This document shows, in pieces, positions 1-64,000 of a stretch of DNA of 64,000 nucleotides. The position numbers were made by a program, and so were the translations under genes. Below the pieces are notes generated by a model. It ran no database searches and was not told the DNA's origin. It saw only the letters and a list, made by a program, of their open reading frames with translations. The DNA lies in contig CAVWEH010000004.1 in assembly GCA_963753975.1 (NCBI GenBank), forward strand, positions 288,001-352,000, in the 5' to 3' direction. Source of the stretch: an uncultured delta proteobacterium (GTDB taxonomy: Bacteria; Desulfobacterota; Syntrophia; Syntrophales; Smithellaceae). Each line of letters begins with the position of its first letter. Position 1 is the first letter of the stretch.

Positions 1-1118
1 TCTCCCAGTTTAACGCCTGTCTGCACGGATGTTTCCCGGACATGGTTTCCCTCAAGTACAAAAACATGGGTTTGATCAGTTTTGCCGACTAAAGCCGAGC
101 CGTTTACGGCCAGACGCGGCTTGCGTTCCTCCGGCTTGAGATTACGGGAAAGAAAAGAAACTTTGGCGCTCATATCCGGCAGCATACGGGGGTCTTTGTC
201 CAGAAAGCGCACCTTAACCAGAACAGTGGCTTTGGTGCGGTCGACTGTCGGCACAATAGTGTAAACTTCGCCGCGAAAACGAATTGCCGGCAGAGCGTCA
301 AGCTGGATATCGCAGGCTTGTCCTGTGCGAATACCGGCGATATTTGTTTCCGAAACATCAACTTCCACCTGCAGTGATCTCATATCGGCTATTGTGACGA
401 CAGCGGCTTTGGCGGTTGCCACTGCGGCAAACGGAGTCACAATATCGCCGACATCGGCGTTTTTGGTCAAAACCACGGCGTCAAAGGGGGCCCTGATCAA
501 GGTATAATCAAGACCGGCTTTAGCGCCCTCGAGAGCGGCTTTGAGCGCCAGCACATTAGCTTCGGCCACTTTTACTCCTTCTTCGGAGCGTTTATAGCGG
601 GTATTAACCGCGTCCCAATCAGATTGGGAAACAGAACCGTCGGCCACAAGGCCCTGGTAGCGGACATTTTCCCGCCGGGCAATATCCCGATCCGTTTTCG
701 CCTGCTCCAGAGCGGCCAGGGCATTTACCAGATTAGCCGCCGCCTGGTTTTTGGCCGCAGTCACATCATCACTTTCCATCCGCGCGATTATCTGGTCTTT
801 TTTGACCTTGCTTCCTTCCTCCACCATCAGGGCCACCAGACGGCCGGTTATTTTAGCGGCCACCGCGGCCTTGCGCTCGGCAACAATATAACCGCTGGCA
901 TTCAAAACAGACAGAGATTGAGAGGGATAAACCTGCGCAACTGTTGTTACATCAACGGTTGTGGCCGGAGCGATGATTCCGGCTACGTAAAGGAAGCTGA
1001 GAATAAAAAGCAGGGCAATGGCTGACGCTATAAAAAATGGTTTCCTTTTTCGCCGGGATGAGCCCGTCAACTTTTGAGTCTTGTCGATTTTCAGCTTGTT
1101 TATATCCAGCTCGGGCAT
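1..1118 (-). CDS. Efflux RND/MacA-type periplasmic adaptor (membrane fusion protein); 3' end runs off window
   Basis: Manual translation MPELDINKLKID...LNASGYIVAERKAAVAAKITGRLVALMVEEGSKVKKDQIIARM...IRAPFDAVV...LQVEVDVSE; N-terminal TM, barrel-sandwich/hairpin motifs; absent from ORF track because no stop in window. Confidence 0.9.
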   Translation of the reverse strand, partial: MPELDINKLKIDKTQKLTGSSRRKRKPFFIASAIALLFILSFLYVAGIIAPATTVDVTTVAQVYPSQSLSVLNASGYIVAERKAAVAAKITGRLVALMVEEGSKVKKDQIIARMESDDVTAAKNQAAANLVNALAALEQAKTDRDIARRENVRYQGLVADGSVSQSDWDAVNTRYKRSEEGVKVAEANVLALKAALEGAKAGLDYTLIRAPFDAVVLTKNADVGDIVTPFAAVATAKAAVVTIADMRSLQVEVDVSETNIAGIRTGQACDIQLDALPAIRFRGEVYTIVPTVDRTKATVLVKVRFLDKDPRMLPDMSAKVSFLSRNLKPEERKPRLAVNGSALVGKTDQTHVFVLEGNHVRETSVQTGVKLG

Positions 1119-1310
1119 AATCTTTTCACTTCCTTCGGTTTTCAATTTTTATCGATACAACTCATGATCCAAGATCGCAACCAAAACTTGTCATATTCAT
1201 AGCAGAACAAGTTGCTTATTACCATAAAGATCGTACCCCTTCGCTTATTCTATAGTAGTCACCCAAAATAAACAGGACCTCTCCTGACGCAGTATCACGG
1301 AATGAATCTC

Positions 1311-3833
1311 TTAAGAGTCTATCTTTCGATAGAATATATTTTTTGCCAGTTCCGCCGTTAAAATATAAAGCACCATAATGATCCCCAGCATCATAAGAAA
1401 TGACACGGGCAGAGGTACAAAATCAAATATCTTCCCGATAGGTGTCAAAGGAAAGATAAGCGTGGCAATAACAACAGAAATTGTGGCAACGAGTAAATAT
1501 TTCCCCGGCCGGCTCTTAAAGAAGGGTCTTCTGCTGCGAATGACCAGAACAATAATCGCGGCGGAAATGACGGATTCCACGAACCATCCTGTTCTGAATT
1601 GATCCGGCGCGGCGTGGAGAATCAGCAACAGAACACCAAAAGTCAGATAGTCAAAAATCGAGCTGATTAAGCCAAAAGTGATCATGAATTTTTTAATAAA
1701 AGATATATTCCACCTTTTCGGTTGATTTACCATTTCGGCGTCTGTCCGATCCGTGGCAACGGTCATCTCCGGAAAATCAGTCATCAAGTTCGTCAACAGA
1801 ATTTGTTTGGGCAACAAGGGAAGAAAAGACAGAAACAGCGAAGCACCGGCCATGCTGAACATGTTGCCGAAATTGGCGCTGGTCGCCATAAAGACGTATT
1901 TCATGGTATTGGCCAGCGTAGTTCTCCCTTGATGGACGCCTTGCACGAGCACCTCCAGATTCTTTTCCATCAGTACGATATCGGCCGATTCTTTGGCCGC
2001 GTCCGCCGCAGTATCGACGGAAATACTGACGTCCGCAGCGTGGAGAGCGGAAACATCATTGATGCCGTCTCCGATATAGCCCACAACGTGGCCGGCCTTC
2101 CTCAGCGCAATGATAATGCGTTCTTTCTGATTGGGCTCTACCTCGGCAAAGATGTCCGTTTGGGTCACTTTTTGCAATAAGGCGGCGTTACTTATTTCAC
2201 GCAGTTCGGCACCGGTAAGAATTTTGGCATCACGCATTCCTACATCCTGACTTATCTTGGCGGCAACGAGACAATTGTCACCGGTTATAATTTTCAGGGA
2301 AACACCGAGCTGTTTGAGGCGGTCTATCGTTTCCAAAACTCCTTTTTTAGGCGGATCGAAGAAAAGCAGGAAACCGAGGAAGGTCATGTCCCGCTCGGAA
2401 TCTTTATTGATGACGGACTCACTTCCCATATCCCGCAGGCCGACACCCAGCACGCGGAAGCCCTGACTGCTGAGTTCTTCGAACTTCTGCTGAATCTTTT
2501 CTCCCACTGTTATCGTGTCTATCTTATTCCCGGCCTCGTTTTCCGCAAAAGGACAGACAGCAAGCACATTCGCGAGCGCCCCTTTCATAATCATTAAATG
2601 CCTGCCATCCTTTTTAATCAGGATGCTCAATCGCTTGCGGATGAAATCATAGGGAACCTCGTCCACTTTTTCATATCCCGAAATATCCGGTTGCTTATAA
2701 GAACGGATCGCTTCGTCGAGGGGATTGGAAAAGCCTTTTTCATAAAACGAGTTCAGATAGGCATGAAAGAAAACCCGCTCACTGGGTGTGCCGTCGATGT
2801 CTATTGCCGAATGCAGGCACACGGTCCCTTCAGTCAGAGTTCCAGTCTTATCCGAGCAGAGAACGTTCATACTCCCGAAGTTTTCTATGGAGGCAAGCCG
2901 CTTTACAATAACTTTTTGCTGCGCCATTATTCTGGCGCCGTGAGCCAGGTTAATGCTGATTATTGCCGGCAGCAACTGGGGCGTCAGCCCGACAGCGAGG
3001 GCCAGAGAAAAAAGGAATGATTCGAGAACAGAGCGATGAAAAAAGACATTGATGGCAAAAACGGCAATGACCAGCAACAGGGTCACTTCGAGCAGTAAAT
3101 AACCAAACCGCCGGATGCCATGCTCAAATTCGGTTTCCGGCGGTCTCAATTTCAACCTTTCGGAGATTTTGCCGAATTCCGCTTGTTTTCCCGTGAAAAT
3201 CACAACGGCCCTGGCTGTACCGCTCACAACATGAGTTCCCATAAACAGGCTGTTGGTGCGCCCGTGGAGAGGAGTTCCCGCCGGCAGCACGCCTATTTCC
3301 TTTTCTACCGGATAAGTTTCACCTGTCAGAGTTGCCTCATCCACGAAGAGATCCCTGGATTCCATAATCAGGCCGTCGGCGGGAATCGCATCTCCGGCAT
3401 TCAAGATAACGATGTCGCCCGAGACAACATCTTCCAGTGCAATATCCTGCTCTCTGCCGTCACGAAGAACAGTGGTCTTGATCTTGACTATGGCGAGCAT
3501 CTTTTCGAGGGCATTAACAGCGCCCTTTTCTTGCCAGAATCCCAAAAGGCCGCTGATTAGAACGATTGCAATAATGATCGCGGCATCTGCCGGATCACGA
3601 AGAAAAGCAGAGAGTCCCGCCGCAAAAATCAAGGTCAGGATAATAGGACTTTTGAATTGGGCAATGAGCAGTGCCAGCGTGTCCGAACGTTTCGGGGGCG
3701 AAAGGAGGTTTGCGCCATGCTGAATCAGCCGTTGCTCGGCTTCCTCAGTGCTCAGTCCTTCCTGCTTCGCCTTAAGCTGAGTCAATAAATCGATCTGGGG
3801 AATACTCCAATATGCAGGTGGCTGCTTAATCAT
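1311..3833 (-). CDS. mgtA: Mg2+-translocating P-type ATPase
   Basis: TGE, CSDKTGTLT, GDGIND, SANFGNMFS and FRTGWFVES motifs typical of MgtA/B; start chosen at ATG 3833. Confidence 0.88.
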   Translation of the reverse strand: MIKQPPAYWSIPQIDLLTQLKAKQEGLSTEEAEQRLIQHGANLLSPPKRSDTLALLIAQFKSPIILTLIFAAGLSAFLRDPADAAIIIAIVLISGLLGFWQEKGAVNALEKMLAIVKIKTTVLRDGREQDIALEDVVSGDIVILNAGDAIPADGLIMESRDLFVDEATLTGETYPVEKEIGVLPAGTPLHGRTNSLFMGTHVVSGTARAVVIFTGKQAEFGKISERLKLRPPETEFEHGIRRFGYLLLEVTLLLVIAVFAINVFFHRSVLESFLFSLALAVGLTPQLLPAIISINLAHGARIMAQQKVIVKRLASIENFGSMNVLCSDKTGTLTEGTVCLHSAIDIDGTPSERVFFHAYLNSFYEKGFSNPLDEAIRSYKQPDISGYEKVDEVPYDFIRKRLSILIKKDGRHLMIMKGALANVLAVCPFAENEAGNKIDTITVGEKIQQKFEELSSQGFRVLGVGLRDMGSESVINKDSERDMTFLGFLLFFDPPKKGVLETIDRLKQLGVSLKIITGDNCLVAAKISQDVGMRDAKILTGAELREISNAALLQKVTQTDIFAEVEPNQKERIIIALRKAGHVVGYIGDGINDVSALHAADVSISVDTAADAAKESADIVLMEKNLEVLVQGVHQGRTTLANTMKYVFMATSANFGNMFSMAGASLFLSFLPLLPKQILLTNLMTDFPEMTVATDRTDAEMVNQPKRWNISFIKKFMITFGLISSIFDYLTFGVLLLILHAAPDQFRTGWFVESVISAAIIVLVIRSRRPFFKSRPGKYLLVATISVVIATLIFPLTPIGKIFDFVPLPVSFLMMLGIIMVLYILTAELAKNIFYRKIDS

Positions 3834-4051
3834 ATGACCTATGTTAAGGAGACAGACAGACCTTGTCAATGGAAATGCGATATGAAAGTGAAACGCGTTC
3901 GGAAAGATCTTTTTCTCATACGCGACAGTAAAGGATATGGGATTCCCTCAATTATCTGGACGAAATAACTTCCTCTTTAGGATTTCTTGACCGGTCGAAA
4001 GCGATATGCAAATCAGCGAAATTTTCAATATACAATTCCGCGGCTCTATAA

Positions 4052-4408
4052 TCATTCTTCCTGGCCGGGAACAATGATGCGGGAAGCTTCCTGCCTTTGG
4101 ATTTCCTTCGCTTCAGCAATCATCGCCTGAACCGCTTTTTCAATAGCCGCGGGCAACTTGTCCACTGCTTCGCTGAGAGTCTTTGCTCCTTCAATGACGC
4201 ACTGAACCGGAATCGGTCCTTTAGCAGTCATCAGTTGAGTCAGTCCGGTAAAGACAGGCTCCCTGCTTCCATCGATTGAGCCGTCGATTTTGACCGGTGT
4301 AAGGCATCGGATTGTGGCATACGTCAGGTCGGTGAAAGCTTCTTCTTTGTAAAGGTTTTCTTTATTTACTTTAACTTCTGTTATTTTGGGTCCGTCAGCG
4401 ATACTCAT
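4052..4408 (-). CDS. Conserved hypothetical cytoplasmic protein
   Basis: 118 aa ORF with AAGGAG RBS; C-terminal EASRIIVPG. Confidence 0.7.
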   Translation of the reverse strand: MSIADGPKITEVKVNKENLYKEEAFTDLTYATIRCLTPVKIDGSIDGSREPVFTGLTQLMTAKGPIPVQCVIEGAKTLSEAVDKLPAAIEKAVQAMIAEAKEIQRQEASRIIVPGQEE

Positions 4409-4728
4409 GGGTTGTCTCCTTCACATGCTGGATTCTCCGTTCTTATGTCCCGAAAAATTACGGGAAGCGCAAACCAACAGCCCATGTTTTTTCGGCTCAT
4501 TGCTTCACTGCTACACTGAAAAAGCCGCAGCGTCAAATGACATTTTACTCTGTCGGGCTACGGGCCGGATACTTTCCTGTACATACCGGACACCGGCCTG
4601 ACGCCGGATTTATTATTATCTTGACAACAAGCACGCCCTCAACTTAATATCTTATAAAAGTCAGCGCAGGACAGACTAACGAAGACTATCCTGCTGTTGA
4701 AAAATAATACCGGATAAGGAGATTAAAT

Positions 4729-5444
4729 ATGAAAAAGTTTACAAGCGTTATGTTTATTTTATTGGTTTTACTATTTTTTTCTTCCGTTGCTATGGCTCAG
4801 GATACAAAAGGTATCTATGTAGGTATTCTGGGCGGGTATGTTATACCTAACCGATGCAAACGTGGACTTGAACGACGTCTCAACGGGTGAAACGCTTGCT
4901 AGTTATGATGCGAGCATGAAAAACGGATATTTATTCGGTGCTAAAGTTGGTTGGCTCACACCTTTCACCAATAGGATTATGGCGGTGGAATTGGAATATA
5001 ATTACTTACATAGCACCTTTGATCAGGCCAAGGACCTTGGGGTGATACCCTATAGATTTGAACATGGATGGTAAAGTCAATATGAATTTGTTCATGCTGA
5101 ATGTTCTGGCACGCTATCCTAACGGAATATTTCATCCCTACATAGGCGCCGGCGCCGGATATGCCATGATCGATGTTGACGATCAGACAATTTCCGTGGG
5201 CGGTAATCCCATCTCTATAATAGGCGGTGGCAGCCAAGGCGTATTCGCCTATCAGCTGATGGCGGGATTTGATGTAGATGTGACTAAAAACATTATCGTC
5301 AGTGTCGCCTATAAATACATTGCCCCGCAAAAGATTTCATATGATTCCAACATTAGCATTGACGGTTCGCCTGCGGAACCTGTAACCCAAGACATGAATT
5401 TCACATTCCAAGCTATTACCCTGGGCATTAGCTATTTGTTCTAA
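4729..5444 (+). pseudogene. Outer-membrane beta-barrel (OmpA/porin-like) split by two +1 indels
   Basis: TAAGGAG RBS, signal peptide MKKFTSV...AMAQ, HPYIGAGAG, YQLMAGF, terminal GISYLF; frames rejoin if one base is removed at ~4849 and ~5048. Confidence 0.8.
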
Positions 5445-5595
5445 TCGCTAAATCCTTTTGTTCCAGGGGCACTAGCCGCCCCTGGAACATCCGCATCCGG
5501 TATTCCTCTTATGTTTTTATTGTGACGCTTCTATTTTAGTTCGCATTAATTAGAAAATATTCATTGTTTAATCTTCTCCAGACTTAAATCAGACA

Positions 5596-6270
5596 TTATT
5601 CACTTTCCGGTTTTTTCTTGACGAACGGTTTAATAAGTTCAAAGAGGATAAGGGTAATGAGAGTAATCAAAAGCAGAATCAGCAATGTGTTGATGAATTC
5701 TTTATGCACAAGAAACATAATAATAAATATCTCCAGCATCAAGACTGCGGTCTCGATAATTCTACGGCGCATTACAGTATCGATGAGAAACGAAAATATA
5801 ATCACTTCCACCCAGCCTTCCGTGATGATACCGGAGATTATTTCTGTATTGAGGTTGCCACTGAGTAAAAATAAGGTCATCAGTTGAAGAAACCCGAAGG
5901 TGAAGAGTGATTCTGGAATGTACGAAATGTTCACCGCCAGGAATACCGGCATCCTGTTTCTGAGCAAACCGCAGATGAAGCCGGTCATCGCTTTGCCGAA
6001 TATTATCGCCAAACCGAAAAAGGGACCATAAATACCAAATACAGCGTAGTGAACATAAGGATAGATGGAGCCGATGGCTCCGGTAATCAGCCCATAAAAC
6101 GGCCCGAAGGCCAGCGCAACAACAAAGGTGGCCAGGTGTGAAAAATCAAAAGTTACCTGCGGGTGCATCGGAGTCAGGAGACTGGATAAAAAAGAAAGAA
6201 GGTTACCCAGTATACCCGCAGCTATGGCAGCCAGTACTTTTTTCATCCGGTCGTTGAGGTTGAAAGTCAT
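5596..6270 (-). CDS. ECF transporter S-component-like membrane protein
   Basis: Multi-TM; FDFSHLATFVVALAFGPFYGLITGAIGS resembles S-component helices. Confidence 0.6.
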   Translation of the reverse strand: MTFNLNDRMKKVLAAIAAGILGNLLSFLSSLLTPMHPQVTFDFSHLATFVVALAFGPFYGLITGAIGSIYPYVHYAVFGIYGPFFGLAIIFGKAMTGFICGLLRNRMPVFLAVNISYIPESLFTFGFLQLMTLFLLSGNLNTEIISGIITEGWVEVIIFSFLIDTVMRRRIIETAVLMLEIFIIMFLVHKEFINTLLILLLITLITLILFELIKPFVKKKPESE

Positions 6271-6365
6271 GGCGGCATCCTAAAAAATAATTCATTTTAA
6301 AACTATGTGTTTAACTATACTCGCATAGCTCAAGTTTTATAATATTCAGTTTTACGTTTAGCGGC

Positions 6366-6452
6366 TTACAGATGACCGATCAAGAGCAGCAGCAAAATCG
6401 CTACAACATGTAATACCCACCACCCCGGTTGGAACAAGAGAATATATTTCAT
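6366..6452 (-). CDS. Small membrane protein, 28 aa (MKYILLFQPGWWVLHVVAILLLLLIGHL)
   Basis: Strong AAGGAGG RBS immediately after upstream gene stop; single hydrophobic helix. Confidence 0.65.
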   Translation of the reverse strand: MKYILLFQPGWWVLHVVAILLLLLIGHL

Positions 6453-6464
6453 CAGACCCTCCTT

Positions 6465-6965
6465 CTATTTCCAAAAATAACCGCCGATAATGTAAACGGC
6501 CGTTAACATGACAACATGCACAAACCAAAAGCCCATATTAGGAAAGCGGAAAAACCTGCCGCTGCGCATCGGAGCGTCGGGCTGGTTTACTGCAAGCTCC
6601 AGTTCAAAAAGGGCTTTGCCGACGGCAAATTTTCCCCAAAGCAGCACGATATCAGCCAAAAGCGTTCCCAAAAGAATTGTCTGTAGAGTCCACGCTTGCG
6701 GGGGGTTTTCAATTGTAAAATGAGTCATAGCGATTGTACCGATGATTACCGTTATGCCATTGAGAAGATAAGCAAAGGAGATTGTTGATCGAAAAATAAA
6801 TAGGACAGGAATGACGATCACGCTGATAAACCCGGCCACGAGGGGTATGAAATTTTCCGGGTCTTTGGCGAAGGGATGTATCCGCAGATGAAGGAGCCAG
6901 CCACCCACGGCTAAAAAAAAGATCGCCAAAATCAATACTAACCGTAGATTGTCTTTTTTCTTCAT
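6465..6965 (-). CDS. Hypothetical membrane protein with His-containing TM helices
   Basis: 166 aa, about 5 TM segments, GAGGTG RBS. Confidence 0.75.
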   Translation of the reverse strand: MKKKDNLRLVLILAIFFLAVGGWLLHLRIHPFAKDPENFIPLVAGFISVIVIPVLFIFRSTISFAYLLNGITVIIGTIAMTHFTIENPPQAWTLQTILLGTLLADIVLLWGKFAVGKALFELELAVNQPDAPMRSGRFFRFPNMGFWFVHVVMLTAVYIIGGYFWK

Positions 6966-6994
6966 AGTTCACCTCACTTTATTTATTTTACGGA

Positions 6995-7030
6995 CGTGTG
7001 ACCTCGTGTGACCTTCAGGTTATTAGGTTA
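6995..7030 (+). repeat. 18-nt hairpin micro-element nested inside another copy of itself
   Basis: CGTGTGACCT[CGTGTGACCTTCAGGTTA]TTAGGTTA. Confidence 0.85.
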
Positions 7031-7075
7031 TGCACTCGATAAATAGGGACAGCCTATTTTTAAAATACATATTTA

Positions 7076-7303
7076 ATCACGGGTAAAATACCCTCCGCTG
7101 TGCGGGATAATCACGGGCATTTGCAATGCCCTCCGCTTATGCGGGATCAATTCAACCTGCAAATATTGCCGCACTGTGCTGGCAATATTTGAGTTTCATT
7201 GATTCGACCTGCAAGCTTCAGCGCACTCTGTTTCTGAAACTTGGGTCTCATTACAATTTACCAATTCCGCTGCACTTTGCTTTCGGAATTGGAGTTTCAC
7301 GAA
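7076..7303 (+). repeat. Modular hairpin repeat, locus A (head-head-H1a-H2-H3)
   Basis: Near-identical to reverse complement of 11093-11243; modules shared with 51625-51850, 54331-54611, 63634-63768. Confidence 0.92.
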
Positions 7304-7390
7304 AAACAACGTGCTTAAATATACTCACAATTTTCTTTATTTCAATTCTTTTTTACATTAGTCAACGGCAAAATAACCGGATCCCCCCGA

Positions 7391-7428
7391 CGTAGCCCGG
7401 CATGCGCTGGGCAGGCTACCGGGCTACG
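7391..7428. repeat. GTAG-initiated inverted repeat (REP-like)
   Basis: CGTAGCCCGG-N18-CCGGGCTACG perfect 10-bp IR. Confidence 0.5.
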
Positions 7429-7466
7429 CTGCCGAGTAAACTTCTGCCGGACCGAAATGACATTTT

Positions 7467-8048
7467 TTATTTTTTAAAAAAGCCTTCCATAGCTATTTCG
7501 GAAATGCTCTTTCTTGCCGATGGAAATTCACGTTCCTGCTGGTAGGAAGGCAAATCTTCTTTCTTACCATGTTTGCCCACAGCAATCATTGCTTCCACCT
7601 GATAATCAGCGGGAATACGCAAAACTTCTTTGGCCTTATCATAATCGAATCCCTGCATGCCGTGCACAACGAGCCCCGCAAGCGAGCCTTGCAGAGCAAA
7701 GTTTTCCCAGGCGGCGCCGGTATCGTAGGAGTGCGTCCGGGAAGGTTTGCCGTTATCAAATGTCGTTTTGGAAATGACAACTATCAGCACGGCGGCGTTT
7801 TTCGCCCATTCCTGATTGCCCTCGGCCAGCAGATTGAAGAAAGTCATCCAGTTCTTTGTATTGCGGCGGCCGTAGATAAATCGCCAGGGCTGATTATTGT
7901 TGGAGGAAGGCGCCCAATGCGCCGCTTCAAAAAGAGAAAGTAATGCGGCTTCATCAATTTCTTCGCTGGACATCGCCCGCGGTGACCACCGGTTTAAAAA
8001 TAGTTCGTTGACATTCTGCTCGGGTTTTCTAAAATCTCTGATGTTCAT
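7467..8048 (-). CDS. Nitroreductase family protein
   Basis: RWSPRAM, APSSNNNQPWRF, DTGAAWEN, GMQGFD. Confidence 0.92.
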   Translation of the reverse strand: MNIRDFRKPEQNVNELFLNRWSPRAMSSEEIDEAALLSLFEAAHWAPSSNNNQPWRFIYGRRNTKNWMTFFNLLAEGNQEWAKNAAVLIVVISKTTFDNGKPSRTHSYDTGAAWENFALQGSLAGLVVHGMQGFDYDKAKEVLRIPADYQVEAMIAVGKHGKKEDLPSYQQEREFPSARKSISEIAMEGFFKK

Positions 8049-8066
8049 AAAGCACCTCCTCTTTAA

Positions 8067-9800
8067 TTATTGTTTGTTCAGCAAATAAGCCTTCATCTCC
8101 TTCAGATTCAGACAATTAAGACAATCGCCCTTGGAAAGCCAACCTTTGCGGGCTATCTTAATTCCAAAACTGATGTCGTGCAATCCCGCTTTCTGATGAG
8201 CGTCGGGGTTGATCGCAATCTTTACGCCCTTCTTTTTGGCATGAATGCAATTGCGCCAATCCAAATCCAGACGGTGCGGATTGGCATTGAGCTCGAGAGC
8301 CTTGCCGAACTGGGCCGCTGCCTCAATAATTTCCATAATGTTTAGCGCATAAGGTTCCCGCGACAAAAGCAACCTGCCGGTCGGATGGGCGAGCATGGTA
8401 GTATATTTATTCTGCAGAGCTTTCTTAATGCGGCCGGTCATCTCCGCAGCGGTCATGTTAAAATTGGAATGGATGGCGGCAATCACAAAATCAAATTTCG
8501 CCATAATTTCTTCATCGTAATCCAACCTGCCGTCCGGCAAAATATCCGCTTCGGTTCCTTTAAATATATAAAAAGGCGCATGCTTATTGTTGAGATTATC
8601 AATAAGCTCATGCTGCCTTTGAATATCCTCCGCTTTCAAGCCTCCGGCATAATAAGCCGAACGGCTGTGATCGCTGATACCGATATATTTTAATCCCATT
8701 TTTTTTGCCGCCAGCACGATACTCTCCAGTGTATCCGTGCCATCACTGAAATTGGTGTGGATATGAAAAAGCCCCTGTACATCTTTTTCTTCGACAAGTT
8801 TTGGCAATGTGTTTTTTTCTGCCGCTTCAATTTCGCCCATATTTTCGCGCAATTCCGGAGGAATAAATTGCAGCCCCAGTGCGGAAAAAATTTCTTCCTC
8901 ACTGCGGCAAACAATGTTTTTCTCTCCTCGGAAAAGCCCATATTCGTTCATTTTGATGCCCATGTCCTTCGCTCTGCCCCGCATGGCGGTGTTATGCTCT
9001 TTGCTGCCGGTAAAATGATGCAGCGCATAAGGAAACTCATCTTTTGTTACGATGCGCAAATCGGCATTGACTCCCGATTTCAAATTTACGCTGACTTTCG
9101 TTTCACCGCCGGCAATAACAGAAGCAACTTCATCCAAATTGGCGAATGCTCGGGCCAGTTTTTCGGGATGCGCCGAACTGGCCAGGATATCAATGTCCTT
9201 GACAGTTTCGTTGCCGCGGCGCAATGAACCGGCAACGCTGACGGCAAAGACATCTTTATTTTCCCTGAGAAACTTAAGCAGCGCTTCAGCCTGGCCTTCG
9301 ACTTCCGCATAAAGCCTTCTTTCTTTATAAACCTTCAGCTTTTCGATACCGGCCAAAATATTTTCCTGCGACTTTTTTCCAAATCCCTTAAGTTCCACAA
9401 GACGGTTTTCATGGCAGGCATATTCCAGTTCACCGATAGTTTTTATTCCCAATCGTTCATAAAGAGCATGAATTTTTTTCGGTCCCAGGCCGCTTATCTT
9501 CAACATTTCCAGATGACCGGGAGGAATGGACGTTTTGAGGTTTTCGTAATATTCCAATTGTCCGGTAGTCATCAACTCCACAATTTTTTTGCCGATAGCC
9601 TCTCCTACACCGTCGATTTCGTAAATTTTTCCCTCCTGCACCAATTCACTAAGATCAGATTCTACTTTTTCCAAATTGCGGGCGGCATTCGTGTAGGCAC
9701 GGGATTTAAAGGGATTTTCTCCGGTCAATTCCAAAAGAACTGCAATTTCTTCGAGAATTTTGATGACTGTTTCTTTGGTGACCATTTTTTTCACAAACAT
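8067..9800 (-). CDS. polX: DNA polymerase X with PHP 3'-5' exonuclease domain
   Basis: GSLRR...KDIDIL, ADLR, HFTGSKEHN, HIHTNFSDG, SDHS, DAH. Confidence 0.95.
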   Translation of the reverse strand: MFVKKMVTKETVIKILEEIAVLLELTGENPFKSRAYTNAARNLEKVESDLSELVQEGKIYEIDGVGEAIGKKIVELMTTGQLEYYENLKTSIPPGHLEMLKISGLGPKKIHALYERLGIKTIGELEYACHENRLVELKGFGKKSQENILAGIEKLKVYKERRLYAEVEGQAEALLKFLRENKDVFAVSVAGSLRRGNETVKDIDILASSAHPEKLARAFANLDEVASVIAGGETKVSVNLKSGVNADLRIVTKDEFPYALHHFTGSKEHNTAMRGRAKDMGIKMNEYGLFRGEKNIVCRSEEEIFSALGLQFIPPELRENMGEIEAAEKNTLPKLVEEKDVQGLFHIHTNFSDGTDTLESIVLAAKKMGLKYIGISDHSRSAYYAGGLKAEDIQRQHELIDNLNNKHAPFYIFKGTEADILPDGRLDYDEEIMAKFDFVIAAIHSNFNMTAAEMTGRIKKALQNKYTTMLAHPTGRLLLSREPYALNIMEIIEAAAQFGKALELNANPHRLDLDWRNCIHAKKKGVKIAINPDAHQKAGLHDISFGIKIARKGWLSKGDCLNCLNLKEMKAYLLNKQ

Positions 9801-9886
9801 TTAACCTCTTATCTCATCTTTTATATATCTTCGAAGTATTCCGGCAAAAGCCGGCTTTCTTGTGATACTTTTTGTTGAGGCATTGC

Positions 9887-9915
9887 TTGACATTCTACTT
9901 TGAACAATATATAAG
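9887..9915 (+). promoter_or_regulatory. Sigma70-like promoter of tRNA-Glu
   Basis: TTGACA-N17-TATAAG followed by GC-rich discriminator. Confidence 0.65.
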
Positions 9916-9947
9916 GCGCGCACCTTACATATAAATTATTTCCCAGC

Positions 9948-10023
9948 GTCCCCATCGTCTAGAGGCCTAGGACACGGGCCTTTCACGCCTGTAACCGGGG
10001 TTCGACTCCCCATGGGGACGCCA
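9948..10023 (+). tRNA. tRNA-Glu(TTC)
   Basis: GTCCCCA...TGGGGAC acceptor, CGGGC-CTTTCAC-GCCTG anticodon arm, GGTTCGACTCC, encoded CCA. Confidence 0.97.
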
Positions 10024-10029
10024 ATATTT

Positions 10030-10068
10030 AAAAAAAAGGGCAAACTATATTCGGTTTGCCCTTTTTTG
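10030..10068. terminator. Bidirectional rho-independent terminator
   Basis: A-tract GGGCAAAC...GTTTGCCC T-tract between convergent genes. Confidence 0.8.
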
Positions 10069-10080
10069 TTTATCTGAATC

Positions 10081-10938
10081 TTATTTCTCTTTTTTCTTAG
10101 TTGTGCTCTTTTTCGGCTTTGTTTTGGCCTCCGCGACCGTTTTCTTTTTTAGGTTTTTATCAGCGGTAGCTGCCGTCTTTGTTTTCAGTTTAGGTTTTGG
10201 TGCGGCCTTTGCCTTTGTTGTCTTTGTCGTTTTTGGTTTTGGCTTTGCTTTTGGTACCTCGGCCTTTGGCTTCCCCTTAGGTTTCGGCTCAGGCTTCTTG
10301 GGTTTTGCTGCCGCAACTTTCGACTCTTTTTTAGCTCTCGGTTCAGCCTTTACTTTCGCTGGCGCCGGTTGAGAAACGGCAACGGGAGCAACCGGTTTTT
10401 CCCCAATCTTCGGTTCCGCCGGTACTGATATAATTTCCGGCAGTGGTACCGGGGCTTCCGGTTTTTCTTCAGGTTTTATTTCCACCGGCTTCGGTACAGA
10501 CACTGGTTCCGGCACTGGTTGGAATTTCGGTACGGCTATAGGTTCAGGTGCCGGCGCTTCTAATATCACCGGCTTGGGCTCCGGCGCTGGCCGCTTCGGC
10601 GGTTTGGGCGGCTTCGGCTCTTCCTGCATAGGCGCTGGTTTGGGCTTGGGCGCCTCTTTAGGTTCAGCTTTCGGTTTTTTCTCTTTTTTCTTCTTCGGTT
10701 CAGCTAACTTTTGTGCTTTTGCCTGTGCTAATTCCTGGACGCGTTGGACAAATTTCTCCAGCGCGGCAATTCTTATATTAGTTTGCCTGATTTTTGCCTT
10801 AAGATTTTTAACAAGGGGGTCACTTTGGGCTTTTTCTTTGCTGATACCCTTTTGGGCTAATTTCTGCAATCGTAAATCCAGTTTTTTCTCCAGGATTCGG
10901 CGCTGCTCAAGTCTGACATTCTTACTTTTCGACGGCAT
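10081..10938 (-). CDS. Hypothetical protein: basic helical N-terminus, Pro/Glu linker, Lys/Ala-rich histone-H1-like tail
   Basis: GGAGG RBS before MPSKSK; low-complexity PEPKP and KPKAK segments. Confidence 0.75.
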   Translation of the reverse strand: MPSKSKNVRLEQRRILEKKLDLRLQKLAQKGISKEKAQSDPLVKNLKAKIRQTNIRIAALEKFVQRVQELAQAKAQKLAEPKKKKEKKPKAEPKEAPKPKPAPMQEEPKPPKPPKRPAPEPKPVILEAPAPEPIAVPKFQPVPEPVSVPKPVEIKPEEKPEAPVPLPEIISVPAEPKIGEKPVAPVAVSQPAPAKVKAEPRAKKESKVAAAKPKKPEPKPKGKPKAEVPKAKPKPKTTKTTKAKAAPKPKLKTKTAATADKNLKKKTVAEAKTKPKKSTTKKKEK

Positions 10939-11092
10939 TTTTTCCTCCACATGCATTTTAAAATATTTAAACTTAGCGCTTAAATAACAATATTTTCGCT
11001 TGAAAGCTACAAAAATATTTTTACTGTTTAGTGGAGCCTCCTCCGGTCGCAGATGACCTTTAGGTTAAAGGAGCCGGAGGCTTCCTAAAATA

Positions 11093-11252
11093 GTGAGACC
11101 CAAGCTTCAGAAACAAAGTGCGCTGAAGCTTGCAGGTCGAATCAATGAAACTCAAATATTGCCAGCACAGTGCGGCAATATTTGCAGGTTGAATTGATCC
11201 CGCATAAGCGGAGGACATTGCAAATGCCCGTGATTATCCCGCGGAGCAGAGG
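11093..11252 (-). repeat. Modular hairpin repeat, locus B (partial head-head-H1a-H2)
   Basis: Reverse complement nearly identical to 7102-7250; micro-element at 11047-11067 lies beside it. Confidence 0.92.
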
Positions 11253-11367
11253 ACAACGCGACCTCCCGCGGCTGGAGCCGAGGGATTCCAAGTCACGGGA
11301 TTTGATGTTAGGTTTTCCTAATTATTTTTCCCGCCACCAGTTGACCACATAAACTACCATCTTTTTT

Positions 11368-12531
11368 TCATCTTGTCTCCAATAAACCGATGACTTCAAC
11401 ATGCTCGGTTTGGGGAAACATGTCCACAGGTAAAAGACTAAGCAAGGCATAACCATGCTCATTTAAATATTTAACGTCCCGCGCCTGTGTCGCCGGATTG
11501 CAGGAAACGTAAATAACCTTTTGCGGCTTTAAATCCGCGATTGCCTTCAGTACTGATTCGCTGCAGCCGCTGCGGGGTGGATCAAGTACAATCAAATCGT
11601 TTTCATTTCTGGAAGATAAAAATTCCCCCGATAAAATATTTTCGACTTTTCCCCGGATAAACCTAACATTTTTCACATTCGCATTGGCGGCATTTACTTG
11701 CGCATATTTTACTGATTTTTCGCTTATTTCAATACCGACAACACGCTGGCTATAAGGCGCCAGAAAAATCGAAAAAAGGCCGCTACCGCAATAGGCATCA
11801 ATTAAAGTATTTATTTCGTTAGACATCGCCAGACGGCAAACCTCATCCACTAATTGATTTGTCAAATACAGATTTGCCTGAAAAAATCCTCTCCGGGGCA
11901 CCAAAAACTTTTTCCCCTTAACCGTCCTCATGACCGCATCTTTCTGATCGGCAAGAGGATCTGACCAAATTGTTAAACGGTCATCATTATTGTGCTGAGT
12001 CTGTATATTCTCCCTCCGGGCACGTAATTTTTCGTTTATTGTTTCTTCCATAATTTCACAGCGTTCTATATCCACAATTTCACGGCCGGAAACATCTAAG
12101 AAGCCGATTTTAAAACCATTGCTTGTTCTTAAAGAATGAAACTCGGCCTTTCCCCGATAATGATAGACTTTGGAAGCCGCTTTAATAACTGTAACCGGCG
12201 GTGTCGCAATTTTGCCGATTTTTCGAAATATTTCTTCCACCTGCTTTTTTTTAATCTCCGGCTGGTATTCATAATTTACGTGCTGGTAGCAACAACCACC
12301 GCAGTTCTCATAATAGCGGCACAGAGGACTTACTCGCAACGGCGACGGTTTGACTATCTGTAATATTTTGCCGCGGGCAAATTTCTTTTTGAGCTGAACA
12401 ATTTCAACTTCCAGTTCATCTCCCGGAGCGGCAAAGGGAACGAATACCACAAAATTGTCGACGCGTCCGACTCCTTCGCCGCCAAATGCTACTGATTCAA
12501 TTTTTATTACAACGCGATCTTTGATCCGCAT
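11368..12531 (-). CDS. TRAM-domain RNA m5U methyltransferase (RlmD/TrmA family)
   Basis: TRAM N-terminus, CxxxxxCGGC, FFQAN, DAYCGSG, DPPRSG, YVSCNP, DMFPQTEHVE. Confidence 0.92.
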   Translation of the reverse strand: MRIKDRVVIKIESVAFGGEGVGRVDNFVVFVPFAAPGDELEVEIVQLKKKFARGKILQIVKPSPLRVSPLCRYYENCGGCCYQHVNYEYQPEIKKKQVEEIFRKIGKIATPPVTVIKAASKVYHYRGKAEFHSLRTSNGFKIGFLDVSGREIVDIERCEIMEETINEKLRARRENIQTQHNNDDRLTIWSDPLADQKDAVMRTVKGKKFLVPRRGFFQANLYLTNQLVDEVCRLAMSNEINTLIDAYCGSGLFSIFLAPYSQRVVGIEISEKSVKYAQVNAANANVKNVRFIRGKVENILSGEFLSSRNENDLIVLDPPRSGCSESVLKAIADLKPQKVIYVSCNPATQARDVKYLNEHGYALLSLLPVDMFPQTEHVEVIGLLETR

Positions 12532-12681
12532 AATTCTCCAGTTTAGACATTTATAAAACTTTCCTGTTCAGCGAGAGCATATAGTACATGAGAAATAATA
12601 GTCAATACGAGCAATATTTTCTTTACAATGGGAATTAATGTTGTTAATTAAATCCGCAACGAAAATTATAAGGGATTAATA

Positions 12682-13533
12682 ATGTCCACGGAAAGAAAAT
12701 CCATCCTCTGCCCCAACTGCCGCAAGCTCATCAGCTCGGACGAGCCTTCCTGCCCTTATTGCGGACTTTTACGGCCCGGTTTACACAATACTGCAGGGAT
12801 TATCAGAAATATTTTCTTTGCTTTCAACCCGGTAATGACCATTATCTACACGAACATTGCTTTTTATTTTCTGGCATTGCTTTTAAATCCGCAGGGAATT
12901 CTTTCCGGTGGCAGCCCTTTTAATTTCCTCTCTCCTTCGGGTCAAAGCCTCTTTCTATTGGGAGCAACCGGAACAGTTCCCGTATTTGAATTTCACCGCT
13001 TTTGGACTCTAATTGCCGCTTCCTTTCTGCATGGAGGAATTCTGCATATTGGTTTCAATATGATGGCTTTATACCAATTGGGACCTTTCGTTCTACAAAT
13101 ATTCGGCTTTCACCGTTTTTTGATCATATATATTCTGTCCGGAATCGTCGGTTTTGCCGCCTCTTTGCTGTTTGGCGTTACCTTTACCATCGGCGCATCG
13201 GCCAGCATCTGCGGACTAATCGGCGCGATTTTGTATTATGGAAAAAGCCGGGGCGGTTATTACGGACAGGCTATATATAAACAAGCAGTGGGTTGGATTA
13301 TCGCACTAATAGTCTTTGGAGTTATCGTCAGCGGCATAAACAACTGGGCTCACGGCGGCGGAGTTCTTTGCGGAATACTTTTGGCCTTTCTAATGGGATA
13401 CAATGAAAAAAAACAGGAAACGGCGGGACATAAACTTTTGGCCTATGCGTGCATCTTAATTACGGCCGGTATTTTAATCTGGTCGGCTGTTTATTCCCTA
13501 ATTTATGTTATCGCGCCTTCAATCCTTTCATAA
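12682..13533 (+). CDS. Rhomboid intramembrane serine protease with N-terminal zinc ribbon
   Basis: CPNC...CPYC, FLHGGILHIGFNM, GASA, NWAHGGG. Confidence 0.9.
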   Translation: MSTERKSILCPNCRKLISSDEPSCPYCGLLRPGLHNTAGIIRNIFFAFNPVMTIIYTNIAFYFLALLLNPQGILSGGSPFNFLSPSGQSLFLLGATGTVPVFEFHRFWTLIAASFLHGGILHIGFNMMALYQLGPFVLQIFGFHRFLIIYILSGIVGFAASLLFGVTFTIGASASICGLIGAILYYGKSRGGYYGQAIYKQAVGWIIALIVFGVIVSGINNWAHGGGVLCGILLAFLMGYNEKKQETAGHKLLAYACILITAGILIWSAVYSLIYVIAPSILS

Positions 13534-13562
13534 ATTAAAATGAAATTTTAATCTGTAAATTC

Positions 13563-14022
13563 ATGACAGAAAAACCCGAAGAAGAAAATAAAAGATCTAT
13601 CCTGGCATTTGCCTGCGCCTCTTTCTTAAATGATTTTGGCTCCGACATGATTTATCCGGTTTGGCCATTGTTTGTTACTTCCGTTATGGGCGCCAACATG
13701 GCCGTGCCGGGATTGATTGACGGATTGGATGAAGCTTTCGTTTCCATCTCTAAAGCCATATCCGGCTATCTTTCCGACAGGATCAGGAAAAGGAAGTTTT
13801 TTATAGTGTTTCCGGGCCGCCGGCCTGGGTGTATTTCAAATGGCCATCGGCATTTGCGCCCTGCCGGCTTCATTGGTTGCCGGCTTTCTCCAGAATAATA
13901 TTAACATGCAGGCCCCTTTTTATTTATCTCTTGTCTTGTCTCTAATCGCTTGTTTCCTGCTTTTATTTGTAAAAGAGGATAGTGGCAACAACGGGCAAAA
14001 AAGCCTGCTTAATTTTTCCTGA
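13563..14022 (+). pseudogene. MFS transporter remnant (N- and C-terminal ends only)
   Basis: SFLNDFGSDMIYPVWPLF...GYLSDRIRKRK is joined out of frame to FQMAIGICALPASLVAGF...APFY. Confidence 0.75.
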
Positions 14023-15202
14023 CCAGTAGAAGCCCCTTAAGATAGTGGCCTTCGGGATGTCCCAGCAAAACCGGATGATCCGGCCCTGCCGCCAATCTTG
14101 TTAGCAATTGTAAATCGGCGTCGGCATCGCGCGCAGCGCCAAGAACGATCTTGGAAAAAAGATCTTCTTCTATAAAGTTGGAGCAGGAAAACGTCGCCAG
14201 GATTCCTCCTCGGGCAAGATGCTTGATTGCTTGTAAATTGATTTCCTTATAGCCGCGCGCTGCTTTGGCCACATCCTTTTTGGCTTGAGCAAATGCGGGA
14301 GGATCAAGGATGATCATATCGAAACATTCCTGCGTATTGCGCAAATAATCAAAGACATCGGCTTCTACTACCGGATGGTCTTCCGTGGAAAACCAATTGA
14401 GCTGCAGATTCCTTTTTGCCGTGATACAGGCAGGCTTGGATATATCCAAAGAAACAACTCGTTTGGCCCCGCCTTGGGCGCAATAAACGGAAAAAGCTCC
14501 GGTGTAAGAAAAACAGTTTAATATGCTGGCATCACGGCTCAGCGCGCCTATCTTTTCTCTGTTGATCCGCTGGTCCAGAAAAAAACCGGTTTTTTGGCCA
14601 CGGGCAAAGTCCACCTCAAATTTCAACCCGTTTTCCATTATCTCCACAATACCGGCTTCATTATCTCCGAAAACAAAACCGATCCTGATTTCCAGCCCCT
14701 CCAATGAACGCGACCGGCCTTCGCTTTTTTCATAAATCCGCGCCGGTTTTAATTGGGAAATGAGAGCATCTAAAATATGGTTTTTTTGTTTTTCCATTCC
14801 GGCGGTCGCAATGGATAGCATCAGACTCGAACCATAAACATCAACTATCAATCCCGGAAAACCATCACCTTCGGCATTGATGAGGCGATAAGCGTTTGTT
14901 TGTTCATTGATAATTATTTGCCGTAATTTGCATGCCACATGCAGGCGGTTTTGCCAAAAATTTGAGGTGATTTTTCCTTCACAGTTTCTCGTCAAGATAC
15001 GTAAAGCTATGTCTGTTCGGGGATTAAAAAATCCTAAAGCCAGGGGTTTACCGCCCGAATCTTTGACCAGAACAATATCGCCCGCATCGGGTTTTCCTTT
15101 AATTGCATCAATAGCGCCGGAAAATACCCATGGATGCCCGCGCAAGAGCGCCGCTTCACGTCCCTTTTTCAAGATCATTTCCGGATAAATCATCTTAGAC
15201 AT
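14009..15202 (-). CDS. rlmI: 23S rRNA m5C1962 methyltransferase family (RlmI-like)
   Basis: GHPWVFS PUA domain, GQKTGFFLDQR, FSYTG, LDPPAF, FSCS. Confidence 0.85.
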   Translation of the reverse strand: MSKMIYPEMILKKGREAALLRGHPWVFSGAIDAIKGKPDAGDIVLVKDSGGKPLALGFFNPRTDIALRILTRNCEGKITSNFWQNRLHVACKLRQIIINEQTNAYRLINAEGDGFPGLIVDVYGSSLMLSIATAGMEKQKNHILDALISQLKPARIYEKSEGRSRSLEGLEIRIGFVFGDNEAGIVEIMENGLKFEVDFARGQKTGFFLDQRINREKIGALSRDASILNCFSYTGAFSVYCAQGGAKRVVSLDISKPACITAKRNLQLNWFSTEDHPVVEADVFDYLRNTQECFDMIILDPPAFAQAKKDVAKAARGYKEINLQAIKHLARGGILATFSCSNFIEEDLFSKIVLGAARDADADLQLLTRLAAGPDHPVLLGHPEGHYLKGLLLVRKN

Positions 15203-15306
15203 TAAGTTTTAGGCTATCTTTTCTAACTTGAAATTGCAAGGCACTTTGTATTATAGCATTCAGTAATTACATTTATTCGCTACAAAACCGCAAGGGGTTT
15301 GGAAAA

Positions 15307-16383
15307 ATGCATGCTGTCATCATGGCCGGCGGCAGAGGCACTCGCTTCTGGCCCCGTAGCAGGGAGAAAAAGCCCAAGCATCTATTAGATATAGTTAGCA
15401 ATAGAACTATAATCCAGGAAACCGTTGACCGCGTCAAAGAACTGATTGCCCCGCAAAATATCTTGGTGGTGACAGGCAAAAAGCACGCGCGTGAGCTGAT
15501 CAAGCAGCTTCCGGAAATTCCTTCAAAAAATATCATTATTGAACCGGAAGGTAAAAATACCGCACCCTGCGTCGGACTCGCGGCTCTCTACATACAAAAA
15601 AAAGTCGGCGATGATGTCATGGTTGTGCTGCCTTCCGACCACGCCATTGGTGATGCCCATGTATATACAGAGGTCATTGCTGCAGCGGCACAATTTGCCG
15701 CCAACGAAAACGCGCTGGCAACAATCGGCATAAAACCATCCGGTATTCAAACAGGCTTCGGCTACATTGAATATGCTGATTCTTTTCAGCATATAGGGAA
15801 TCAGGAAGTTTTCCGGGTAAAATCCATACGTGAAAAACCGGATTTCACGCAAGCACAGAAATTTGTTCAAAGCGGCAATTTTTATTGGAACAGCGGCATG
15901 TTTATCTGGAAAGCCTCGACCATCATAGAAGAAATCGCCCGCTTTTTGCCGGACTTATATTCAGGTCTGATGAAAATAAAAAATGTCCTTGGCACTCCAA
16001 GAGAAGCGACTGTCATCCGTAAAGTTTATAAAAAACTGACTTCGATTTCTATCGATTACGGCGTTATGGAAAAGGCGAACAACGTTTTTATGCTGAGAGG
16101 AGATTTCGGCTGGAGCGATGTGGGCAGTTGGGATGCGCTTTGGGAAATATCGCCTAAAGATAACAAAGGTAATACAGTAACCGGAGGCCGCAATGTACTT
16201 TTTGAAGATACGGAGGGATCTCTTGTTTATAGCCCGCAAAAACTTGTCGCTCTTGTAGGAGTAAAGGATTTAATCGTTGTAGAAACAAAAAATGCCTTAC
16301 TGATTTGCAAAAAAGGCCGTTCCCAGGATGTAAAAAAAATAGTCGAAACTCTGGAAGCGGCAAAAATGAAGAAATACCTTTAG
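15307..16383 (+). CDS. manC: Mannose-1-phosphate guanylyltransferase
   Basis: MAGGRGTRFWPRSR, EPEGKNTAP, LPSDH, REKPD, WNSGMF, SIDYGVME, WSDVGSW. Confidence 0.92.
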   Translation: MHAVIMAGGRGTRFWPRSREKKPKHLLDIVSNRTIIQETVDRVKELIAPQNILVVTGKKHARELIKQLPEIPSKNIIIEPEGKNTAPCVGLAALYIQKKVGDDVMVVLPSDHAIGDAHVYTEVIAAAAQFAANENALATIGIKPSGIQTGFGYIEYADSFQHIGNQEVFRVKSIREKPDFTQAQKFVQSGNFYWNSGMFIWKASTIIEEIARFLPDLYSGLMKIKNVLGTPREATVIRKVYKKLTSISIDYGVMEKANNVFMLRGDFGWSDVGSWDALWEISPKDNKGNTVTGGRNVLFEDTEGSLVYSPQKLVALVGVKDLIVVETKNALLICKKGRSQDVKKIVETLEAAKMKKYL

Positions 16384-16385
16384 AG

Positions 16386-16682
16386 TTACTTTAAATAAAC
16401 CGGGTCGCCGTTGACATCAAACTTCCCTTTTTTAAGTTCTCCGATAATAATATTGAGGGTAGTCATTTCGTCATCAAAGGTAATAATCAACAGATCATGT
16501 CCTTTATTCTCATGTTTCTTCACACCGTTAATTTTTTTCAAGATAGAACCTATCCTGGCATTGGAGTTTCAGGCAGAACATCCGGGCATTGTCAGCTGCA
16601 CAATTCTTTCCTCAGCGATAGCGACACTGATAAACGCTGATAAGAAAATGAGTGTTAAGAATACACTTAATAATTTTTTCAT
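16386..16682 (-). CDS. Exported HMA-like selenoprotein candidate, 98 aa (MPGCSAU)
   Basis: GAGGTGG RBS, signal peptide, in-frame TGA at 16569-16571 as codon 38 in CxxU, frame stays open to TAA 16386; SECIS-like hairpin; selC in window. Confidence 0.85.
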
Positions 16683-16814
16683 ATTCCACCTCTGTTTTTT
16701 TATGGCCTTATAATAACTCCAAGCCCCTCAAGAAGCAAATATAATTTCCAATTGACACTTAAAAGTTTATTTGTGATAAAAATCATTATATTCATATTAT
16801 AGAAAGCAAAACCA

Positions 16815-17408
16815 ATGCCTATCTCTTTATCCGAACAACTTATTTTAGCTTCGGCTTCGCCGCGACGGCGGGAGCTGCTGCGGTCGGTGGGTTTGAAGTT
16901 CAAAACCATTCCCGCTCATGTCGATGAAGATTACAGCGAGGGAGAAAGCCCTAAGCAGCACGTCCGCAGGCTGGCTGGCGAAAAGGCTCAACTTATTGCC
17001 CGAAAATATCCGCGGGCGTGGGTGCTGGGAGCGGATACAATTGTTGTCATTGACGGACTTATTTTAGGCAAGCCAAAAAATAAAACACAGGCAAAAGAAA
17101 TGTTGAAAAAACTAAGCGGCCGCGAGCATAAAGTATTTACCGGTTTTACTGTCACTCAAGTCACCTCTAAAGTAAGTCGTTCTGATATCGTTCAATCGAC
17201 GGTCAAATTTAAAAAGATCAGCGCCGCAGAATTGGATTGGTATATAGCCTGCGATGAACCATACGACAAGGCCGGTGGTTATGCAGTGCAGGGGAAAGGG
17301 GCTTATTTCATAAAATCAATTCGCGGCTCTTACACCAATGTGATTGGCCTGCCGCTTGGCGAAGTTTTGGAAACATTAAAAAAATTAGAAGTGATCAGTT
17401 TTGGCTAG
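16815..17408 (+). CDS. maf: Maf nucleoside triphosphate pyrophosphatase
   Basis: ILASASPRRRELL, GADTIV, GKP, DKAGGYAVQG, NVIGLP. Confidence 0.93.
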   Translation: MPISLSEQLILASASPRRRELLRSVGLKFKTIPAHVDEDYSEGESPKQHVRRLAGEKAQLIARKYPRAWVLGADTIVVIDGLILGKPKNKTQAKEMLKKLSGREHKVFTGFTVTQVTSKVSRSDIVQSTVKFKKISAAELDWYIACDEPYDKAGGYAVQGKGAYFIKSIRGSYTNVIGLPLGEVLETLKKLEVISFG

Positions 17409-17413
17409 GTTCA

Positions 17414-18106
17414 ATGGAAATAAATATTCCCGACAATATAAATAACATAAAACAAAAGATAATTTCTGCGGCTGTTAAGTGCGGCCGCGATCCTGATTCC
17501 GTCAAACTTATGGCGGTTACTAAAACCGTTCCCGCCGAATATATCATTAAGGCCATTAACGCCGGTATCACCATGCTTGGCGAAAATTATGTTCAGGAGG
17601 CCAAAGGTAAAATCGCTGTTATCGGCGGTAGTTCCCAATGGCATATGATCGGCCATCTGCAGACTAACAAAGCAAAATATGCCGTCAAATTGTTTGACTA
17701 TGTTCATTCCGTTGACCGCCTCGAACTCGCACAGGAACTGGATCGAAGAGCAGGACTGACCGGTTGCAAATTGAATATTCTCGTTGAAGTCAACGTCAGC
17801 GGCGAAAAATCAAAGAATGGCATTCCGGCGGATGATGCCCCAACCTTAATTAAGCAAATAGCCGGCCTCACAAATCTGGCTGTGCGCGGATTAATGACTA
17901 TGGCTCCGTATTCCGATAATCCTGAAAATGCCCGTCCTCACTTTTTCGCTTTGAGAAATCTTCGTGATAATATAGCCCGTCAACAAATTCCGGGAATTCA
18001 AATGGAAGAACTTTCCATGGGCATGACCGATGATTTCGAAGTAGCCATTGAAGAAGGAGCAACGATTGTCCGCATTGGCCGGGCAATATTCGGCCAGCGA
18101 AAATAA
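17414..18106 (+). CDS. yggS: PLP homeostasis protein YggS
   Basis: AVTKT, GENYVQE, WHMIGHLQTNK, LSMGM, VRIGRAIFG. Confidence 0.95.
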   Translation: MEINIPDNINNIKQKIISAAVKCGRDPDSVKLMAVTKTVPAEYIIKAINAGITMLGENYVQEAKGKIAVIGGSSQWHMIGHLQTNKAKYAVKLFDYVHSVDRLELAQELDRRAGLTGCKLNILVEVNVSGEKSKNGIPADDAPTLIKQIAGLTNLAVRGLMTMAPYSDNPENARPHFFALRNLRDNIARQQIPGIQMEELSMGMTDDFEVAIEEGATIVRIGRAIFGQRK

Positions 18107-18207
18107 TCTTACTGTCGAGGCACAAAAGCTTTCACGGAAGAAACATTGTAACAATGTTATCCATCGTTTTTTCTGATAACAATCAGTAAACGGAGAAAGT
18201 TTTTTAA

Positions 18208-19365
18208 TTACTTTTCGGAATTCTCCGCTGGAATGAATGCCGCTTCACCGGCGGTTTTGTATATTTTTAGGCAGGTGTCAACAACCATCGAATCGTAAAG
18301 GATTCTTTTGTATTTGACTATTTCTTCAATGGCGGAATCAACACCTAGTGCCGGCCGGTACGGCCGATGGGAAGCCATAGCATCAATAACATCAGCAATC
18401 CCTATAATGCGCGCCGCGAGCAATATCTCTTCTCCCTTAAGCCCCTGTGGATAACCTGAACCGTTCATCCTTTCATGGTGTTGCAAAATAATTTGCGCTA
18501 TCGGATAGGGAAACTCAATGGTTTTAAGAATATCATAGGCAACCCTACAATGTGTTTTGATTATATCCCTTTCCAAATCAGTTAAATGCCCCGGCTTGGT
18601 TAATATTTCCGACGGCACGGATATTTTTCCAATATCATGAAGAGCTGCGGCAATTCTAATGGCCTCAATTTGTTCCTTAGTCATCGCCATTTCTTTCGCT
18701 ATTTTACATGATATTATGGCCACTGCAGCCTCATGACCGGAGGTATAAGGATCACGGGTTTCCACGATCTTAGACATCGTTTTCACTGTGCCATCCAAAA
18801 TCATTTGTGAGTTTTCATAACTTGCCTTTAGTTCTTCGGCTTTGACCAATAGGTCACTTGTCTTCTCTTTAACTTTATCTTCAAGGGTTTTGTTCAATTC
18901 CATCAGATCGTTGTTTTGCTTTTTGGTTAATTCCACCAATCGTTTATTTTCCATCACCAGTTCCGTTTTGGAAAGAGATTCTTTAATATGAACCAGTAGT
19001 TCCTCCTCACGCCATGGTTTGGTAAAATAAAGCTGGATCCCTCCTTTATTGATGGCGTCAATTATGGCGTCGGTGTCGGCGTAACCGGTCAATAGTATTC
19101 GTACGGCATCCGGAAAAATATCCTTGGCCTTGGAAAAAAATTGCACGCCATTCATAACCGGCATTCTTTGATCGGAAATAATAAGGGAGAAAGGTTTTTT
19201 CGCTTCCCGCAGCTTATTCAGGCCTTCCATTCCATCGCGAGCCGTGTGAATTTCGTAATCTTCGTCGGCCAGAATACGCTTAAAAGCATTAAGAATAGAT
19301 TCTTCATCATCGACAATTAATATTGAATGCCTATGTTTTAAAGGTGCGATCGGCGCTAAAGTCAT
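18208..19365 (-). CDS. Response regulator with HD-GYP phosphodiesterase domain
   Basis: REC (VDDE, SDQRMP, TKPW) plus RDPYTSGH, LHDIGK, HHERMNGSGYP; start taken at ATG 19365. Confidence 0.92.
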   Translation of the reverse strand: MTLAPIAPLKHRHSILIVDDEESILNAFKRILADEDYEIHTARDGMEGLNKLREAKKPFSLIISDQRMPVMNGVQFFSKAKDIFPDAVRILLTGYADTDAIIDAINKGGIQLYFTKPWREEELLVHIKESLSKTELVMENKRLVELTKKQNNDLMELNKTLEDKVKEKTSDLLVKAEELKASYENSQMILDGTVKTMSKIVETRDPYTSGHEAAVAIISCKIAKEMAMTKEQIEAIRIAAALHDIGKISVPSEILTKPGHLTDLERDIIKTHCRVAYDILKTIEFPYPIAQIILQHHERMNGSGYPQGLKGEEILLAARIIGIADVIDAMASHRPYRPALGVDSAIEEIVKYKRILYDSMVVDTCLKIYKTAGEAAFIPAENSEK

Positions 19366-19533
19366 CCTATTATCCTTCCGTGCCAAACTTTTTTGCAGAT
19401 TTATTCGATTTTAACATATATCGAAATCTATATACTCTCATACTGTAATATATTGGACCTTTTAGAAGATTATGTCAACATTTTGCTGCGACTGAAAATT
19501 CACAGTTTCAGCATTATCGCCAGAATCTCATTA

Positions 19534-19969
19534 ACCACGGGTATCTTACGATACCCTCCGTTTATGGCGGGATCAATTCCACTTGCGCTTCAAACTTCGC
19601 TTCACTCGTTTTCATCGAGTATCATTGACCACGGGTATCTTACGATACCCTCCGTTTATGGCGGGATCAATTCCACTTGCGCTTCAAACTTCGCTTCACT
19701 CGTTTTCATCGAGTATCATTGACCACGGGTATCTTACGATACCCTCCGTTTATGGCGGGATCAATTCCACTTGCGCTTCAAACTTCGCTTCACTCGTTTT
19801 CATCGAGTGTCATTGACCACGGGTATCTTACGATACCCTCCGTTTATGGCGGGATCAATTCCACTTGCGCTTCAAACTTCGCTTCACTCGTTTTCATCGA
19901 GTGTCATTGACCACGGGTATCTTACGATACCCTCCGTTTGTGGCGGGATCAATTCCACTTGCGCTTCAA
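19534..19969 (+). repeat. 94-bp tandem array, about 4.6 units (locus C: head-H1b repeated)
   Basis: Units start at 19534, 19628, 19722, 19816, 19910; only two variant positions seen. Confidence 0.97.
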
Positions 19970-19995
19970 TTTGAGTCTCTTTAAAAAAAATACGT

Positions 19996-22809
19996 TCAGG
20001 CGGAAATAATTTTCCTCAAAAATCTGCCCGTCGCTGATTTTTCTTCCCCGGCCACTTTTTCCACTGTACCGGACGCAATAATTTGACCGCCACCCGGCCC
20101 TCCTTCCGGCCCAAGGTCGATAATATAATCGGCGCATTTAATCACATCCAGATTATGTTCGATCACGACTATGGTATTACCCATATCTGCGAGGCGTTTT
20201 AAAACATCCAGCAATTTTTGAATATCTGCAAAATGCAACCCGATTGTCGGTTCATCCAGAATATAAAGGGTGTTGCTGTTGATTCTCTTGCCCAACTCCC
20301 GGGCCAGTTTTATCCTTTGTGCTTCGCCGCCGGAAAGAGTGGTCGCCGACTGCCCCAAATGAATATAGCCCAGCCCGACATCGTAGAGCAATTGCAGGTG
20401 CGATTTAATCGGTGAAATGTTGGAAAAAAAGATTAATGCCTGGCTCACCGTCATGTCTAAAACCTCGGCAATGCTCTTATCTTTATATTTGATATCCAGT
20501 GTGTCTTGATTAAAACGTTTGCCGTGGCAGACATCGCAAGTAACATAAACATCAGGCAGAAAATGCATTTCAATTTTTATTAATCCGTTGCCTTCACACG
20601 CTTCGCAGCGGCCGCCTTTCACATTGAAGCTGAACCGTCCCGGTTTATAGCCACGCACCCGAGATTCGGCAAGATTGGTAAATAGGTCGCGGATAAAAGA
20701 AAAAATTCCGGTATAAGTCACCGGATTGGATCGCGGCGTTCGCCCTATCGGCTGTTGGTTAATCATTATGACCCGTTCAATATCCCCCAAATCCGTAACT
20801 TTTCTGATTTTGCCCATTGCCCCGCGGTGCTGATTCAGGCGGCGCGCCAGTACTTTGTAAAGCGTTTCCACAACCATTGTGCTTTTGCCGGAGCCCGATA
20901 CCCCGGTTACTGCCGTAAACACTCCTACCGGTATTTTAATATCGATATTCTGGAGATTGTTTTCAGTGGCTCCCTCTAAAATAATTTGCCGGCCGGCAAT
21001 GGAGCGCCTTTTTGGCGGCAAAGCTATGGATTCCTTGCCGGATAAAAATCTACCGGTGAGTGATTCATCGCTTTTTAAAATTTCCTCCGGAGGACCTTGA
21101 AAGACCACTTTTCCGCCGTTGTCTCCCGCACCCGGCCCCATATCTACAATGTGATCACAGGCTATCATCATTTCGGCGTCGTGCTCGACAACCAGCACGG
21201 TGTTACCCATATCGCGCAACTTTTTCAAAGTATCTATCAGTCGCAGATTATCCCTTTGATGCAGTCCGACCGTCGGCTCGTCCAATACATACAAAACGCC
21301 CATCAATCCGGAGCCGATTTGCGTAGCGAGCCTAATACGCTGGCTTTCCCCTCCTGATAAGGACAATGTTGATCTATCCAGGCTTAAATAATCCATGCCC
21401 ACATTGAGCAAAAACCGTAGACGATTTTTGATTTCCTTGAGAATTCTCTCGGTTATGATTTTTTCCTGTGCCGTCAGTGCCAATTGTTCGAAAAAGTTAA
21501 AACATTCGCGAATAGACATCTGGCAGAGTTCATAAATATTTTTTCCCCCCACAGTTACGGCGAGGCTTTCCTTTTTCAAACGAGCGCCGTGACATGTCTC
21601 ACATGCGCTCAAATCAATGTAGCGCGCCAGATCATTGCGTATTACGCTTGACGTCGTGTCCCGCCAGCGACGCTCCAATTGCTTGATCACCCCCTCAAAG
21701 GGCTGATGAGCAAAGTACCTTCTGTCCGGGCGGTCATGATAAAATTTAATCCTTTCTGTTCCCGATCCATAGAGCAGAACTTTTTGAATTTTTTCCGGCA
21801 ATTTATCAAACGGAGTATTGATATCAAATCCGTAATGAGTAGAGAGAGCATCCAGGACATTATGATAGTAAAGAGAAGTTCTTCCCGCCCAAGGCGCAAT
21901 GGCCCCTTCCCGCAAAGACAACCCTGAATCCGGCACAACCAGATCCAGCGCAAAATGCATTCGGGAGCCCAGACCATTGCAGTCGGGGCAAGCTCCGTAG
22001 GGACTGTTGAAGGAAAACATACGGGGCGTAAGTTCAGGGATACTTATCCCACAATCCGGACAAGCATATTTTTCACTGAAAAGTATTTCTTCGCCGGAAG
22101 CGGGAACTATGCACACCAGTCCTTCCGCCCGGCTTACGGCGATTTCCAAAGAATCACGCAGTCTTTTTCTTACGCCCTCCTTCAATACCAGGCGGTCGAC
22201 AATCAAATCGATGTCATGGCGTTTATTCTTAGTCAGAAGAATATCTTCCGCCAAATCCCTAATTTCTCCATCAATCCGGACGCGCGCAAATCCTTCCTTC
22301 TGAAGCTTTTTTAATTCTTTCTGAAATTCACCTTTTTTACCGCGAACCAGCGGGGCCATAATGCTGAAGCGTGTATTGGCGGGAAGCGAGAGAACACTTT
22401 CTACGATACTGTCGATTGTTTGCGATTTGATTTCGCGCCCGCAGTTATAACAATGGCACTGACCAATTCCGGCATAAAGAAGACGGAAGTAGTCATAAAT
22501 TTCGGTGACCGTACCGACAGTGGAACGAGGATTGTGGCTGGCTGTGCGCTGTTCTATGGCTATAGCCGGCGATAAGCCTTCGATAGATTCCACATCCGGC
22601 TTATCCATCTGTCCGATAAACTGGCGGGCATAAGTGGAAAGCGACTCCACATAACGCCTTTGACCTTCAGCATAGATCGTATCAAAAGCCAGCGACGATT
22701 TACCGGAGCCACTCACACCGGTAATGACAACAAGCTTATCGCGGGGTATATCTAAACTAATATTCTTTAAATTGTGTTGGGAAGCGCCTTTGATTTTTAT
22801 TGCATCCAT
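19996..22809 (-). CDS. uvrA: Excinuclease ABC subunit A
   Basis: Two ABC modules ([13 protein letters not shown]), zinc fingers, [11 protein letters not shown]. Confidence 0.98.
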
Positions 22810-22828
22810 CTTTTACTAAACTGCTTAT

Positions 22829-23803
22829 TTAAAATCTTACTTCAATGTATGACTTTTTTCTGACAGAGGTGATCCATTCTTCATATCTTTTATCCAATTT
22901 TTCATCTTCGATTTTTGTTTTTATTTCTTCTCTGACTGCAGCAATTGGTTTCAATCCGGCACCTCTTTTATCCACTACCATAATTATATGAAATCCAAGA
23001 CTTGATTCTATTACTTCGCTTACTTTTCCGATAGGCAGGCTAAACGCAACCTTTTCTACTTCCGGAATAACTACTCCTCGCTCAACAAAACCAACATCAC
23101 CGCCCTGCTTGGCTTCTGGTCCCTGAGAATATTTTACGGCCAGCAATTCAAAATGTTCTCCATTATTAATGCGCTTGCGTAAATTATTCGCCTGATCTTT
23201 TAGTTTCATCCGTGTAGCTTTATTGGCTTGGGGAGGAAGCAACAATAAAATTTGCTTAATTCTAACTGCTTCTTTTCCCTCATAATTCTGACGGTTTTTG
23301 TCGTAATACTCGCCTATTTCATCGTCACTGACAACTATTTTAGCCTTGATTTCCCGCCGCAATAACCGTGAACGCATTATTTGATTTCTTATATCTTTTT
23401 TAACAGACTCCAGAGAATTACCTTCCCGAGCAAGATTTTTTAAGAAATCATCCATAGTTAATTTCTTTTTCGCCAGCATGTCTTTGATTACTTCCGTTAC
23501 CTCCTCATCCTTGATGACAATGCCGGCACCGGTTTTTTTTGCTTCTTGTTCAATCAGCATATTATCGATGAGACGGTTCAGGAAAGCTCCTCTTGCCTGC
23601 TTAAGTACCGCTTCTTTATCTTTGTCCGGATAATTTTCCTCTATATTTTTACGGTAAGGTTCGAACGCCGCATTAAATTCGGAAAGGGTTATTACCTCTT
23701 CATTTACTATAGCAACGATTTTATCCACAACAGCGGCACCACTGGGCATAGATAAAAGCATTACTCCCCAAGCAATCAAAAAAATCCTTTTGTAAAATTC
23801 CAC
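22829..23803 (-). CDS. SurA-like periplasmic peptidyl-prolyl isomerase
   Basis: VDKIVAIVNEEVITLSE; parvulin GGDVGF, GFHII. Confidence 0.88.
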   Translation of the reverse strand: MEFYKRIFLIAWGVMLLSMPSGAAVVDKIVAIVNEEVITLSEFNAAFEPYRKNIEENYPDKDKEAVLKQARGAFLNRLIDNMLIEQEAKKTGAGIVIKDEEVTEVIKDMLAKKKLTMDDFLKNLAREGNSLESVKKDIRNQIMRSRLLRREIKAKIVVSDDEIGEYYDKNRQNYEGKEAVRIKQILLLLPPQANKATRMKLKDQANNLRKRINNGEHFELLAVKYSQGPEAKQGGDVGFVERGVVIPEVEKVAFSLPIGKVSEVIESSLGFHIIMVVDKRGAGLKPIAAVREEIKTKIEDEKLDKRYEEWITSVRKKSYIEVRF

Positions 23804-23823
23804 AGCGCTTCAACCCTCCCTTT

Positions 23824-24828
23824 TTATTTTTGCCTGTTTACTTTTTTCCATAGTACGGTGTTTTCCTTCTTTATCACTGCTTTCATCTTCAAAGCTTGTA
23901 GCCAGGTTATGAAAGCCGCTTCTTCTTTCTGCGCCCGAATATCAGCTACAACTTCCTCTTTAATATCAGAAAATTTTTTAATTCCGGCCGGTTGAATTTC
24001 CAAAACCTTGAAAATATGAAATCCATAAGGACTTTGTACGATGGGACTTATTTTATTGACTGGTAACTTGAAAATAGTTTCTTCCAAAGGTTCGGGCATG
24101 ACCCCGCGGGTTATGAATCCCAGATCTCCTCCCTGACGAGCTTCGGGACCAATAGATACCTTAGAAGCCAGTGTAGCGAAATCATCGCCGGCATTCAATC
24201 GAGCCAGTACTTCCTTGGCCTTAGCTAAATCTCTAACAACTATCTGGGCAACCCTTACACTGGGCTCCAGTCTATAATTATTGCGGTGTTCATTAAAATA
24301 ATCTTCGGCTTCATCATCCGACACTCTTATTTTGGCATTCACATCGACCGCAACAAGCTTTTGCAGGAACATTTCTTTTTTTAAATCTTCTTTCCATTGC
24401 TCATATCTGATGTTTTCCTGTGCCAGCAGGTTCGCAAAATCTTCTCCGTAATCTTTTTTAATTTCGTTAATTTTATCTTCCAGCTCGCTGGCCCCTACCG
24501 ATATATCCAGCTCTTGCGCGCGCAAATACATGATTTTTTCGGTAATCATATTGTCCAAAACTTCTTCTTCAAGGCGTTTCACATAATTCGGCTGATCCAG
24601 CGCATCCTTGGGCAGCATAGCCATTTTTTGGTTTAAACGTATTTGATAGTCATCAAGATAAATCTTGGCTCCATTAACTGTCGCCACATACGGCCTGGAA
24701 AAAATATTAATTTTATCGCAAGCAACAATAAAAATAATTGCCAGTATGCATAGGATATAATATCTGTTCAATATTATATTCGTCAGTTTTCCAAGGTAAG
24801 AAGAAATTTTAATTTTCTTTTTAATCAT
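23824..24828 (-). CDS. PpiC/parvulin-type peptidyl-prolyl isomerase (lipoprotein-like)
   Basis: IVAC lipobox-like, VATVNG, GGDLGF, SPYGFHIFK. Confidence 0.85.
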   Translation of the reverse strand: MIKKKIKISSYLGKLTNIILNRYYILCILAIIFIVACDKINIFSRPYVATVNGAKIYLDDYQIRLNQKMAMLPKDALDQPNYVKRLEEEVLDNMITEKIMYLRAQELDISVGASELEDKINEIKKDYGEDFANLLAQENIRYEQWKEDLKKEMFLQKLVAVDVNAKIRVSDDEAEDYFNEHRNNYRLEPSVRVAQIVVRDLAKAKEVLARLNAGDDFATLASKVSIGPEARQGGDLGFITRGVMPEPLEETIFKLPVNKISPIVQSPYGFHIFKVLEIQPAGIKKFSDIKEEVVADIRAQKEEAAFITWLQALKMKAVIKKENTVLWKKVNRQK

Positions 24829-24854
24829 AATTTTTACATATATATTGGTTATTG

Positions 24855-27800
24855 TTATTGGGCAAGCATCTTTAATAACAAATTGGCTTGTGTCAATATT
24901 TCTTTTTCGGAAAGATTTGGCGCGGGTACAAACAATTTATGATCCGGTGTAAAGCGTAATTCTTGAATTTTCTTGCGATAAAGAGCGATAATCTTTGCCG
25001 GATCAACAGGGGAATTATTCCGGAAAAAAATATATAACCGCTTACCATTATAGCCCATTTTTCTCCCTTTTAACAATTTAAGGGAATTTCTAATACTAAT
25101 AACTTGTAATAAGTTTTCTGCTGACGCCGGCAAAGGTCCGTAACAATCTTGCAATTCACTTTTGATTTGATCAATTTCCTCATCATTTGCGGCTAAAGAT
25201 ATTCTTTTGTATAAGACCAACCGCTGATAGACATCTTGCACATATCCTTCAGGAATGAAAGCGGAAACTCCCAACTGGATTTCGGGTAATATTTCTTCTT
25301 CGATAATTTTTTCCCCTTTAATTTCCCGAATCGTTTTTTCCATTAACTCGGTATAAAGTTCATAACCGACAGCACCAATATGACCGGACTGAGAAATGCC
25401 CAATAAACTTCCTCCGCCGCGGATTTCCAGATCATTATACGCTATCCTGAATCCGGAACCCGGATCGGAAAACTCTTTAATTACTTGCAGCCGCTTCATG
25501 GCTTCACGGGAAAGCATTGCTCCTTGCGGCAATAAAAGGTAGGCAAAAGCTTTCTCTTTAGCGCGACCTACACGGCCGCGCAGCTGGTAGAGCTGTGCCA
25601 ACCCAAACCTATCGGCACGATTTATGATTATCGTATTGGCCGTGGGAATATCCAAACCGGAACCAATGATAGTGGTGCTGACAAGAACGTTACTTTCCCT
25701 CTTGACGAATTTAGCCATTGCTTTTTCTATTTCCGCAGGTTTCATTTGACCGTGGACAACACCGATATTTGCATCCGGCACAAGACGTTTCAGCAGATGG
25801 GAAATCGAATAAATTGAGCGCACTCGGTCATGAATAAAAAAAACCTGCCCTTGGCGCGCCAGCTCTTTTTCCACGGCTACTTTAATAACATCCTCATCAA
25901 ACTCCAGCACATAAGTTTTTATAGGTATCCGATCTTCCGGGGGTGTGTTAATAATTGATAAATCTCTGATGCCCACCAGGGAAAGATGAAGGGTGCGCGG
26001 TATTGGCGTCGCCGAAAGGGTGAGCACATCGACAAGGGTGCGCATTTTTTTTAATTTTTCCTTGTGTGCTACTCCAAACCGTTGTTCCTCATCGATTATA
26101 ACCAATCCTAGCTCCTTAAATTCAATGTCTTTCTGGAGTAAGCGATGCGTTCCCACAACAATGTCCACTTTTTGATTTTTAATTTCCTCTACAATTTTCT
26201 TTTGCGCCGCCGCATTCTTGAAGCGATTAAGCACCTCCACACGAATGGGAAGATTTTTAAGCCTGCGGGAAAAGGTCTGATAATGCTGCTCGGCCAGAAT
26301 AGTTGTCGGCACCAGAACAGCAACCTGTTTACCGTCCATTACAGCGCGAAAGGCCGATCGAATGGCGACTTCCGTTTTGCCAAAACCGGCATCGCCGCAA
26401 ATTAGACGATCCATCGGCTTTACGCCATCCATGTCCAGATGGATATCTTCAATAGCTTTAGCTTGATCGGGAGTTTCCTCAAATTCAAAAGTGGAACAAA
26501 ATTCCTCGTAAATTCTATCCGGCGGGGCAAATGATTTTCTTTCCAATACTTCGCGAGCGGCATAAATGGAAACCAATTCTTCGGCGACTTCTCTTACAGA
26601 TTTTTTTACTCTTTCCTTTAGAGCCTCCCATGAAGTTCCACCCATCTTATCGATTTTCGGCACATAACCATCGGGCCCTAAATACCTTTGAATTTTTTCC
26701 AGAGAATTAACAGGTATGTATAGTTTATCTCCATCCAGATACTCGATAACCAAGAAATCATTTTCTATTTTACCGACTTTGATTTTTTTCAGCCCACGGT
26801 AAACACCAATGCCAAAATCGGTGTGGACAACAAAATCACCTTCTTTCAGATCACCAAAGGACTTTAAAAAATAAGCTTCCCGGGCAGGACGTGGACGGCG
26901 GCGGGGCACCTTTTTCACAAATATTTCTTCTTCGCTCAGAAGCACCAGCTTCATTGACGGAAAAATAAAGCTTGTGGAGATTTTTCCTTCCCATAAAATA
27001 AGTCGAGGACTGCCGTCCCATTGACTGATTTTGCCCATGACCGAACCTTGCTCGGTTGAAATCTGCAGGGGTAAATCGTAGGATAGGAGCAGATGCTGCA
27101 TCCGGTGAAAGTCTTCCGGGGTAGGAGAAAGAAAAAGAACCAACAGGCCATCAGCAAGCCAATTTTTGATCTTTTCCACAGTCTGCCGCAGCAGTGCATC
27201 TTCTTTAATTCCGCCGGTAACGGCATTTAACAATTGGAGTTGTTGATGAGCTTCAAAAATTATTGTTTTTGTCTCATTAGTGTTGTTCCCGTCGAGCCTT
27301 AGACTCTCCAGAGAAATTTGCCTAAACTTATCCATAGCGGCTCCGGCTTGAACCGGGTAAAGGTATGCATTTTCTTTTTCCAGATAAAATTTTTCGCCAT
27401 TTTTAGCTTTGAGCAATAATTTATCGATATTAAATTCTGTATTCTGTGCAGCCTGATCGATGGCCAGCGGATCATCCAAAACTATCAAAGTGTTTTGTGG
27501 CAGATAATCAAAAAAGCTTCCGAGCCGGTTTTGCGCGCCGCTCTCCCGATCATCGAAGGATTCGTAAAACAGGGACAAATATAGCGGATTTATGGAATTG
27601 GCTAAATCGTTTTGCAGAGTATCCACCAAACGGTTACGAATTTCTCGCGGCAGGGAAATATCGTCGATGCGCCGTTTGACATTGCACACAGCCAGCTTGA
27701 GCGTTTGCGAATTGACAATTACCTCGCTGGCCGGCGGCACGATAAAAGTTTCCACTGAACCTATGGAACGCTGGGAAACGCAGTCAAATTTACGGATGGA

Positions 27801-28412
27801 TTCGATTTCATCACCGGACATTTCCACGCGCAGCGGCCATTTTTCCGTGGGAGGAAACAGATCAATAATGTTGCCACGGACACTGAATTCACCCCTTTCT
27901 TCAACAAGGCTGACTCTTTTATAGCCACCTGATTGCAGATGTGCGCAAAAGTCATCTCTATTGAATGTATCGCCTATGGAAATTATTTGCAGATATTGAT
28001 TGAATGCGGCAAAAGGCATTACTTTTTGCATCAAAGCAGCCATGGAAGCGACCACTACTCCGGTGTTGATTTGCATAAAAGCAAGAACTTCCAGACGTGC
28101 TAATTCTTCTTCTTTCTGGAGTGCAAATATGTCAACAGTCAAGAAATCCAGAGACGGATAATGAATTACATTGTCATTGCCCAAAAACAAGGCCAGGTCA
28201 CTCGCCAACGCTGTGGCTTCTCTTTCTTCCGGACAAACAACAAGCAGGGTCTTCTTCTCCGTGCGAGCAAAAAGAAGAGCTGTCAAGAAAGAACGAGCAG
28301 ATCCGCTGAGGCCCCTTATATTGACTCTTAGGGTCCCCCTATTAATTTGTTCCAACAAATCATGCAGCGGTGCAATATCTTCCGTGATTTCTTTTGTGAT
28401 AATTTTTCGCAC
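24855..28412 (-). CDS. mfd: Transcription-repair coupling factor
   Basis: [45 protein letters not shown]-terminus. Confidence 0.97.
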
Positions 28413-28617
28413 TGACGATAATCCAAACTCTTTGCGGCAATGAATTATGCAATGGAACTCTTTTCCACAAGTTCCCGCAGGAAATTTAATTTTTTAGCTC
28501 AAATATGAATTTAGTTCAAGTTAGATTGATTATCTCATAATTTAATCATTTCTTATTGGTTGACAACCCCCTTGTGTTTGATAAGCTGCCCTTTATAAAT
28601 TTTATAGGAGATTAAAA

Positions 28618-29856
28618 ATGATTACCGTGGAAAAAGCTTTACAGTCAATCTTCTTGAATTTTCACCCGTTAGGTTTGGAAAAAGTAAATATCCTGGATGC
28701 CCGGGAGCGAGTAATAGGTGAAGATGTTTTTGCCACACGTAATATTCCTCCCGCCGACAATTCAGCAATGGATGGCTATGCGGTGCGGCATATCGATACT
28801 AAAGGCGCAACCAGGGTAAACCCGCTCCGACTCCAAGTTATTGAAGAGATACCGACAGGTAAAGTGCCACAAAAAAGTTTAAAAAAAGGCGCAGCTTCCC
28901 GCATCATGACCGGAGCAATAATCCCCGGCGCTGCCGATGCCGTTGTCCGCCAAGAAGACACAAAAAAAATCGGCAAAACGGTTATAATCTATACTTCAGT
29001 CAAAGAAGGCCAGGATATTCGCTTGACCGGCGAAGATGTGCAAAAAGAAGAGCTCGTTATTTCTCAAGGAAATGTTGTTAGTCCGGCACAAATAGGAATG
29101 CTTGCTTCGTTGGGAAGGCCATTTGTGAGCGTGTATCAGAAGCCGCGCGTAGCGATCCTAGCAACAGGTGACGAACTCGTAGACATCGAAAATGATCCGC
29201 CGCCCGCAAAAATCGTCAACAGTAACAGCTACTCTTTAGCGGCCCAGGTTATGGAGTGCGGCGCAATTCCCTTAATATTGGGAATTGTCCGGGATAAAAA
29301 ATCCGAACTTCACGAAAAATTTAAAACTGCGCTCGCTGCTGATTTGATTATTTCTTCCGGAGGCGTTTCGGTCGGTGATTTTGATTTTGTCAAGGATATA
29401 TTGGGAGAAATAGGTAACACCATGCATTTCTGGCAAGTGGCCATGAGGCCGGGCAAGCCTTTGGCTTTCGGCGCAATCAAGGGTATTCCCCTGTTCGGTT
29501 TGCCGGGAAATCCCGTATCCGCAATGGTGTCATTTGAACAATTTGTACGTCCGTATCTTTTAAAAATGCAGGGACATACAAAAATATTCCGCCAAACTAT
29601 AAAGGCTGTGAGCAACCAGGAAATCAGGAAAGAAGCGGGGGTTAAGCATTTCATTCGTGCCATTGTTAAAAAAAAGAAAAACCAATACATGGCTGCCATA
29701 ACCGGAGATCAAGGATCCGGCATTTTGAAATCAATGGTTTTAGCCAATGCTTTAATTGTTTTAAAAGAAAACGAGACCAAAGTTAAAAAAGGCGATCCGG
29801 TAACAGTCCAATTATTGGATGACTCTTTAACCAAGACAGAGTTTTTCCCGTTGTAG
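28618..29856 (+). CDS. moeA: Molybdopterin molybdotransferase MoeA
   Basis: SAMDGYA, IMTGA, TGDEL, SSGGVSVGDFD, MRPGKP, GLPGNP. Confidence 0.95.
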   Translation: MITVEKALQSIFLNFHPLGLEKVNILDARERVIGEDVFATRNIPPADNSAMDGYAVRHIDTKGATRVNPLRLQVIEEIPTGKVPQKSLKKGAASRIMTGAIIPGAADAVVRQEDTKKIGKTVIIYTSVKEGQDIRLTGEDVQKEELVISQGNVVSPAQIGMLASLGRPFVSVYQKPRVAILATGDELVDIENDPPPAKIVNSNSYSLAAQVMECGAIPLILGIVRDKKSELHEKFKTALAADLIISSGGVSVGDFDFVKDILGEIGNTMHFWQVAMRPGKPLAFGAIKGIPLFGLPGNPVSAMVSFEQFVRPYLLKMQGHTKIFRQTIKAVSNQEIRKEAGVKHFIRAIVKKKKNQYMAAITGDQGSGILKSMVLANALIVLKENETKVKKGDPVTVQLLDDSLTKTEFFPL

Positions 29857-29906
29857 AAAATACAGGCCAATGTCGGAAAATATTACTTTTTTATCCTTTT
29901 TTGAAA

Positions 29907-29935
29907 TTGACACACGGACAAATATCCTTTAGAAT
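29907..29935 (+). promoter_or_regulatory. Sigma70-like promoter of selC
   Basis: TTGACA-N17-TAGAAT ending 7 nt before the tRNA. Confidence 0.7.
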
Positions 29936-29942
29936 TTTCCAT

Positions 29943-30040
29943 GGAAGTGCCCAGGTCACTGGTGGGCCTCCTGGACTTCAAATCCAGTGTGGGGCGCTAG
30001 AACCGTCCCGGGTGGGTTCGATTCCCATGCACTTCCGCCA
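29943..30040 (+). tRNA. selC: tRNA-Sec(TCA)
   Basis: GGAAGTGC/GCACTTCC 8-bp acceptor, CTGGA-CTTCAAA-TCCAG anticodon arm, long variable arm, GCCA end. Confidence 0.96.
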
Positions 30041-30124
30041 TGCATATCTCAGGATTAATATTCACCGGCAATTTAACTCCGCTGTAAAGCAACAACTGCT
30101 GCAATTAATTAAACAGATACAGAC

Positions 30125-30153
30125 TTGACAGAAATGTTAATTAAATCTATAAT
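30125..30153 (+). promoter_or_regulatory. Consensus sigma70 promoter of dsbC operon
   Basis: TTGACA-N17-TATAAT. Confidence 0.8.
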
Positions 30154-30182
30154 TAATCTAGTTCTTAAGGGGGTATAAATTA

Positions 30183-30881
30183 ATGAAAAAATTAGTTTTA
30201 GTTGTCGGATGTCTTCTTCTCATTCTTCCCGTTTGCGCCGGCGCAAAAAAGCTTACTGTCGAAGAAAAGTTTCAGAAGAGTTTCCCCAAAAACAACTTTG
30301 AAAGCATAAAACCTACCTCCATCAAGGGGGTATACGAAATTTACACCGGCAATCAGATTTACTACTTTATGCCGGAAGCGGATGTTATTATTTACGGCGA
30401 TATAATTTCCAAAGACGGAGTAAATATCACGCGGGAGAGTAATTTAAAAAAGATGACGGCAAAAATGGCCAATCTGCCATTGGACAGCGCCTTAAAAATC
30501 GGCAATGGAAAAACCACCGTTATAGAATTCATGGATCCCGACTGCCATTACTGTCGGCAGGCTTACAATTTTTTCTCTACGCGCCAAGACGTAACCATTT
30601 ATATTTTCTTTTTCCCTCTATCTCAGGCATCCGAAAGAAAAATCAGGCATATCTTATGCGCCCCGGACAAATTAAAGATGTTTGAAGATGTTATGATGGG
30701 GAAATTTGACAATAATACCCCTCTTAATATTTGTAACGATAAAAAAGTGGATGAAATCATCAGAACACACATGCGCCTAGATTCACAAATAGGAATCAGA
30801 GCAACTCCTTTATTTTTTATCAAAGGACAGCTAGTTAATGGTTTTGAAGTTGGCACAATCGAAAAACTTTTAAAAGATTAA
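30183..30881 (+). CDS. dsbC: DsbC family thiol:disulfide interchange protein
   Basis: Signal peptide, dimerisation N-domain, FMDPDCHYC, IRATP. Confidence 0.85.
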   Translation: MKKLVLVVGCLLLILPVCAGAKKLTVEEKFQKSFPKNNFESIKPTSIKGVYEIYTGNQIYYFMPEADVIIYGDIISKDGVNITRESNLKKMTAKMANLPLDSALKIGNGKTTVIEFMDPDCHYCRQAYNFFSTRQDVTIYIFFFPLSQASERKIRHILCAPDKLKMFEDVMMGKFDNNTPLNICNDKKVDEIIRTHMRLDSQIGIRATPLFFIKGQLVNGFEVGTIEKLLKD

Positions 30882-30883
30882 GG

Positions 30884-31153
30884 ATGTATTTTATAAAGCA
30901 GTCCTCGTCGGTTTTAATTAGTGTCACTGTTTTAGTGGGTTTTTCTGCCGGATTCGCTTTTGCTCAACCTGCAGCCAAAAGTTTGGTAGACAATGAATGC
31001 GCCGAATGCCATAACACAAAAAGAATTTATGGTGCCAATAAAAAAGCAGGCGAATGGGAAAAAACGGTTGACCGAATGATTAAAAAAGGCGCCCAGATTA
31101 AACCGGAAGAAAAAGACGCAGTTATTAAATATCTTAATACTTTGAATAAGTAA
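30884..31153 (+). CDS. Small exported monoheme c-type cytochrome
   Basis: Signal peptide, CAECH, WEKTVDRM. Confidence 0.8.
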   Translation: MYFIKQSSSVLISVTVLVGFSAGFAFAQPAAKSLVDNECAECHNTKRIYGANKKAGEWEKTVDRMIKKGAQIKPEEKDAVIKYLNTLNK

Positions 31154-31201
31154 TTTTAGGCAGTTATAGTTTCCTCTATCTAAAAATAATTATCCTCAAG
31201 T

Positions 31202-33100
31202 TTAACGAATTTTTGCACCCGTTTGCGCTTCGCGATCAAACGTAAGAGCAGTAAGACCTTTGTCCGTATTGGCAGCCAAAAGCATGCCATGCGATTCTAT
31301 TCCCATTAATTGCACAGGTTTCAAATTGGCAACAATTACTATTTTTTTACCAATTAATTCTGAAGGAGAATAATCTTTGCCGATACCGGCAACAATAGTC
31401 CTTTCTTCGCCGATATCAACTTTCAACTTCAAAAGCTTATTCGATTTAGGAACGATCTCAGCCTCCAGGATTTTAGCAACGCGCAAATCGATCCTGGCAA
31501 ATTGCTCGTAATCAATCTCCTGTCCTAGATCGGCAAGAGACTCTCGCTTCGCCGTCTTGTGACTTTCTTTTTCTTTATCGATGCGCGGAAATAATGATTC
31601 ACCACGAATTAAAGCACTGCCGGCAGCTAATGTATTTCCTTTACGAATACTGGCCAAATCCGGCCGGTGAGATTCATCCACGCCAATCTGCCGTAAAATT
31701 TTCCCCGAGGCCTGCGGCATAAAAGGAGATATCAGGATGGCAATCGCCCGTAAGGCCGCAAGCAAATCATACATTATCGTCGCTAACTTTTCTTTATTTC
31801 CCGGATTCTTTTCCAAGGTCCACGGTTCATTTTCTACGATGTATTTATTGGTAACATTGATAAATTCCCAAATGGCAATCAAGGCTTTATGCAGGGACAT
31901 ATCATTAAAACAAGTTTCTACTTCAGAGAGTGCTTGGAGAGCGGCTCCATGCAGTACTGAATCTTTCTTTTTATGGTTTGTTTCCGGCACCTTACCATCA
32001 CAGTACTTGATAGCCATTGTAATAACGCGGCTAACCAGATTGCCCAAATCATTAGCCAGGTCCGAGTTCAATCTTTTCACAAAAGCATCCTCGGAAAAAC
32101 TGGAATCCAGTCCGAACACCATATCGCGCAAAAGGAAATAGCGAAAAGCATCCAACCCGTATTTGTCCTTCAAATCAAGTGGTCGAACAACATTACCGAG
32201 GCTTTTGGACATTTTGCTTTGATCTGAATTCCAATAACCGTGAACATTCAAGTGTCGATAAGGTTTGATACCCGCCGCTTTGAGCATTGTCGGCCAGTAA
32301 ATTCCATGCGGTTTCAAAATATCTTTGGCAATCAGATGCTGGGCTACCGGCCAGAATTTTTTGAATTTTTTCCCGTCGGGATAATCCAGCGCACTAATAT
32401 AATTAATTAGAGCGTCAAACCAGACATAGGTGACGTAGTTTTCATCGAACGGTAAAGTAATACCCCATTGCAGGCGTGTTTTGGGGCGGGAAATGCAAAG
32501 ATCGTCCAGGGGATCGCGCAAAAAGGCCAATACCTCATTTTTATACCTTTCCGGGCGGATAAAATCCGGATGCGTTTTGATGTAACTAATGAGCCACTCC
32601 TGATACTTGCTCATCCGGAAGAAATAATTGTTCTCTTCCCGGTATTCAGGCTTAGTCTGATGATCGGGACATTTACCATCTACCAATTCTTTCTCCAGGT
32701 AAAATCGTTCACAGCCAACACAATAATAACCCTTGTATTGACCAAAATAAATTTCGCCGGAATTATAAACCTTCTGTAATATATAACGTACAGTATCAAT
32801 GTGATTGCTGTCCGTTGTTCTGATGAAATAATCATTTATTATGGACAGCTCCGGCCATAAGCTCCTAAATTGCTTACTGATTTTGTCCGCATATTCTTGG
32901 GGAGTAACCCCGGCTTTTTGCGCCGCTTCGGCAATTTTATCTCCGTGTTCATCAGTCCCGGTAACAAAAAATGTTTCCTCGCCGGTCATGCGGTGATACC
33001 TCGCCAAAACATCTGCTACAATGGTCGTGTAAGCATGACCGATGTGCGGCGAAGCATTAACATAATAAATTGGTGTTGTGATATAAAACAATTTCGGCAT
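31202..33100 (-). CDS. metG: Methionyl-tRNA synthetase with C-terminal tRNA-binding domain
   Basis: HIGH, YVWFDAL, KMSKS, C-terminal OB domain. Confidence 0.97.
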   Translation of the reverse strand: MPKLFYITTPIYYVNASPHIGHAYTTIVADVLARYHRMTGEETFFVTGTDEHGDKIAEAAQKAGVTPQEYADKISKQFRSLWPELSIINDYFIRTTDSNHIDTVRYILQKVYNSGEIYFGQYKGYYCVGCERFYLEKELVDGKCPDHQTKPEYREENNYFFRMSKYQEWLISYIKTHPDFIRPERYKNEVLAFLRDPLDDLCISRPKTRLQWGITLPFDENYVTYVWFDALINYISALDYPDGKKFKKFWPVAQHLIAKDILKPHGIYWPTMLKAAGIKPYRHLNVHGYWNSDQSKMSKSLGNVVRPLDLKDKYGLDAFRYFLLRDMVFGLDSSFSEDAFVKRLNSDLANDLGNLVSRVITMAIKYCDGKVPETNHKKKDSVLHGAALQALSEVETCFNDMSLHKALIAIWEFINVTNKYIVENEPWTLEKNPGNKEKLATIMYDLLAALRAIAILISPFMPQASGKILRQIGVDESHRPDLASIRKGNTLAAGSALIRGESLFPRIDKEKESHKTAKRESLADLGQEIDYEQFARIDLRVAKILEAEIVPKSNKLLKLKVDIGEERTIVAGIGKDYSPSELIGKKIVIVANLKPVQLMGIESHGMLLAANTDKGLTALTFDREAQTGAKIR

Positions 33101-33120
33101 ATAAAAACCCTTCTGTCAAC

Positions 33121-33897
33121 TCATGATAAAAAATCGCCGTCTTCATCCAGTTTTTCCAAATCATCGGTATTTTTGTCTTCCGGTAAAAGCTTATCGGAAT
33201 TATTTAGCGCTGCGTTTCCGTCATGTATAGCAGTTTTTGCACATTTTCTTGATCCGGCATATTCCTCATGTTCGAAAGCGAGACAACACATGAGTCTGCC
33301 GCATAAACCGGAAATCTTTTCCGGATTAAGCGACATACTTTGTTCTTTAGCCATTTTGACAGTAACTCTCTCCAAATTCTGCAAAATTCCTGCGCAACAA
33401 ACCATTCGGCCGCAAATGGCGATTCCTTTAGTGATACGCACTTCTTGGCGGGCACCGATTTGTTTTAGTTCTATTCGTGTTTTGAATCTTTGAACAAGAT
33501 CTTTAACCAGTTCGCGGAAATCTACTCTTTTTTCGGCAGTAAAATAAAAAATTATTTTACTTTTATCGAATAGGCAATCCACATCAATCAATTTCATGGA
33601 TAGCCCTCTTTCCTGAATTTTTTCCCAACAAAATTTTCGGGCTTCGTCTTCCAGCTTCTTATTTTCAGCTTTAATCCGCATATCTTCGGATGTCACTTTG
33701 CGTACGACTTTCTTCAAATTTCCCGGCAGTGCCGATGGCGGGCACCTCATGACATCAGCGACAATAATACCCATCGAAAGACCATTATCAGTATTGACGA
33801 TAACCCCATCATTTTTGTGAAGAATAAGATCGGCAGCGTTGAAGCTGTATATCCTCCCTTCTTTTTTAAACTTAACACCGACTATATTAGTAAGCAA
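33121..33897 (-). CDS. ricT: PSP1/RicT (YaaT) family protein
   Basis: FTAEKRVDFRELVK, RIELKQIG, CGRMVCC, KISGLCGRLMCCL. Confidence 0.88.
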   Translation of the reverse strand: MLTNIVGVKFKKEGRIYSFNAADLILHKNDGVIVNTDNGLSMGIIVADVMRCPPSALPGNLKKVVRKVTSEDMRIKAENKKLEDEARKFCWEKIQERGLSMKLIDVDCLFDKSKIIFYFTAEKRVDFRELVKDLVQRFKTRIELKQIGARQEVRITKGIAICGRMVCCAGILQNLERVTVKMAKEQSMSLNPEKISGLCGRLMCCLAFEHEEYAGSRKCAKTAIHDGNAALNNSDKLLPEDKNTDDLEKLDEDGDFLS

Positions 33898-33916
33898 TTT
33901 TTATCCTGCCAAAATT

Positions 33917-34897
33917 TTAATAACTTAACTTAAATGCCATTGTTTCCAATGTCAATGATTTGTTGCCATTATGTTCGATTGTCTGTCCTGTCTTCTCTAT
34001 CAACTTAATGTTCTGAAGAATTTGTTCGCCGGATAAACGCCGGGCCATGGCGGCAATAAAAGGAGATTTATCCTGATTTATCAGCGTTTGAGCCTTACGG
34101 GTTTCTTTAAAAATCAAAACGTCTCGAAAACAACTTCTAAGAATATCCAATCCCCTTTTGATTCCTTTTTTATCTTGAGACAAAAAGGATGCAAAAGTAA
34201 TCAAGCTGAAAGGTTCACTATTTTGCGTGTCGGCAAGCAATTCAAAAGTTCTCACGCGATGGGCGATTACATCTTCATTATTCAACTCCAGCGCTCGGCC
34301 AATGGAGCCACCGGATAGACCGGCTAATAACAAGGCTTTTTGCTCTTCCATGCCCATTCGGTCAATAAGAAATTGCGCAATAATGTTGTTGCTCAGCGGA
34401 TTAAAACGTACGTGCCGACAACGTGAAATGATCGTCGAGGGTAAAGAATAGGGCCTGCTTGTAATCAATATCAGTACATTCGCCGGAGATGGTTCTTCCA
34501 ATGTTTTCAATAGAGCATTGGCCGCTTGATCATTCATTTTGTCCGCATTGTCGATAACGAACACCCGGTACTTTGCTTCCAGCGGTTTAAAATTCATTTG
34601 CTCCTGAATTTGACGAATGGCATTAATGCGAATGAATTGACCCTCCGCTTCTATGCAAAAAAAATCGGGATGGCTACCGCGCTCAATTTTCCGGCAGGAA
34701 GAACATTTGCCGCAAGAATCATGAAACGCATTTGTCTCCTGACAATTGAAAGCTTTGGCCAACTCTCGGGCTAAAGTTTTTTTGCCCACGGCAGGTATAC
34801 CGCTAAAAAGGTACGCATGCCCTATTCGTTTTAGAGATAGGGTTTTTTGGAAAATTTCTATTTGTTTTTCATGACCCAAAATATCGCGAAAAGACAT
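33917..34897 (-). CDS. holB: DNA polymerase III delta' subunit
   Basis: HAYLFSG, CGKCSSC, HPD, ANALLKTLEEP, TIISRC. Confidence 0.93.
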   Translation of the reverse strand: MSFRDILGHEKQIEIFQKTLSLKRIGHAYLFSGIPAVGKKTLARELAKAFNCQETNAFHDSCGKCSSCRKIERGSHPDFFCIEAEGQFIRINAIRQIQEQMNFKPLEAKYRVFVIDNADKMNDQAANALLKTLEEPSPANVLILITSRPYSLPSTIISRCRHVRFNPLSNNIIAQFLIDRMGMEEQKALLLAGLSGGSIGRALELNNEDVIAHRVRTFELLADTQNSEPFSLITFASFLSQDKKGIKRGLDILRSCFRDVLIFKETRKAQTLINQDKSPFIAAMARRLSGEQILQNIKLIEKTGQTIEHNGNKSLTLETMAFKLSY

Positions 34898-34939
34898 AAT
34901 TACATTATATCATAAACTTTAAAGAAAGCACTGTGAATA

Positions 34940-35587
34940 CTATTTTAGTGATTTTATGAAATCAATTATGTGACTGCGCACTTCTTCCTGAATTGTATCT
35001 ATATCGCGCGTTGCATCAATTAAACGGAAGCGTTCCGGCTCTTTTTTATAAATATTAAGATAACCTTCGCGAACTCGTCTGTGGAAATCCAGATTTTCTC
35101 TTTCGAATCTGTCGGAAAAGGCGGATTCTTTAAGCAGATTGTTTCTTTCTGCTGCTCTTTGTAATCCGATTTCCACCGGTAAATCGAAAAGAAAAGTCAA
35201 GTTAGGTTTTAAAAGCATTGACGAATAATCATTGATAATTTTGATAAATTCAAGGTTCAGTCCGCGGGCTATACCCTGATAAGCAAAAGTGGCGTCAGAA
35301 AAGCGGTCACATAACACCATTCTGTCCTGTTTCAATGCAGGCATAACCATCTCCCGGACATGCTGCGCGCGGGCTGCACAAAATAGAAACGCTTCCGTTT
35401 CGGCACACATATAGTGATGGCCTCTATTGAATAAGATGCCGCCGATTTTCCTGCCAATGTCGGTCCCGGAAGGCTCCTGGGTAATTAAAAGCGGAACATG
35501 CTTCTCAATTAAATACTGAGCCACAAGTCTCATTTGAGTTGACTTTCCCGAACCTTCAATACCTTCAAAGGTAATTAAACTTTTCAT
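34940..35587 (-). CDS. tmk: Thymidylate kinase
   Basis: FEGIEGSGKSTQ, CDRF, AYQG. Confidence 0.95.
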   Translation of the reverse strand: MKSLITFEGIEGSGKSTQMRLVAQYLIEKHVPLLITQEPSGTDIGRKIGGILFNRGHHYMCAETEAFLFCAARAQHVREMVMPALKQDRMVLCDRFSDATFAYQGIARGLNLEFIKIINDYSSMLLKPNLTFLFDLPVEIGLQRAAERNNLLKESAFSDRFERENLDFHRRVREGYLNIYKKEPERFRLIDATRDIDTIQEEVRSHIIDFIKSLK

Positions 35588-35781
35588 CAGTTGAGCCCCC
35601 TATCTAAGCCAGGGGAGATTACTTTGTATAGTCTAAAATGCCCGGCTCGCTATATATTTAAAATAATAAGACATATTTCTTAGTAGCTAAAAACGGTTTG
35701 TAATTAAGAAGAAAAGGGTTGGGAATAAATCTGTCTGAAGAAAACAGATTAATCCATAGCTGCAAACTTGCCATAAATTAA

Positions 35782-35967
<186 letters not shown>

Positions 35968-36127
35968 TTATTCTCCTTTTAATAGTTATTTCCATAAAAT
36001 TTAAATCCGGCCCGCAAGCTCATCGCCGGAAATCTTTGCTAATTGACACCCCTCATTTTCTATAATCAACACAATGCAGCTTAAATCACAGTAGATCCGC
36101 AGTCCGCCTTCACGACTCAAAAAACTA

Positions 36128-36346
36128 TTAAACGGCAATAACTTCTTTAATATTCGGAAATTGATTTTTGATAATTTTTTCTATACCCATCTTCAAAGTC
36201 ATTTGGGACATAGGGCAACCCTGGCAGGCGCCGGTCAATTTCACTTTTACTATACCATCACTTACGTCTATAAGCTCTATATCACCGCCGTCTGCCTGCA
36301 GGCCGGGCCGGATAAGATCAATAGCCTTTTGTACTTGTTCCTTCAT
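36128..36346 (-). CDS. NifU C-terminal (Nfu) domain protein
   Basis: IRPGLQADGGDIEL, GACQGCP. Confidence 0.92.
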   Translation of the reverse strand: MKEQVQKAIDLIRPGLQADGGDIELIDVSDGIVKVKLTGACQGCPMSQMTLKMGIEKIIKNQFPNIKEVIAV

Positions 36347-36390
36347 CTATTCTCTCCCTAATTGTATTAAAATTAGTCTTAGTCACCCGC

Positions 36391-36981
36391 TTAATGCGGC
36401 ATCTCTTTGACCATATCGCGAACGAGACCGCGGGCCACGTTCGACAAATCAGGCTTGATCAACATATAACTTTCAACTATCCCGTGACCGACTCTCCACA
36501 TCCATTTGCCGGTAGATGCTTCATACAGTCTCATCGTCAGACTAACCCGGGCTACTTTCTTATCTTTTTCTACCGCGAAGTTCCACTCATCGACGGACAC
36601 GAACAAAAAAGCGTCAACTTTGGCTAATTCGCCGATCTTCCGGCTCAACTCAGGATCAGAAAAAGCAAGCGTATTCAATTTGGAAAGATATTCTTTGATC
36701 GATTTTCCTAATTCGTCATTAGCCATAATCTGACGATTCAGATCCTCAGCATTGACTACATTCGTGAACCATCCTTTGTCAACCAGCACCCCGGCTACAA
36801 CCTTTTCCACAACTCCTTTGGCTTCCGCATAATTCACCACATCCGCCGGAAAAACGGCTATTCGCTGCGGGTGAAAATCTTTTGCCTCCGGAGCTAATTG
36901 AGAAAAGCGTAAGCTCCCGCAGGCAATAGTCGATAAAGAGCAGATAACTAAAACACTTATCATGAATAGTTTTCTGATCAT
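36391..36981 (-). CDS. Putative lipoprotein
   Basis: Signal peptide with TIAC lipobox-like motif. Confidence 0.7.
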   Translation of the reverse strand: MIRKLFMISVLVICSLSTIACGSLRFSQLAPEAKDFHPQRIAVFPADVVNYAEAKGVVEKVVAGVLVDKGWFTNVVNAEDLNRQIMANDELGKSIKEYLSKLNTLAFSDPELSRKIGELAKVDAFLFVSVDEWNFAVEKDKKVARVSLTMRLYEASTGKWMWRVGHGIVESYMLIKPDLSNVARGLVRDMVKEMPH

Positions 36982-37017
36982 GATACAAAAACCTCCCGCT
37001 TTCCAGAGACCTTTCCT

Positions 37018-38745
37018 TTAAATAAAGGACCAAAAAAGAACACTTAAGCCAGCGATAATATAGATTGTTTCCAGCATACCTTCCATAACCGCCCCGGAAA
37101 GCCCGGACGTTCTATCACAAAGGAGAAAACAAATCCATATATATAATAAACAGGCAAGCAGGAAAAAACTCAAAGATGAAGACCAACCAGCCGGATAAGA
37201 AAAAAGAAGAATAACAAATAAAATCAAAGAGATGATTTTGAGGACAATTTTTGTGTTAATTTTACCAAACAGCACCGGTATCGTTTCCCGTCCGATTAAT
37301 TTATCACTTTGAAATTCCAAAATGTCCGACATCGCCGAACGAATAAAAACAATTCCAAACGCAAAGCCAAAGGCAACGATCATTTGTGCATTTAAAAAAT
37401 TATTTATGTTTAATGCGGGTAGAATTGCCGTTACCGTTCCCCACGCCGTAGCCATAAATATATTTTTTGAGCCGGGCAAATCTTTTAACCTTTGAAAACG
37501 CCATCCTTTCGGCATAATTTTCATGTTGTAAAGTACACCGGCAAGAGAAACAAAAAACAAAAACGTAAAGGGAAGAGCACCATTAATAAACGCCAACACA
37601 AGAGCAATCACTATAGAAAATACGGCGGCGTAAAGATAGAATTTTTCGTGTTTACGGTAAGTTTCTTCCCGAAATGAACCAACGAAACCAGCTGGTTTGC
37701 GGCTAATCAAGCGATTTAACACATGCATACCGTATACAAAAAAAGAAGCGATGGCAACATACGATATGTTTACATTTATTTCCTGCAGTAGCATGCACGC
37801 CACACAAAGGCATCCGGCGCCGATAGCCGAATACACATCGGTTTTAATCGCCAATATCCAAAGATTCAATAAAAACCCTATAGTTTTCAATTTTCGGCTT
37901 TGTCTGTCCGCAATTTTATCCATCACATGATCGATAATCCAGTTGGGGGTGGAAGCTCCCGCTGAAACGCCGATGCGATCATAAGGAGTGAAATTCACAT
38001 TTTCCATTTCCGCGACAGTCTCAATATGGAAGGTAGGCGTTTGCTGCTTTCGAGCAAGATCGGCCAGTCTTCTGGTATTGGCACTATTTTTTCCACCGAC
38101 AATAAACATGGCATCCATTTCGCCAGCCAGGGCTATAATTTCGGCTTGTCTTTGTTGCGTCGAAGAACAAATTGTATTGAATACAACAGCCTGGGGGTAA
38201 ATCTTTTTTATTTTATTGATTATCTTTTCGTAATCGTCTAAATTTTGCGTAGTTTGAGCGACGACACAAACTTCCCCTAAAGAGGACAATTTATCTACAT
38301 CTTCCGTCGTAATTACTGTAACACCTCGTCCACCGGTATAACCTAAAAGAGCGTCAACTTCCGGATGTTCTTTATCACCAACAATTACTACTGTATAACC
38401 AAGCGCCGCATGCTTTTTGATAATGGCCTGTACATAACCGACTTTAGGACAGGTAGCATCGATTATCTTGACGCCGCTCTCCTTAATTTTTTTTCTTTCG
38501 GCGGGAGCTATGCCATGTGCTCGAATAATAAGAATTGCGTTCTGCTTGTCTCTAATCTCTTCAATATTTTCTACCGGGTTAACTCCGCGGGCCTTGAGCA
38601 ACTCAATGGTTTGCGGATTATGGATCAATGGACCGTAAGTATAGATACTATGCCCGGTTTCATGCTGCGCAATCTCCAGCACAATATCTACCGCCCTGCG
38701 GACGCCCATGCAAAAACCAGCTGTCTTGGCCAGCTTAATTTCCAT
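37018..38745 (-). CDS. ispH: IspH (LytB) fused to UbiA-like membrane domain
   Basis: GFCMGV, LIHN, RAHG, DATCP, HPEV, TIC, SANT, GASTP, then multi-TM with LKDLPGSKN and SDILEFQSD. Confidence 0.92.
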   Translation of the reverse strand: MEIKLAKTAGFCMGVRRAVDIVLEIAQHETGHSIYTYGPLIHNPQTIELLKARGVNPVENIEEIRDKQNAILIIRAHGIAPAERKKIKESGVKIIDATCPKVGYVQAIIKKHAALGYTVVIVGDKEHPEVDALLGYTGGRGVTVITTEDVDKLSSLGEVCVVAQTTQNLDDYEKIINKIKKIYPQAVVFNTICSSTQQRQAEIIALAGEMDAMFIVGGKNSANTRRLADLARKQQTPTFHIETVAEMENVNFTPYDRIGVSAGASTPNWIIDHVMDKIADRQSRKLKTIGFLLNLWILAIKTDVYSAIGAGCLCVACMLLQEINVNISYVAIASFFVYGMHVLNRLISRKPAGFVGSFREETYRKHEKFYLYAAVFSIVIALVLAFINGALPFTFLFFVSLAGVLYNMKIMPKGWRFQRLKDLPGSKNIFMATAWGTVTAILPALNINNFLNAQMIVAFGFAFGIVFIRSAMSDILEFQSDKLIGRETIPVLFGKINTKIVLKIISLILFVILLFSYPAGWSSSLSFFLLACLLYIWICFLLCDRTSGLSGAVMEGMLETIYIIAGLSVLFWSFI

Positions 38746-39490
38746 TTAGTTTTTTCTTTCGCACTAAAATAAAAAACTCTTTGTTACCTGCCGGGCCCAA
38801 AATGGATGAAGCACAGGTTTGTAAATCCTCTAAATCAATCGATTTACAAAAATTACTTATTTCTTCAACCACGCGATCATGAATCTTTGGATCTTTGATC
38901 ACACCTTTTTTGCCTATCTCCTCTCTTTCTGCTTCAAACTGAGGTTTGATCAGCGCTAAAATTCGACCATCATTTCCGAGCAATTTCAAGACCGCCGGAA
39001 GGACAATTTTTAGGGAAATGAAAGATACATCAATCGTGGCCAGATCAGGCAATTCATTCAAGTGGCTGCCGTCATAATAGCGGATATTTGTCCGCTCGAT
39101 TACGACTACGCGTTTGTCTTCACGCAATTTCCAGGCCAACTGGCCATAACCAACGTCCAGCGCGTAAACTTTGCGCGCCCCGGCTTGCAGCAGACAATCA
39201 GTGAAACCACCTGTGGAGGCCCCCACGTCGAGGACAACAAGATTCGTAACGTCTAATTGGAATTCTTCTAAAGCTCCCTTTAATTTCAGGCCGCCGCGGC
39301 TGACGTGAGGATTATCTTCACCTTTTATTTGTATTTGCGCATCTGCGTCAACAAGCGTACCCGCTTTATCCAGAAAGATTTCATTGACTTTCACCGCCTT
39401 GGCTAAAATAAGCGCCTGGGCTTCTTTTATGGCCGGTGCGAGACCTCGCGATACGAGCAACTTATCTAAACGAATTTTTTCAGAAGCCAT
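38735..39490 (-). CDS. tlyA: TlyA family RNA methyltransferase
   Basis: S4 domain, SRGGLKL, DVGASTGGFTD, DVSFIS, LIKPQFE. Confidence 0.92.
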   Translation of the reverse strand: MASEKIRLDKLLVSRGLAPAIKEAQALILAKAVKVNEIFLDKAGTLVDADAQIQIKGEDNPHVSRGGLKLKGALEEFQLDVTNLVVLDVGASTGGFTDCLLQAGARKVYALDVGYGQLAWKLREDKRVVVIERTNIRYYDGSHLNELPDLATIDVSFISLKIVLPAVLKLLGNDGRILALIKPQFEAEREEIGKKGVIKDPKIHDRVVEEISNFCKSIDLEDLQTCASSILGPAGNKEFFILVRKKKLNGN

Positions 39491-39511
39491 ATTAATTTGA
39501 TTCGCCAATTA

Positions 39512-41425
39512 TTAGATACCGGAATCTTTAACCAGCATCTGTTTTATCGCCCGGATAATGCCCTCTTCATCAATACCATATTGATGGCGTAACTGTTTCT
39601 GCGTGGCATGTTCAACAAATTCGTCGGGAATGCCCAGTCTCTTTACCTGAACGTCGCTTATGCCTTTCTCCGCCAGCAATTCCAGAACGGCACTTCCGAA
39701 ACCGCTTTGGAGCACATTTTCTTCGACCGTGATTATTTTTTTAATAGTTGCCGCCACATTCAACAAAAGTTCTCGGTCGATAGGTTTAACGAAACGGGCA
39801 TTGATAACTTTAACATTTAGTCCTTTTTTACAGAGCCTCTCTGCTGCAGCGAGAGCCGGATATACCGTCGAGCCAATAGCGACAACAGCCAAATCCGAAC
39901 CTTCCCGCAGCACTTCGCCCTTGCCTATTTCCAGAACTTTCGGTTCACCGTCCAAGCTTGCGCCTGTTCCTTTACCTCGCGGATAGCGCAGCGAAACCGG
40001 GCAACCGCAACTAACGGCAGTCTTCAGCATATGCTGTAATTCGTTTTCATCTTTAGGCGCCATTACAATTATATTAGGAATGGAACGCAGATAGGAATAA
40101 TCAAAAAGTCCCTGATGGGTTGCGCCGTCTTCGCCGACCAGTCCGGCACGGTCGATGGCAAAGACCACCGGCAGTTTTTGCAGACAAACGTCGTGAAGAA
40201 TTTGATCATAAGCTCGCTGAAGAAAAGTCGAATAGATGGCAACTACCGGAATGAAACCTTCGATGGCCAAACCGGCAGCAAAGGTCACGCCATGCTGTTC
40301 CGCAATACCCACATCGTATAGCCGGTCGGGCAATTCCTGACGGAACTGATCCAACCCTGTACCCTCACACATTGCCGCAGTAATGGCAACAATGCGCGAA
40401 TCATTTCGCGCAAGTTTTACCAAGGTTTCCCCGAATATTTTTGTGTAAGTAGGAATACCGGAAGATGAAGCAAGCTTCTGCCCCGTATCAACATTAAAAG
40501 GTGCTATGCCATGATAATCAAGCGGTTTTTCTTCGGCAAATTTATAACCTTTACCTTTTTTTGTGATGACATGAACAAGCACGGGACCTTTTAACTCCTT
40601 TATGTTTTCAAAATTTCTAATCAAATAATCTAAACGGTGACCTTCCAGCGGCCCGACATATGTAAAGCCCAGTTCCTCAAAGAGCGCCCCGGGAACTACA
40701 AATGTTTTTAATGATTCTTCTATTTGCTGAGACAATTTGACCATGTGGTCACCGATCCCCGGAATGCTTTTAAGAAAGCCTTTAATATCCGTTTTTAACC
40801 TGGTTACAGTATGGCCGGTCATCACCCGGTTCAAATAAGAAGATAGAGCGCCGACATTTGGAGAAATGGACATTTCATTATCATTGAGAACGATAATAAT
40901 GTCTTTTTTACAGTCGCCGGCCCAATTCAAAGCTTCAAAAGCCATTCCTGTGGTCATGGAACCGTCGCCGATAACAGCAATTATTTTATTGCGATCACCC
41001 TTCAAACACTGGGCTTGAGCAAATCCGGCGGCAGCGGAAATAGAGGTCCCGCTATGTCCAACATTGAAGGCATCATAGATACTTTCTTCTCTTCTGGGAA
41101 ATCCGCTGATACCGTCCTTTTTACGTAAAGTGGCGAATTTGTCTTTGCGTCCGGTGATAATTTTATGCGCATAAGACTGATGACCTACATCCCAGATAAC
41201 CTTATCCTGCGGTGTATTAAAAACGAAATGGAGAGCCAAAGTTAATTCCACTGTACCCAAAGACGAGGCCAAATGACCACCCGAAGATGCAACCGTATTA
41301 ACAATCAAACTTCTGATTTCCCGGGCCAAAGTATTTAGTTCGGCTATGTTGAGCTTGCGGATATCCTCAGGAAATTTCACCTTTTCCAAAACACTATAAT
41401 TCACTTTTTCCTGCTGCTTTACCAA
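39512..41425 (-). CDS. dxs: 1-deoxy-D-xylulose-5-phosphate synthase
   Basis: GGHLASSLG, WDVGHQ, GDGS, NDNEMSI, DVGIAEQH, DRAG. Confidence 0.97.
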   Translation of the reverse strand: MVKQQEKVNYSVLEKVKFPEDIRKLNIAELNTLAREIRSLIVNTVASSGGHLASSLGTVELTLALHFVFNTPQDKVIWDVGHQSYAHKIITGRKDKFATLRKKDGISGFPRREESIYDAFNVGHSGTSISAAAGFAQAQCLKGDRNKIIAVIGDGSMTTGMAFEALNWAGDCKKDIIIVLNDNEMSISPNVGALSSYLNRVMTGHTVTRLKTDIKGFLKSIPGIGDHMVKLSQQIEESLKTFVVPGALFEELGFTYVGPLEGHRLDYLIRNFENIKELKGPVLVHVITKKGKGYKFAEEKPLDYHGIAPFNVDTGQKLASSSGIPTYTKIFGETLVKLARNDSRIVAITAAMCEGTGLDQFRQELPDRLYDVGIAEQHGVTFAAGLAIEGFIPVVAIYSTFLQRAYDQILHDVCLQKLPVVFAIDRAGLVGEDGATHQGLFDYSYLRSIPNIIVMAPKDENELQHMLKTAVSCGCPVSLRYPRGKGTGASLDGEPKVLEIGKGEVLREGSDLAVVAIGSTVYPALAAAERLCKKGLNVKVINARFVKPIDRELLLNVAATIKKIITVEENVLQSGFGSAVLELLAEKGISDVQVKRLGIPDEFVEHATQKQLRHQYGIDEEGIIRAIKQMLVKDSGI

Positions 41426-41454
41426 AATTAACGCCTTTCTAATGCTAAATTAGC

Positions 41455-42360
41455 TTATGATTTTCTTTCTTTTATGTAGAGCGCAATGACACGCAGAGGC
41501 CGCGCCCGTTCGTCAAATTTCGAGAGGCTCTCCACCGCGGCATCTATACACTTAGTTAATTTTTCTTTGGCAGCATCTACACCCATTAAAGATGGATAGG
41601 TAAGTTTGCCCTGGACTGCGTCGCTGCCTGTTTCTTTACCCATCAACTCACGATTTCCTTCCACATTTAAAATGTCATCCGCTATCTGGAAAGCTAATCC
41701 TATATTTATTCCATATTGGGTGAGCGCTTGAATCTTATCTTTTCGGGTATTGGAGATGATAGCGCCGGACTTTACCGCGGCGACAATCAATGATCCGGTC
41801 TTTCGCCGGTGAATTTCATTAAGAATATCTTCCGTAGGCATGGATTTTTCGGACAGCACATCAAGAGCTTGACCGCCGACCATACCGGAAATCCCGGCGG
41901 CCCGGGCAATTTCGCCAATTACGGCTAGACGCCTTTCGGCAGGCAGCCGTACTTTTTCTGCACGGGACAAAAGAGCAAATGCTTCGGTGAGGAGAGCGTC
42001 GCCGGCTAAGATCGCCATTGCTTCTCCAAAAACTTTATGATTGGTCGGCTGGCCGCGCCGGAAATCATCGTTATCCATGGCCGGCAGATCGTCATGAATA
42101 AGAGAATAGGTATGAATGAGTTCCAAAGCACAGGCAACCGGCATAGCGGGCGCCAAATTGCCGCCGACCGCTTCCACTGCCGCCAGACAAAGAATCGGCC
42201 GAATCCTCTTGCCCCCGGAAAAAACACTATAGCATACTGCTTTATATACCTGGGCCGGAATATCACTCCGGGGTGCCAAATAGCGCTGCAGTGCCTCTTC
42301 TATAATGTTTCTTCTGTCTCGCAGATAAGCTTTTAGAAATATATTATCATCTTCAATCAC
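41455..42360 (-). CDS. ispA: Farnesyl/geranyl diphosphate synthase
   Basis: GGKRIRP, LIHDDLPAMDNDDFRRG, GQALD, FQIADD. Confidence 0.93.
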   Translation of the reverse strand: MIEDDNIFLKAYLRDRRNIIEEALQRYLAPRSDIPAQVYKAVCYSVFSGGKRIRPILCLAAVEAVGGNLAPAMPVACALELIHTYSLIHDDLPAMDNDDFRRGQPTNHKVFGEAMAILAGDALLTEAFALLSRAEKVRLPAERRLAVIGEIARAAGISGMVGGQALDVLSEKSMPTEDILNEIHRRKTGSLIVAAVKSGAIISNTRKDKIQALTQYGINIGLAFQIADDILNVEGNRELMGKETGSDAVQGKLTYPSLMGVDAAKEKLTKCIDAAVESLSKFDERARPLRVIALYIKERKS

Positions 42361-42583
42361 TGTCTTCTTCCTGAAATCGTTTTAACTGCAGGGAATCGTC
42401 TTTTGCCAAAAGCATTTCCACCCGCCTTTGTGTCTCTTCGAGTTTGGCCGAACAGAGACGAATTAGTTTTATCCCTTCTTCAAAAGACTTCATAGCCTCA
42501 TCGAGCGTTATCCCGCCTGCCTCCATCTTTTTCACTATATCTTCCAGCTTATCCAAAGCATCTTCAAATTTTTCTTTTGCCAT
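42353..42583 (-). CDS. xseB: Exodeoxyribonuclease VII small subunit
   Basis: FEDALDKLEDIV...SFEEGIKL; xseA-xseB-ispA-dxs context. Confidence 0.93.
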   Translation of the reverse strand: MAKEKFEDALDKLEDIVKKMEAGGITLDEAMKSFEEGIKLIRLCSAKLEETQRRVEMLLAKDDSLQLKRFQEEDSD

Positions 42584-42590
42584 AAATTCA

Positions 42591-42702
42591 CCCCGTTAGA
42601 GAAAGCCCCCCAACTCCCGTTGGGGGGTGTTAAAGTCTTGTAACCAAGATAGCCATTTAATGCGTCATCTGAAATCGCCAAGCTCTCGCTAGTCTAACGG
42701 GG
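42591..42702. mobile_element. MITE-like element with CCCCGTTAGA/TCTAACGGGG terminal inverted repeats
   Basis: Perfect 10-bp IRs bracket the whole xseA-xseB gap; internal CCCCCAAC...GTTGGGGG hairpin. Confidence 0.65.
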
Positions 42703-42703
42703 C

Positions 42704-44047
42704 TTACTCCCCCGATATTTTCTGTACTCTGGCGCGGACATTGCCGCTCGCCAATTGTATGTTAATATTCTCCCCAATGCTCAGTGCCTCCGCTTGCCGG
42801 ATAATCATTCCGTTAGCCAGGCTGCGCGTAATACTGTAACCCCGCTGCAAAACTCTTAAAGGGCTTAAGGATTCCAGGACAGCCGAGTTTTTCAGAAGGC
42901 TCTCTTTAAGCGCGCGTAAACGGCTGAAAAAATGATTATATATATCTTTTTGAATATTTTTTAATAATATCTTCCCCCCGTCGATCTGCTTTGCTGGACT
43001 TTGATGAAGGAAACGCAATTCCAGCTGTCGGAGATCATTATATAGGCCCTTTTTTTCACGGCGAAAAGCCGCGCCAATCCGTTCCTTCAATTCATCCAAA
43101 TGAATCTGCAAATCGATTAGAAGGCGCCGCGGATCTTTAAACCTTTCGCGTAATCCGGAGAGTTCATTTTGCTTGTCTGCAAGATAACGGCAATAGCCGG
43201 CAAACAACCTCTGTTTAAGGTTATTAAGGTTCGCTAACAATTCCGCTCGTTCCGGCAGAACAAGTTCTGCCGCTGCCGAAGGAGTTGGTGCGCGCAAGTC
43301 CGCCACGAAATCGCAAATAGTAAAATCCGTTTCATGGCCTACTGCCGATACTACGGGAATCAATGAACCGAAAATTTCACGGGCCAAAGCCTCGTCATTA
43401 AAGGGTGCCATATCCTCCAGGGACCCGCCCCCACGGGCAATAATGATCACCTCAACATCACCGTAAGCGTGGAAATTACGCAAAGCTTGAATTATTTCGG
43501 CTGCCGCTTCAGAACCTTGCACCCTCACTGGCGCGACTAATATATTCACAGAAGGGAAACGCCTCTTAGTTATATTTAGAATATCTTTGATTACGGCGCC
43601 GGTGGGAGATGTTATTATCCCGATTTTTTCGGGGAAAGCGGGGATGTTCTTTTTATATTGCTCATCGAATAGCCCTTCCGCCGCCAGCTTGGATTTGAGT
43701 TGCTCAAATAATTTTTGCAGGGCACCTATGCCTCTTGGCTCTATAGATTCTACAATAAGTTGATATTCGCCGCGCGGCGGATAAACACTCAACCTGGCGC
43801 GGCACAACACTCTTAAGCCTTCTTCCAACTCAAAACCAATTCCTTTTTTGAACCTACCGAATTGACGGAAGTATACCGCCCGAATTTGACTCTTTTCATC
43901 TTTCAGCGTAAAGTAAACATGTCCGGATTGAGGTCGGCGTAAGTTGGACACCTCTCCTTCCACCCAAATGAAGCCGAATGTTTCCTCCAGAAGGAATTTA
44001 ATATTATCATTCAGTTGTGAAACTGTAATTATTTCTTTCATCAGCAT
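42704..44047 (-). CDS. xseA: Exodeoxyribonuclease VII large subunit
   Basis: WVEGEVSN, SGHVYFTLKD, RGGGSLED, SAVGHETD, APTPSAAAE; start set at ATG 44047. Confidence 0.95.
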   Translation of the reverse strand: MLMKEIITVSQLNDNIKFLLEETFGFIWVEGEVSNLRRPQSGHVYFTLKDEKSQIRAVYFRQFGRFKKGIGFELEEGLRVLCRARLSVYPPRGEYQLIVESIEPRGIGALQKLFEQLKSKLAAEGLFDEQYKKNIPAFPEKIGIITSPTGAVIKDILNITKRRFPSVNILVAPVRVQGSEAAAEIIQALRNFHAYGDVEVIIIARGGGSLEDMAPFNDEALAREIFGSLIPVVSAVGHETDFTICDFVADLRAPTPSAAAELVLPERAELLANLNNLKQRLFAGYCRYLADKQNELSGLRERFKDPRRLLIDLQIHLDELKERIGAAFRREKKGLYNDLRQLELRFLHQSPAKQIDGGKILLKNIQKDIYNHFFSRLRALKESLLKNSAVLESLSPLRVLQRGYSITRSLANGMIIRQAEALSIGENINIQLASGNVRARVQKISGE

Positions 44048-44347
44048 AATCCCGCGTTGTGGACTACCAGATATTGCAGTGTAAAACAAGATTGAAATTA
44101 AGACTAAGAAGCCTTCATTATGCCTGCCTTCGTTGGTTGAAGTTGTCCGCCTCGTCAAAGTTAAGGAGTATGATACAGGCCCGTCTTCTTGCCAGGTTAT
44201 TTTATTTTTGTTGAGGCTGAACAGTGACAGCAATTTAAATTATGCTGCCGGTGGTTATCTGATAGAGATTAACTACTATAGATTGACTTTTACCCGCCTA
44301 TGTTTTAAATAAGCGCTGTATGGAATATCTGAGGGAGTAATCATTTA

Positions 44348-45373
44348 ATGAAGAAGAATGATTTATTAAGTCAGAAAGTGGAACATATCGACATTAAGTC
44401 TATCAACTCAGTGGATATTATCCAAGCCATGAAAAAGATGTCTTTTTCTGCTCGTGATTTAGCGAAAGCTGCGGATATTTACGACCGGATGCTCAAAGAA
44501 AAAAACTGTGTAATTATCTTAACACTGGCAGGTTCTACTTCGGCTGCGGGGTGCATGCAAGTTTACGTTGATTTGGTGAAAAATAACATGGTGGATGTCA
44601 TAGTGGCAACCGGCGCTTCGATTGTCGATATGGATTTTTTTGAAGCTTTAGGATTCAAGCATTATCGGGGTACACCCTTTGTTGATGATAAATTGTTGCG
44701 TAAATTTTACATCGACCGGATATACGATACCTTCATAGATGAAGAACAACTCCAGGTTTGTGATCGCACGATTAAGAAAATAGCAGATGCTCTTCCCCCA
44801 CGTTCTTATTCATCGCGTGAATTTATAGGTGAAATGGGCAAATATTTACAGAAGCACGCCAAAAAGAAGGCCTCTTTGGTCCAGACAGCTTACGAGCATG
44901 ATGTTCCGATTTTTTGTCCAGCTTTTTCCGATAGCTCGGCCGGTTTTGGCCTTGTGCTCCATCAGCATAAACGCCCGGAGAATCACATTTCCATAGACTC
45001 TGTGAAAGATTTCCGGGAATTAACGATGATTAAAATCAAAGCTGGTACCAGCGGCTTATTGATAATTGGCGGCGGTGCTCCCAAAAATTTTGCCCAGGAT
45101 ACGGTTGTGTGTGCGGAAATATTGGGCAAGCAAGTGCCGATGCATAAATACGCTGTTCAAATAACCGTGGCTGACGTTCGTGACGGCGCCTGCTCCAGTT
45201 CCACGCTCAAGGAAGCAAATTCCTGGGGCAAGGTAGATTCATCTTGCGAGCAAATGGTTTACGCTGAAGCCACCACAGTACTGCCTTTGTTGGCGAGCTA
45301 TGCTTACCACAAAGCAAGCTGGAAGAAGCGCAAAAGATGGCAATTAGCCGGAATTTTTAACGATAAAAAATAA
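44348..45373 (+). CDS. Deoxyhypusine synthase-like protein
   Basis: PAFSDSSAG, IGGGAPKNF, DGACSSSTLKEANSWGK. Confidence 0.88.
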   Translation: MKKNDLLSQKVEHIDIKSINSVDIIQAMKKMSFSARDLAKAADIYDRMLKEKNCVIILTLAGSTSAAGCMQVYVDLVKNNMVDVIVATGASIVDMDFFEALGFKHYRGTPFVDDKLLRKFYIDRIYDTFIDEEQLQVCDRTIKKIADALPPRSYSSREFIGEMGKYLQKHAKKKASLVQTAYEHDVPIFCPAFSDSSAGFGLVLHQHKRPENHISIDSVKDFRELTMIKIKAGTSGLLIIGGGAPKNFAQDTVVCAEILGKQVPMHKYAVQITVADVRDGACSSSTLKEANSWGKVDSSCEQMVYAEATTVLPLLASYAYHKASWKKRKRWQLAGIFNDKK

Positions 45374-45380
45374 GGGTTTT

Positions 45381-45456
45381 TGGTGGAGATGAGGGGGATC
45401 GAACCCCTGGCCTCGGCGTTGCGAACGCCGCGCTCTCCCAGCTGAGCTACATCCCC
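45381..45456 (-). tRNA. tRNA-Ala(CGC)
   Basis: GGGGATG...CATCTCCACCA with G3:U70; CGGCG-TTCGCAA-CGCCG. Confidence 0.96.
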
Positions 45457-45695
45457 AACCTTTTAGCATTTTCTAGAAAAAACGCGGCCGAGCATATATT
45501 ATTGCCTGTCTTAGTGTCAAGAAATTGTTGATTTGATTCTGGACTTGACAAAATCATTGAGTTTTTTCTATACTAAAGAAAGGTTATTTATAGTAGAATA
45601 TCCCTATTGATAATGTCATGGCCATTAAATTGTTGGATTTTTTCCGGCAAAGAAAAAGATAGAAAAATTATTAATTAACCCAAGGAGAAAAATAA

Positions 45696-46778
45696 ATGGC
45701 AAAAATTGATGCCTTTTTCCAGTTGATGCATGACCAGGGCGCTTCCGACCTTCATCTTGTTTCCGGGCAACAACCTGCCATTAGAATCCGCGGTGAAATT
45801 GAACGAATAAAATACGAAACGCTCACTAATGAAACCTTAAAAGTTCTTCTTTACGAAATCACGCCGGAACATAAAATTAAACAGTTTGAAGAAACCGGCG
45901 ATGTTGATTTTGCCTATGAAATCCCTTCGATCGCACGTTATCGCGCCAATTATTTCCAGCAAAAATACGGGATGGGCGCAGTTTTCCGGGAAATTCCCAA
46001 CAAAATCGCGAATTGTGTAGAACTTGGTCTTCCTTCGGTGATGGCAAAATTAGCCACTCTCCCGCGCGGCCTTATTCTGGTCACCGGCCCCACGGGTTGC
46101 GGCAAATCCACTACTCTGGCCGCGCTTATTGATGAAGCTAACCGTTTACGTAAAGACCATATTATTACGATTGAAGACCCGATTGAATTTGTTCATCAAA
46201 GCCAGGGCTGTATAATTAACCAACGTGAAGTGGGAATCCACACTAAAAGTTTCGCTGCAGCATTGCGCGGAGCACTGCGCGAAGATCCCGACATTATTTT
46301 GGTTGGTGAAATGCGTGATCTGGAAACCATTTCACTGGCTATAGAAGCCGCCTCCACCGGCCATCTTGTTTTTTCCACAGTACACACCACCAGTGCGGCA
46401 AAAACGGTCGACAGAGTAATTGAAGTTTTCCCTGCTTCCGAACAATTGCAAATCCGTTCTACGCTGGCCGATGGTTTGCGCGCGGTCGTTTCGCAAATTT
46501 TGTTCAAAAGAATCGACATCAAATCCCGCTGTGTCGCTTTGGAAATTTTAATCGCCACCTCGGCAGTCCGCAATTTAATCCGTGAATCCAAAACCTATCA
46601 AATTCCCTCTATGATGCAGACAGGCAAGAAATACGGGATGCAGCTCATGGACGACGGGATTATGGATCTTTATACCCGCGGCTGGATCAGCAGCGATGAT
46701 GCTTACACTAAAGCGAACGACAAAACCAGATTCCGACCGTTATTGAAATATCCGCCTACAGACTTTACCGAAGCATAA
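45696..46778 (+). CDS. pilT: Type IV pilus retraction ATPase PilT
   Basis: ASDLHL, GPTGCGKSTT, EDPIE, LREDPD, AVRNLIRE. Confidence 0.92.
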   Translation: MAKIDAFFQLMHDQGASDLHLVSGQQPAIRIRGEIERIKYETLTNETLKVLLYEITPEHKIKQFEETGDVDFAYEIPSIARYRANYFQQKYGMGAVFREIPNKIANCVELGLPSVMAKLATLPRGLILVTGPTGCGKSTTLAALIDEANRLRKDHIITIEDPIEFVHQSQGCIINQREVGIHTKSFAAALRGALREDPDIILVGEMRDLETISLAIEAASTGHLVFSTVHTTSAAKTVDRVIEVFPASEQLQIRSTLADGLRAVVSQILFKRIDIKSRCVALEILIATSAVRNLIRESKTYQIPSMMQTGKKYGMQLMDDGIMDLYTRGWISSDDAYTKANDKTRFRPLLKYPPTDFTEA

Positions 46779-46801
46779 ATTATTGTACGAGAGGATAGCT
46801 T

Positions 46802-47986
46802 ATGAGGAAACCGGAAATAGACCATATTCTGACAAGGATGCTGGAATCCAATGCTAACATTTCCGATGTCGTCTTGACCGTGGATAAACCTTTTCAAGTC
46901 GAAGCGGCAGGCCGTTTGGTGGGCGTAGATTTAGAGCCTCCCTTTGAAAGACTGACCCCGTTTCAAACAGAAATTTTCGCTCTCAACCTGATTAACCAGG
47001 ATCAGCGTCTGCTTGAAATGCTGATTAGAGAAGGTTCCTGCGATTTGTCTTATGAATTGCCGGGAATCGCCCGTTTCCGTGTAAATATATTTTCACAACT
47101 CGGCCACTATTCTATCGTTTTAAGAAAACTCGAAACAAAAATTCCTTCTTGCGCCGACCTCGGATTACCCGACGCCTATTATCGCATTGCCGCTGAAAAA
47201 AACGGAATTGTTCTGATAACGGGCGCAACGGGTACCGGCAAAACAACATCGCTTGCCGCCGTCATCAATGAAATCAACGAACATAATTCGGTGCATATAA
47301 TAACGTTGGAAGACCCCGTAGAATATACGCACTCGCAAAAAGAGGCCACTATTAACCAGCGTGAGCTAGGCAAAGATTTCGATACTTTTGCCAATGGCTT
47401 GCGCGCTGCTCTGCGACAGGCTCCCAAGGTAATCCTTGTCGGCGAAATGCGCGACCGCGAATCCATAGAAATCGCCTTGAATGCCGCGGAAACCGGTCAT
47501 CTTGTCTTGAGCACTTTGCATACAATTGATGCCGGCCAAACAGTTAACCGTATTCTGGGCATGTTCTCCATAGAAGAAGAAAATCAAATACGCACGCGTC
47601 TGGCCGACTCGTTGCGCTGGATCGTCTGCCAACGTTTGATGCCCAAAATAGGCGGCGGGCGCGTTGCCGCCTTTGAGGCACTGGGCACCAGCCTGCGCGT
47701 CAGAGACATCATTCTGCACGGTGAATCAGAAGGTAAAACTTTTTTTGATATAATCCAACAAGGAAAAGCCTTTGGCATGATTACTTTTGATAATTGCATT
47801 GTCGACCTTTATGAAAAAGATTTAATTACCGAAGATACGGCCAGAGCTTATGCCTCGAACAAATCCAATGTAGGTCGAGGAATTGATGTGATAAAAAGTA
47901 CCCGCGGTGAAAAAACAACCGATTTGGACAAGCTGGAAGTCGATCTCTTATACGGCAAGATAAAAACCGATCCGTGGAAAGCATAA
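46802..47986 (+). CDS. PilT/PilU family ATPase
   Basis: GATGTGKTT, EDPVE, LRQAPKVILVGEMRD, TLHT. Confidence 0.9.
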   Translation: MRKPEIDHILTRMLESNANISDVVLTVDKPFQVEAAGRLVGVDLEPPFERLTPFQTEIFALNLINQDQRLLEMLIREGSCDLSYELPGIARFRVNIFSQLGHYSIVLRKLETKIPSCADLGLPDAYYRIAAEKNGIVLITGATGTGKTTSLAAVINEINEHNSVHIITLEDPVEYTHSQKEATINQRELGKDFDTFANGLRAALRQAPKVILVGEMRDRESIEIALNAAETGHLVLSTLHTIDAGQTVNRILGMFSIEEENQIRTRLADSLRWIVCQRLMPKIGGGRVAAFEALGTSLRVRDIILHGESEGKTFFDIIQQGKAFGMITFDNCIVDLYEKDLITEDTARAYASNKSNVGRGIDVIKSTRGEKTTDLDKLEVDLLYGKIKTDPWKA

Positions 47987-48034
47987 TAAGCAAAATTTAG
48001 CTACGCCCCAACGAATTACAGCAAGGAGATTAAG

Positions 48035-48550
48035 ATGAGTGAAGAAAGATCTACATTGGGTGCAACCGGGTCAGGAGGAATAGATTATTCCGGAAGGCCT
48101 TTCGGTTATCTTAACCCAGATAGTGAAACAGCCATGATTTGTGAACAGGATCCCGCAATAAGAGAGGAGATCAATAAAGCCCTCAAAACACTCAAAATAG
48201 ATGTAGTTGAACCGACGACATTTAAAGAAGCCCTGAGATATTTACGTTTTCATATCTTTGATGTAATTGTCGTTGACGAAAATTTCGACACCGGTGTTGG
48301 GGAAGTCAATTATGTTCTCAATTATATAGAAAACTTAATTATGCCTGTCCGTCGGCAGACTTTTGCAGTTCTAATCAGTGAAACTTATCCGACTATGGAT
48401 AACATGCGTGCCTACAATAAAAGTGTTAACTTAATTATCAATAAAAAAGAAATTGCGGAAGCAGCCCCGATTCTAAAAAAAGAAATTGCGGATAATTCGG
48501 ATTTTTATTACGTATTTAAGGAAAATATTAATAAGTTTGGGAAAATTTAA
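48035..48550 (+). CDS. Hypothetical protein with receiver-like fold
   Basis: AAGGAG RBS; ICEQD...FDVIVVDE resembles a degenerate REC domain. Confidence 0.6.
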   Translation: MSEERSTLGATGSGGIDYSGRPFGYLNPDSETAMICEQDPAIREEINKALKTLKIDVVEPTTFKEALRYLRFHIFDVIVVDENFDTGVGEVNYVLNYIENLIMPVRRQTFAVLISETYPTMDNMRAYNKSVNLIINKKEIAEAAPILKKEIADNSDFYYVFKENINKFGKI

Positions 48551-48552
48551 CC

Positions 48553-49501
48553 TTATCCGATTTCTTTTACTTCGCGCATAATTTTATCTGCCCGGTCTTT
48601 AAGACCCATCGCCCTGTAGGCAGAAACCAAACCAAAATAGTAAGGCTTGATGTTTTCGTATTTAATTGCTTTCTCAAAGGCTGCCGCGGCCTGAGAAAAA
48701 TATTTTGCCTTCAGCAGCATATTGCCTAAACGATTGCAATATGCTCCGGCACTGTTACGGCCGCCGTATTTTACAGCCTTATCATAAGCCTTCAGAGCCT
48801 TGTCAATTTGTCCCTAGACCAATAAGACTGTCTCCTAACGAACAGTAATAGAGCGGATTTTCCGGACTTAAAGCAATACATTTATCAATTAATCTTCCAG
48901 CCTCCTTATGATTATCCGCCTGCTGAAACAAAGCAGTTAACTTAAAGCAGTAATTGGCAGCTTGTTCCGGATCAATTTTACCGGCGTGTATATAGGCTTC
49001 TTCGCTTTCTGAAAATAAGCCTGCGGCAAATAACGCTTCTCCCCAAAGGCAATAAAAAGCGGGATTATCGTCTTCCATTTTGATGATTTTTTCATATATA
49101 CTGCAGGCCTCTTCAGCTTTGCCCAGCTGAAGATAGGAGTTGCCCAATTCTGCTAATAGTCCGACATCTTCCGGTTGAGCGGTAATTGCTTTTTCGCAAA
49201 TTTCCACTAATTCGTCGAATCTTTTTTCCTGTTTATAAATACGCACAAGTTCATCAAAAGCAAAGCCCGTAAAAATTTTCCTCTGCAGTTCTCTTTCCAA
49301 CAGCATATTTAAACATTCTATAGCTTTTGGGGCAGCTCCGCTATCATAATAAGCCCAGGCTAACATCAATAAAACGGATTCTTCTTCCGGATGCGTTTTG
49401 TTAATTTCTTCAAATATTTTAATCGCTTTCTGACATTGGCCTTGCCGTAAAAGCTTTTGCGCATTTTCAATTTTATTCAGTTTCTTATCTTTTTCGGCCA
49501 T
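48553..49501 (-). CDS. TPR protein with one apparent frameshift near 48813
   Basis: TPR pattern continues (GQIDKALKAYDKAV...AFEKAIKYE) in the adjacent frame to TAA at 48553. Confidence 0.8.
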
Positions 49502-49516
49502 ACTTTTCAAAAAAAT

Positions 49517-49545
49517 AAAAAGAGGGGGAGAAAAATCCCCCCCTC
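49517..49545 (-). terminator. Rho-independent terminator after HesB-like gene
   Basis: GAGGGGGGA...TCTCCCCCTC followed by T-tract on minus strand. Confidence 0.7.
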
Positions 49546-49549
49546 GCTG

Positions 49550-49867
49550 CTAGCAACTGCAAGTCGAGCCGCAACCTCCGCTATCGGCAGGAGCGAGGCT
49601 GGAAGTTAATTTAAACCCCGACCCTTGCGGCGTACTCACAAAATCGACATTGATCGGTTTTGCTTGATTATAAATATCCTTATCAATAATATACTTTGTG
49701 CCTTTTTCTTCAAACACTTCGTCTTCTTTCTTCGGCTCATCCAGAGCCATGCCCAAAGAGGGACCGGATCAGCCAAAAGACAAAGTTATTCGAACAGCGG
49801 AATCTGTATTCTTATCTTTGAGAAAATCTTTGATTACCTCCGCTGCTTTATCCGTTACTGTAAACAT
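49550..49867 (-). CDS. IscA/HesB-like selenoprotein candidate (GUSGP)
   Basis: AGGAGG RBS; MFTVTDKAAEVIK...TLSFG-TGA(49769-49771)-SGPSLGMALDE...CGSTCSC; SECIS-like GGCTC-TGGAT-GAGCC. Confidence 0.9.
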
Positions 49868-50145
49868 CACATATCCTCCTTACCGTGATGGATATTTTTC
49901 CATCGACATTTTAGATAACTTAGCCATATTTGATGAGTTGTCAATTACATTTTTCCTAAACCTTTAAAATACAGTGTCTTTCCCTGTATTCGAACCATGA
50001 AGCTTGTTTCCATTGACATTAAATGTCGATCTCGCTTATTATTCCCCATACAGCAATCGATAATATAACCAGGTATTTATACGAAGGAATTATTAAACAC
50101 TATTTCGCCGAGAAAAAATTACAGCACCAAGGTTAAAATAATCTC

Positions 50146-50982
50146 ATGCCGCTTTTCGCTTTTCTATTAGTTCTTCTGGCAGCTACTTTTCATGCTCTGT
50201 GGAATTTTGCCGCAAAAAAAGCATCCGGTAATCTTAGCGTTATTTGGATTGGTTTAGTGCTGGCGACAATCGCTATTATTCCTTTTCTTGTTTTTCTTTC
50301 ACCCGAACGAATATTCGTAACAAAAGCATGGCCGTTCGTTCTGGCGACGGGAATAATTCACGCTGTTTATTTTTTCGCCGTTGCCAAAGCATACGAGCAT
50401 GGGGATATTTCTGTCGTCTATCCCATTGCCAGAGGAAGCGGCATAGCCGGTACAGCTATAATAGCATGTTTATTACTTCAGGAAAAAATATCAGCTGCCG
50501 GGTCAGCGGGCATTTTATTAATCAGCCTCGGCACACTTTTGCTTGGGCTTACTAATATTCAGCAAAAACGCGGCATATTCTTTTCTTTATTAGTTGCCAT
50601 AATGATCATCGGCTACTCGATTGTCGACAAACTGGGGGTCGGCATTATCCATCCCTTAGGTTACATATTCGGACTGGTATTATTGACAACAATTTTTTTG
50701 GCGCCTTATATACTGATAAATAGACGGCAAGAATTATTATCGGCCACGAAGAACATGAAAAAATATTCCTTGACCATCGGGCTCGGCTCCGGAGGGACTT
50801 ATCTGATCATCCTCTTCGTCTTTCAAATTGCGCAGGTCAGCTACGTTGTAGCGGCCAGAGAACTGGCGGTAGCTTTCGGCGCTCTATTAGGCTTTATCTT
50901 TCTTCAAGAAAAATTTTCGGTCCAAAAACTGCTGGGGATTATGGGAATTGTAATCGGCATGATTCTCATCAAAATAGCATAA
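50146..50982 (+). CDS. EamA/DMT family transporter
   Basis: AATFHALWNF, AYEHGDISVVYPIARG; about 10 TM. Confidence 0.88.
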   Translation: MPLFAFLLVLLAATFHALWNFAAKKASGNLSVIWIGLVLATIAIIPFLVFLSPERIFVTKAWPFVLATGIIHAVYFFAVAKAYEHGDISVVYPIARGSGIAGTAIIACLLLQEKISAAGSAGILLISLGTLLLGLTNIQQKRGIFFSLLVAIMIIGYSIVDKLGVGIIHPLGYIFGLVLLTTIFLAPYILINRRQELLSATKNMKKYSLTIGLGSGGTYLIILFVFQIAQVSYVVAARELAVAFGALLGFIFLQEKFSVQKLLGIMGIVIGMILIKIA

Positions 50983-50999
50983 GTTACTATCTTTTCTAA

Positions 51000-51578
51000 T
51001 TACGCCCTTGAGGGCTTAACTAGAAATCGCCATAGAGCCCTTCTATCTTTATCTTTCGCGTAATTGATGCCGATTCTGGGAGTAGCTAAAATTGATTTTG
51101 CCGGAATTTTTTTATAATTTTCGATCCACAATTGACTGCCCAATGTCAAATCCCAGCCATTTAAAGATTTGTCAATATTTAATGCCTGACATATTTTTGC
51201 CGGTCCGTTGGTGAGCTCGGAACCCTTTTGTTTCCGACGGGCTTCCATTTCTTTTACTCCTGTGACAGGCATTATAGCGCGCACAAGTACAGCGCAAGGA
51301 TTACCTTCAGCTTCAGTCACCAGGTTGAGCATATAGTGCATTCCATAAGTAAAATACACATAGGCATGACCGGGTTTACCGAACATAACGGCATTGCGTG
51401 GTGTTTTACCCCGGTGGGCATGACAGGCACTGTCCGCCTCTCCGCAGTAAGCTTCGGTTTCCACGATCATTCCGGAAAGCTCAAGACCATTTATTTTTCG
51501 CACCAGTTTAGTTCCTAAAAGCGCCTTCGCTACTTTAAGCGTACCTCGCTCATAAAATTTTCTATTCAATATACACAT
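51000..51578 (-). CDS. mpg: 3-methyladenine DNA glycosylase (MPG/AAG)
   Basis: IVETEAY, AYVYFTYGMH, LTNGPAK, TPRIGI. Confidence 0.93.
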   Translation of the reverse strand: MCILNRKFYERGTLKVAKALLGTKLVRKINGLELSGMIVETEAYCGEADSACHAHRGKTPRNAVMFGKPGHAYVYFTYGMHYMLNLVTEAEGNPCAVLVRAIMPVTGVKEMEARRKQKGSELTNGPAKICQALNIDKSLNGWDLTLGSQLWIENYKKIPAKSILATPRIGINYAKDKDRRALWRFLVKPSRA

Positions 51579-51624
51579 GATTAGTTAAATGATCGCAAAT
51601 ATTTTCTTGATTATAAAGGTTGAG

Positions 51625-51850
51625 TCACGGGTATTATACCCCCTCCGCTTAGCGGGATCAATTCAACTGACGCTTCAAACTTCGTTTCATTCGTTTTTAG
51701 CGAGTTTCATTGATTCGACCTGCAAGCTTCAGTCGTAGATGACCTTCAGGTTATGCACTCTGTTTCCGAAACTTGGGTCTCATTACAACTTACCAATTCC
51801 GACTTGTGACCTTTAGGTCATACGCTTTGCTTTCGGAATTGGAGGTTCAC
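51625..51850 (+). repeat. Modular hairpin repeat, locus D (head-H1b-H2-H3, two micro-inserts)
   Basis: H1b matches tandem-array unit; H2/H3 match locus A plus inserts at 51733-51753 and 51803-51820. Confidence 0.92.
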
Positions 51851-51920
51851 AAATAAAATTAATTTTAAAGCCGCGGCCTTAAACAAAAAGACCGCGGCCT
51901 CAAGTTTTTAACTGGTAATC

Positions 51921-53000
51921 TTAAATCAATTTTAAATAATTTTTGACGAGATATTCCGCTGTCTGCAAAGCTCCCTTAGCCGCGCCAAGCTTAGTGTTGT
52001 GAGCCAGGCAAACATATTTAATTCCGTTTTGTATGACCGGATCTTTGCGGATACGTCCCACAGTTACGGTCATCCCGCCGCCTTTATCCCTATCCATGCG
52101 CGGCTGCGGGCGAAAAGGATCATCGGTAACATCGATGAGACGAGCTGGTGAGCTAGGCAAGCCGAGTTCGACAAAATCCTTGCCGTAATTCATCATCGCT
52201 TTTTTCACCTGCTCCGGCGAACAAGGTTTTACAGTTTGCACAAAAGCGCAAACCATATGACCGTCGAGTACAGGCACTCGTGTGCAGGTCGCCGTAATTC
52301 CGAAAGACGCATGCTCGATAGTCTCACCTTTAAATTTACCCAGAATTTTTTGCGGCTCGGTTTCCACCTTTGGTTCTTCGCCGACTACATAGGGAATGAC
52401 ATTCTCGGTCATATCCATTACGGATAAACCGGGTGTTCTTCCCGCGCCGGACATAGCCTGTAATGAAGTCATGACTACCTGCTTTACGCCGAACAGGTCC
52501 TCTATTGGCTTGAGCGAAACAACCAGCCCGGCAATCGTGCAATTAGGCTTGGGAGACACAAACCCCTTCCACCCGCGCTTTTTTTGTTGAATGGCAAGCA
52601 GAGCTGCATGCTCCATATTTACACCACCGACGAGAATCGGCGTATCCGATTCATAACGGAATGCCGATGCCGTACTGATAACCGGTGTAAACTTGGCGTA
52701 TTTCGGCTCCAGCTCTTTTGCCGCGGAAGCATCCATCGTGGAAAAAATAATATCCACTGAGGTAGGATCAAAATCAGCGGCATCTTCCACGGGAAGTTCG
52801 CCTATTTCCGCCGGCAGTTCTTCCGGACACCACCAGCGCGAAGAACCGTTAGCGTCTTTTAAGGCTTCCCGGTAATTTTTTCCCGCAGAGCGCTCGGAGG
52901 CCGCAAGTTTCGTGATCTTGAACCAGGGATGACCGGTCAAACTTACTATCGCCTGCTGACCGACTATACCGGTTGCGCCGATAATGGCAATTCTTAACAT
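51921..53000 (-). CDS. asd: Aspartate-semialdehyde dehydrogenase (archaeal/fungal-like type)
   Basis: GATGIVGQ, PNCT, QAMSGAG, RVPVLDGH, RPQPRMDRD, HNTKLGAA. Confidence 0.92.
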   Translation of the reverse strand: MLRIAIIGATGIVGQQAIVSLTGHPWFKITKLAASERSAGKNYREALKDANGSSRWWCPEELPAEIGELPVEDAADFDPTSVDIIFSTMDASAAKELEPKYAKFTPVISTASAFRYESDTPILVGGVNMEHAALLAIQQKKRGWKGFVSPKPNCTIAGLVVSLKPIEDLFGVKQVVMTSLQAMSGAGRTPGLSVMDMTENVIPYVVGEEPKVETEPQKILGKFKGETIEHASFGITATCTRVPVLDGHMVCAFVQTVKPCSPEQVKKAMMNYGKDFVELGLPSSPARLIDVTDDPFRPQPRMDRDKGGGMTVTVGRIRKDPVIQNGIKYVCLAHNTKLGAAKGALQTAEYLVKNYLKLI

Positions 53001-53035
53001 TATTTGATAACCTCCATATTATTTTGCATTCATTT

Positions 53036-53971
53036 TTATCCACACTTGTTTTCAGAATTTTTCTTATTTTTCTCTACATCCGCCGCTATTTGTTTCTTCA
53101 ATCTTTCGGGACTATCGAATTTGACAATATCCCTCAACTTCTCCACAAAATGAATATTCAGTCTTTTCCCTCTCAGGTTTCCGGAAAAATCAAGTAAATG
53201 GACCTCAAAAGTAAAAGTATAATCGGCAAAGGTCGGCTTCTCGCCGATGTTTAAAGCTGCCATATAGCGTTTTCCTTCTACGTCGGCAAAAGCGGCATAG
53301 ATACCCGCCGCCGGCAGCAATTCTTTTTCCGGCTCTATATTGGCCGTAGGAAAACCAAGCTCAACGCCGCGGCCATAACCCTTCACCACAATACCGGCGA
53401 CATTATACCATCTTCCCAATAAATTAGTTACTGTCTTCAAATCACCTTTAATAATCAAATTCCTGATGAGAGTACTGCTCACCACATTTTCTCCCACCTT
53501 GAAAGCGTCAATTACCTCAACTGTAAAACCCAGTTTGCGACCGGCGTTAATCAAATAATCACTGTTGCCCTTTTTTTCCTGACCGAAGGTGTAATCATGG
53601 CCGACAATAATCTTTTTTATAGTCAGCTTTTTATGGAGAAATCCCCGGACAAATTCCTCGGCAGTAAGACGTGAATAATCCATGGAGAAAGGGATTATCA
53701 GCGTACCGTCAATTCCGCACTTTTCCAGAATTTGCAGCCTCTCTGCCAATGTAGTTATAAGATAAAAAGGCCGGATTTCCGGATGGAGAACCATTTTGGG
53801 ATGTGGATCGAAAGTAATAACCAGCGATTTTGTTCCGGCGCTTCCGGCCTCAGCCGCAAGTTTGCGGCAAATAAACTGATGGCTTAAATGCACCCCGTCA
53901 AAATTGCCGATAGTGACAAAAGATCCGCGAAAGTCTCGGGTTATATTTTTTATTCCCCTAAATACAATCAT
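53036..53971 (-). CDS. ribF: Bifunctional riboflavin kinase/FAD synthetase
   Basis: GNFDGVHLSH, VSSTLIR, GFPTAN, EVHLLDF. Confidence 0.95.
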   Translation of the reverse strand: MIVFRGIKNITRDFRGSFVTIGNFDGVHLSHQFICRKLAAEAGSAGTKSLVITFDPHPKMVLHPEIRPFYLITTLAERLQILEKCGIDGTLIIPFSMDYSRLTAEEFVRGFLHKKLTIKKIIVGHDYTFGQEKKGNSDYLINAGRKLGFTVEVIDAFKVGENVVSSTLIRNLIIKGDLKTVTNLLGRWYNVAGIVVKGYGRGVELGFPTANIEPEKELLPAAGIYAAFADVEGKRYMAALNIGEKPTFADYTFTFEVHLLDFSGNLRGKRLNIHFVEKLRDIVKFDSPERLKKQIAADVEKNKKNSENKCG

Positions 53972-54086
53972 TTTTTCTTACCACTCGTAACTATAATTAG
54001 CGCGGTAACATAGCATTTTGGGAATTAATTTCAAGTCATTTTATCTTGACAAGAATGTGTTGATCGGTATAGTGCACTTTTCGCGT

Positions 54087-54173
54087 GCCGAAGTGGCGGA
54101 ATTGGTAGACGCGCTAGGTTCAGGGTCTAGTGGGTGTACGCCTGTCCGGGTTCAAATCCCGGCTTCGGCACCA
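54087..54173 (+). tRNA. tRNA-Leu(CAG)
   Basis: GCCGAAG/CTTCGGC acceptor, CTAGG-TTCAGGG-TCTAG, long variable arm, CCA; TTGACA-N16-TATAGT upstream. Confidence 0.96.
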
Positions 54174-54330
54174 AAATTTTTATCTGCTTTATAGCGAGAA
54201 AAGCCCTCTATATCATTACTACATGAGAATTTAACTTGACGCTTAAGAACATTTTCCTTATCTTATCATTACAGCAAAATTACTTCTCAGGAATCACAGG
54301 TATGAATAAAGCAAACTTTGGAAACCGATT

Positions 54331-54611
54331 CGCAAGCTTGCTGCGGGGTATTATACCCTCCGCTACGCGGGATATCCCTGCATCCTTTGGCTGCAGGATG
54401 AATTCAGCTAACAAATATTACCGTGCTGCACTTGTAATATTTGAGTTTCATTCATTCGACCTGCAAGCTTCAGCATGAGTGACCTCTTGTGCCCTTCAGG
54501 TTATTAGGTTATGCACTATGTTTCTGAAGCTTGGGTCTCATTACAAGTTACCAATTCCGACTTGTGACCTTTAGGTTACGCGCTTCGCTTTCAGAGTTGG
54601 AGTTTCACGAA
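54331..54611 (+). repeat. Modular hairpin repeat, locus E (head-H1a'-H2-H3 with nested inserts)
   Basis: Compensatory changes relative to locus A; inserts at 54474-54511 and 54561-54578. Confidence 0.9.
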
Positions 54612-54615
54612 TAAA

Positions 54616-55326
54616 ATGATTGAAAACCTGCTTAACAATTTAACTTTATACCTGCAAGAATCAGTTTTACTGGCATTTCTTGCGGCGTATGTCGGCGGAG
54701 TTTTGATAAGTTTCACCCCTTGCAACTATCCGCTTATCCCGGTAACAGTTGGGTTTATCGGAGCTCAAGCTTCGGAATCCAAACTACGCGGCTTTATTCT
54801 TTCGATTTTTTATGTTTGCGGGCTGGCGCTTACCTATTCCCTTTTAGGAGCTCTGGCCGCTTTATCCGGCAAACTTTTCGGACAAATGCAGACAACCCCG
54901 TGGACATATTTTATCATGGCTAACCTTTGTCTTTTTATGGGCCTGGCTATGCTGGATGTTTTTACGATTTCTTTGCCTATGCCGCAAAAACTCGCCAAGT
55001 TTTCGGGTAACAAAAAAAGCTTCTTCAACAGTTTTTTAATTGGCGCCATATCCGGTGTTGTCATGGGCCCCTGCACGGCGCCGGTTTTGGCTGTTTTATT
55101 AGGCTATGTCGCTATGCGCAATAACCTTATGCTGGGCATGAGTCTGCTTTTTGTTTTTGCCTTCGGCATGGGAACGCTGCTGATTATTGCCGGAACATTT
55201 GCCGGCCTGATTGCCGCCCTGCCCCGTTCGGGAATTTGGATGACAAAAATTAATCATGTCTTCGGGTGGATATTAATTGGCGCCGGAGAATATTTTCTTT
55301 ATACTGCGGGTGCACTGTCCATTTAA
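54616..55326 (+). CDS. ccdA: CcdA/DsbD-type thiol-disulfide transmembrane protein
   Basis: SFTPCNYP and GPCTAP; multi-TM. Confidence 0.85.
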   Translation: MIENLLNNLTLYLQESVLLAFLAAYVGGVLISFTPCNYPLIPVTVGFIGAQASESKLRGFILSIFYVCGLALTYSLLGALAALSGKLFGQMQTTPWTYFIMANLCLFMGLAMLDVFTISLPMPQKLAKFSGNKKSFFNSFLIGAISGVVMGPCTAPVLAVLLGYVAMRNNLMLGMSLLFVFAFGMGTLLIIAGTFAGLIAALPRSGIWMTKINHVFGWILIGAGEYFLYTAGALSI

Positions 55327-55340
55327 AAAACGAGGGTTTA

Positions 55341-55853
55341 ATGAATAAAAAAATAATCGCATTTTTGATAACTCCGGTTGTGCTGATATTCATCATGGTC
55401 ACGTTGTCTTTCGGACAGTTTATTGCTAATGCCCCTTTTAAATCCGCTGAGGTAATCGCTCCGGATTTTTCTTTAAAAGACCTCCAAGGAAAAACATTCA
55501 AATTGAGCAGATATTCCGGTAAGCCGGTTTTGTTGTTTTTCGGCGCTACCTGGTGCCCTTCCTGCCGCGCTGAAATACCTGCCTATAAAAATATCTATGC
55601 AACCTATTCGAAAAGCTCTCTGGAAGTCGTCTACATAGATATAATGGAACCGGTGAAGAAAGTGGCACGTTTTGCCAAGACCAATTCACTCACTTACAAG
55701 GTGTTGATTGATGGAGACGGAAATGTAGCCGATAATTACGGCATTATCGGCGTGCCGACATTGATTCTCATCGATAAGGAAGGATATGTCACTGAAATTA
55801 GCCATCGCACAGCGGACTTGCCGTTAAATAAGCTTTTCCCGGCTAAGAAGTAA
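55341..55853 (+). CDS. TlpA/ResA-like thioredoxin
   Basis: N-terminal TM, APDFSL, ATWCPSC, GVPT. Confidence 0.9.
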   Translation: MNKKIIAFLITPVVLIFIMVTLSFGQFIANAPFKSAEVIAPDFSLKDLQGKTFKLSRYSGKPVLLFFGATWCPSCRAEIPAYKNIYATYSKSSLEVVYIDIMEPVKKVARFAKTNSLTYKVLIDGDGNVADNYGIIGVPTLILIDKEGYVTEISHRTADLPLNKLFPAKK

Positions 55854-55916
55854 TCTATATAAATTTCATATTGGATCTGATAAATAATCTTAATAGCACA
55901 AAAAGGAAGAGGAAAA

Positions 55917-56129
55917 ATGGCAGATAAAAACTGGCTGCAAAATCTAACTAGATCGGAAAAAGACTCCTGGATTGGCGGTGTTTGCGGCGGTTTAGGCGAA
56001 CACACTTCCATCCCTTCCTGGACATGGCGTCTGCTTTTTTCGCTGCTTTTTGTTTTTTACGGCACCGGTTTACTAATTTATATTCTGCTTTGGATTTTTG
56101 TTCCACCTCCAGCAAAATCGCAGGATTAA
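55917..56129 (+). CDS. PspC domain protein
   Basis: LTRSEKDSWIGGVCGGLGE...YILLWIFVP. Confidence 0.88.
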   Translation: MADKNWLQNLTRSEKDSWIGGVCGGLGEHTSIPSWTWRLLFSLLFVFYGTGLLIYILLWIFVPPPAKSQD

Positions 56130-56131
56130 CA

Positions 56132-56797
56132 ATGAAGTTAAATGACGACATTTATGTCTACGAATGGACAAACTATTTTGACAACAACTGCAACAGCTAC
56201 TATATAGGCGGCAAGGTGCAGGCGTTAATTGACCCGGGGCTGACCCGTTACCTGCCTGACCTACTCAAGCAGATGTCCGCCGACGGCATTAAAAAGGAAA
56301 ATATTCGTTACATTATCAACACCCATTCACATCCCGATCATTTTCAGGGAGCCGAACTTTTTGATCCGGACAAAGTTAAAATCGCATTGCACCAAAAAGA
56401 ACTGGAATTTTTAAAAGGAGTCGGCGGTGAACTATACGGCCTTTTTGGAATTACTGTTCCGCAAATGCAGATAAATTTCCCGCTTCAGGAAGGCAATGTT
56501 ACTTTAGGCGATCAATCTTTTAAAATAATACTCGCCCCCGGCCACTCCCCGGGCTCTATCGGCCTTTACTGGTCGGAGCAAAAAGCTTTATTTTGCGGCG
56601 ATGTAATTTTCGAGCAAAATGTCGGGCGCACCGATTTTCCCGGCGGCAATGGTTCGCTTTTAAAAAAGAGCATCATTTCTTTTTCTAAGCTCGATCTGGA
56701 GTTGCTTTTTCCGGGACACATGGGTATTGTTGAGGGCAGGGAAAAGGTTCAGGACAATTTTAATATCGTTATCCAAAATATTTTCCCCTATATATGA
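56132..56797 (+). CDS. MBL-fold metallo-hydrolase
   Basis: THSHPDH, PGHSPG, GDVIF, PGH. Confidence 0.9.
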   Translation: MKLNDDIYVYEWTNYFDNNCNSYYIGGKVQALIDPGLTRYLPDLLKQMSADGIKKENIRYIINTHSHPDHFQGAELFDPDKVKIALHQKELEFLKGVGGELYGLFGITVPQMQINFPLQEGNVTLGDQSFKIILAPGHSPGSIGLYWSEQKALFCGDVIFEQNVGRTDFPGGNGSLLKKSIISFSKLDLELLFPGHMGIVEGREKVQDNFNIVIQNIFPYI

Positions 56798-56824
56798 AGC
56801 TATACTTTTATCAGGATAAAAAAA

Positions 56825-58511
56825 ATGGCCAATGAAGTAAATAAAGTTATTTACTCCATGATCGGCGTAAGTAAAATCTATGATAAAAAGCCGGTGCTCA
56901 AAGACATTTATTTGTCTTATTTCTACGGCGCTAAAATCGGCGTCATCGGTTTAAACGGTTCGGGCAAAAGTTCTCTCCTCAAAATATTGGCCGGAGTAGA
57001 TCAGGATTTCCTCGGCAAGACAATTCTTTCCGCAGGTTATACTGTGGGCTATCTGGAACAGGAGCCGCGTTTGGATGAAACAAAAACGGTGCGCCAAATC
57101 GTGGAAGAAGGCGTGCAGGCCACTATAGACCTCCTCAACGAATACAATAAAATCAATGAACAGTTTCCGAGCCCATGTCGGATGACGAAATGGCCAAATT
57201 ATGCGATAGGCAGGCCGCCGTGCAGGAAAAGCTCGACGCTGCTTGATGCCTGGGATATAGATTCGCGCCTGGAAATGGCCATGGACGCCCTGCGTTGCCC
57301 GCCGGGTGACACAATGGTTAAAGTTCTTTCCGGCGGTGAAAAACGCCGCGTTGCTCTTTGCCGTCTTTTACTGCAGAAACCAAGCATACTGCTTTTGGAT
57401 GAACCGACCAACCATCTGGATGCCGAATCGGTTGCCTGGCTGGAACATCATTTACAAAAATATGAAGGCACTGTCATTGCCGTAACCCATGATCGCTATT
57501 TTTTGGATAATGTTGCCGGGTGGATTTTGGAGTTGGACCGCGGACAAGGCATCCCCTGGCAAGGCAACTATTCTTCCTGGCTCACACAAAAACAAAACCG
57601 GCTGAAGAATGAAGAGAAAGCGGAAGGCGAAAGAATCAAGACACTGGAGCGCGAATTGGAATGGATCAGAATGTCGCCCAAAGGACGCCATGCCAAATCC
57701 AAAGCGCGTATTAACGCTTATGAAGAACTATTGGGACAAAATCAGGAAAAAGAATCCAAAACTCGGGAAATTTTTATTGCCCCCGGTCCACGTTTGGGCG
57801 ATCTCGTTATTGAAGCGCAAAATGTCAGTAAAGCTTACGGTGATAAACTGCTTATGGACGGCATGACTTTTTCACTGCCCCCGGGCGGTATTGTCGGAGT
57901 TATCGGCCCCAACGGCGCCGGCAAAACGACTCTTTTCAAAATGATTACCGACCAGGAAAAACCGGATGCGGGCAATATCCGAATCGGCGATACGGTAAAG
58001 CTTGCCTATGTTGACCAGAGCCGTGACGCTCTTGATCCGGATAAAACCATCTGGGAGATGATTTCCGACGGACAGGATATCGTCATGATCGGGACCAGAC
58101 AGGTAAATTCCCGCGCTTATGTTTCGCGATTTAATTTTTCCGGCACCGATCAGCAAAAGAAAGTGGGAACGCTCTCCGGCGGAGAACGCAATCGTGTCCA
58201 TCTGGCGCGTATGCTGAAAGAAGGCGCCAATGTGCTTCTGCTTGATGAACCGACCAACGATCTGGATGTTAATACACTGCGCGCGCTGGAAGACGCGCTC
58301 GAAGAATTTCGCCGGCTGCGTTGTCGTCATCAGCCACGACCGCTGGTTTTTAGATAGAATTTGCACGCATATTCTGGCTTTTGAAGGAGAGAGCAAAACC
58401 ATCTGGTTTGACGGCAACTATTCCGAATACGAAGCCGACCGCAAAAACCGACTGGGAGCGGCAGCCAGCCAGCCGCACCGGATTAAGTACCGCCAGCTAA
58501 CCCGAAGATAA
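56825..58511 (+). CDS. ettA: Energy-dependent translational throttle EttA (ABC-F), three apparent indels
   Basis: YLSYFYGAKIG, two ABC cassettes, RELEWIR, QPHRIKYR C-terminus; frame breaks at ~57165, ~57240, ~58304. Confidence 0.9.
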
Positions 58512-58803
58512 AAAAAGTAAGCGCGAATTTCAATATCTATCGTCACGTAATATAGCAAATAATTTTCATCATCCAAATACTTATGACATAAGAATAAAAA
58601 ATTCATTATGATTAAAATGCACCCGGCAATTCTCACAGTTATCTATAAAATGTAATATTTCTTGATTTCGCTATCTTATTTTGTTTATAAGAAGGGAGCA
58701 CACATTACAATCAAGCCTGAACTGCCAAGTATTTAACAAATTCAGCCAGTTGTATGTCACGTGAAAAAAAGACGGAAAGGGTAAATGAAAAGAAGGTGCA
58801 CCA

Positions 58804-60963
58804 ATGGAGGAAGTTGGCTCAGTTTTTGAAGACGTCCAAACGAAAATCATATCACTCACAGAGGCTCAATCAAAAAAATTATTAAAGAGTTACGGAGTAC
58901 CGGTCGTGGAAGAAACTGTTGCCCTGACGATAGAGGAAGCGGTTGCCCGAGTGAGAACCATCGGCTTTCCTGCTGTTGTGAAGGGTCTGGGAGCAAAACT
59001 GACTCACAAAACAGAAAGGGGTCTGGTAAAATTAAATTTACACTCTGCCGAGGAAATTGAGCGCGCCTGTCTGGACATAAAAAAATCGGCTGGCGATGAT
59101 TTAGAAGGATTTTTATTACAGCCCCTAGTTGAGGGAAAGCGGGAGTTTGTCGCTGGTTTGTTTCGGGATGAACAGTTCGGTCCGGTAGTAATGTTCGGAT
59201 TGGGGGGCATATTTACCGAAGCTCTCGGTGATGTAGTGTTCCGGATAGCCTCCGTAAGCGAGATTCAAGCAAAAGGCATGTTGCAGGAGATTTTATCACG
59301 GAAATTACTAGGCGGTTTTCGCGGCGAGCATGCCGCCGATGAGCGACAATTAATCACCGTATTGAGGGGTTTATCCCGCTTGGGAATGGAACATCCCGAA
59401 GTGAAAGAAGTGGATATTAATCCTCTATTGATTACTCCCGCTGGACAAGTAACTGCTGTCGACGCGCTTGTGGTTATCAGCAAAGATTATAAATCCACCG
59501 GTGAAAATTCGCACAGAGAAAGAACCCCTCAAGAAATCAAAGCAATCAATTCTGCCCTCGATACGATGATTCACGCAAAAAGCATTGCTGTCATCGGCGC
59601 GATACGCCCCCGCGCGAAAGGTTTTCGCGGCATGTTCGGCTGCATTAAGGATTTTGGCTTTCCGGGAAAACTCTATCCGATAAATTTAAAGGCCCCCGAA
59701 ATAGACGGCGTCAAGACATATCCCTCTCTTGTTTCCCTGCCTAAACCGGTTGATCTGGTTGTTATTTCCGTTCCGGCGCCATTTGTGCCCGACGCTCTTA
59801 GAGATTGCGTCGCCTCCGGCAGTAAAAATGTCCACATTTTTTCTTCCGGTTTTAAGGAAACGGGCGAAGAAGAAGGTATGAAACTCCAGGCGGAAATTGA
59901 AAAAATTGCTGCGGAAGGCAAGCTCAATGTTATCGGCCCTAACTGCATGGGATTATACGTTCCCCAATCGCGCATCCTTACCTGGATTGGAGCTCCCAAA
60001 AAAAGCGGTCCTGTTTCTTTTGTCAGCCAAAGCGGAGGACACGCGCAGGATTTTACCAATTACGCCAGCGCGCATTTCGGCATATATTTTAATAAGGTCA
60101 TCAGTTACGGCAATGCCCTGACTCTGGATAGCACCGATTTTCTCGAATATCTGGCCGATGATGACGAGACTAAAATTATTACGATGTATCTGGAGGGGGT
60201 AAAAAACGGGCGAAAACTTCTGGAGCTGATCACGAAAATCAATCGAGAAAAACCGGTCATTATTCTAAAAGGCGGTTTGACGGAGTCGGGCGCGAGGGCT
60301 GTCTCATCTCATACGGGTTCTATGGCCGGTGGCGAGAAAATCTGGAATGCCTTTTTTAGACAGAGCGGTGCGGTAAAAGTAAGTTCGTTAGAGGAAATGG
60401 CCGAAGTAACAGAGGTCTTTCTTCATCTAGGTGAGGCTCACGGTCGCCGGGTGGCTATTATCGGAACCGGCGGAGGCATCGGTGTTGCCGCTGCTGATAG
60501 TTGTGCTCAGACGGGGTTGGATCTTGCCGTGTTGCCGCAGGAAGTCACCAAAAAACTGCGGGAATTCATACCTCCCGCGGGAAACATGATCCGCAATCCC
60601 ATTGATGCGCACATATTGTTTTTGGAACTCCCGGCACTGGGGAAAACGCTGGAATTACTCTCTTCTCAATACATTGATATGTTCGTTATTTCCCTCCACC
60701 TCGAATGGTTGTATAATTTTGACAACGGCGCCCAAATAAAAAACATTGCTACATATATAGCACAATCGGCGCGCAAACACGCTCACGAAAAGCCGTTGGT
60801 AGTTGTCTGGCGGCAATATCAACCCGATCCGAAATATGCAAAGAAGCGAGCCCTGCTGGAAAAAATTCTGCAGGATGCAGGCATCCCCGTCTATGAAGGC
60901 CTACAGCGGGCTGTATTTGCTCTGGCCAAGCTGGCCGAATATCATGAGTTTCTAAGAAAGTAG
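58804..60963 (+). CDS. ADP-forming acetate/acyl-CoA ligase family (ATP-grasp then CoA-binding)
   Basis: LTHKTERG, DEQFGPVVMFGLGG, DINP, IGPNCMG, SQSGG, SHTGS. Confidence 0.9.
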   Translation: MEEVGSVFEDVQTKIISLTEAQSKKLLKSYGVPVVEETVALTIEEAVARVRTIGFPAVVKGLGAKLTHKTERGLVKLNLHSAEEIERACLDIKKSAGDDLEGFLLQPLVEGKREFVAGLFRDEQFGPVVMFGLGGIFTEALGDVVFRIASVSEIQAKGMLQEILSRKLLGGFRGEHAADERQLITVLRGLSRLGMEHPEVKEVDINPLLITPAGQVTAVDALVVISKDYKSTGENSHRERTPQEIKAINSALDTMIHAKSIAVIGAIRPRAKGFRGMFGCIKDFGFPGKLYPINLKAPEIDGVKTYPSLVSLPKPVDLVVISVPAPFVPDALRDCVASGSKNVHIFSSGFKETGEEEGMKLQAEIEKIAAEGKLNVIGPNCMGLYVPQSRILTWIGAPKKSGPVSFVSQSGGHAQDFTNYASAHFGIYFNKVISYGNALTLDSTDFLEYLADDDETKIITMYLEGVKNGRKLLELITKINREKPVIILKGGLTESGARAVSSHTGSMAGGEKIWNAFFRQSGAVKVSSLEEMAEVTEVFLHLGEAHGRRVAIIGTGGGIGVAAADSCAQTGLDLAVLPQEVTKKLREFIPPAGNMIRNPIDAHILFLELPALGKTLELLSSQYIDMFVISLHLEWLYNFDNGAQIKNIATYIAQSARKHAHEKPLVVVWRQYQPDPKYAKKRALLEKILQDAGIPVYEGLQRAVFALAKLAEYHEFLRK

Positions 60964-61041
60964 ATTGACGAGAAGAAAAAGGTTGTGCCGGAAGAAAAAT
61001 GTTAGTTTTGGTTCAAGCAAAATAAGGCCAGGCTATTTAAT

Positions 61042-62274
61042 TTATCCCTCGGCTTTTTTCAGCGCCGCTGCCAGATAGATCGAGAATGTGGTTCCCGAAT
61101 TGGCGATGGATTCCACAGTTATCAGACCATTGTGGTTTTTGATGATAGAATCGCTGATTGCCAGCCCCAGGCCGATTCCTCCCCGTCCCTTTTTCTCTTT
61201 GGTTGTAAAATAGGGATCAAATATCCGGGAAAGGTTTTCTCTGGGTATGCCAATACCTTTGTCCTTAATAGTAATACGTATATAATTTCCTCGCCCCAGA
61301 GTCCGAATATTTGTTCCGGTTGTCGTATTTTCGGCAATAAGCTCTACAATACTGCCATTAGTTATCGCCTCTCTGGCATTAATCAAAAAATTTTCTATTA
61401 CTTGCCTGATTTGGGCGGCATCGATTTCCGCAGGCCATAGATCTTCGGGTATAGAAATTTTACAGGTAATGCCGGAATCGTTAAAGACGTTTTTGGCGGC
61501 CTCTCTTAACAGCGGCTCCAATTTTTCCACTTTACGGACAGGATAACCGCCCTGCGCGAATGTAACCAGCCGGTGAGCTAATTCTTTTGCCTGCAGACCG
61601 GCACGTTCCGCTACTGCCAAACCATCCTCCAGAATTTTGTCCTCATCCGTTGCGGATATTTTGGCCAGAAATACGTTTCTCAGAATAGCGGTAAGCAGGC
61701 TATCAAAATCTTTGGCCACGCCACCGGCAAATGTGCCCAGTGATTCCACCTTGCTTCTACGAAGCAGCTCTTCTTCCGCTATTTTTTGTTCAGTAATATC
61801 TTCGAGCGTTTCCATCACGCCGAATACATTGCCGTTGGGATCTCTGATCGCCGCCGACGTAATACGGAACCATTTCCCCTTTTCGCCCAGATCGGGAAAA
61901 TAATCCGTAACCTCGTAAGCTTCCTCCAGCAGGTTTGATTTCGCCCAGTTTCCCGAGTAAAAATTGGTAATCTGTTCGACCTTGTTATCCAGAATCAAAT
62001 CGGCCAGGCAGGGACGCTGTGTTTTATAAAATACCCGCCAGTGCTGATTGGTGCCGACAATTTCACGAGGTCTTATTTTGCTCAGCGCCTGCAGGGCTTT
62101 GTTCCAGTAAATTACTTTATGATCTTTGGATATTACGAACGCGGGAATGGGAGAGCCGTGAATAATACTGATCAATTTTTGTTCATCTCTACGAACTCGC
62201 CACATCACATAGACAAAACTGACAATTACCGTCATTGCCAGAGCCAAAATAAAAATGAGAAAGTGGACATTCAT
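61042..62274 (-). CDS. Membrane-anchored PAS histidine-kinase-like protein lacking the phosphoacceptor His
   Basis: TM-PAS-HisKA(GGVAKDFDSLL)-HATPase(INAREA, DKGIG, FTTK, GIGLGL). Confidence 0.85.
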   Translation of the reverse strand: MNVHFLIFILALAMTVIVSFVYVMWRVRRDEQKLISIIHGSPIPAFVISKDHKVIYWNKALQALSKIRPREIVGTNQHWRVFYKTQRPCLADLILDNKVEQITNFYSGNWAKSNLLEEAYEVTDYFPDLGEKGKWFRITSAAIRDPNGNVFGVMETLEDITEQKIAEEELLRRSKVESLGTFAGGVAKDFDSLLTAILRNVFLAKISATDEDKILEDGLAVAERAGLQAKELAHRLVTFAQGGYPVRKVEKLEPLLREAAKNVFNDSGITCKISIPEDLWPAEIDAAQIRQVIENFLINAREAITNGSIVELIAENTTTGTNIRTLGRGNYIRITIKDKGIGIPRENLSRIFDPYFTTKEKKGRGGIGLGLAISDSIIKNHNGLITVESIANSGTTFSIYLAAALKKAEG

Positions 62275-62536
62275 AATAAACTTACATATCCAAAATGATT
62301 AAGGCTACCAAAGCATAACACAAAATTCGATAGCAAGATTAGGGGGAAAATGCAAGTACAACGATAGCGGATTTAATTATTAAACCTCTTTTTATAAATT
62401 CTGAAAGTTACGGAATTATAGAACTGCTACAACCATCCCCGATTATTTTCTTGGCGCGGGATTTCGATATCCTTCGGGTACAAGCCTGCAGGCCGGGACA
62501 GGTTTTTTTAATCATCGTCATGGCTTCGCCATGATT

Positions 62537-63421
62537 TCATTGACCCAGAATTTTCTGCATCCACTTCCAGATCGCCCCGAAGGTCTCATCCCTGTTCACT
62601 TCGTTGAAGTTCTCATGATAGTTCTTTTCATGGACGATTAATGTCAGGAGCTTTAACGGAATCGAATACAAGGCTATCTTGCTACACTGAGGGTCGGCAA
62701 GTTGATCTTCGCCGGCCAGGACGGCAAACAGCGGGAAACGTTCCCACGTCTTCATGTTTTTAATCACCCACGTCTGGGTCTTTTCGCTCTCCACGCCCAG
62801 TTTTGCCGAAGCCGTTGTCCCCCGCAAGCCGATCGCCTCGTCATAATGGTGACGGGCGGTAATCTTCTCGTCATGGGTTAGCACATCCGTAAGGGCCGGG
62901 GGTCTGACGGCGAAGGTTGGATGGATCGCCGCTATTAACTTGGCGATCTTTTTCATGATGGCCGGGATCTTGACCCTGTTTTCCAGCCAGGGAGAGGAAA
63001 CGATGAATCCTTTGATATCGGTCTTTTTCGCCAGGGTCAGGGCGTACTTCAGGGCGATGAGTGCACCATTGGAATGGCCAATGATAAAGATCGGGGCTTG
63101 CGGATGGCGCTCTTTCACCCAGGAATAGAATTTGTGTATATCATTGACGTATTCGTCGTAGGAATTGATATGGAAAAAAACCTTCCCCTTCTCATTGTAT
63201 TTCGGATAGGTTCCATGCCAACGCAGATCCGGGGCATAGGTCGCAACACCCTTCTCCCTGAAATACAGGGCCGGCGTAACCCAATCGCCGCCATGAGCCA
63301 TACCGCCATGGATACCGATCATCACAGCCTTGACCTCCCCGTCGGGCAACCATTCGTAGACGAGGAGTTTTGTCTTTGCATCAGCTGGAAATAATTCTGT
63401 CTTTGTTTCGGAAAAATTCAT
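62537..63421 (-). CDS. Alpha/beta hydrolase (lysophospholipase-like)
   Basis: IHGG, DLRWHG, GHSNG, GED, YHE. Confidence 0.9.
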   Translation of the reverse strand: MNFSETKTELFPADAKTKLLVYEWLPDGEVKAVMIGIHGGMAHGGDWVTPALYFREKGVATYAPDLRWHGTYPKYNEKGKVFFHINSYDEYVNDIHKFYSWVKERHPQAPIFIIGHSNGALIALKYALTLAKKTDIKGFIVSSPWLENRVKIPAIMKKIAKLIAAIHPTFAVRPPALTDVLTHDEKITARHHYDEAIGLRGTTASAKLGVESEKTQTWVIKNMKTWERFPLFAVLAGEDQLADPQCSKIALYSIPLKLLTLIVHEKNYHENFNEVNRDETFGAIWKWMQKILGQ

Positions 63422-63633
63422 AAATCCTCCTTTATGTTTTTTCGACCATCAGCATTTTATAATCTAGTGTTCAGATAGGCGAAAGTGATGAATATGTCAA
63501 TATCCGATTGTTTTTTGTCAAATTATCTCACGTCCGGAAATGATTTGGGAAGTCTCGATATTTCTCAGATTAAAACCACCGGAAAGCTAGGAAAGGTGAG
63601 GTTCGCGTTGTTCTTTAGTGGTAATTGTCAAGA

Positions 63634-63768
63634 ATCACGGGTCTAAACCCCCAAAGCAAGCTGCGGCGGTATTATACCCTCCGCTTCGCGGGATTGTTCA
63701 ACTTACCAATTCCGACGTGCTGCGCCCTGCATCCGCCGGGCTTTGCTCTCGGAATTGGAGTTTCACGA
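63634..63768 (+). repeat. Modular hairpin repeat, locus F (interrupted head-H3)
   Basis: GGTATTATACCCTCCGCTTCGCGGGAT joined directly to TTCAACTTACCAATTCCGA...TCGGAATTGGAGTTTCACG. Confidence 0.88.
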
Positions 63769-63792
63769 AAAAGATTTGATCCCAGTGACCCC

Positions 63793-63872
63793 ACATAAAT
63801 CACCGACGGCAAAAAGCAGAGCGCAGAACGAGCGGCGCTTTTTGCCGTCCGAATGCATTTGCTTTGTTATGC
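63793..63872 (-). mobile_element. Integron attC-like site (R' end degenerate)
   Basis: Minus strand GCATAAC-N5-AAATGCAT...GACGGCAAAAAGC...GCTTTTTGCCGTC-GGTGATTT with extrahelical bases; upstream ORF stop lies in GCATAAC. Confidence 0.75.
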
Positions 63873-64000
63873 ATTTTCTCTAGCCTGCTGAAATTCCTCA
63901 ATTGTAGGCGGAACAACTTTGAACCAAGGGAAATCGAAGACATCTTCTCTTCTTTGATGATAATCCTCTAAAGCTTCTGCAGAAAATCCTTCTCCCGGAA
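63867..64000 (-). CDS. 3' end of hypothetical cassette-like ORF (...PGEGFSAEALEDYHQRREDVFDFPWFKVVPPTIEEFQQARENA*)
   Basis: Frame open from window edge to TAA at 63867-63869 inside the attC R'' box. Confidence 0.65.
   Translation of the reverse strand, partial: PGEGFSAEALEDYHQRREDVFDFPWFKVVPPTIEEFQQARENA

What the first reader, a model, noticed from the sequence alone, without database searches (positions are those of the whole stretch)
6995..7030. 18-21 nt micro-element that inserts into hairpin loops and into itself
Seen: the motif (C[G/T]TG)TGACCT-T[C/T]-AGGT[T/C]A occurs eight times: 6995-7030 (two), 11047-11067, 51733-51753, 51803-51820, 54474-54511 (two) and 54561-54578. At 6995 one 18-mer (7005-7022) sits inside another, and removing it restores CGTGTGACCTTTAGGTTA exactly. 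The same nesting point occurs at 54486-54503. Empty and filled alleles are both in the window: H3 in locus A (CCGCTGCACTTTGC) equals H3 in D and E in length once the 18-mer is removed, and H2 in A vs D and E differs by 21- and 20-nt inserts. No target duplication is visible. Inference: a very small, site-preferring, non-autonomous insert, consistent with HUH-type ssDNA chemistry or templated insertion into hairpin loops.
Basis: partly seen in the sequence, partly recalled or inferred. Interest (0 to 1): 0.8.

Follow-up and report, generated by a model that had tools for sequence, protein, structure and literature searches.

The report
Self-nesting 18-base mobile DNA hairpin
An 18-22-base DNA snippet copies itself, without leaving a scar, into hairpin loops, into its own loop and even in frame into core genes of two groups of anaerobic bacteria, which makes it one of the smallest mobile DNAs known, but the enzyme that moves it has not been found.

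Summary
Confirmed. All eight copies are at the stated coordinates. The genome holds 66 exact cores (TGACCT-TY-AGGTTA) behind a 4-8 nt head. Congeners show the series at the focal site: empty, single, nested, and nested with a compensatory stem variant. Inner and outer units differ in 49 of 50 nests, which rules out slippage. The element fills Smithellaceae-type genomes (23 of 24 relatives) and, separately, part of Desulfobacteraceae.

There are two targeting regimes. Here it inserts at hairpin loops; in Desulfobacteraceae it inserts after TTR in unique DNA, forms tandem arrays and sits in frame in holA (4 of 30 orthologous loci). The first and last bases of the head pair and covary, and the stem covaries, so an excised circle would be a closed 18-22 nt dumbbell.

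Best reading (0.55): a non-autonomous peel-and-paste element moved in trans by a HUH (Y1/RAYT) enzyme. Against this, no Y1 or Y2 gene was found here or in one single-contig carrier, and there is no co-occurrence. It works like REP/IS200-605 elements and the cyanobacterial SDRs (recalled), but fails REP membership. This scan noted the host hairpin chains and similar nested inserts on other DNA; I found no paper on this family.

The parts
6995..7030 (+). Outer 18-mer (head CGTG, core with TT loop) split by a nested copy; inserted at the 5' edge of the loop of a non-repeated intergenic hairpin
   Evidence: orthologues are empty (G013), single (G010) or nested (G011, G005)
7005..7022 (+). Nested 18-mer (head CGTG, core with TC loop) at TGACCT^TT of the outer unit
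   Evidence: G005 has a compensatory stem variant at this place
7212..7243 (+). Empty host hairpin H2 (12-nt loop)
7261..7292 (+). Empty host hairpin H3 (14-nt loop)
11047..11067 (+). 21-mer (head TCGCAGA) inside a host hairpin
11030..11305 (.). Host hairpin chain carrying the 11047 copy; absent as a whole in congeners (ends approximate)
   Evidence: absent in G011, G013, G005; joints skipping 270-274 nt in contigs of run X3
51733..51753 (+). 21-mer (head TCGTAGA) in host hairpin H2
   Evidence: the orthologous hairpin is empty in G005
51803..51820 (+). 18-mer (head CTTG, right arm AGGTCA) in host hairpin H3
   Evidence: empty in G005
51625..51855 (+). Host hairpin chain D; absent as a whole in G013 and G010 (ends approximate)
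54474..54511 (+). Outer 20-mer (head CATGAG) in H2, split by a nested copy
   Evidence: G005 has a 21-mer with another head at this site
54486..54503 (+). Nested 18-mer (head CTTG, one stem mismatch)
54561..54578 (+). 18-mer (head CTTG) in H3
   Evidence: exact empty allele in G013, shared filled allele in G005

Best explanation
A minimal non-autonomous ssDNA insertion element: a 4-8 nt self-pairing head plus a 14-nt hairpin core ending GGTTA. SHOWN: exact insertion without target duplication; fixed right end; nesting; tandem arrays; covariation of stem and head; presence in two separate lineages and on viral contigs. INFERRED: a HUH (Y1-type, IS200/IS605-TnpA or RAYT) enzyme acting in trans on transiently single-stranded DNA cuts after GGTTA and before the head. 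It joins the ends into an 18-22 nt circle that folds as a closed dumbbell (core stem extended by the head pairs, a short loop at each end), then reopens that junction into a single-stranded target. The target mimics one half of the junction: TTR on the 5' side (Desulfobacteraceae; the unit's own end is then a target, giving arrays) or a hairpin loop with Y-N-N-R on the 3' side (this family; giving nests). The enzyme is a transient visitor and need not be in this genome.
For: Exact orthologous indels of 18-21 nt without duplication. Target TTR resembles the element's own end in 34 of 41 independent Desulfobacteraceae sites, which is the TAM/TEM logic described for IS200/IS605 (PMC10055086, passages). 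One empty/filled pair puts the cut after TTTG with GGTTA belonging to the element. Head first/last bases pair in 30 of 33 distinct heads bounded without using pairing (26 Watson-Crick, 4 G.T); C..G 20, C..A 0, T..G 4, T..A 5, Fisher p = 0.001. Compensatory stems TGCCCT/AGGGTA (9) and CCACCT/AGGTGG (6) occur among 498 contexts. Copies sit in REP loops flanking RAYT genes in G022, G021 and G020 (NF047646 above cut-off for L010 and L856). One RAYT's REP shares the element's first 10 nt, and another's REP shares its apical 10 nt. E. coli strains keep their REPs after losing tnpAREP (PMC3333891, passages).
Against: No Y1 gene in this 95%-complete, 6-contig genome (own profile; RAYT query), nor in G090, a 4.96-Mb single contig with 25 cores. 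No Y2 in either. No co-occurrence: Y1 is found in 7 of 12 copy-rich and 8 of 12 copy-poor family members, and in 10 of 11 carriers and 13 of 14 non-carriers among Desulfobacteraceae. No Y1 gene was seen bounded by the element. No conserved 4-nt guide explains the cut sites, and one enzyme must account for two target rules. The linear unit folds weakly (-0.4 kcal/mol, z about 0). No circle was observed. Heads are related by descent, so the p value overstates.
Confidence: 0.55

Rival explanations
1. The same ssDNA cut-and-join life cycle, driven by a resident enzyme outside the Y1/Y2 families (a type IA topoisomerase, a relaxase or an undescribed nuclease-ligase) that is present throughout these lineages.
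For: Copy-rich, well-assembled genomes lack Y1, Y2 and TnpB. Insertions differ between species about 88-90% identical, so activity is recent. G at +4 in 23 of 32 sites here equals C at -4 on the other strand, the recalled preference of bacterial topoisomerase I.
Against: A universal enzyme does not explain the patchy distribution (7 of 7 family members, but single hits in only 3 of 393 other genomes of the phylum sample). The +4 preference is absent in Desulfobacteraceae. A HUH-motif scan of this genome gave no candidate. Relaxase and topoisomerase families were not searched.
Confidence: 0.25
2. Templated insertion: short cDNA or a polymerase template switch copies a transcribed or folded unit into nicks at hairpin loops, possibly first from tRNA-fMet.
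For: The bottom strand with head CCTG equals the anticodon-3'/variable-loop/T-stem segment of a common tRNA-fMet variant (59 of 82 viral hits were such tRNA contexts). This genome's tRNA-fMet is one mismatch from the core; 0 of 300 random hairpins come that close. This genome has one RT gene.
Against: This genome's tRNA would give head CCTC and a mismatched core, which no other copy has. RT was not found in carriers G020, G021, G011, G006, G005 and G090. Exact ends and covarying head pairs are not expected from template switching. The tRNA match is post hoc.
Confidence: 0.1
3. Copies move only passively: with their mobile host hairpin chains, by gene conversion between chains, and by slippage.
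For: Whole chains come and go between congeners, and many copies here share host and head. All 14 nests in this genome have inner TC and outer TT loops, which suggests that some spread as composites. Tandem arrays could grow by slippage.
Against: 32 unrelated target clusters here and 41 in Desulfobacteraceae. Insertion in unique coding DNA. Inner differs from outer in 49 of 50 nests, by a paired stem change in 21. Nests of three stem variants occur in G020.
Confidence: 0.07
4. A binding site of a dimeric transcription factor.
For: Near-palindromic 14-mer; 65 of 66 exact cores lie outside long reading frames here.
Against: Exact empty alleles, nesting, arrays of up to 7 units, copies inside genes, a conserved asymmetric G.T pair and compensatory stem swaps.
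Confidence: 0.02

Closest known systems
REP / BIME / REPIN elements with RAYT (TnpA-REP) Y1 transposases (PMC3333891, PMC8266576, PMC3116915, PMC3733652, PMC6006769; passages read)
   Same: Short intergenic hairpin repeats in high copy, no target duplication, mosaics and tandem arrays, occasional in-frame copies and insertion into target palindromes, proposed mobilisation in trans via ssDNA circles. Copies lie in the REP loops of local RAYT loci.
   Different: No conserved GTAG/CGTC foot; a variable self-pairing head instead. The mobile unit is a single 18-22 nt hairpin, whereas PMC3116915 found doublets as the unit and no singlet excision. The cut is not fixed at C^T. No cognate RAYT was found.
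IS200/IS605 elements and their non-autonomous derivatives (PATEs) (PMC10055086, passages)
   Same: Scarless insertion 3' of a short T-rich motif that resembles the element's own 3' end; strand asymmetry; the apical CCT-TT-AGG hairpin also occurs near IS200-type tnpA ends in Desulfobacteraceae.
   Different: One hairpin rather than separate left and right ends; no room for guide sequences; far smaller; loop targeting in this family; no tnpA or tnpB in this genome.
Small dispersed repeats (SDR) of Nostocaceae, Elhai et al. 2008 (not held; recalled, title confirmed in the reference list of PMC3733652)
   Same: As recalled: 21-27 nt elements that insert precisely into specific short targets, other repeats and genes, with no known enzyme.
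   Different: Different sequence and phylum, smaller, two target regimes, dumbbell covariation. A detailed comparison was not possible without the text.
DNA minidumbbells and two-residue (type II) tetraloops (PMC9975016, passages)
   Same: CTTG, CCTG, CGTG, CATG and TTTA (the commonest heads), and TTTA/TTCA (the core loops), are the sequences reported to form such loops with a first-fourth pair.
   Different: A structural analogy only; those studies concern short tandem repeats, not mobile elements.

Membership tests
REP/REPIN (RAYT-associated) | Conserved GTAG (or CGTC) tetranucleotide at the foot of the hairpin | tested here: not met
   The four bases before the core vary (CGTG, CTTG, ATAG, TAGA, CAGA and others); GTAG is rare
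REP/REPIN (RAYT-associated) | Short imperfect palindrome, high copy, mainly extragenic | tested here: met
   66 exact cores, 65 outside long frames; compensatory stems
REP/REPIN (RAYT-associated) | Cognate RAYT gene flanked by the repeat | tested here: inconclusive
   None in this genome. In G020, G021 and G022 copies sit inside the REPs next to RAYT genes, but as inserts
REP/REPIN (RAYT-associated) | Inverted doublet as the mobile unit; cleavage at C^T | tested here: not met
   Single units are gained or lost. Junctions are A^T, T^T, G^T, G^C and, for 6-nt palindromic heads only, C^T
IS200/IS605 non-autonomous element | No target duplication; exact gain or loss | tested here: met
IS200/IS605 non-autonomous element | Conserved target motif 5' of the insertion | tested here: inconclusive
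   TTR in 34 of 41 Desulfobacteraceae sites but 2 of 32 sites in this family
IS200/IS605 non-autonomous element | Separate left and right subterminal hairpins, each with a guide that pairs with the cut site | tested here: not met
   One hairpin only; no head-to-target rule fitted by inspection
IS200/IS605 non-autonomous element | Ends shared with an autonomous tnpA element | tested here: not met
   No Y1 locus bounded by the core among those examined; only the apical 10 nt recur in an internal hairpin
IS200/IS605 non-autonomous element | Circular ssDNA intermediate | not testable with these tools
   Only contigs of other organisms were available
IS91/ISCR rolling-circle element | Y2 transposase present | tested here: not met
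   PF04986 found in 4 of 24 family members, not in G000, G011, G020, G021 or G090
Integron attC cassette | Crossover at G^TT | tested here: not met
   The empty/filled pair places the cut after TTTG and keeps GGTTA with the element; no TTA on the left in this family
Cyanobacterial SDR | Sequence or target identity with SDR1-8 | not tested
   Paper not held

The most novel reading that the evidence does not exclude
An 18-nt DNA that moves as a covalently closed minidumbbell with structure-defined ends, close to the lower physical limit for a mobile element. It is handled by an enzyme outside the known HUH transposase families that resides in these bacteria, and it may have been born from a tRNA-fMet gene segment whose flanks already fit the junction rules.
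Probability: 0.2. Interest if true: 0.9.

Novelty: new variant of a known kind. Interest (0 to 1): 0.66.

Why it matters
How REP-like repeats move as single units is an open question: the REPIN study found no singlet excision, and the SDR enzyme is unknown as recalled. This family gives an 18-nt substrate with exactly known ends, covarying structure, two target rules and named candidate enzymes, so excision, circularisation and insertion can be tested with synthetic oligonucleotides. It adds six codons to core genes such as holA and builds nested mosaics in regulatory DNA, so it is a source of variation that annotation misses. A scarless 18-nt integration reaction would also be of technical interest.

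Tried and rejected
Enzyme searches, all without an answer: PF01797 in this genome, 24 relatives and 30 Desulfobacteraceae-type genomes. An own Y1 profile over all six frames of this genome gave best E 0.11. HUH-motif scan, PF04986 in 50 genomes, PF00078 in 50, PF07282 in 5. The family search missed at least one RAYT in G020 (compare), so absences in relatives mean 'not found with this query'.

Two RAYT leads. The L010 type has close homologues only in G021 and G022 of 50 genomes, and its REP is absent here. The L855/L856 type gave 1 of 401 phylum genomes, a non-carrier, and its REP is not amplified in 784 kb of G020. Neither was found in viral contigs. No recurrent mobility gene was found beside 87 metagenome array loci; 2 had a Y1 gene about 1 kb away.

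Integron integrase was suggested by one locus and rejected by junction register. Head-as-guide rules (IS608 crossed pairing, REP dinucleotide pairing) did not fit by inspection. Strand bias (40 of 55 clusters on the C-rich strand, p = 0.001) is shared by the host chains, so it is not independent evidence.

The nested 33-nt form was not found in viral contigs. Rfam finds only four tRNAs in the window. No RNA holder was listed and run shares were at most 0.12; contigs cannot show circles. Literature searches found no description of this family; subscription journals and Elhai 2008 were out of reach, and no supplements were read.

Full report
OBSERVATION. The core pattern is far above chance in the window (6 hits, 0.02 expected). 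The genome (2.43 Mb, 6 contigs, 95% complete) holds 66 exact cores TGACCT-TY-AGGTTA and 21 with one mismatch, one of them a tRNA gene; the reversed control gives 2 one-mismatch hits. The base after the core is a pyrimidine in 86 of 87 cases and the fourth base a purine in 86 of 87. One of 66 exact cores lies in a long reading frame. Earlier notes of this scan call the organism Smithella-like, and public records carrying the same hosts are titled Smithella or Smithellaceae; I did not classify the genome myself.

IT MOVES AS A UNIT. Repeated host hairpins occur with 12- or 14-nt loops and with loops longer by 18, 20, 21 or 22 nt. Orthologous sites in congeners about 88-90% identical confirm this. 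At the focal site 6995, G013 is empty, G010 has one 18-mer, G011 has the same nest as the window, and G005 has a nest whose inner unit has a compensatory stem change and another loop (no orthologue was shown for G006, the fifth genome searched). Both hairpins at 51.7 kb are empty in G005, and the hairpin at 54561 is exactly empty in G013. Among 88 element loci of G011, G013 and G005 aligned to this genome, I saw further exact indels at L063 (20 nt), L080, L081 and L086 (18 nt) and L136 (21 nt, in unique DNA). Many other loci had no two-sided orthologue or lacked the whole host chain, and part of that output was cut. No target duplication appears. The host chains are themselves mobile, so many copies here rode along with a host, and copy number overstates independent events.

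NOT SLIPPAGE, NOT A BINDING SITE. Of 50 distinct nests over all DNA held, 49 have an inner unit that differs from the outer: head in 37, loop in 35, both stem arms in 21. G020 has nests of three different stem variants (784 kb of about 2.9 Mb read). The 4-nt-head units enter their own loop at one position (46 nests) and 6-nt palindromic heads one base to the left (7 nests). Six copies sit inverted in the opposite strand of another copy.

DISTRIBUTION. The core is in 23 of 24 family members (1-186 copies) and at 1-2 copies in 3 of 16 other families of the order. The 18-mer pattern is in 7 of 7 family members and as single hits in 3 of 393 other genomes of the phylum sample. In the family of a Desulfobacula genome, 35 of 101 genomes match, most with 1-5 hits (some are chance gene or tRNA matches) and a few with 17-93. 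Viral contigs gave 109 loci and 82 distinct contexts; 59 of these were tRNA-fMet look-alikes, and many of the other 23 were element-like copies in REP loops or after TTA. Phages or prophages are therefore a plausible vehicle between the two lineages (inference).

TWO TARGET RULES. I rebuilt empty sites for 4-nt C..G heads and clustered them. In this family the cut lies in or just before a hairpin loop in 21 of 32 clusters (shuffles 90 of 320), and TTR precedes it in 2 of 32; a few contexts were longer heads misread as 4-nt. In Desulfobacteraceae the figures are 10 of 41 (shuffles 117 of 410) and 34 of 41 (Fisher p = 7e-4 and 2e-11). Because the unit ends in TTA, it is its own target there: 86 arrays of 2-7 units were seen in 87 metagenome loci selected for a tandem pair. 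An empty/filled pair in a repeated host fixes the cut after TTTG. In holA (DNA polymerase III delta) of the Desulfobacula genus the 18-mer is an in-frame six-codon insert in 4 of 30 orthologous loci. It is exactly absent in G168, which is 95% identical to a carrier, yet present in G161 at 87%; this suggests exact loss or recombination.

STRUCTURE. Head boundaries were set from nests, arrays and host empty alleles, without using pairing. Of 37 distinct heads I dropped 4 artefacts (two misread tandems, two with N). Of the other 33, the first and last bases form a Watson-Crick pair in 26, G.T in 4 and no pair in 3; C..G 20, C..A 0, T..G 4, T..A 5 (p = 0.001; heads share descent). The stem shows compensatory variants (433 canonical, 9 TGCCCT/AGGGTA, 6 CCACCT/AGGTGG of 498 contexts). 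Joining the 3' A to the head would give a closed dumbbell of 7-9 pairs capped by two short loops. The commonest heads and the core loops are sequences reported to form two-residue tetraloops (PMC9975016, passages). The linear unit alone is barely stable by nearest-neighbour folding, which cannot model such loops. The dumbbell is an inference; no circle was seen.

ENZYME. None was found. This genome lacks Y1, Y2 and TnpB. G090, a single 4.96-Mb contig with 25 cores (most in one repeated host), lacks Y1, Y2, TnpB and RT. Y1 presence does not track copy number (7 of 12 rich and 8 of 12 poor family members; 10 of 11 carriers and 13 of 14 non-carriers in Desulfobacteraceae). The leads are circumstantial. 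Copies lie in the REP loops beside RAYT genes in three relatives. The REP beside a 156-aa RAYT of G020 and G024 contains the element's first 10 nt, with the same two head variants. That REP is not amplified in the part of G020 read, and the RAYT is rare. Separately, the bottom strand matches a tRNA-fMet segment more closely than random hairpins do; this is post hoc and unexplained.

COMPARISON. It works like REP/RAYT and IS200/IS605 systems: scarless, strand-asymmetric, moved in trans (PMC3333891, PMC8266576, PMC10055086, PMC6006769; passages only). It fails membership of both on tested features (no GTAG foot, single unit, no paired ends or guides). REPs inside target palindromes and in genes are described (PMC3733652, passages), but PMC3116915 (passages) found doublets as the unit and no singlet excision. 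The nearest precedent is the cyanobacterial SDR set (Elhai 2008), which I could not read and cite from recall. Ten literature searches found nothing on this family (listed under Tried and rejected). This scan has noted the host chains in this and other Smithellaceae genomes, and several unrelated nested micro-inserts elsewhere. I saw only their summaries and use them as leads; they suggest that the phenomenon is a widespread kind rather than unique.

VERDICT. A real, recently active, very small mobile element; a new variant of the REP/SDR kind. What sets it apart is its 18-nt size, the complete empty-to-nested series, the covarying head that implies a dumbbell intermediate, and two target rules in two lineages. 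The mechanism is inferred (HUH in trans, 0.55) and the enzyme is open. Interest 0.66.

Noticed in passing
window 7082-7305, 11030-11305, 51625-51855, 54294-54612, 63640-63770 (ends approximate): Chains of 45-70 nt hairpin modules that are gained or lost as wholes between congeners; the copy at 63.7 kb carries a different 21-nt insert in H3.
   Followed up: partly
L526 1521-1690 (G087): A roughly 90-nt sister repeat in over 100 copies begins with a large hairpin, ends TGACC...GGTTA with a possible pseudoknot, follows TTTA and forms chains; it may share the enzyme.
   Followed up: partly
G000:C2:726384-726460: The tRNA-fMet gene carries the core with one mismatch on its non-coding strand; a common variant of this tRNA matches an 18-mer exactly and with fitting flanks.
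   Followed up: partly
L010 (G022:C13:24169-27510): A RAYT with its REPs lies next to a reverse transcriptase gene and an AAC-rich repeat, which looks like a diversity-generating retroelement locus.
   Followed up: no
L248 1480-1519: An 18-mer sits about 20 nt upstream of an integron-integrase-like gene that is next to an IS200-type tnpA.
   Followed up: partly
window 19429-19992: Tandem array with a 94-nt period (about six units) in the intergenic region before the uvrA stop.
   Followed up: no
window 7392-7428: GTAG-footed inverted repeat (REPIN-like) absent from some congeners; 17 GTAG-YCCGG motifs genome-wide without a RAYT gene.
   Followed up: partly
window 29943-30036: tRNA-Sec gene (Rfam).
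   Followed up: no
G000:C2:429437-429970: The genome's single reverse transcriptase match (292-aa frame).
   Followed up: no
L268, L291, L313, L339, L398, L400, L439: The same 18-mer context is shared by many Desulfobacula-type genomes (at the rplF-rplR junction in the two loci annotated, L268 and L291): an old, fixed insertion.
   Followed up: no
G000 genome-wide: All 14 nests have an inner TC loop and an outer TT loop, although exact cores split 36 TT to 30 TC; unexplained.
   Followed up: partly

Follow-up and report, generated by a model that had tools for sequence, protein, structure and literature searches.

The window, a 64,000-nucleotide stretch from an uncultured member of the Smithellaceae (contig CAVWEH010000004.1, positions 288,001 to 352,000), carries housekeeping genes and, as the earlier note had stated, no candidate enzyme. 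A tRNA-Sec gene lies at 29943–30036. Six loci in the window, A to F, belong to a family of small mobile DNA elements without genes that occurs in Smithella-type bacteria (Table 1). All six, together with the stems quoted for them in the earlier note, are present in the sequence, but some of the boundaries given there were off; E begins at 54293 rather than 54331, and D has also been redrawn.

Anatomy of the six loci

The informative strand is, for A and C to F, opposite to that of the first reading. On this strand the hairpin tips are purine-N-A triloops, and the TC/TC-type internal loop described previously, which is indeed present, is a tandem GA/GA. Each long hairpin consists of 3–4 paired bases, the tandem GA/GA, a 4-bp stem, a 2-nt bulge on the 3′ arm and a long stem. 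It is followed 3′ by an invariant ATC and then by either a foot hairpin or a cloverleaf head ending in RT. The unit is a long hairpin with its splint (the internal segment described below) and a foot or head; single-unit elements measure 80–230 nt. The plan of F, the minimal canonical form, is repeated in 94 single-hairpin elements.

Table 1. Elements and component parts at the six loci of the window.
Feature	Position	Strand	Basis or remark
A: H3, 5′ long hairpin of the first-inserted canonical element	7254..7302	-	Element 5′ end 7302, after T tract
A: H2, second long hairpin, and first splint bases	7202..7253	-	Contigs of three public runs (see text)
A: complete 92-nt inner element (H1a, splint, head) within resident splint	7110..7201	-	Removal restores resident splint; circular fold
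A: remaining resident splint and resident head	7076..7109	-	Element 3′ end 7076
B: H2 unit (11091-11142), inner H1a and head (11143-11234), resident foot remainder (11235-11255)	11091..11255	+	
Host of B: separate gene-less element, IS200/IS605-like ends (PATE-like)	11030..11304	-	Absent together with B in G011 (L233)
C: four full 94-nt units (long hairpin and head) and truncated fifth, in tandem	19534..19975	-	
D: H3 (small insert), H2 (small insert), H1b, head	51624..51852	-	
E: H3, H2, H1, extra foot, long head	54293..54610	-	
F: minimal canonical element (H3, splint, head), 135 nt	63634..63768	-	
Passenger hairpin S, about 18 nt, inside long hairpin	54564..54581	+	Absent from same element in G013
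Further copies of S	7008, 11053, 51739, 51806, 54489		

Structure is retained while sequence changes, as had been claimed, with outer-stem pairing far above that of shuffles. Across 333 hairpins, position 2 of the outer stem is paired in 296 (shuffle mean 156, maximum 183) and position 3 in 253 (shuffle mean 134, maximum 157). Outer stems covary between roughly seven subtypes of copies, and the paired counts are therefore not counts of independent events. The tip is a purine-N-A triloop, a stable type of DNA mini-hairpin, in 287 of 326 cases. Wobbles in the long stem are more often G.T (91) than A.C (47), and those in the 4-bp stem are mostly A.C (65 versus 13 G.T), which points to the other strand. 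Rfam returned no match at the loci, either for the whole window at gathering scores or for 6900–20100 at E≤5, in keeping with the earlier note, which did not recognise a named family.

At locus A, the 5′ end at 7302 is identical to that of ten clean empty/filled pairs (see below). Contigs from three public runs join 7108 to 7254 via 4 letters, corresponding to a form without H2 and H1a; their sides are short and they probably stem from other copies. Beside A, at 7038–7060, a long-hairpin fragment is fused to a short motif that resembles RAYT-type gene ends such as those at L028. B is 96% identical to A over 162 nt, and an uninterrupted splint continues at 11142 in 45 and 10 contigs of two public runs. 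B had been correctly assigned to the family, but the second, unrelated gene-less element around it had been missed. A 738-nt public-run contig skips 11031–11304, the host element. Its ends read as IS200/IS605-like when the sequence is set against IS605 end motifs. This second family, which carries guide-like tetranucleotides, occurs also at G000 C2:116577, C5:37050, C5:44214, C4:51123 and C1:67425; it shows lineage-specific insertions though the genome is without Y1, and hosts both the main family and the passenger hairpin. Locus C, noted before as having several units, is better described as tandem amplification of one 94-nt unit, the orthologous site in G011 (L234) holding a single one.

The passenger hairpin S has been added independently within loops. 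It enters the loops of several repeat families, and also itself, and folds better on the other strand. S resembles the tips of repeats flanking a Y1 gene at L035.

Distribution, ends and target

A BLAST search with the six loci yielded 139 clusters in the 2.43-Mb source genome, which gave 140 loci when merged with a structure scan; orientation is uniform inside every one (0/140 mixed). The long-hairpin descriptor (RT-GA, 4 bp, 7 bp, loop, 2-nt bulge) matched 152 times in the genome at a score of at least 10, compared with 4 matches in the locally shuffled and 5 in the reversed genome. A 14-nt motif is found in 91 of 116 family genomes, with 1 to 214 matches per genome (reversed control at most 1), and its copy number ranges from 0 to 214 even among close kin. 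Among 24 genomes of the same family, 17 matched locus A, whereas none of 16 genomes from the order's other families did.

The family extends further afield. Several Bacteroidales carry full elements; they are rare in the Bacteroidota sample, where 3 of 401 genomes were matched, one of them, without the stem, by chance. At loci L173, L177, L180, L182 and L184 of one Bacteroidales genome, G044, an element lies inside a larger attC-like repeat, and both have been copied together several times. Three strict patterns had no match among phage sequences. Two looser patterns gave 28 phage loci: 14 from one pattern are chance or coding matches, and 9 from the other are real stand-alone units lying between phage genes.

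Elements were compared with their orthologous sites, a check the earlier note had proposed, over 1.6 Mb of G011 and G013, which are about 88–90% identical to the source genome. The source genome's own loci are empty in 47 of 84 comparisons, as are 23 of 57 in the reverse direction. Thirty filtered junction pairs, classed by eye, comprise 10 clean insertions at TTTRT^Y, which show no duplication, 4 approximate ones, 4 that belong to the second gene-less family and 12 that are unclear or have flanking loss; small losses occur at many junctions. Flank profiles agree on the ends: TTT-R-T borders the left end in 174 copies, and 103 of 132 right ends have T next to GTGRT. Left and right purines are unlike in 21 of the 82 copies that could be scored, which means that the target is not duplicated; a hint of duplication at L054 and L110 was rejected on this ground. 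A metagenome copy has split a Y1 gene at TTTAT^T, with the insertion point precisely between conserved codons. The ends of the element are thus fixed, and insertion is 3′ of T at the degenerate target TTTRT^Y, without duplication.

Terminators are not preferred, with 13 of 220 sites associated with one as against 23 of 600 control sites (p=0.25). A group IIC intron-like, terminator-targeted origin was accordingly rejected; moreover, the sole RT gene of the source genome has no element beside it.

These data also bear on whether the repeats might instead be a structured RNA or a regulatory element, such as a terminator or stability hairpin, kept by the host. Their setting is compatible with such a role, being intergenic and often near stop codons and tRNA ends. 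Orientation relative to genes is, however, even (52 against, 50 with), the triloops are of DNA type, Rfam has no counterpart, more than half of the orthologous comparisons find the site empty and one copy breaks a gene. The RNA reading raised in the earlier note is therefore highly improbable.

Insertion into the splint, and how the elements may move

Circular folds of F, of the inner element of A (7110–7201) and of a C unit have both element ends paired with an internal splint, the first half of which pairs with the 5′ end and the second half (ATC) with the 3′ end. The splint is thereby predicted to close the element into a nicked dumbbell. Of 171 elements, 135 have a partner for ATC, which is GAT in 107 and GGT in 28; since ATC is invariant, this pairing has no covariation signal.

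New units insert whole into the splint of a resident copy, which explains the ordered arrays. Among 36 hairpin-to-hairpin junctions, 12 keep only one foot and 24 have a second foot. A script scored 16 of these 24 as restoring the resident splint, although one proved spurious when read. The cut follows the incoming splint, with 15 of the 24 as predicted: eight of nine junctions of three-base types leave GAATT^ATCC and 7 of 15 of four-base types leave GAAT^TATCC. Another 2 keep the register, E departs from it by one base and 5 give no information. Several second-foot junctions are orthologues, so the set represents about ten independent events. The resident remainder is kept in only 3 of 35 insertions behind H3. 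The splint does not predict which base comes next to the 3′ end where units stand alone (read by eye: T 17, A 10, G 7, C 1).

Growth in place is seen between close relatives, in which D and E are empty, minimal or grown. The D site is empty in G013 (L225) and has H3 and head alone in G011 (L237); the E site is empty in G011 (L237) and has H3 and head alone in G013 (L225). Hence whole units have been gained in place at D and E, as the presence and absence of entire modules had suggested, and both the absence of genes and the fixed module boundaries are borne out by element sequences, empty/filled pairs and array comparisons. The cassette view of the earlier note survives in its modularity; what is added, however, is not a free hairpin joined to a head but a complete small element entering the resident splint.

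Our preferred reading, held tentatively at a probability of roughly 0.45, is that an HUH enzyme acting in trans moves an ssDNA element similar to PATEs and REPINs. Elements would act as folded single strands and be non-autonomous. Excision would release a closed ssDNA circle, and since 82 nt is too short for a double-stranded circle, this would be a folded single strand in the form of a closed dumbbell. Re-insertion may proceed by one-strand exchange 3′ of T, the target RT replacing the 3′ end on the splint. Arrays form because the splint region is itself a target; they then often lose repeated heads, and tandem units are amplified. The catalyst, the weakest step of this scheme, might be an HUH enzyme (an IS200/IS605-type Y1, RAYT-like or rolling-circle Rep) lent by transient elements.

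Two observations lead us to prefer an HUH enzyme. IS200-type left ends in the order (L021, L033) share the same target and the GA/GA mini-stem, with a C-rich hairpin, and the PATE-like host element of B moved in the lineage although the genome now has no Y1. Absence of duplication and a TTTAT target are traits of IS200/IS605 elements (bioRxiv 2023.03.14.532601). Against this stands the lack of a clear replication-strand bias, which for an IS200/IS605 PATE would be towards the lagging-strand template: 73 of 133 copies lie one way, with canonical copies at 26/40 (p=0.08) and others at 32/66, replichores being taken from the GC skew of draft contigs.

The TTTAT target and lack of duplication would also suit ordinary PATEs, that is, deletion derivatives of an IS200-type element that obey the IS608 guide rule at both ends. 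In IS608, guide positions 1–2 pair as set out in PMC5934647. The guide-like AACA just before the foot, set against TTAT, fits the crossed-guide rule at the canonical left end. Pairing of guide position 4 is also part of IS608 recognition. The rule fails for the AAT, TAAT and CAAT types, however, and no set of guide, hairpin and motif was found at the right end, where GTGRT lies in a stem with internal ATC, in contrast to the right ends of L021 and L048 and in place of a TCAC-type motif preceded by a separate guide and hairpin. No gene-bearing parent was found among the 122 metagenome matches listed or at 123 genome loci, and strand bias is not clear. An ordinary PATE is for these reasons very unlikely.

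A bolder form of the scheme is possible but doubtful: that self-splinting ssDNA dumbbells form a new minimal class of mobile DNA, with their own Watson–Crick guide for both closure and target, a borrowed enzyme and an order of arrival recorded in nested arrays. The enzyme borrowed could then be a rolling-circle Rep, a tyrosine recombinase or a host ligase and nuclease, none yet tied to transposition.

Searches for the enzyme covered the source genome, its relatives and the phages. The enzyme acting in trans that the earlier note proposed is putative, none having been found in the searches. In the 95%-complete source genome, Y1, Y2, TnpB zinc ribbon, IS110 and RAYT searches had no match, and Y1 is lacking from G002, G005, G010 and G011. 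Of 30 Y1 loci among those listed for relatives, one touches an element and none has cognate flanks; in the Bacteroidales holders, 0 of 22 Y1 loci among those listed are flanked by an element. The Y1 locus of relatives that touches an element is the RAYT of L028, which the element abuts on one side only and which has ends of its own. None of 30 Y2 loci carries element ends, and Y2 is absent from the high-copy congeners. No Y1 gene was found in five phage records that hold units, and an IS200 TnpA query found no relative among phages. Clustering of neighbouring genes (1742 ORFs, drawn from the surroundings of 140 own loci and 171 foreign ones) returned only orthologous housekeeping genes; no gene recurs beside the elements. 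Comparison of gene content with the element-free G003 (about 0.7 of 2.3 Mb compared) leaves 570 candidates.

No cognate flanks were found at 22 GIY-YIG loci. A GIY-YIG gene beside an element was rejected as the cognate enzyme, being a fixed orthologous locus that is element-empty in two relatives. Small GIY-YIG genes form a mobile clade of their own (L268, L271, L273, L278, L279, L291, L293), with palindromic flanks unrelated to the elements. A small GIY-YIG gene at G000 C5:719298-720020 (L003; also L272 and L292) lies between a tRNA-Ser 5′-half copy and the intact tRNA; the half copy has a double hairpin in the anticodon arm, and beyond the next tRNA lies a 3′-half copy that bears these hairpins too.

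A rolling-circle Rep of the HUH type (PF23343) is a lead only, and is partly associated with the elements. Its gene (C2:542628-543707) lies with a tyrosine integrase in an island at tRNA-Met (G000 C2:536671-545200). Each of its four intact close homologues comes from a genome with 139–191 motif hits, and the Rep is present in 7 of 29 genomes with at least 30 motif hits versus 4 of 87 others (Fisher p=0.005, kin not being independent). It is absent from 22 of the 29 high-copy genomes and from 5/5 Bacteroidota holders. No shared origin sequence was found, and a likeness of the island to the circle junction was rejected because it lies in codon-like DNA. A conserved peptide-like stretch lies 3′ of the Rep gene in this island.

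The main rival to an HUH enzyme is a tyrosine recombinase from outside the IntI group, either a phage integrase or XerC/XerD, that would recombine the dumbbell with a short target in the manner of integron cassettes and CTX phage. It is the main rival because the cut in the circular folds lies in duplex, not in a single strand. The parts (5′ end, internal loop, stem bulged on the 3′ arm, splint, cargo, 3′ end) are arranged as on a cassette bottom strand, and the cut-to-bulge distance of 9–10 nt is similar to that of attC. Enzymes of this class are resident (XerC/XerD, a phage-type integrase, an IntI-like remnant), units occur in phages and no strand bias would be needed. The core is nevertheless RT^Y rather than the AAC/GTT of attC. 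XerC, flanked on both sides by elements, was rejected as a candidate, being a housekeeping copy beside hslV, and the IntI is only a C-terminal remnant. Within the genus, IntI (TIGR02249) is missing from all 7 high-copy genomes but present in 6 of the 8 low-copy ones; in the low-copy genus g5, 31 of 47 genomes have it. We regard this route as unlikely. The remnant is at G000 C4:123072-123203, and xerD, at G000 C2:601-602 kb, seems to be broken across two reading frames of the assembly. In the 15 genomes of genus g1, intact IntI and high element copy number are mutually exclusive, a pattern that phylogeny alone may account for.

The lack of a cognate gene in any search, and the small losses at many junctions, are what would be expected if no dedicated transposase existed. 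Host flap or structure-specific nucleases would then trim the folded strand where it is nicked, DNA ligase would seal it, a splinted nick being a ligase substrate, and repair or template switching would re-insert it at T-rich ssDNA gaps and into elements of its own kind. Precise ends and a defined target, kept across two phyla, are hard to explain in this way, as is a copy number varying so widely among close kin, and we consider host enzymes alone quite unlikely.

Relation to known elements and significance

Under the preferred HUH reading, the closest relatives in behaviour are PATEs and SMR-A repeats, gene-less IS200/IS605 derivatives of Haloquadratum (PMC3119063) and G. stearothermophilus (bioRxiv 2023.03.14.532601). 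They too are gene-less, lack terminal inverted repeats and target duplications and have hairpins near their ends; the target is TTTAT, as for an ISGst2-type TAM, and strain-specific insertions occur despite a broken or missing transposase, with elements piling into each other. The elements here differ in having one internal Watson–Crick splint for both ends and a 3′ GTGRT in a stem rather than a TTCAC-type end. They also insert into their own splint to form ordered arrays, have no parent IS that was found and show no clear strand bias.

REP/BIME and REPIN sequences with TnpA-REP (RAYT) are likewise high-copy intergenic mosaics with local amplification, and PMC3333891, PMC3116915 and PMC6006769 describe strand transfer able to assemble tandem units and cuts on both sides of one recognition hairpin. 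Here, by contrast, GTAG/GGAG feet are absent from long hairpins and heads and present only with some passenger hairpins, orientation is single throughout rather than in inverted pairs, the cut is RT^Y and no RAYT is flanked by the repeats. Only the passenger hairpin looks REP-like. The analogy to folded ssDNA substrates drawn in the earlier note is thus sound for PATE/REPIN-like behaviour but breaks down over the right end, the search for a parent IS or cognate RAYT, and the absence of GTAG feet and of inverted pairs.

In an integron attC cassette the ends pair with an internal segment in the circle, an internal loop is followed by a 3′-arm bulge, tips are of GCGAAGC type, and arrays are ordered and formed without duplication. 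Splinted ends, loop then bulge, tips, ordered arrays and lack of duplication are all shared. The present elements, however, have no gene and no AAC/GTT core, a tandem GA in place of a 5–6-nt spacer and a 2-nt bulge. Whereas the attC crossover is G|TT, theirs is RT^Y, outside the hairpin, and the first pair of the 4-bp stem varies. The genomes of the genus that are richest in copies lack IntI, which together with the RT^Y cut tells against the attC parallel drawn in the earlier note.

Two further systems are more remote. The small dispersed repeats of Nostoc (Elhai 2008, cited in PMC3116915) are said to be tiny (21–27 nt), structured and of unknown mobility; at that size they compare at most with the passenger hairpin, not with units of 80–230 nt. 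IS91/ISCR elements differ in that no Y2 transposase with matching oriIS/terIS ends was found here (0/30 Y2 loci).

The hairpin-element family is real, mobile and undescribed in the literature searched, which was largely open-access main text; atypical structures beside Y1 subclass 2.6 and class 3 (PMC6006769) may bear on this. It belongs with gene-less ssDNA elements. Ends, target, splint and nesting register together provide a testable rule for repeats that reach about 200 copies per genome in syntrophic Smithellaceae. The family crosses into Bacteroidales and phages, and moves where the usual transposases are not found. The assembly and spread of REP-like mosaics have long lacked an explanation, and here the intermediates can be read in three-state orthologous series. 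If the splint selects the target, this would be a very small DNA-guided insertion system, and if the dumbbell view is true, an altered splint would re-programme the insertion site.
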